Below, one piece after another: positions 1 to 7,116 of a stretch of DNA of 7,116 bases. The stretch lies in the IMG/VR virus record IMGVR_UViG_2651869696_000014; one strand, written 5' to 3'. The position numbers and the translations under genes are program-made. The notes under the pieces were generated by a model. The model was not told where the DNA came from. It saw nothing but the letters and a program-made list of their open reading frames with translations, and did no database searches. Each line of letters opens with the position of its first letter. Positions within the stretch are counted from its first letter, which is position 1. The stretch comes from a virus (taxonomy: Duplodnaviria; Heunggongvirae; Uroviricota; Caudoviricetes).

Positions 1-1074
1 TCATTTGTCGATTTCAATTTTGTCCCATTCCCGTCCACGGCTGTCCCTATACCGCGCCGCCATTAAATCTGATTTATGCCCGAGAAGACGTTGAGCAAAC
101 TTATCGCCAATCTGGTTCCGGTATAGCCTCGCTGACAGGCTACGCAGTTCATGGAATGTTGGCGGGTTTCCATCAAATGAGAGTCCAGATGCATTTCTCG
201 CCTTTGTAAAATACTTTGATACTGTTTTCGGGGAAAGCGGATCGTGATGCTTTGATGCGATTATAGTTTCACTGCTGCTGGCCTCCCTGCATTTCTGTAG
301 TGTATCAGCCAATGAGATATTGAGCGCGTCAATCGTTAGCGTTAGCGGAATGGCGAGTTTAGCCCCTGTTTTACTCTGTTCAATGTGAAGATGGTTGTCG
401 TTTATGTCTGACCATTTCATTCTGCACAAATCGCCGACTCTCTGCCCTGTAACGACGGCCAAATCCATCGCCAGCCTTAGCCAGATAGGGAGAGGTTCGG
501 CTGCATGGTAAATCTCGACATACTCATTAGCTGTCAGCCTTGAGCGCCTTACTTCTGACTTTGCTGTACGGGTTGCTGTTACCGGATTCGTTGCAACATG
601 CCCCTCGGCTATTGCTTCACGAAAAACGTCAACAAGGGTTGACCTGATTAATTTTGCGGAAGCTGCTTTACCTTCTGCCACGTAGGTGTTTAGCATTGCT
701 GCCACTTCTTTCGTTGATATGTCAGTGAGCGGTTTGTCCGGCAATTTTCTTCGGATTGCCCTGATTTTGCTGGCGTAGTCGAGTAGAGTTTTCGGCCTGA
801 TCCCTCTTTCGGTGAGGATTCTTTCATATCGGTCAAGCCACACATGAAGAGTGATTGCGTCACCGCCTTTAATTCTGTCTATCAGTGATTTGCGTCCGCT
901 GTCTGAGAGTAACTCAATATTGGCCTGTATTGCTTCAGTGATTGCTATCCTCCTGTCTCGGCCTAATCCAAACTCTTTACCCGTCCTTGGGTCCCTGTAG
1001 CAGTAATATCCATTGTTTCTTATATAAAGGTTAGGGGGTAAATCCCGGCGCTCATGACTTCGCCTTCTTCCCAT
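1..1074 (-). CDS. int: Tyrosine site-specific integrase, lambda Int family (357 aa), mosaic relative to lambda Int
   Basis: Full-length ORF. The N-terminal ~55 aa (MGRRRSHERRDLPPNLYIRNNGYYCYRDPRTGKEFGLGRDRRIAITEAIQANIEL) and C-terminal region match lambda Int as I recall it; the central region diverges. Catalytic residues sit in conserved contexts (TGQRVGDL, EQSKTGAKLAIP, HELRSL, LLGHKSD, ARYRD). Overlaps upstream xis by 23 nt, as in lambda. Confidence 0.95.
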   Translation of the reverse strand: MGRRRSHERRDLPPNLYIRNNGYYCYRDPRTGKEFGLGRDRRIAITEAIQANIELLSDSGRKSLIDRIKGGDAITLHVWLDRYERILTERGIRPKTLLDYASKIRAIRRKLPDKPLTDISTKEVAAMLNTYVAEGKAASAKLIRSTLVDVFREAIAEGHVATNPVTATRTAKSEVRRSRLTANEYVEIYHAAEPLPIWLRLAMDLAVVTGQRVGDLCRMKWSDINDNHLHIEQSKTGAKLAIPLTLTIDALNISLADTLQKCREASSSETIIASKHHDPLSPKTVSKYFTKARNASGLSFDGNPPTFHELRSLSARLYRNQIGDKFAQRLLGHKSDLMAARYRDSRGREWDKIEIDK

Positions 1075-1270
1075 TTCTGATCCTCTTCAAAAGGCTACCT
1101 GTTACTGGTCGATTTAAGTCAACCTTTACCGCTGATTCGTGGAACAGATACTCTCTGCCATCCTTAACCGGAGGAGGGAATATCCTGCATTCGCGCACCC
1201 ATCGACGAACTGTTTCAAGGCTTCTTGGGCGTCGCTGGCGAGCGTTCCACTCCTGAAGTGTCAAGTACAT
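1052..1270 (-). CDS. xis: Excisionase Xis (72 aa), near-identical to lambda Xis
   Basis: Translation MYLTLQEWNARQRRPRSLETVRRWVRECRIFPPPVKDGREYLFHESAVKVDLNRPVTG...KRIRNGKKAKS matches lambda Xis from memory. GGAG lies about 9 nt upstream of the ATG. Overlaps the int start. Confidence 0.92.
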   Translation of the reverse strand: MYLTLQEWNARQRRPRSLETVRRWVRECRIFPPPVKDGREYLFHESAVKVDLNRPVTGSLLKRIRNGKKAKS

Positions 1271-1282
1271 CGCAAAGTCTCC

Positions 1283-1296
1283 GCAATTACACGCAA
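1283..1296 (-). promoter_or_regulatory. Putative CII-activator box TTGC-N6-TTGC of a pI-like int promoter
   Basis: Minus-strand sequence TTGCGTGTAATTGC sits 13-26 nt upstream of the xis ATG. A -10-like TGTACT (4/6 to TATAAT) overlaps the xis start codon at the expected spacing, so a transcript would start inside xis and encode Int without Xis, as established for lambda pI. Confidence 0.45.
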
Positions 1297-1318
1297 GAAA
1301 AAACCGCCATCAGGCGGC
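1297..1318 (-). terminator. Rho-independent terminator-like hairpin (minus strand): stem CCGCC/GGCGG, loop UGAU, followed by UUUUUUCUU
   Basis: Read directly on the reverse complement: GCCGCCTGATGGCGGTTTTTTCTT. The TGA stop codon of the 55-aa ORF lies in the loop. Confidence 0.55.
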
Positions 1319-1477
1319 TTGGTGTTCTTTCAGTTCTTCAATTCGAATATTGGTTACGTCTGCATGTGCTATCTGCGCCCACAGCATCCAGTGGTCATAG
1401 CAGTCGCTGATGTTCTCGGCTTCGATAACTCTGTTGAATGGTTCTCCATTCCATTCACCTGTAACTCGGAAGTGCAT
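1310..1477 (-). CDS. Hypothetical small protein (55 aa), in the position of lambda orf55
   Basis: Not in the supplied ORF track (below its size cutoff). Hand translation of the minus strand from the ATG at 1477 gives MHFRVTGEWNGEPFNRVIEAENISDCYDHWMLWAQIAHADVTNIRIEELKEHQAA, ending at TGA inside the terminator hairpin. Lambda has a 55-aa ORF between xis and ea8.5. No clear Shine-Dalgarno. Confidence 0.45.
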   Translation of the reverse strand: MHFRVTGEWNGEPFNRVIEAENISDCYDHWMLWAQIAHADVTNIRIEELKEHQAA

Positions 1478-1487
1478 TTATCATCGC

Positions 1488-1515
1488 CATAAAACAAAAC
1501 TCGCCGTAGCGAGTT
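1488..1515 (-). terminator. Rho-independent terminator-like hairpin (minus strand): stem CUCGC/GCGAG, loop UACG, followed by UUUUGUUUUAU
   Basis: Read on the reverse complement, about 50 nt downstream of the Ea8.5-like stop. Weak point: the orf55-like ATG is only about 11 nt beyond the U tract. Confidence 0.4.
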
Positions 1516-1565
1516 CAGATAAAAGAAATCCCCGCGAGTGCGAGGATAGTTACTTGTTCATATTA

Positions 1566-1847
1566 TTAATCGTCAATGTATTTTGAGCATTGTGGGCAAT
1601 CATCGATCCCACAATACGATTCATATGCATCCTTTATTGCGTCGCGGGCTTCAGTAAGAGTATTGAATAAGTTGCAGCTATTATCTTTTTGATATAGGTT
1701 AGTTCCTAATTTATAAGCAGAAGAAGCATCATTTCCGCTGTCTAAAATTACATCGTTATGGATTCTGCACCTTGCAAGAACTCCTGATCCCATAAGGGTC
1801 TGCATAGCCCATTGCTCTTGATCTTCACACAAATCATGAATGCTCAT
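1566..1847 (-). CDS. Cys-rich small protein, lambda Ea8.5-like (putative zinc-binding); 93 aa from the preferred start
   Basis: The track ORF is 1566..1865 (99 aa). I prefer the internal ATG at 1847 (MSIHDLCED...) because GAGAGG lies 7 nt upstream, while the 1865 ATG has no SD. Size and position match lambda ea8.5. Cys/His pattern (C-x4-C-x2-C near the C-terminus plus upstream Cys/His) suggests metal binding. Visibly AT-rich compared with neighbours. Confidence 0.55.
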   Translation of the reverse strand: MSIHDLCEDQEQWAMQTLMGSGVLARCRIHNDVILDSGNDASSAYKLGTNLYQKDNSCNLFNTLTEARDAIKDAYESYCGIDDCPQCSKYIDD

Positions 1848-1961
1848 TTCAACACCTCTCTTCACGTTTCACACACGTTAAGATTAACAGTGTTTTTACA
1901 TGCTTTGGAAGATTTATTTTATAAAAACTCTTTTAATACAAATAGATATAATAGTTCACTA

Positions 1962-2759
1962 TTATAGCTCCTTTAATCGAGGCGGTTCTGGTAGAGGCAT
2001 CCAGTGGGTTACACCGCCAATTGGCTCATCGTCGTCGTACTCCAATGCGGTTATATAGAACCCGTCACGACGAGAATAAGAAATCCCGGACATTACAATG
2101 CCATCCGAAACAACAATAATGTCACCCGTTTCTTTCGGCATTCGCTCACTACAGCTTATCCAACCATCCGGAGTCACCGGAAGCGAGAACGGCAGCACAT
2201 CTCTGTGAACAAGTTTTTGCTGTGACAGGTTATCCAGAACTTTCTGTACTGCTGCATCACCGAATACACCAAGCGCATCTGCCATAACTCCTACAACCTG
2301 ATAAGCCTCAGCGCATACCGTGGATAAACCATCCGGAATTACCGGAGAGTTGCCGGGTTCTTTAATGTGCAAGCGAGGCTCACCATCTTTTGGTTCAGGC
2401 CACTGGCGCTCCATGTTGATCTTCAATTTATCTTCCATAGCAGCGGTAATTTCAGCATCGCTGATGCCAGCACGGCGCTGTGCATCCCACAACAGGAAAT
2501 GCATATCAGCCCACTCGCTGAGATCGTCTGGTTCGGCTGCGGCTTCCAGAGCCTCTTTTGAGAGGTGTTTCAGTGGACCAATGGGGCCAACGCAGCCAAA
2601 TGTGGAGTCAGACCATTTGGCATGCTCGTGGCGAATCAGTTCGCGTTCCAGTGATGCCAGTGCAATTCGTGCCAGTTCCATTTGTTCGCCACGAGTAAGC
2701 CCGTTTTCAAGCGGATTTTTAATGAACAATTCAATACGTTCTTTGGTAATAGTGGTCAT
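1962..2759 (-). CDS. Phage protein with N-terminal DUF550-type (putative MazG-like dATP/dGTP pyrophosphohydrolase) domain and C-terminal DUF551 domain (265 aa)
   Basis: Complete ORF with AAGGA 7 nt upstream of the ATG. The C-terminus ...GGVTHWMPLPEPP matches what I recall as the DUF551 signature. The N-terminal Glu-rich helices (GEQMELARIALASLERE ... EWADMHFLLWD) are compatible with an all-alpha NTP-pyrophosphohydrolase fold. The domain call is from memory, not from a search. Confidence 0.7.
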   Translation of the reverse strand: MTTITKERIELFIKNPLENGLTRGEQMELARIALASLERELIRHEHAKWSDSTFGCVGPIGPLKHLSKEALEAAAEPDDLSEWADMHFLLWDAQRRAGISDAEITAAMEDKLKINMERQWPEPKDGEPRLHIKEPGNSPVIPDGLSTVCAEAYQVVGVMADALGVFGDAAVQKVLDNLSQQKLVHRDVLPFSLPVTPDGWISCSERMPKETGDIIVVSDGIVMSGISYSRRDGFYITALEYDDDEPIGGVTHWMPLPEPPRLKEL

Positions 2760-2769
2760 TTGTTAGTCC

Positions 2770-3525
2770 TTAAAGTGCTAGTTGCAATTGCATTTCAAAG
2801 CGGTCGCGTTGTTCACAATACGCAAGAGAACCAGGGCTATTGTGTGCCTCAATCCGTTCTACCATTAATGCTGCGCGTGTCTCTTTACTTGCAGGTGCAT
2901 AAGCCCCAGACCAGGCTTTATCAATACCGATGTTTCGAGCGACGTTCGTACTATCTGCGCTGGCTAAGGGTAATTTTGTGAATATCAGCGGATTTAACAT
3001 GCGCAATCCATGTAGTTTCGTAACCGGCTGACCATGCCCATCAACAATGTGACGAATCAGGTCTTTCATTCTGGCTACCGCAAGAGTTGGGCGCTTTACG
3101 TCATAGTCGCCACAACTACCGATAGCCACTCGCGGAAACTCATTGCACAAATGAATAAATCGCTCGTCACTTTCATTCATGTGCCACACTGGAACGCCAG
3201 CTAGTTTTCCGTGAGGCCACTCATTCAGAAGCGCATCATTTTCCTCCTCTCCGCCATCAATAACATCCGGGATAATGGCAAAATCGAATCCTGGGTGATT
3301 CTTCCAGCGAGCAACAAACTCGTAGTAAACGCTCCAGTCGATTTTGTTTTTGCCAGCTGCTTTCCAGGCGGTGAATGCACCGTTGTCCAGCGCGAACGAC
3401 TGACAGTATTCAGCCGCGAGATTGATCTGGCCTGAATGCGCAAAACTGATAAACGCATGTCGCCCTTTCCATGCTCTCATTGCGCACGTATCAGGAGTAA
3501 TAGGCCCACCGTGGTAGTGAATCAT
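2770..3525 (-). CDS. TGT-superfamily protein, putative DpdA-like DNA 7-deazaguanine transglycosylase (about 251 aa)
   Basis: The track ORF is 2770..3567 (265 aa). I prefer the ATG at 3525 (MIHYHGGP...): it has AAGGAG 6 nt upstream and leaves a 1-nt gap after the upstream stop instead of a 41-nt overlap. Motifs resemble bacterial Tgt as I recall it: ALDNGAF (cf. DSGGFQ), FAIIPDVIDGG (cf. IFDEC), VAIGS (cf. AVGG), ADSTNVARN (cf. MPTRNARN), in the same order. No C-terminal zinc subdomain. Confidence 0.6.
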   Translation of the reverse strand: MIHYHGGPITPDTCAMRAWKGRHAFISFAHSGQINLAAEYCQSFALDNGAFTAWKAAGKNKIDWSVYYEFVARWKNHPGFDFAIIPDVIDGGEEENDALLNEWPHGKLAGVPVWHMNESDERFIHLCNEFPRVAIGSCGDYDVKRPTLAVARMKDLIRHIVDGHGQPVTKLHGLRMLNPLIFTKLPLASADSTNVARNIGIDKAWSGAYAPASKETRAALMVERIEAHNSPGSLAYCEQRDRFEMQLQLAL

Positions 3526-3526
3526 C

Positions 3527-3934
3527 TCACTCTCCTTTGATGCGAATGCCAGTAGCGCGGATTGCATCGATGACTTCAGAAACTTTGTATGCCATTACCG
3601 TTTGGTAATCATCGTGAAAATCTGTTCGATGAAGCATGCTGCTACGTTCCGGGAGCAGTATTTCCCGCGCTTCCAGTTCTGCAATGCGCTTTTTTGCTGC
3701 TTCCAGTTCATCCAGTAATTCCAGCACGGTAGCCGGATTAGCCTTGGCAACAAAATCCCGGACTGGCTTACAATCAATCTCCGCAATGGGTTGATACGAT
3801 GTGTAGCCATGCTGTCTTGTATAACTACCGTGACGAATAACGAAAAAATCACCATTTATTTTTTTAGCCTGCCACTTATCTTCACCGGCTTTCTCTGCCG
3901 CTTCACGCAGTGCCTGAGAGTTAATTTCGCTCAC
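3527..3934 (-). CDS. Ead/Ea22-like protein (135 aa)
   Basis: N-terminal ...QALREAAEKA... and the ANPATVLELLDELEAAKKRIAELEA coiled-coil segment resemble the Ead/Ea22-like family of lambdoid prophages (from memory). It occupies the lambda ea22 position. Its start overlaps the upstream stop (ATGA). Confidence 0.6.
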   Translation of the reverse strand: MSEINSQALREAAEKAGEDKWQAKKINGDFFVIRHGSYTRQHGYTSYQPIAEIDCKPVRDFVAKANPATVLELLDELEAAKKRIAELEAREILLPERSSMLHRTDFHDDYQTVMAYKVSEVIDAIRATGIRIKGE

Positions 3935-4152
3935 TTCGAACCTCTCTGTTTACTGATAAGCTCCAGATCCTCCTGGCAACTTGCACAAGTCCGACAACCC
4001 TGAACGACCAGGCGTCTTCGTTCATCTATGGGATCGCCACACTCACAACAATGAGTGGCGGATATAGTCTGGTAGTTCAGACGACGCATTTTTATTGCTG
4101 TATTGCGCTGTAATTCTTCAATTTCTGATGCTGAATCAATGATGTCCGCCAT
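3931..4152 (-). CDS. DksA/TraR-family C4-type zinc-finger protein (73 aa), lambda orf73-like
   Basis: CxxC...CxxC motif (CCECGDPI ... CRTCASCQ) in a 73-aa protein; same size and position as the lambda TraR homolog orf73. Confidence 0.75.
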   Translation of the reverse strand: MADIIDSASEIEELQRNTAIKMRRLNYQTISATHCCECGDPIDERRRLVVQGCRTCASCQEDLELISKQRGSK

Positions 4153-4206
4153 CTTTCATTAATCCCTGAATTGTTGGTTAATACGCTTGAGGGTAAATGC
4201 GAATAA

Positions 4207-4228
4207 TAAAAAAGGAGCCTGTAGCTCC
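4207..4228 (-). terminator. Rho-independent terminator-like hairpin (minus strand): stem GGAGC/GCUCC, loop UACAG, followed by UUUUUUAUUAUU
   Basis: Read on the reverse complement (GGAGCTACAGGCTCCTTTTTTATTATT), 23 nt downstream of the stop of ORF 4251..4532 and upstream of the TraR-like gene. Confidence 0.5.
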
Positions 4229-4250
4229 CTGATGATTTTGCTTTTCATGT

Positions 4251-4532
4251 TCACCGTTCCTTAAAAACGCCGTTTAACATGCCGATTGCCAGGCTTAAAT
4301 GAGTCGGTGTGAATCCCATCAGCGTTACCGTTTCGCGGTGCTTCTTCAGTACGCTACGGCAAATGTCATCGACGTTTTTATCCGGAAACTGCTGTCTGGC
4401 TTTTTTGATTTCAGAATTAGCCTGACGGGCAATGCTGCGAAGGGCGTTTTCCTGCTGAGGTGTCACTGAACAAGCCCCATGTCGGCAAGCATAAGCACAC
4501 AGAATATGAAGCCCGCTGCCAGAAAAATGCAT
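4251..4532 (-). CDS. Hypothetical protein (93 aa) in the lambda orf60a position
   Basis: ORF in the track, in series with its neighbours (10-nt gap after the upstream stop). No recognisable SD and I do not recognise the family. The true start may differ. Confidence 0.45.
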   Translation of the reverse strand: MHFSGSGLHILCAYACRHGACSVTPQQENALRSIARQANSEIKKARQQFPDKNVDDICRSVLKKHRETVTLMGFTPTHLSLAIGMLNGVFKER

Positions 4533-4542
4533 TCAGTGGTTG

Positions 4543-4734
4543 TCATACCTGGTCTCTTTCATCTGCTTCTGCTTTCGCCACCATCATTTCCAGCTTTTGT
4601 GAAAGGGATGTGGCTAACGTATGAAATTCTTCGTCTGTTTCTACTGGTATTGGCACAAACCTGACTCCAATTTGAGCAAGGCTATGTGCCATCTCAATAC
4701 TCGTTCTTAACTCAACAGGAGATGCTTTGTGCAT
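4543..4734 (-). CDS. Small protein (63 aa), lambda orf63-like by size and position
   Basis: 63-aa ORF exactly where lambda orf63 lies between orf61 and orf60a. Identity is inferred from synteny and size, not sequence recall. Confidence 0.5.
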   Translation of the reverse strand: MHKASPVELRTSIEMAHSLAQIGVRFVPIPVETDEEFHTLATSLSQKLEMMVAKAEADERDQV

Positions 4735-4895
4735 ACCGCCTCCCGTTTATTATTTATCTTCTCAGCCAGCCGCTGTGCTTTCAGTGGATTTCTGATAACA
4801 GAAAGGCCGGGAAATACCCAGCCTCGCTTTGTAACGGAGTAGACGAAAGTGATCGCGCCTACCCGGATATTATCGTGAGGATGCGTCATCGCCAT
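4707..4895 (-). CDS. Small protein (62 aa), lambda orf61-like by size and position
   Basis: ORF immediately upstream of exo, overlapping the exo stop by 10 nt and overlapping the orf63-like start by 28 nt. Synteny with lambda orf61. Confidence 0.45.
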
Positions 4896-5566
4896 TGCTC
4901 CCCAAATACAAAACCAATTTCAGCCAGTGCCTCGTCCATTTTTTCGATGAACTCCGGCACCATCTCGTCAAAACTCGCCATGTACTTTTCATCCCGCTCA
5001 ACCACGACATAATGCAGTCCTTCACGCTTCATACGCGGGTCATAGTTGGCAAAGTACCAGGCATCTTTTCGTGTCACCCACATGCTGTACTGCACCTGGG
5101 CCATGTAAGCCGATTTTATGGCCTCGAAACCACCGAGCCGGAACTTCATGAAATCCCGGGAGGTAAACGGGCATTTCAGCTCAAGACCATTGCCGTCACT
5201 GCATAAACCATCGGGAGAGCAGGCGGTGCGCATACTTTCGTCGCGATAGATGATCGGGGATTCAGTAACATTCACGCCGGAAGTAAACTCAAACAGGGCT
5301 CTGGCGTCGTTCTCGTACTGTTTTCCCCAGGCCAGTGCTTTAGCGTTAACTTCCGGAGCCACACCGGTGCAAACCTCGGCAAGCAGGGTGTGGAAGTAGG
5401 ACATTTTCATGTCAGGCCATTTCTTTCCGGAGCGGGGTTTTGCTATCACGTTGTGAACTTCTGAAGCGGTGATGACGCCGAGCCGTAATTTGTGCCATGC
5501 ATCATCCCCCTGTTCGACAGCTCTCACGTCGATCCCGGTACGCTGCAGGATAATGTCCGGTGTCAT
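4886..5566 (-). CDS. exo: Lambda exonuclease (Red alpha, 5'-3' dsDNA exonuclease), 226 aa
   Basis: Translation [40 protein letters not shown]...GFVFGEQWR is essentially identical to lambda Exo as I recall it. ATGA overlap with the bet stop. Confidence 0.96.
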
Positions 5567-6348
5567 GCTGCCACCTTCTGTTCTGCGGCTTTCTGTTTCA
5601 GGAATCCAAGAGCTTTTACTGCTTCGGCCTGTGTCAGTTCTGACGATGCACGAATGTCGCGGCGAAATATCTGGGAACAGAGCGGCAATAAGTCGTCATC
5701 CCATGTTTTGTCCAGGGCAATCAGCAGAGTGTTAATCTCCTGCATGGTTTCATCGTTAACCGGAGTGATGTCGCGTTCCGGCTGACGTTCTGCAGTGTAT
5801 GCGGTATTTTCGACAATGCGCTCGGCTTCATCCTTGTCATAGATACCCGCAAATCCGAAGGCCAGACGGGCACACTGAATCATGGCTTTATGCCGTAACA
5901 TCCGTTTGGGATGCGACTGCCACGGCCCCGTAATTTCTCTGCCTTCGCGGGTTTTGAATGGTTCGCGACGGCATTCATCCATCCACTCGGTAACGCAGAT
6001 CGGATGATTACGGTCCTTGCGGTAAATCCGGCATGTACAGGATTCATTGTCCTGCTCAAAGTCCATGCCATCAAACTGCTGGTTTTCATTGATGATGCGG
6101 GACCAGCCATCAACGCCCACCACCGGAACGATGCCATTCTGCTTATCAGGAAAGGCGTAAATTTCTTTCGTCCACGGATTAAGGCCGTACTGGTTGGCAA
6201 CGATCAGTAATGCGATGAACTGCGCATCGCTGGCATCACCTTTAAATGCCGTCTGGCGAAGAGTGGTGATCAGTTCCTGTGGGTCGACAGAATCCATGCC
6301 GACACGTTCAGCCAGCTTCCCAGCCAGCGTTGCGAGTGCTGTACTCAT
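5563..6348 (-). CDS. bet: Red beta single-strand annealing protein (Bet), 261 aa
   Basis: Translation [66 protein letters not shown]... matches lambda Bet. Confidence 0.96.
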
Positions 6349-6353
6349 CCGTT

Positions 6354-6650
6354 TTATACCTCTGAATCAATATCAACCTGGTGGTGAGCAATGGTTTCAA
6401 CCATGTACCGGATGTGTTCTGCCATGCGCTCCTGAAACTCAACATCGTCATCAAACGCACGGGTAATGGCTTTTTTGCTGGCCCCGTGGCGTTGCAAATG
6501 ACCGATGCATAGCGATTCAAACAGGTGCTGGGGCAGGCCTTTTTCCATGTCGTCTGCCAGTTCTGCCTCTTTCTCTTCACGGGCGATCTGCTGGTAGTGA
6601 CGCGCCCAGCTCTGAGCCTCAAGACGATCCTGAATGTAATAAGCGTTCAT
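6354..6650 (-). CDS. gam: Gam (GamS form, 98 aa), RecBCD inhibitor
   Basis: Translation [48 protein letters not shown]...[10 protein letters not shown] matches the short form of lambda Gam. AGGAG lies 7 nt upstream of the ATG. Confidence 0.92.
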
Positions 6651-6704
6651 GGCTGAACTCCTGAAAATGGCTGTGAAAATATCGCCCGCGAAATGCCAGG
6701 CTGA

Positions 6705-6785
6705 TTAGGAAAACAGGAAAGGGGGGTAGTGAATGCTTTTGCTTGATCTCAGTTTCTGTATTAATATCCATTTTTTATAAGCGTC
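6705..6785 (-). pseudogene. kil: Probable 3' remnant of kil, truncated at its 5' side by IS1
   Basis: Minus-strand frame open from the IS1 boundary reads ...[26 protein letters not shown] then stop at 6705-6707. In lambda, kil lies immediately upstream of and overlapping the long gam start. No start codon remains; the frame runs into the IS1 inverted repeat. Identification rests mainly on position. Confidence 0.4.
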
Positions 6786-6808
6786 GGTGATGCTGCCAAC
6801 TTACTGAT
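6786..6808 (+). repeat. IS1 left terminal inverted repeat (IRL)
   Basis: GGTGATGCTGCCAACTTACTGAT read directly in the sequence. Confidence 0.85.
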
Positions 6809-6840
6809 TTAGTGTATGATGGTGTTTTTGAGGTGCTCCA

Positions 6841-7116
6841 GTGGCTTCTGTTTCTATCAGCTGTCCCTCCTGTTCAGCTACTGACGGGGTGGTGCGTAAC
6901 GGCAAAAGCACCGCCGGACATCAGCGCTATCTCTGCTCTCACTGCCGTAAAACATGGCAACTGCAGTTCACTTACACCGCTTCTCAACCCGGTACGCACC
7001 AGAAAATCATTGATATGGCCATGAATGGCGTTGGATGCCGGGCAACTGCCCGCATTATGGGCGTTGGCCTCAACACGATTTTACGTCACTTAAAAAACTC
7101 AGGCCGCAGTCGGTAA
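6841..7116 (+). CDS. insA: IS1 InsA (91 aa), transposition repressor and N-terminal part of the InsAB' transposase
   Basis: Translation [91 protein letters not shown] matches InsA. The stop codon is the last three bases of the window. Confidence 0.96.
7099..7107 (+). promoter_or_regulatory. IS1 programmed -1 ribosomal frameshift motif (TTAAAAAAC, the A6C slippery site)
   Basis: The A6C run sits near the 3' end of insA at the known position for the InsA-to-InsAB' frameshift. The downstream insB' frame is outside the window. Confidence 0.7.

Follow-up and report, generated by a model that had tools for sequence, protein, structure and literature searches.

An HK022-type integrase gene with an arm-binding segment common to lambda in a lambdoid prophage

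The integrase gene (int) that opens the stretch of viral DNA analysed here (7,116 nucleotides, IMG/VR record IMGVR_UViG_2651869696_000014; hereafter the window) very probably belongs to a lambdoid prophage that integrates as HK022 does, at the attB between torS and torT. The encoded protein (Int) is 96% identical to HK022 Int in amino acids and 95.3% in DNA, against 75% and 72% for lambda. The lambda/HK022 pair is a classic system in which arm binding is separated from core specificity. The initial annotation had cited this pair, which does apply, but had not recognised the window Int as the HK022 partner. Its prediction that the divergence of the central and catalytic domains means a non-lambda core specificity agrees with the identity values above and with the HK022 state of the specificity positions. 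HK022-type Int has already been characterised, and both RefSeq and published Stx1a phages contain the allele, so it is nothing new. Its value lies in annotation: int would mark where a torS-torT lambdoid prophage has its left end, as in O26, O103, and O121 Shiga-toxigenic E. coli (STEC). HK022 prophages at torS-torT have been reported to rewire the regulation of torS and torCAD (PMC6814406).

Table 1. Coordinates of the features discussed, as positions in the 7,116-nucleotide window
Feature	Positions	Strand	Description
Last bases of the attP P' arm per HK022 annotation	1..7	.	HK022 record: attP 20504-20730, int 20724-21797
int	1..1074	minus	intact 357-aa ORF, ATG to TGA; HK022-type heterobivalent tyrosine integrase
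int codons 56-357 (arm-domain end and linker, core-binding and catalytic domains)	1..909	minus	HK022-type
Second, minor mosaic patch (int nt 120-639)	436..955	minus	holds nearly all differences from HK022 int
Arm-binding segment, codons 1-55, common to lambda	910..1074	minus	matches to lambda: protein 55/55, DNA 159/165
xis	1052..1270	minus	72-aa excisionase; Pfam Exc family
xis start and upstream, 50 nt identical to lambda	1247..1296	minus	has TTGC-N6-TTGC at 1283-1296

The integrase and its HK022-type residues

The int reading frame is uninterrupted over its 357 codons, and window position 1 is the end of its stop codon. The protein has three Pfam matches above threshold, namely PF09003 Arm-DNA-bind_1 at aa 1-68 (E = 1.3e-28), the SAM-like core-binding domain Phage_int_SAM_1 at aa 81-158, and the PF00589 Phage_integrase catalytic domain at aa 179-346 (E = 1.7e-40). 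The catalytic hexad R212, K235, H308, R311, H333, and Y342 is intact in the alignment. Int thus belongs to the tyrosine recombinase/phage integrase family by its catalytic domain with R-K-H-R-H-Y, and to the lambda-type heterobivalent class by its separate N-terminal arm-type DNA-binding domain. The best match among solved structures is full-length lambda Int (E = 6e-177; other full-length entries E ~1e-176), and the isolated lambda N-domain structure 1kjk matches aa 1-62. According to the annotation in relatives, the window Int is the same protein as RefSeq WP_000533662.1. The peptide quoted in the initial annotation (LLSDSGRKSLIDRIKGGDAITLHVWLDRYERILTERGIRPKTLLDYASK) is found at Int aa 55-103.

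Changes at positions 99, 282, 283, 287, and 319 reportedly suffice to switch lambda Int to HK022 specificity, a result credited to Dorgai et al. in 1995. In the window Int these five positions are D, P, K, K, and R, which is the HK022 state, and R329 is in the HK022 state as well. Lambda Int has N99, S282, G283, R287, E319, and H329, so that all six specificity positions differ and the window Int falls outside the lambda-specificity class (lambda, 434, and HK97 type), whose int genes are 72% identical to it in DNA. Identity to HK022 Int reaches 95% over aa 64-176 and 98% over aa 177-357, compared with 71% and 72% for lambda. This near-identity across the core-binding and catalytic domains, together with the state of the specificity residues, makes the protein a member of the HK022 type. 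Pairwise alignment with lambda, HK022, and other lambdoid integrases, which had been proposed as a check, likewise places the central region outside lambda variation and finds it HK022-like. The difference in specificity between lambda and HK022 has been ascribed largely to five residues (PMC6007267), and N99D and H329R shift lambda Int toward the HK022 attB (PMC10863862).

HK022 Int (AAF30377.1; AF069308 / NC_002166) is also alike in its length of 357 aa and its catalytic residues. In contrast, the HK022 genome backbone differs, as the window has a lambda-like exo-bet-gam early region typical of Stx1a/STEC prophages. The same int, 100% identical in DNA, is carried by the Stx1a-converting phage Stx1a_11KH263 (LC744179.1) and, among the matches listed, by at least 20 complete STEC chromosomes, including ones labelled O26, O103, and O121. 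The int of phage H19J (AJ236875.1) is 99.8% identical in DNA. The window prophage differs from the Stx1a-converting phages and H19J by an IS1 element in kil, which these records do not have.

The excisionase gene xis overlaps the start of int by 23 nt. Its product matches HK022 Xis at every residue and differs from lambda Xis at a single one (S59 vs G59). The 50-nt region at the start of xis presumably corresponds to the place where lambda has its cII-activated pI promoter.

Mosaic structure against lambda and HK022

Lambda Int (PDB 1z1b, 1z1g, 5j0n; J02459) resembles the window Int in three-domain architecture and mechanism, and its catalytic residues are identical. The arm-type sites and Xis are essentially alike, and the pI region is identical. 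Within int, identity to lambda drops at a single point. In an alignment of xis plus int with lambda on the codon strand, mismatches occupy 13 of 361 columns in xis and int nt 1-165, and 309 of 909 from int nt 166 to the stop. The best breakpoint falls precisely between codons 55 and 56, at window 909/910 (Fisher p = 3e-36), and the step is far beyond chance. There is one junction with lambda, not two, and from there the DNA stays at about 66% identity through the stop codon. Over codons 56-357, 600 of 909 nt are the same as in lambda (~66%) and 864 of 909 as in HK022 (95%); these codons carry D99, P282, K283, K287, R319, and R329 as well as the six catalytic residues. In HK022 int, too, the junction with lambda follows codon 55. 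The junction is an old recombination boundary common to HK022 and all its relatives, and is not peculiar to the window copy.

A mosaic with lambda-identical ends and a divergent centre had been described for this gene at first. The N-terminal part of that description stands, with all of residues 1-55 identical. The divergence itself is also real, but it is not confined to the centre and runs from codon 56 to the stop. Identity to lambda is 72% in the catalytic domain (aa 177-357), which is no nearer to lambda than the core-binding domain (aa 64-176) is, and the divergence continues as far as the stop. The lambda-identical description thus fails for the C-terminal end, where only generally conserved motifs and catalytic residues match. 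The last 20 residues are 75% identical to lambda, and the window Int is one residue longer.

That the window encodes an Int of lambda specificity, with the divergence past the N-terminus as ordinary allelic variation and the prophage at the lambda attB of gal-bio, is vanishingly improbable. Lambda-like features are the N-terminal 55 residues, Xis apart from a single residue, the pI region, and the best solved-structure match, but the DNA of codons 56-357 stands at 66% to lambda vs 95% to HK022, and every specificity position is in the HK022 state. Those identical int genes that were inspected are found at torS and next to an HK022 core, and not by gal or bio with the lambda core GCTTTTTTATACTAA. 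The best matches in E. coli also fall into a group of at least 90% identity (420 records) and a group of 60-80% (1291 records), set apart mainly by a band at 80-90% whose sampled members are truncated or degenerate copies, one of which was inspected. A third specificity class at 80-90% identity was considered for this band and rejected, since the sampled members are truncated and the inspected one is a degenerate pseudogene.

Against HK022, the HK022-type int of the window shows a second, minor mosaic signal. Differences from HK022 occupy 48 of 520 positions in int nt 120-639 and 5 of 750 elsewhere in xis and int (p = 2e-14), which corresponds to a divergence of 9% inside the patch and 0.7% outside it. 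The sequence of this patch suggests an exchange with another HK022-like allele. The proteins differ by 13 amino acid substitutions, at positions 58-60, 62, 71, 78, 85, 88, 117, 137, 187, 261, and 337. None of them is at a specificity or catalytic position, and residue comparison gave no sign of a functional change from these 13 differences. It is a long shot that the patch, with its amino acid changes clustered at 58-88, across the linker and into the first part of the core-binding domain, comes from a third, uncharacterised HK022-like lineage and could tune core affinity or arm-core linker geometry. The targets of such tuning may be the common GCACTTA variant of attB, or new overlaps as in the sister Int at yfaT described below. 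In that case, the HK022-type alleles found in nature would differ by degrees in site preference while having a single arm-binding module in common.

Attachment sites and integration locus

By analogy with lambda and HK022, the N-terminal domain would bind the arm-type sites P1, P2, and P'1-P'3 common to both phages, and the HK022-type core-binding and catalytic domains would recognise HK022 core half-sites (xxxCTTx), with strand exchange across a 7-bp overlap. Int, Xis, and host bending proteins would together carry out prophage integration and excision at the HK022 attB (GCACTT[T/A]-AGGTGAA-AAAGGTT), which lies in the 82 bp that separate torS from torT. Xis would direct excision. On the same analogy, the window Int would be active on HK022 att sites.

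The annotated attP of HK022 overlaps int by only 7 nt. The rest of attL is outside the window, and its core would lie about 70-90 bp beyond the left edge; the initial annotation had placed the att site there, and the window does start at the int stop codon. Since the att site is off the left edge, the chromosomal location is read by proxy from relatives, and the window copy's own attL and integration site are probably those of torS-torT. Four relatives with a 100% identical int were inspected, namely UTAK-6, H19, O121 RM8352, and phage Stx1a_11KH263. UTAK-6 is the best long match and covers window 1-6786 at 99.9%. In all three chromosomes (UTAK-6, H19, and O121 RM8352) int lies 94 bp from the start of torS, and the ends of the Stx1a_11KH263 record align to the same junction and to K-12 torS-torT sequence. 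In the alignment of relatives the P' arm is continuous into window 1-20. The torS assignment is made because 100% identical alleles lie at torS and because window nt 1-10 match the int 3' end and P' arm of the torS class, not of the yfaT class.

The attL of UTAK-6 and Stx1a_11KH263, at the junction adjoining int, reads GCACTTA-AGGTGAA-TAAGTTG, and the junction at the opposite end of Stx1a_11KH263, attR, reads ATCCTTT-AGGTGAA-AAAGGTT. The unoccupied torS-torT site of K-12 is GCACTTT-AGGTGAA-AAAGGTT (extracted K-12 stretch 6187-6207). Taken together, the three give an attP core of ATCCTTT-AGGTGAA-TAAGTTG, which is identical to that of HK022, a phage with the same torS-torT attB. The identical-int relatives thus have the overlap AGGTGAA at the torS-torT attB, in contrast to lambda with its overlap TTTATAC and its attB at gal-bio. 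The arm-type sequences P1, P2, and P'1-P'3 of the relatives align with those of lambda. Both predictions made from the sequence at the outset, of lambda-like arm sites and of a different core or attB, are therefore matched in these relatives, in which attL, attR, and the host locus were identified as had been proposed. The two observations named beforehand as speaking against them are not seen, as the central region is not lambda variation and the relatives do not lie at the lambda attB. The attL junction is present in 195 of 5426 genomes. Published work places the HK022 attB between torS and torT and reports that ~5% of E. coli genomes have an HK022-like prophage at this site (PMC6814406).

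The innermost base of the attB B half-site is polymorphic in E. coli, with GCACTTT in K-12 and GCACTTA in many strains. GCACTTA was considered as a phage-specific mark of the core and rejected, as empty attB sites carrying A are exact matches in at least the 12 genomes listed; 1332 records fall in the band of A-variant empty sites at 99% or more, although partial matches may be among them. The T/A difference in attL is a host polymorphism. At torS, the left flank of the window would be expected to contain the junction GCACTT(T/A)AGGTGAATAAGTTG. Its expected reading is ...GGTCGGTGCACTT(T/A)AGGTGAATAAGTTGTATATTTAAAA..., followed leftward by the start of torS, and the matching attR would be ATCCTTTAGGTGAAAAAGGTT, adjoining torT.

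A sister integrase is found in E. coli O26:H11 11368 (WP_000533670.1), where the prophage lies inside yfaT. This Int is 95% identical in amino acids and has the same specificity residues and N-terminal domain. The prophage is bounded by an attL of CAACTTA-TGACATG-GAAGTTG and an attR of CTCCTTC-TGACATG-GAAGGAC (extracted stretches 2400-2425 and 1134-1175), while the empty K-12 yfaT site is CAACTTATGACATGGAAGGAC (K-12 yfaT 5412-5439). The core half-sites there belong to the same type and retain the CTT triplet, which is reported as required for HK022 Int (bioRxiv 10.1101/2023.11.06.565760). In contrast, the overlap is TGACATG instead of AGGTGAA, and there are also differences in the last two codons and at the P' end. 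The yfaT-class int differs from that of the window in its last 10 nt and at 18 amino acid positions. From its sequence, the yfaT prophage looks like a natural retargeting by a change of the att overlap and not of the integrase, which gives it a modest interest. Since the same specificity residues occur at yfaT, the Int sequence predicts the half-site type and not the attB.

The yfaT prophage bears on a further reading, by which the window Int is of HK022 type but its own attP has a different 7-bp overlap and leads to a site other than torS-torT. The O26 11368 prophage does this with a 95% identical Int, HK022 Int tolerates other overlap sequences (PMC7736782), and the window's own att lies beyond the left edge. 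This reading is nevertheless highly improbable, as every inspected copy of the 100% identical int is at torS, as is the longest close match (99.9% over 6.8 kb), and window 1-10 match the torS class, from which the yfaT class is set apart by the last 10 nt of int and 18 amino acids.

The rest of the window and its relatives

The left end of an IS1 element (GGTGATGCTGCCAACTTACTG...) occupies window 6786-7116 inside the phage kil gene, and its InsA ORF (6841-7116) reaches the window edge. In UTAK-6, kil is intact (extracted stretch 10707-10871, ~window 6705-6869). Complete E. coli genomes and phage records were searched with the whole window. All matches stop at 6786, where IS1 begins, and the IS1 junction of the window was not found in the genomes and records searched.

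With IS1 interrupting kil at window 6786/6787, the prophage may be decaying, and int could be an inactive relic whose frame is intact in an element that no longer integrates or excises. Close relatives have frameshifts nearby, for example in exo and a DpdA-like gene of UTAK-6, and an HK022-type int is present in degenerate form in E. coli O157:H7 strain 2159. On the other hand, int and xis are full-length ORFs with the catalytic residues of Int intact, and the same allele is 100% identical in nucleotides in the O26, O103, and O121 lineages and in a deposited complete Stx1a-converting phage genome. A relic is very unlikely. It would also concern the activity of Int and not its identity, and is compatible with the HK022-type assignment.

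The int pseudogene of strain 2159 (extracted stretch 2496-3490) is ~86% identical in nucleotides, lacks the N-terminus, and has frameshifts. It adjoins the effector genes nleA, nleH1-2, and nleF, and other O157 genomes gave the same truncated int match.

Two ORFs of the window are intact but split or frameshifted in their UTAK-6 counterparts, namely a dATP/dGTP pyrophosphohydrolase-DUF551 fusion (265 aa, window 1962-2759) and exo (226 aa, 4886-5566), with small indels separating the two copies. A second ORF of 265 aa, on the minus strand at window 2770-3567, had no match in Pfam or NCBIfam. It matches PHROG 887 'queuine tRNA-ribosyltransferase' (E = 6e-103), which suggests a DpdA-like enzyme with a possible role in modifying DNA with 7-deazaguanine. 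This ORF is intact in the window and frameshifted in UTAK-6, the closest relative. Further on, UTAK-6 encodes a nucleotide-modification protein of the Nmad5 family.

Follow-up and report, generated by a model that had tools for sequence, protein, structure and literature searches.

The window, i.e., the whole stretch of 7,116 nucleotides analyzed here, is the early-left arm of a lambdoid prophage on the minus strand. On this strand the gene order is int (1–1074), xis, an ea8.5-like gene, the open reading frame at 1962–2759 and a DpdA-like open reading frame at 2770–3567, continuing with an Ea22-like gene, a DksA/TraR zinc-finger gene, DUF1382, exo, bet and gam, after which an IS1 element follows. 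The main features are:

1962–2759, minus strand: eaA-like gene from the open reading frame listing, ATG start, 265 amino acids plus stop codon
2757–2772, minus strand: conserved junction TAAGGACTAACAAATG, with the DpdA-like stop codon TAA, an overlapping AAGGA, a 10-nt spacer and the eaA ATG
2770–3567, minus strand: "singleton" DpdA-like gene, PHROG 887 (PHROG E = 6e-103)
6787–7116: IS1 element (junction at 6786/6787), with the insA open reading frame starting from 6841

Homology to intact prophages ends at 6786, inside the kil gene of a related prophage. The kil gene is therefore interrupted, and cIII, N and the immunity region lie outside the window. Terminator-like hairpins with T-runs are found on the minus strand at about 4212–4230 and at 1497–1547, where they flank the DksA-Ea22-DpdA-eaA-ea8.5 block; the region 1400–4300 holds seven terminator-like sites, compared with 2.6 expected from shuffled sequences. 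A 93-residue open reading frame at 4251–4532 on the minus strand had no Pfam match, and a related RefSeq prophage has only a 216-nt hypothetical gene at this place.

The 265-residue open reading frame, on the minus strand and with an ATG start, was correctly delimited in a preliminary description made from the sequence. The translation ends ...EPIGGVTHWMPLPEPPRLKEL, and the PEPP motif quoted in that description lies six residues before the end (C-terminal end of the open reading frame, ...GGVTHWMPLPEPPRLKEL). Identical or 99%-identical proteins are already present in public databases under the names "DUF550 domain-containing protein" and "dATP/dGTP pyrophosphohydrolase domain-containing protein", the latter being used by RefSeq for the same gene. 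As an accessory gene of lambda- and P22-like prophages, it is ordinary and has already been catalogued. EaA of Salmonella phage P22 (gene eaA, NP_059588) has the same N-terminus, MTTITKERIELF...ELARIALASL, and a Pfam run on P22 EaA returned PF04447 followed by PF04448, as in the window protein. The gene position is equivalent, too. In P22, in BTP1, where the corresponding gene is annotated eaA, and in a related E. coli prophage, it lies in the early-left pL operon between ea22/eaD-like genes and xis-int. From this common N-terminal module, DUF550 plus DUF551 architecture and pL operon location we conclude that the window gene is an eaA homologue. DUF550 domains of the EaA or "Eaa-like" proteins of P22, BTP1, ST64T, mEp390 and relatives are 75–85% identical. 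In contrast to the window protein, P22 EaA has another linker cassette and another DUF551 core; moreover, P22 eaA follows eaI/eaD, and no DpdA-like gene is annotated in the P22 ea-int region. A literature search for the function of eaA/EaA yielded no usable paper, and a review modelling the exo-xis region does not mention DUF550 or DUF551 domains.

The protein is built from the following parts, given with the repeats that border the linker:

2649–2759, minus strand: N-terminal module, residues 1–37 (MTTITKERIELFIKNPLENGLTRGEQMELARIALASL), common to P22 EaA and many variants that lack DUF550
2349–2636, minus strand: PF04447 (DUF550) domain, residues 42–137, a MazZ-type all-alpha (d)NTP pyrophosphohydrolase core
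2327–2346: 20-nt direct repeat, copy 1, on the upstream side of the 55-residue cassette, encoding the junction motif SPV(I/T)PDG
2175–2339, minus strand: optional 55-residue cassette, residues 141–195, two low-confidence helices (pLDDT <50)
2162–2181: 20-nt direct repeat, copy 2, at the junction of the 55-residue cassette and DUF551
1980–2165, minus strand: PF04448 (DUF551) domain, residues 199–260, a small five-stranded beta-barrel

The N-terminal module matched no Pfam family and is helical in the AlphaFold2 model. Searches of NCBIfam and PADLOC gave no match for the eaA-like protein.

A Pfam domain search recovered both DUF550 and DUF551 far beyond chance, as the preliminary description had called them. 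PF04447 (dATP-dGTP_PPHyd, formerly DUF550) matched over profile positions 1–96 of 97 with E = 1.1e-41 and 141.4 bits against a cut-off of 23, and PF04448 matched with E = 7.5e-14 and 52.8 bits against a cut-off of 22. The name attached to DUF550 at that time, "dATP/dGTP diphosphohydrolase, N-terminal", was wrong: this Pfam name belongs to PF18909 (DUF5664), which Pfam did not find in the window protein. The idea of a MazG-like enzyme gained support from the Pfam matches, from an AlphaFold2 four-helix core and from conserved metal-binding Glu/Asp residues. The AlphaFold2 model, built with 66 sequences, contains four confident helices in residues 23–117 (pLDDT 83–92), i.e., the all-alpha four-helix MazG/HisE fold. 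As the best match, Foldseek returned MazZ of cyanophage S-2L (PDB 7ODY) with a probability of 1.00 and a target-normalised TM of 0.73, at an E-value of only 0.09. A six-sequence family profile matched the 7ODY sequence with E = 1.9e-5, and S-2L MazZ is itself a PF04447 member (44 bits). When the full protein was compared with PDB sequences by phmmer, only a chance match to a GST was obtained (E = 0.84); the relation to 7ODY is visible only by family profile and fold comparison.

S-2L MazZ is a (d)GTP-specific MazG-like pyrophosphohydrolase from a Z-genome cluster, and roles have been assigned to its residues (PMC8342488). We transferred these roles to the window protein by alignment, which gave the following correspondences (MazZ residue named first):

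E35 and E69: metal ligand
E38 and E72: metal ligand
E50 and E82: metal ligand
D53 and D85: metal ligand
D60 and D92: nucleotide contact
K76 and K111: nucleotide contact
N80 and N115: nucleotide contact
W85 and W120: nucleotide contact
W15 and W49: nucleotide contact
E34 (metal ligand in MazZ) and K68: family-wide difference in EaA-type domains
K31 and H65: family-wide difference in EaA-type domains
N20 (guanine O6 contact in MazZ) and F54: family-wide difference in EaA-type domains

The four acidic residues E69, E72, E82 and D85 (ExxE ... ExxD) were invariant in family alignments that extend from enterobacterial to actinobacterial phage members. Of the guanine-specific pocket of MazZ, the N2 contact D60 is kept as D92, whereas the O6 contact N20 is replaced by F54. 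Given that E34, K31 and N20 of MazZ all differ in EaA-type domains, the substrate preference could differ as well. The DUF550 domain is under strong purifying selection, with a pN of 0.15 compared with a saturated pS of about 0.8 (against P22 and BTP1) and a dN/dS of 0.16 against a Klebsiella phage copy. For the alignments, DUF550 diversity was taken from phage records; the best 150 representatives in a library of 1.8 billion proteins had DUF550 domains that were all >72% identical to each other.

We compared the window protein with two Z-genome enzymes. S-2L MazZ shares the PF04447 domain, the metal ligands and the nucleotide contacts listed above. In contrast to the window protein, with which it is only 29% identical, it is a stand-alone protein of 105 residues encoded beside PurZ and DatZ, whereas the window protein is fused to other modules and has H65, K68 and F54 in place of K31, E34 and N20. 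The dATP/dGTP pyrophosphohydrolase of Acinetobacter phage SH-Ab 15497, a DUF5664-DUF550 fusion from which the Pfam family name derives, has a PF04447 domain with the E(W/F)AD, LL(W/F)D and K..IN..R.W motifs, like the window protein. It differs by its N-terminal PF18909 (DUF5664) and by lacking DUF551, and its gene lies between those for PurZ and an HD phosphohydrolase. As another phage has an active dNTP pyrophosphohydrolase that consists of DUF5664 alone (PMC12884076), the activity of the SH-Ab 15497 fusion may partly reside in DUF5664. PurZ and DatZ, both present in S-2L and SH-Ab 15497, are not annotated in the related complete prophage L001, and the eight scanned window open reading frames contain no such Pfam domain; the window hence does not carry a PurZ/DatZ/MazZ cluster of the Z-genome type. 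Extrapolating from S-2L MazZ, at 29% identity, and from the SH-Ab 15497 fusion enzyme, we consider it very probable that the window protein is active as a (d)NTP pyrophosphohydrolase that depends on metal ions and prefers purines; its exact substrate is inferred.

Downstream of DUF550, the 55-residue cassette is optional, as some proteins that are otherwise the same (L005, L040) lack it; it matched no Pfam family above its cut-off. The two copies of the 20-nt direct repeat are 90% identical and spaced by 165 nt, i.e., exactly 55 codons. In the DUF551 domain the ends are conserved (GWISCSERMP ... THWMPLPEPP) and the middle is hypervariable. In gene pairs with DUF551 cores averaging only 19% identity, the 36-nt upstream junction was 97% identical in DNA and 93% identical at third positions, and the 27-nt downstream junction was 91% identical in DNA and 74% identical at third positions. 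Such conservation of junction DNA at synonymous sites, next to diverged cores, is what recombination at short shared sequences leaves behind. DUF551 appears to be a portable adaptor with a conserved frame and a hypervariable core that is swapped at DNA-level junctions.

For Ea22, the same mosaicism of blocks has been reported by Donaldson and co-workers, who termed DUF551 a portable domain (PMC10834534). The Ea22 variants of lambda and Stx phages resemble the window gene in their exo-xis neighbourhood, mosaic blocks and DUF551 (PMC10834534), but carry a coiled-coil Ead_Ea22 core in place of DUF550. YfdS of the E. coli prophage CPS-53 also carries DUF551, without a hydrolase domain (PMC4776307). 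In the yfdQRST genes of CPS-53, YfdS adjoins YfdR, an HD-domain YfbR-like nucleotidase; this is the enzyme class of DatZ, the companion of DUF550/MazZ in Z-genome phages. With YfdS next to YfdR and DUF551 fused to DUF550 in EaA, DUF551 is found together with nucleotide hydrolases in two unrelated contexts. Other cassettes also occupy the EaA position: a frequent one (L007, L011, L013 and others, at about 6809–7384) ends with CPECFGDDDCETCDGSGRIEI, a motif that resembles a DnaJ-type zinc finger, and another recurrent one (L060, L074) carries AAIAEVRGWNACRAAML.

Upstream of the eaA-like gene, the DpdA-like protein matched PHROG 887, but no Pfam family, including TGT, and no NCBIfam or PADLOC model, and searching the PDB sequences with a five-sequence profile gave no match. 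The protein counts as a very divergent "singleton DpdA" with a putative activity; the paper that described this group of gamma-proteobacterial phage proteins leaves their function open (PMC6884629). The listed open reading frame begins 14 codons before the conserved start (MIHYHGGP) and shares 41 nt with the Ea22-like gene, and homologues from Salmonella, Klebsiella and Shigella phages align from its residue 15. From these alignments the true start is probably M15, with its ATG at 3525–3523, 1 nt past the Ea22 stop codon. At the other end, the stop codon TAA (2772–2770) is separated from the eaA ATG (2759–2757) by a 10-nt spacer, GGACTAACAA. An AAGGA Shine-Dalgarno sequence (2771–2767) overlaps this stop codon and lies 7 nt 5' of the ATG; the overlap and the distance of 10 nt were exactly as the preliminary description had given them. 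The 10-nt spacing and the MTT start were kept in 65 of 78 DpdA loci, whatever cassette comes next. An internal promoter separating the two genes was considered and rejected, as there was no promoter-like site on the minus strand between them.

In the E. coli UTAK-6 prophage (L001), a gene beyond cIII (14727–15350) is annotated as "Nmad5 family putative nucleotide modification protein". The DpdA-like gene is part of the same early-left operon, at a distance of about 4 kb, and the Nmad5 product might be a better candidate partner than EaA for a DNA-modifying enzyme.

To describe the neighbourhood of both genes, we sampled 80–120 loci per query. Downstream of the window-type DpdA (80 viral contigs, 87–100% identity) we found 60 different proteins that share the junction motifs: DUF550 was present in 26 contigs, in at least five N-terminal architectures including that of phage BTP1, DUF551 without DUF550 in 19, and neither domain in 35. 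In the SfI-type DpdA lineage, which is 68% identical, DUF550 was adjacent in none of 78 loci. With one genome per species (Pantoea, Erwinia, Yersinia, Proteus, Rahnella and others), it was adjacent in none of 29 evaluable DpdA loci and within 5 kb in three. Conversely, in the 80 viral contigs with the closest DUF550 domains, DpdA was directly upstream in 15, elsewhere in the locus in three and missing in 62; the gene immediately upstream was DpdA in 15, Ea22-like in 23 and another one in 40. Host spread was different as well. Phage records with DUF550 numbered 510, with 365 from Klebsiella, compared with 107 records with the DpdA-like gene, 43 from Vibrio and five from Klebsiella; Vibrio is outside the ten commonest DUF550 hosts among the phage records.

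Complete E. coli genomes carried a full-length DpdA-like gene in 201 cases, the DUF550 allele in 512 of 5426 and the pair in 100, i.e., a raw odds ratio of about 12 with approximate denominators. As 81 genomes carry at least 80% of the same 7-kb prophage segment, most of these roughly 100 pairs probably represent one prophage lineage and are not independent, and we based no conclusion on the raw ratio. As a neutral anchor, we used exact matches to the initial 20 nt of the eaA-like gene: DUF550 was present in 4 of 11 cases behind DpdA, in 10 of 40 behind Ea22 and in 6 of 51 behind other genes. The difference between DpdA (4/11) and all others (16/91) was not significant (p = 0.22).

These data bear on the functional link proposed in the preliminary description. 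There, the pyrophosphohydrolase would be dedicated to the DpdA-like transglycosylase as its partner, and would condition the dGTP pool or destroy nucleotides that contain 7-deazaguanine or are otherwise aberrant, so that guanine exchange in DNA can proceed. In favour of the link are the translational coupling of the two genes in the window, the guanine nucleotides used by MazZ-type enzymes, the 26 of 80 window-type contigs with their several architectures and the raw E. coli odds ratio. Yet the same junction precedes many unrelated cassettes, the neutral anchor gave no significant difference, adjacency was absent from the SfI-type and species-level loci, most of the closest DUF550 genes have no DpdA nearby, P22 shows no DpdA-like gene in its ea-int region, and the hosts of both genes differ. 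A lack of co-occurrence with such genes in other genomes, which had been named beforehand as evidence against the link, was largely what we found. Moreover, DpdA enzymes exchange the free preQ0 base into finished DNA (PMC6884629, PMC10516641), so that a dNTP hydrolase is not required, and the consulted passages of these papers describe no pyrophosphohydrolase component. The scanned window open reading frames had no preQ0-pathway Pfam match, and L001 has no such annotation. Without conserved co-occurrence with DpdA across lineages, the gene does not behave as a component of 7-deazaguanine DNA modification. We consider a dedicated partnership very improbable and conclude that adjacency to the DpdA-like gene reflects cassette shuffling and not a conserved partnership.

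Two further explanations concern the DUF550 domain itself. Its substrate may be a guanine-nucleotide signal, (p)ppGpp or an immune messenger, so that EaA would bias the decision between lysis and lysogeny or blunt abortive-infection defences. By analogy, Atd1, a MazG-like protein of a phage, has been reported to hydrolyse ppGpp and to protect from TIR-STING toxicity (bioRxiv 10.1101/2022.06.09.495361); the gene lies in the exo-xis region, where products such as Ea22 influence lysogeny (PMC10834534), the conserved guanine-N2 contact D92 with its changed O6 counterpart fits such a substrate, and a hypervariable DUF551 adaptor would suit an arms race. Against this, S-2L MazZ was characterised on (d)GTP (PMC8342488), stand-alone DUF550 proteins are found in virulent Klebsiella and actinobacterial phages, where control of lysogeny is irrelevant, and the protein had no PADLOC match, although PADLOC models defence and not anti-defence proteins. 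We regard a signal as the substrate as rather unlikely, if clearly less so than the DpdA partnership. A catalytically dead structural cassette, carried as a passive passenger in a recombination hot spot, would agree with a highly mosaic region that is non-essential in model phages, and with the lysine found in the EaA-type family for the MazZ metal ligand E34. This is highly improbable in view of the metal ligands and pocket residues that are invariant from enterobacterial to actinobacterial phages, of a pN that stays at 0.15 while synonymous sites are saturated, and of the stand-alone 105-residue PF04447 members, among them the active S-2L MazZ (PMC8342488).

We therefore favour, as the probable explanation, an EaA-family early accessory protein that is composed of swappable cassettes, contains a MazZ-like purine pyrophosphohydrolase and owes its DpdA neighbour to recombination. 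EaA proteins, named after gene eaA of phage P22, are non-structural accessory proteins that lambdoid and P22-like temperate phages encode in the early-left operon. They are put together from exchangeable in-frame cassettes, in this copy the 37-residue N-terminal helix module, PF04447, the optional 55-residue linker and the PF04448 beta-barrel. The pL transcript would allow the gene to be expressed soon after infection or induction, with its translation coupled to that of the preceding gene, and its product would probably be a dimer or tetramer. With divalent metal ions, the DUF550 domain would convert a purine (d)NTP to the (d)NMP and pyrophosphate, most likely dGTP or GTP and possibly dATP. 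DUF551 would serve as the portable adaptor, and the DpdA adjacency would arise by recombination at the short conserved junction sequences. As candidate roles in early phage development, the enzyme may trim the purine nucleotide pool or remove guanine-nucleotide signals.

The best-supported reading is thus an EaA-family accessory early protein with a MazZ-like DUF550 cassette, for which a role on (p)ppGpp or an immune signal is possible and a dead cassette unlikely. A more far-reaching proposal, which we put forward only tentatively and think unlikely in its full form, is that EaA-type proteins are widespread early effectors. In these, a MazZ-like hydrolase would be targeted to host or phage partners by its swapped DUF551 barrel and would remove a guanine signal or lower dGTP locally, influencing lysogeny or evading defence and perhaps cooperating with the singleton DpdA in this lineage.

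Annotations of this common gene exist already, and the speculative DpdA link fails its own test. Close spacing and coupled translation of two genes in the mosaic exo-xis/ea region of lambdoid prophages are not by themselves a sign of a functional pair, and the speculative connection between nucleotide-pool hydrolysis and 7-deazaguanine DNA modification is removed. The EaA DUF550 cassette, found in about a tenth of complete E. coli genomes (512/5426), has retained the greater part of the catalytic apparatus seen in a (d)GTP pyrophosphohydrolase that has been crystallised, which makes the biochemical hypothesis concrete for a long-unexplained gene of P22 and Stx phages.

Follow-up and report, generated by a model that had tools for sequence, protein, structure and literature searches.

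Gene model and genomic surroundings

The window, i.e. the whole 7,116-nucleotide stretch of prophage DNA that was analysed, contains on its minus strand an open reading frame at exactly positions 2770 to 3567, which corresponds to 265 amino acids when counted from its first ATG. All homologues, however, begin at the second methionine (MIHYHGGP) and not at this first ATG, and the PGAP product in other genomes is 251 amino acids long. Furthermore, a strong Shine-Dalgarno sequence, AAAGGAGAG (3530..3538, minus strand), can be read directly from the sequence 4 nt 5' of the ATG at 3525, within the end of the upstream Ead/Ea22-like gene. The start codon is therefore assigned to the ATG at 3525..3523, resulting in a predicted coding sequence at 2770..3525 (minus strand) for 251 amino acids with a TAA stop (2772..2770), whose product is identical to WP_052925532.1. 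This is in agreement with the length of about 251 residues given in an earlier interpretation of this DNA (referred to here as the sequence-only reading). The 14 codons starting from the first ATG (3526..3567, minus strand) form an in-frame 5' extension outside the protein, which is missing in 30 of 30 homologues of alignment A1 as well as in the PGAP model and overlaps the 3' end of the Ead/Ea22-like gene. The stop codon TGA of the latter is located at 3529..3527, and the ATG of the DpdA-family gene begins 1 nt after it. This placement of the Shine-Dalgarno sequence argues for an expression that is tightly or translationally coupled to that of the upstream gene. Homologues of the protein were found in at least 7,998 clusters at 90%, and 1,516 clusters at 50% match it at E<=1e-3; the open reading frame is a real gene, far beyond what is expected by chance.

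The upstream Ead/Ea22-like gene (3527..3934, minus strand; PF13935, E=3e-17) and a downstream gene (1962..2759, minus strand), which starts 10 nt after the stop codon and combines DUF550 (PF04447, dATP/dGTP pyrophosphohydrolase; E=1e-41) with DUF551 (E=8e-14), are the neighbours that the sequence-only reading had named. Both are context without evidence for a functional linkage. The trio of Ea22, DpdA and DUF550 genes is shared by phage BTP1, where the DUF550 counterpart is eaA. A functional partnership with Ea22 or DUF550 was considered and rejected, as the trio recurs in the closely related BTP1 module alone and is missing from SfI, HK106, SEN1 and the 7-11-like phages.

The overall arrangement is that of a lambda-like phage: N, ral, cIII, kil, gam, bet and exo precede the DpdA-family gene, which lies between exo and xis. 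The gene occupies the same early-left, xis-proximal position in the lambdoid and P22-like relatives. No promoter-like or terminator-like sites were found between the Ea22 gene, the DpdA-family gene and the DUF550 gene. In the window, kil carries an IS1 insertion, which lies between the DpdA-family gene and pL, so that this copy may not be expressed. The prophage transcriptomics paper on BTP1 does not mention the orthologous gene with regard to expression in lysogeny. As had been noticed before, folE, queD, queE and queC are all lacking within the window, and neither dpdB nor dpdC is located near the gene, the neighbours being lambdoid early genes only.

Family membership and predicted fold

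By sequence, the encoded protein is a member of the phage DpdA family, more precisely of its gamma-proteobacterial 'DpdA-only' cluster, and thus of a family that is already catalogued and not new. It matches PHROG 887 with E=6e-103, and the DpdA of phage CAjan falls into the same PHROG (E=8e-96). In tblastn comparisons the protein is 92.4% identical to those of BTP1 (gp23; YP_009639228/SIU02687) and SPN3UB (YP_007011024), 68% identical to those of SfI (gp34) and Vibrio phage Athena1 (AUG84879) and 36-40% identical to those of SEN1 (gp38), HK106 (gp29), SE131, 7-11 and PEAT2, all of which are DpdA-only phages in Suppl. Data 1 of Hutinet 2019 (PMC6884629). The proteins of BTP1, SPN3UB, SfI, Athena1, HK106, SEN1, 7-11 and MED16 (the latter also within 36-40% identity) have a common length of about 250 amino acids. 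Like the prophage in the window, these phages are devoid of preQ0 genes (PMC6884629; PMC8306585). Nothing of substance differs between them and the window copy, which belongs to a lambdoid prophage of E. coli (STEC-type) located at torS and has the IS1 between gene and pL. Apart from the 2019, 2021 and 2023 papers, no literature on temperate-phage DpdA was found; the identity of the protein was already known, and the locus adds nothing past the 2019 catalogue.

Homology to an experimentally validated DpdA is evident from the shared PHROG and from hhalign, which aligned the 75-sequence family profile (A2) with CAjan DpdA over 172 columns (98.7%, E=2.2e-16) and paired the motifs LDNGAF with LDSGAF, KLHGLR with KLHAFG and SADST with SCDSS. 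Knockout of dpdA in CAjan leads to the loss of all dPreQ0. The DpdA1 proteins of CAjan and 9g are validated preQ0 DNA transglycosylases, which work without a DpdB-type ATPase and obtain preQ0 from the Que pathway. CAjan DpdA is larger (306 versus 251 amino acids) at 24% identity, and its gene is part of a folE-queD-queC-queE cluster, whereas the gene in the window stands alone. Taken together with the close identity to proteins catalogued as DpdA and the presence of the catalytic Asp pair along with a His that is absent from DpdA2 (D47, H172 and D191), these features assign the protein to the phage DpdA proteins.

The link of the family to TGT enzymes is remote at the level of sequence, since searches with Pfam TGT, NCBIfam, the PADLOC DpdA models and PDB sequences all remained empty. 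Pfam TGT (PF01702) gave no match at E<=1 for the query protein and for all 75 family members, and the NCBIfam and PADLOC DpdA models gave none at E<=1 for the query protein. PDB sequence searches with the single sequence and with the profiles A1 and A2 returned spurious matches only, and CAjan DpdA as the query also found nothing. Because these scans are empty, the classical HMMs neither confirm nor refute the assignment to TGT. The profile search proposed in the sequence-only reading thus failed for Pfam TGT, NCBIfam and PADLOC DpdA and succeeded for the hhalign comparison with CAjan DpdA.

An AF2 model based on the 75-sequence alignment, which included representatives 33-54% identical, shows eight beta/alpha units (pLDDT 92.4, pTM 0.89). 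This is the TGT-like (beta/alpha)8 barrel that had been anticipated, with TGT-type enzymes as its nearest solved structures; the top ranks of a Foldseek search against the PDB consisted of generic TIM barrels only. With Foldseek, 27 viral entries in BFVD matched at E<=1e-3; many of these are phage proteins named 'queuine tRNA-ribosyltransferase', and the DpdAs catalogued for phages R5C and Bella96 are among the latter. The assignment to the TGT superfamily as a DpdA-like protein, put forward in the sequence-only reading, hence stands on PHROG 887, the 92% identity to BTP1 and SPN3UB, the alignment with CAjan DpdA and the fold. A shallow alignment, whose 31 sequences shared 65% identity or more, gave an AF2 model with a pLDDT of 60, which was discarded.

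Also correct was the expectation that the zinc subdomain is absent. The protein stops at residue 251, about 125 residues short of E. coli Tgt (b0406; structures from Z. mobilis) and archaeosine TGT, and no column with at least 50% Cys or His follows residue 172, the C-terminal part having a median of 1 Cys among the 75 members. Accordingly, neither the CxCxxC...H zinc subdomain nor the tRNA-binding elements of canonical Tgt were found.

Conserved residues and the proposed reaction

All four motifs pointed out in the sequence-only reading (ALDNGAF, FAIIPDVIDGG, VAIGS and ADSTNVARN) are present and hold the residues that are best conserved in the family. In the 75-member alignment D47, H172, D191 and S192 are invariant, D87 and H115 are conserved in 74 members each and G136 in 73; an aromatic residue is found at +4 from D47 in 74 of the 75. 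D47, D87, H115, H172, D191 and S192 are all located at C-terminal ends of barrel strands in the AF2 model.

Asp47 (codon GAC in LDNGAF; 3385..3387, minus strand), at the end of strand 43-47, is the proposed general acid/base. Its proposed equivalents are the Asp of the aligned LDSGAF in CAjan, Asp95 (with Phe99) of the bacterial enzyme bDpdA and the Asp of DSGGF in Tgt. Asp191 (GAT in SADSTN; 2953..2955, minus strand), in the last barrel strand (189-192), is the proposed catalytic nucleophile, with likely counterparts in the aligned SCDSS of CAjan, bDpdA Asp256 and Tgt FDCV. The bDpdA mutants D95A and D256A are inactive (PMC10164549). His172 (CAT in KLHGLR; 3010..3012, minus strand), aligned to KLHAF of CAjan, is the conserved DpdA His, which DpdA2 is reported to lack, and a likely partner of the nucleophile, comparable to the H226/D248 pair of Cap10 (bioRxiv 10.1101/2025.04.06.647259). 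Judged from spacing, His115 (CAC in PVWH; 3181..3183, minus strand), at the end of strand 113-115, may be a ligand of the base edge similar to bDpdA His181; its distance to the nucleophile is 76 residues compared to 75 in bDpdA, and the spacing of the active-site residues agrees with D95/F99, H181 and D256 of that enzyme. Asp87 (GAT in IIPDVIDG; 3265..3267, minus strand), just after strand 80-84, is the proposed base-recognition Asp, with bDpdA Asp130, Cap10 Asp122 and Tgt FDEC as its proposed equivalents from order and spacing. This assignment is tentative, as the corresponding column in CAjan is Ser, with an Asp at +3.

The equivalence of D47 and D191 with Asp89 and Asp264 of Tgt (E. coli numbering) is supported in a transitive manner only, via CAjan DpdA, because hhalign against E. 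coli Tgt was non-significant and out of register, as was the comparison with an alignment of two TGT sequences, from E. coli and Z. mobilis. It is suggested by the CAjan alignment, the motif identity of DSGGF, DSGAF and DNGAF, the bDpdA spacing and a published HHpred match for the MED16 DpdA (PMC8306585).

Activity, base identity and biological role of the protein were inferred by analogy with its relatives. DNA, and not the anticodon loop of tRNA, is the expected substrate. In a P2/186-like prophage, DpdA is naturally fused to a D12 DNA adenine methyltransferase at a site upstream of gpA, the slot that holds a stand-alone DpdA gene in SEN1. A second natural fusion partner, a QueD/PTPS domain, connects the family with deazaguanine metabolism. 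Because preQ0 genes are missing, the host must supply the base. In E. coli, 9g DpdA alone yields 790 dPreQ0 per 10^6 nt in plasmid DNA without Tgt, and nt-1 DpdA2 gives no modification in a queD mutant.

In our view, the gene product is likely to be a phage DpdA that stands alone, an enzyme of the TGT superfamily with a compact (beta/alpha)8 barrel, which acts on double-stranded DNA and uses a host-supplied base to modify few G. On the basis of bacterial DpdA and TGT, Asp191, positioned by His172, would attack C1' of the target deoxyguanosine, and guanine would be displaced and protonated by Asp47, so that enzyme and DNA are covalently joined in an intermediate. Asp87 and His115 would hold a free 7-deazaguanine, which would then attack via N9 and stay in the DNA. 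This base would originate from the E. coli queuosine pathway (FolE-QueD-QueE-QueC) and could be preQ0 or one of the neighbouring intermediates ADG, CDG or preQ1. The position in the N-antiterminated early-left (pL) operon and the lack of an own promoter-like site suggest that the enzyme would be produced only after induction or infection, and phage DNA would be modified post-replicatively. By analogy with the analysed DpdA-only phages, each genome would carry few modified G, probably within a sequence motif, and bulk replacement would not be expected.

Modification levels and alternative functions

Phages 7-11 and MED16, the only DpdA-only relatives in the clade that were analysed, contain dADG and not dPreQ0 in their virion DNA, at 50 and 354 per 10^6 nt, respectively; the link between the gene and dADG in these phages is correlative (PMC6884629; PMC8306585). 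These values correspond to 0.02-0.13% of G, while CAjan DpdA replaces 25-32%. MED16 DNA remained sensitive to the G-containing restriction enzymes of a small commercial panel (PMC8306585), and the mycobacteriophage Orion, which is also DpdA-only, showed no modification. In view of the trace amounts of dADG and the unprotected MED16 DNA, the 'hypermodification anti-restriction' module of the sequence-only reading is unsupported, and an anti-restriction role of the gene is unproven.

A less probable, though serious, alternative is that the protein is a functional DNA base exchanger that sets few site-specific marks and does not confer general anti-restriction, or that the gene is neutral cargo, silent in a prophage disrupted by IS1. 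With a similarly modest probability, such marks might mimic the bacterial Dpd self-mark, allow escape from another modification-sensing defence or have a phage-internal role. The levels in 7-11 and MED16 amount to about 10-30 modified G per genome, bDpdA modifies less than 0.1% of G, and MED16 is not protected, all of which speaks for this alternative. So do the patchy occurrence of the gene, which 201 out of 5,426 E. coli genomes carry, its location in the xis-exo region, which is mosaic and dispensable, and the position of IS1 between gene and pL. However, the strict retention of the catalytic residues in 75 diverse members, from a family of at least 7,998 clusters, argues for a selected activity. 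Furthermore, protection from restriction enzymes and Cas9 is known for other DpdA modifications, and the enzyme panel used for MED16 was limited. A more specific proposal, which we regard as doubtful, is that the lambdoid DpdA, instead of inserting bulk preQ0, writes a handful of motif-specific dADG (7-amido-7-deazaguanine) marks from a host QueC-pathway intermediate without a dedicated amidase or hydratase, thereby counterfeiting the low-density Dpd-type self-mark or blinding another modification-sensing defence instead of blocking classical restriction enzymes.

It is very improbable that the protein is a queuine tRNA-ribosyltransferase that modifies the wobble position of host or phage tRNA and tunes translation during infection. 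The superfamily fold and the label 'queuine tRNA-ribosyltransferase' in the BTP1, SfI, HK106 and SEN1 records and in PHROG 887 would fit, but these record names come from automated PHROG labels. Both the zinc subdomain and a conserved Cys/His cluster are lacking, similarity to E. coli Tgt and Pfam TGT is undetectable while that to DNA-acting DpdA is strong, 9g DpdA fails to complement a tgt mutant, and the host already has Tgt. The methyltransferase fusion and the positional equivalence in SEN1 likewise point to DNA.

Marginally less credible still is a Cap10-like enzyme that handles protein-conjugated 7-deazaguanine or interferes with type IV CBASS deazaguanylation instead of acting on DNA. 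Cap10 (PDB 9NTN; bioRxiv 10.1101/2025.04.06.647259) binds protein-linked 7-amido-7-deazaguanine on the CD-NTase, and none of its partners (QueC-like Cap9, CD-NTase and effector operon) is encoded at the locus in the window. Similarly, the protein differs from bDpdA of the Salmonella Montevideo Dpd system (PDB 7UI4; PMC10164549), which is longer than 400 amino acids, carries insertions for DNA binding, depends on the DpdB ATPase and belongs to a dpdA-K cluster; the protein in the window goes unrecognised by PADLOC and NCBIfam models, and dpdB, dpdC and a dpd cluster do not accompany its gene. The least probable reading, a DNA glycosylase that excises guanine without a replacement base to damage host or competitor DNA, would agree with guanine excision as the first half-reaction of TGT-type enzymes and with the lack of precursor synthesis genes in the prophage, but base-recognition residues are retained along with the nucleophile, relatives give inserted dADG or dPreQ0, the QueD fusion implies deazapurine use, and a phage that made abasic sites from its own early operon would damage itself.

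For the stand-alone phage DpdA that we favour, the question becomes a family-wide one: what the DpdA-only temperate phages insert, where and why, given the trace dADG in relatives. It should be easy to test, as the lambdoid and P22-like carriers BTP1, SfI and HK106 are genetically tractable. The value of the locus is annotational. WP_052925532.1 and WP_000582238.1, labelled 'hypothetical protein' by PGAP, can be named DpdA-family DNA-guanine transglycosylase, which concerns about 4% of complete E. coli genomes; the carriers include the O121:H19 and O103 STEC lineages and an Stx1a phage.

Identity of the 251-aa product

The open reading frame at 2770-3567 (-) had been read from the sequence alone as a DpdA-like member of the tRNA-guanine transglycosylase (TGT) superfamily with a product of about 251 aa. 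Both the gene and the length hold. The homologues all begin with MIHYHGGP, PGAP annotates a product of 251 aa elsewhere, in other genomes, and AAAGGAGAG precedes the ATG at 3525, which lies one base past the TGA of the Ea22-like gene. The product is therefore 251 aa long, its true start differing from the first ATG of the frame. The family is large: clustered at 90% identity it yields at least 7,998 groups, and at 50% identity 1,516 (E≤1e-3). Among 5,426 complete E. coli genomes, 201 carry near-identical copies of the gene, O121:H19 and O103 STEC being among them; an Stx1a-converting phage has one too. A 92.4%-identical copy of the enterobacterial gene was also found by tblastn (H43) in OR850331.1, a 1,719-bp record titled 'Staphylococcus phage SA 1298 Kay', which probably reflects contamination or mislabelling of the record.

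The profile HMM check of the assignment with classical models came out negative. Searches of Pfam, NCBIfam and PADLOC profiles with the 251-aa protein returned no match, none of 75 family members matched Pfam TGT even at E≤1, and PDB sequences, searched by sequence and by profile, contained no match to the DpdA-family protein. However, hhalign of the profile of the 75 members against the knockout-validated phage CAjan DpdA yielded 98.7% probability (E=2e-16, 172 columns), pairing LDNGAF with LDSGAF, KLHGLR with KLHAFG and SADST with SCDSS. Furthermore, the 251-aa protein and CAjan DpdA both belong to PHROG 887 ("queuine tRNA-ribosyltransferase"; E=6e-103 and 8e-96, respectively).

The four motifs quoted in the sequence-only reading are present and contain the most conserved residues of the family. 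D47, H172, D191 and S192 are invariant, and D87 and H115 occur in 74 of 75 diverse members; in the predicted fold, consecutive barrel strands carry these residues at their C-terminal ends. The order and spacing of the residues match the active site of the bacterial enzyme bDpdA (PDB 7UI4), formed by Asp95 with Phe99, Asp130, His181 and the nucleophile Asp256, where the D95A and D256A mutants are inactive (PMC10164549). With PHROG 887 and the CAjan alignment, this pattern bears out the first identification: the ORF encodes a DpdA-family member. Among family members no conserved Cys/His cluster follows residue 172; thus the canonical TGT zinc subdomain is missing, as had been proposed.

hhalign gave no significant alignment of the family with E. 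coli Tgt, whether taken alone or paired with Z. mobilis TGT. A residue-level match to the canonical Tgt catalytic Asp is suggested by the CAjan alignment, the identity of DSGGF, DSGAF and DNGAF, the bDpdA spacing and an HHpred result in the literature that links MED16 DpdA, a related protein, to T. maritima TGT (99.18%). Foldseek against the PDB placed only generic barrels at the top of its ranking. The best structural match of the model m0c5a1ed90795 was Cap10 (9ntn_B), scoring slightly above bacterial DpdA. Cap10, a TGT-like component of type IV CBASS, binds protein-linked 7-amido-7-deazaguanine (bioRxiv 10.1101/2025.04.06.647259). Like the DpdA-family protein it has no zinc site, its catalytic Asp/His pair is reproduced by the family's conserved residues, and its type of ligand recurs as dADG in phages encoding DpdA without preQ0 synthesis genes (DpdA-only phages).

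Known relatives and the purpose of the modification

The family to which the gene belongs is not new: temperate phages of enterobacteria are already on record as carrying it, and it has been described and catalogued there. By tblastn against phage genomes, the Salmonella phages BTP1 and SPN3UB carry homologues of 92.4% identity, Shigella phage SfI and Vibrio phage Athena1 of about 68%, and SEN1, HK106, SE131, 7-11 and PEAT2 of 36-40%. Supplementary Data 1 of Hutinet et al. 2019 (PMC6884629) lists all nine as encoding DpdA but no gene for preQ0 or G+ synthesis, and the paper groups them in a "singleton" DpdA cluster restricted to phages of gamma-proteobacteria. The RefSeq records of BTP1, SfI, HK106 and SEN1 already name the gene "queuine tRNA-ribosyltransferase"; only bacterial genome annotation lags, still calling it "hypothetical protein".

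A DNA-hypermodification anti-restriction module, as envisaged from the sequence, is unsupported for this clade. Among DpdA-only gamma-proteobacterial phages, 7-11 and MED16 are the two chemically analysed. The former contains 50 dADG per 10^6 nt (0.02% of G) and the latter 354, with traces of dPreQ0 (0.13% of G), which by our arithmetic amounts to roughly 10-30 modified G in each genome. The base is dADG rather than dPreQ0, at trace level, and MED16 DNA was cleaved by the G-containing restriction enzymes tested (Simoliuniene et al. 2021, PMC8306585); the link between gene and modification in the clade is correlative. The most serious alternative, which concerns function and not identity, is that the enzyme may place rare, site-specific marks for a purpose other than classical anti-restriction, e.g. 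to mimic the self-mark that bacterial Dpd systems set at low density. Overall, the observation is confirmed and the locus itself is of modest interest. What DpdA-only phages do chemically, and to what end, deserves further work, for which lambdoid and P22-like carriers would be convenient models.

Substrate, mechanism and base supply

By homology, the protein would exchange bases in DNA by double displacement. Asp191, together with His172, would displace guanine and form a covalent intermediate, Asp47 would serve as acid/base, and free 7-deazaguanine, bound by Asp87 and His115, would then be inserted. A literal tRNA transglycosylase is unlikely. On sequence grounds DNA is the likelier substrate, because the protein is akin to DpdA rather than Tgt, zinc and tRNA-binding elements are absent, and a natural fusion with a DNA-modifying enzyme exists: P0241 (421 aa; locus L010, 8001-9266) joins a D12-class DNA adenine methyltransferase to a DpdA-like domain. 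In a P2/186-like prophage its gene lies directly upstream of replication gene A, at the position that stand-alone DpdA occupies in SEN1. The conserved base-binding residues speak against an excision-only glycosylase, and so does the QueD fusion within the family.

This second fusion, P0256 (335 aa; locus L009, 2840-3847), joins a PTPS/QueD domain, which could be QueD or a DpdL-like paralogue, to a DpdA-like domain on a phage-like metagenomic contig of 24 kb with no other Que pathway gene recorded. By its domain composition it ties the DpdA family to deazapurine metabolism. As previously noted, folE, queD, queE and queC are absent from the window, so that the base must be supplied by the host. 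Such supply is feasible in E. coli: 9g DpdA expressed alone put preQ0 of host origin into plasmid DNA and did not need Tgt for this (PMC6884629), and nt-1 DpdA2 was inactive in a queD mutant.

Operon context and the IS1 insertion

All genes of the window, which represents the left arm of a lambdoid prophage, are on the minus strand. Int (1-1074) is followed by xis, an ea8.5-like gene, a DUF550+DUF551 gene (1962-2759), which starts 10 nt past the stop of the DpdA gene, the DpdA gene itself and the Ead/Ea22-like gene (3527-3934). Beyond it lie a DksA/TraR zinc-finger gene, DUF1382, exo, bet and gam, then a kil remnant (6705-6786) and, at the right end, the left end of IS1 with insA (6786-7116).

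The DpdA gene belongs to the early-left operon read from pL, in which N, ral, cIII, kil, gam, bet and exo all lie upstream of it, and it has neither a promoter-like nor a terminator-like site of its own. Expression on induction, and action on replicating phage DNA, would therefore be expected. Terminator-like hairpins number 20 versus 6.7 in shuffled sequence, about threefold more (among them, on the minus strand, 4825-4803, 4230-4212, 1547-1528, 1516-1497 and 1320-1301). The strongest sit between gene blocks of the operon, and none separates the Ea22-like, DpdA and DUF550 genes. In this prophage, IS1 (GGTGATGCTGCC..., insA from 6841) is inserted within kil, whereas 81 other genomes run uninterrupted through kil, cIII, ral and N. 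The element cuts the stretch from gam-bet-exo through DpdA to xis-int off from pL; thus the early-left operon may be silenced or polar here and this DpdA copy silent.

The Ea22-like and DUF550 genes were rejected as partners of DpdA. They flank it only in the closely related BTP1 module, where eaA, the DUF550 neighbour, likewise comes next after the DpdA gene, and are missing beside the homologues of SfI, HK106, SEN1 and 7-11-like phages, so they are mosaic neighbours. The DUF550 domain (PF04447, currently named dATP/dGTP pyrophosphohydrolase) is fused to DUF551 in an intact gene here, which in E. coli RM8352 is broken in two by a frameshift. In another protein, P0152 (298 aa), a DpdA-like N-terminal part is itself joined to DUF551.

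Follow-up and report, generated by a model that had tools for sequence, protein, structure and literature searches.

The closest described systems are the leftward pL operon of phage lambda, in which kil, gam, bet and exo occupy NC_001416 31348-33330, and the IS1 family of insertion sequences (IS1A/B/D-like) of E. coli and Shigella, whose members share a terminal repeat, an insA product with a zinc ribbon and a helix-turn-helix (HTH) domain, and an A6C motif. IS1 is bordered by a target-site duplication, a 9 bp direct repeat that is occasionally 8-14 bp long, and disruption of a prophage gene by IS1 is an already known, everyday event in E. coli genomes. Kil, the product of the first gene of the lambda segment, stops cell division through ZipA-dependent inhibition of FtsZ (PMC3961180). 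Its activity requires a helix-turn-helix core spanning residues 4-38; a protein of residues 1-36 still works, and removal of any single part of the core abolishes activity (PMC11762379). An IS1 copy within kil with both ends visible is present in GCA_017732175.1 (locus L027, 4082-4867), where a complete IS1 carries the 9-bp duplication AGCGTCGAC on both sides and the order cIII, kil', IS1, 'kil, gam is contiguous on either side, a proven simple insertion. This allele, different from the one described below, was recovered as protein P0106 (MDQTLMVIQTKFTIATFIGDEKMFREAVDA-GDAANLLI) in a search of 5.8 billion proteins.

The window, that is, the whole stretch of 7,116 nt that was analysed, comes from contig JHSV01000006.1 (179 kb) of the E. 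coli draft assembly GCA_001266155.1. The source contig carries the same junction between prophage and IS1 and ends 31 nt past the window, still inside IS1 and after 362 nt of the element, so that the far IS1 end, the 9-bp duplication and the remainder of the leftward operon, including the region that would contain pL, nutL and N, are out of view. The features of the window that bear on the junction are as follows.

Positions 1 to 1074, minus strand: int, 357 aa, full length by Pfam.
Positions 1052 to 1270, minus strand: xis, 72 aa, full length by Pfam.
Positions 4886 to 5566, minus strand: exo, 226 aa, intact (YqaJ, PF09588).
Positions 5563 to 6348, minus strand: bet, 261 aa, intact (RecT, PF03837).
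Positions 6354 to 6650, minus strand: gam in its GamS form, 98 aa, intact (Pfam Gam, PF06064, 2e-64 over its full length; 97% identical to lambda Gam residues 41-138).
Positions 6619 to 6771, minus strand: reading frame homologous to the lambda GamL N-terminal leader by comparison with lambda, out of frame with gamS.
Positions 6705 to 6785, minus strand: 3' remnant of kil, codons 29-54 and the stop of a 54-aa Kil allele, startless, assigned by identity to the Kil proteins of UTAK-6 and lambda.
Positions 6777 to 6785, no strand assigned: candidate left copy of the 9-bp target-site duplication, ATAAGCGTC, read from the sequence and by analogy with the duplication of L027.
Positions 6786 to 7116, plus strand: 5' part of IS1 from the left inverted repeat to the insA stop, 331 nt in the window.
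Positions 6786 to 6808, plus strand: left terminal inverted repeat of IS1, GGTGATGCTGCCAACTTACTGAT, the same end as in the complete IS1 of L027.
Positions 6841 to 7116, plus strand: insA, complete, 91 aa (Pfam PF12759 Zn_ribbon_InsA, 1e-21; PF03811 HTH_Tnp_IS1, 5e-31).
Positions 7092 to 7098, plus strand: A6C motif AAAAAAC, read in the sequence.

The edges of the window coincide with stop codons, that of int at 1 and that of insA at 7116. In IS1 the A6C motif, here at 7092-7098, is the programmed -1 frameshift site that produces InsAB'. The gene order and sequence of the leftward genes match lambda kil-gam-bet-exo; the window differs from lambda in that kil is split by IS1 after codon 28, that the Kil allele is the 54-aa form, and that the GamL leader is frameshifted. 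Compared with a full IS1, the visible part covers the first 331 nt (362 nt in the contig); insB', the right repeat and the duplication would lie beyond it.

The most probable origin of this arrangement, at roughly 0.9, is a true transposition event in which IS1 entered kil in a lambdoid, torS-adjacent prophage of E. coli GCA_001266155.1. The breakpoint was located by a similarity search with positions 6300-7116 (817 nt) as the query, in which query position 487 corresponds to window position 6786. IS1 copies were matched in 5288 of 5426 complete E. coli genomes, the best match reaching at least 99% identity to IS1 in 4968 E. coli records, and the IS1 portion of the source contig is 98.9% identical over 352 nt to the complete 768-bp IS1 of L027. 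Uninterrupted lambdoid matches, comprising 180 phage records and many E. coli prophages, all stop at query position 487. Alignments with 933W, lambda and UTAK-6 diverge directly after ...TTTTTTATAAGCGTC (...CCATTTTTTATAAGCGTC), that is, at 6785/6786. The join thus falls on the outermost nucleotide of IS1, as expected of a transposition rather than a chance join. On the lambda map the insertion point corresponds to 33246/33247, following kil codon 28; insA is directed away from gam, the distance from IS1 to the gam start at 6650 is 135 nt, and the target, as with other IS1 copies, is A/T-rich. The original prediction of an IS1 left repeat at 6786 followed by a plus-strand insA, with the element inserted in kil immediately upstream of gam, is therefore borne out by the sequence, the Pfam domains, the genomic IS1 matches and the position of the breakpoint.

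The frame that abuts IS1 on the minus strand had been read as a kil C-terminus lacking a start codon, and alignment of the remnant confirms this. Its 26 aa are identical (26/26) to residues 29-54 of the 54-aa Kil of UTAK-6, and 18/19 residues match lambda Kil over residues 29-47. Followed upstream into the IS1 repeat, the frame reads NQ*VGSIT and has no start codon. A Pfam search with the 26-aa remnant returned no family, the remnant being too short for a PF06301 match. At 6726-6728 the window has TAC in place of the TAA stop of lambda kil, which yields the 54-aa allele common to the window and UTAK-6; the coordinate 6705 given by the original prediction is the stop of this longer allele. The cluster of near-identical 54-aa Kil proteins has 138 member sequences. 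An ATG-initiated frame at 6771-6619, which starts 14 nt from IS1, was considered as a candidate for kil and rejected, since it is the frameshifted GamL leader and the kil remnant lies in another frame.

Kil residues 1-28 are missing from the remnant, and the helix-turn-helix core (residues 4-38) with the start codon is not intact. The break after residue 28 (residue 31 counting the duplication) cuts helix 2 (aa 21-38), so that Kil should be inactive. From the position of the break within this experimentally required core (PMC11762379), we infer that IS1 has inactivated kil, in agreement with the earlier proposal that a toxic gene had been lost. Frameshifted Kil variants also occur in the database: P0044, P0046, P0104 and P0112 carry frameshifts, for example in the A-run after codon 32, and are either fused to the GamL-leader frame or end early. 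These variants suggest that small indels often inactivate kil in prophages.

Downstream of the break, gam, bet and exo are full length and in lambda order. The Pfam matches to Gam, Bet and Exo and the 97% identity of Gam to its lambda counterpart substantiate the expectation of an intact Red module. At about 6664 the window has one A more than lambda, which shifts the GamL leader out of frame, so that only the 98-aa GamS form can be made. The int and xis genes are the distal genes of the same leftward operon as Red. Records with the exact protein were found in 5147 blocks for Gam, 8089 for Exo and 34743 for the DUF1317 protein.

The closest relative is the torS prophage of E. coli UTAK-6, with 99.9% identity over window positions 1-6785, the differences amounting to 5 substitutions and 2 single-base indels. 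Both prophages adjoin torS (L025 7242-9986 in the source contig, where it is the int side that does so; L014 3162-5906 in UTAK-6). In the UTAK-6 prophage kil, cIII and ea10 are intact, and kil is annotated as a 54-aa peptide. The 99.9% identity of the window to a prophage with an intact kil suggests that the IS1 event was recent. Single-base insertions in UTAK-6 (window positions 3356 and 5524) frameshift exo and the reading frame of a 251-aa protein, the window copies of which are intact; these frameshifts could reflect either errors in the UTAK-6 sequence or true decay of that prophage. The 251-aa protein (2770-3525) was read on 4 contigs, 3 of which were grouped as one place (L025 and 2 similar places), and its exact sequence match identified the source contig; a 265-aa form of the same reading frame had no exact protein record with that start.

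What lies beyond IS1 was approached through comparable IS1 copies and through searches for the far junction. IS1 is present within about 0.9 kb upstream of gam in 23 of the 5426 complete genomes, in 15 cases in the orientation of the window and in 8 in the opposite one. A rough estimate with uniform random placement, which takes ~13 IS1 copies in each 5-Mb genome, ~8000 copies of gam and an interval of 0.9 kb, gives ~20 expected occurrences. A regional IS1 hotspot, or selection, upstream of gam was rejected on this comparison of 23 observed with ~20 expected. Some 16 distinct insertions within ~0.9 kb upstream of gam were inspected, of which ~11 have non-contiguous DNA on their distal flank. 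Beyond IS1, the individual strains carry the following.

DAM/ANT: holin and trkG.
USMARC-51688: a type VI secretion gene together with another IS1 copy.
ATCC 8739 and B-3008: gene fragments followed by ybhB and bioA.
X14-3: ybgA.
SC516 group (trkG site): a DUF3800 fragment followed by lysis genes.
SW07164: ISKpn26 followed by a baseplate gene.
PCN061 (argU-cusS) and AB66: cusS.
14EC033: nin genes.
ES2: a truncated N gene.
F829: ParB and terminase fragments.

The IS1-bounded remnants (among them ATCC 8739, PCN061, DAM and SC516), which occupy several chromosomal locations (bioA/ybhB, argU-cusS and trkG), resemble the window in that IS1 abuts the upstream side of an intact exo-bet-gam segment, and in that the integrase-side genes are kept in most of them, with the integrase reduced to a fragment in PCN061, AB66 and ES2. 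They differ from it in that unrelated DNA is visible past IS1, so that they represent deletions, and in that kil and cIII are intact in most. In J31, IS1 lies between contiguous early-left genes by annotation and looks like a simple insertion; STEC388 and CUPS04 are perhaps simple insertions as well. Overall, roughly 1 in 4 of the comparable cases would be of this type.

Because the comparable cases in complete genomes mostly bound deletions, an IS1-bounded deletion or rearrangement is regarded as somewhat likelier for the window than a simple insertion, with slightly better than an even chance by analogy with these genomes. In the case of a deletion, the prophage would be reduced to its int-to-gam arm.

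A simple insertion would consist of the 768-bp IS1 with ATAAGCGTC as the duplication, while the kil 5' part, cIII, N and pL would be kept and the prophage would be otherwise intact; we give it a little less than an even chance. The L027 allele is exactly such a type. Like the window copy, it lies in Kil helix 2, 3 bp from the window site, with gam-bet-exo intact downstream; it differs in its opposite orientation (right repeat towards gam), in the visibility of both junctions and in its prophage background. That IS1 has struck twice independently at positions 3 bp apart suggests a local target preference. The contiguous early-left genes around IS1 in J31 and the recent event suggested by the kil-intact relative also speak for a simple insertion; that most comparable IS1 copies in complete genomes bound deletions speaks against it.

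A simple insertion also makes definite predictions on the far side. The sequence would run from the right end of IS1 through the 9-bp repeat into the 5' part of kil (...GGAGTCATTACC-ATAAGCGTC-GACGGCCTCACG...) and on to cIII, and the IS1 right end ...AAGTTGGAGTCATTACC followed by ATAAGCGTCGACGGCCTCACG is the arrangement to be expected. A flexible right-junction pattern, defined as the IS1 right end, 6-14 nt and then the kil 5' part GACRGCYTCACGAAACATC, gave 0 matches in the viral, species-representative genome and metagenome collections, which counts against a simple insertion. The exact left-junction pattern likewise had 0 matches in the viral, species-representative genome and metagenome contig collections, and the exact junction was absent both from the 5426 complete E. 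coli genomes and from 50,697 records of phages.

At the protein level, kil codons 1-31 reading into the IS1 right end would give a 57-aa Kil(1-31)::IS1 fusion, MDQTIIAIQTKFTIATFIGDEKMFREAVDAYGNDSNLLIVFYVQIMPDDFVMQLHRF. This fusion was not found in 5.8 billion proteins, a collection that includes the gene calls of GCA_001266155.1. Its absence is weak evidence against a simple insertion; the fusion may not have been called as a gene, or too little IS1 may be present on the neighbouring contig. The same search matched thousands of short, unrelated host-gene fragments fused to an IS1 right-end read-through tail, GNDSNLLIVFYVQIMPDDFVMQLHRF. Such gene::IS1 tail fusions are an annotation by-product that could serve for cataloguing IS1 insertion sites. 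In the literature, no paper on assembly GCA_001266155.1 was found, and full-text searches on kil, IS1, prophage and gam returned none that was relevant.

Under either the deletion or the simple insertion, IS1 would now stand between whatever lies upstream and the genes gam, bet, exo ... xis and int, and three routes of expression can be envisaged. If the rest of the operon is present, transcripts from pL that are antiterminated by N could pass across IS1. Adhya, Gottesman and de Crombrugghe reportedly found in 1974 that N-modified pL transcription overrides the polarity of IS insertions. With a simple insertion, N-modified transcription would cross IS1 on induction, and Red, Xis and Int would be made, perhaps in smaller amounts, without Kil toxicity. 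Alternatively, the downstream genes could be transcribed from the new upstream DNA, having been orphaned from pL in the event of a deletion, or a weak promoter at the junction could drive them. Separation from pL by IS1 need not, then, silence the Red genes. A point that the original prediction omitted is that this IS1 also precedes xis and int, so that the insertion may affect excision in addition to Red. The kil, gam, bet and exo genes are dispensable for lambda plaque formation (PMC10695390), so that a defective phage need not follow from the insertion alone. The domesticated or defective prophage proposed at the outset is no more than a possibility.

Two promoter-like sites were found at the IS1 end.

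Positions 6770 to 6799, minus strand: promoter-like match across the junction, with a -35 TTGGCA in the IS1 repeat, an 18-nt spacer and a -10 AAAAAT in the kil remnant, by consensus match only.
Positions 6793 to 6820, plus strand: promoter-like site directed inward, within the left repeat and ahead of insA, by consensus match.

The junction match agrees with the consensus at 9/12 positions with its 18-nt spacer, and the IS1 repeat has been reported to carry an outward -35 box able to form hybrid promoters (PMC8764528). Together with the intact Red genes, this would fit a domesticated Red cassette retained by the host, in which a hybrid IS1/kil promoter drives repressor-independent, Kil-free expression of gam-bet-exo. 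Such a cassette is considered very improbable, since promoter matches of this kind are as frequent as chance (2 found versus 0.9 +/- 0.9 expected), the count of IS1 copies near gam is of the order expected at random, and nothing indicates selection. The bolder proposal, in which constitutive Kil-free Gam-Bet-Exo would form a natural 'recombineering' module under selection and the second hit 3 bp away would reflect selection or a target hotspot in kil, is if anything more doubtful still. Least credible of all is an assembly artefact in which a chimeric contig end joins the prophage to a collapsed IS1 repeat: the contig does terminate inside IS1, as is typical of short-read assemblies at repeats, but the join coincides with the outermost base of the IS1 inverted repeat, 2 further places were grouped as similar with the same neighbouring genes, the contig is reported for 2 samples, and IS1 can evidently use this site as a target, since it has inserted independently 3 bp away.

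The finding, an IS1 transposition into kil, has little significance beyond annotation. In complete E. coli genomes, IS1 beside gam usually borders a deletion that has left an int-to-gam remnant behind, and where a contig ends in IS1 near gam, continuation into the rest of a prophage should not be assumed. For users of the strain, prophage induction, excision and Red activity may be altered by an IS1 that stands ahead of Red, xis and int. For the biology of the prophage, the case shows a toxic kil being lost while the neighbouring recombination genes stay intact, a small step in prophage decay or taming.
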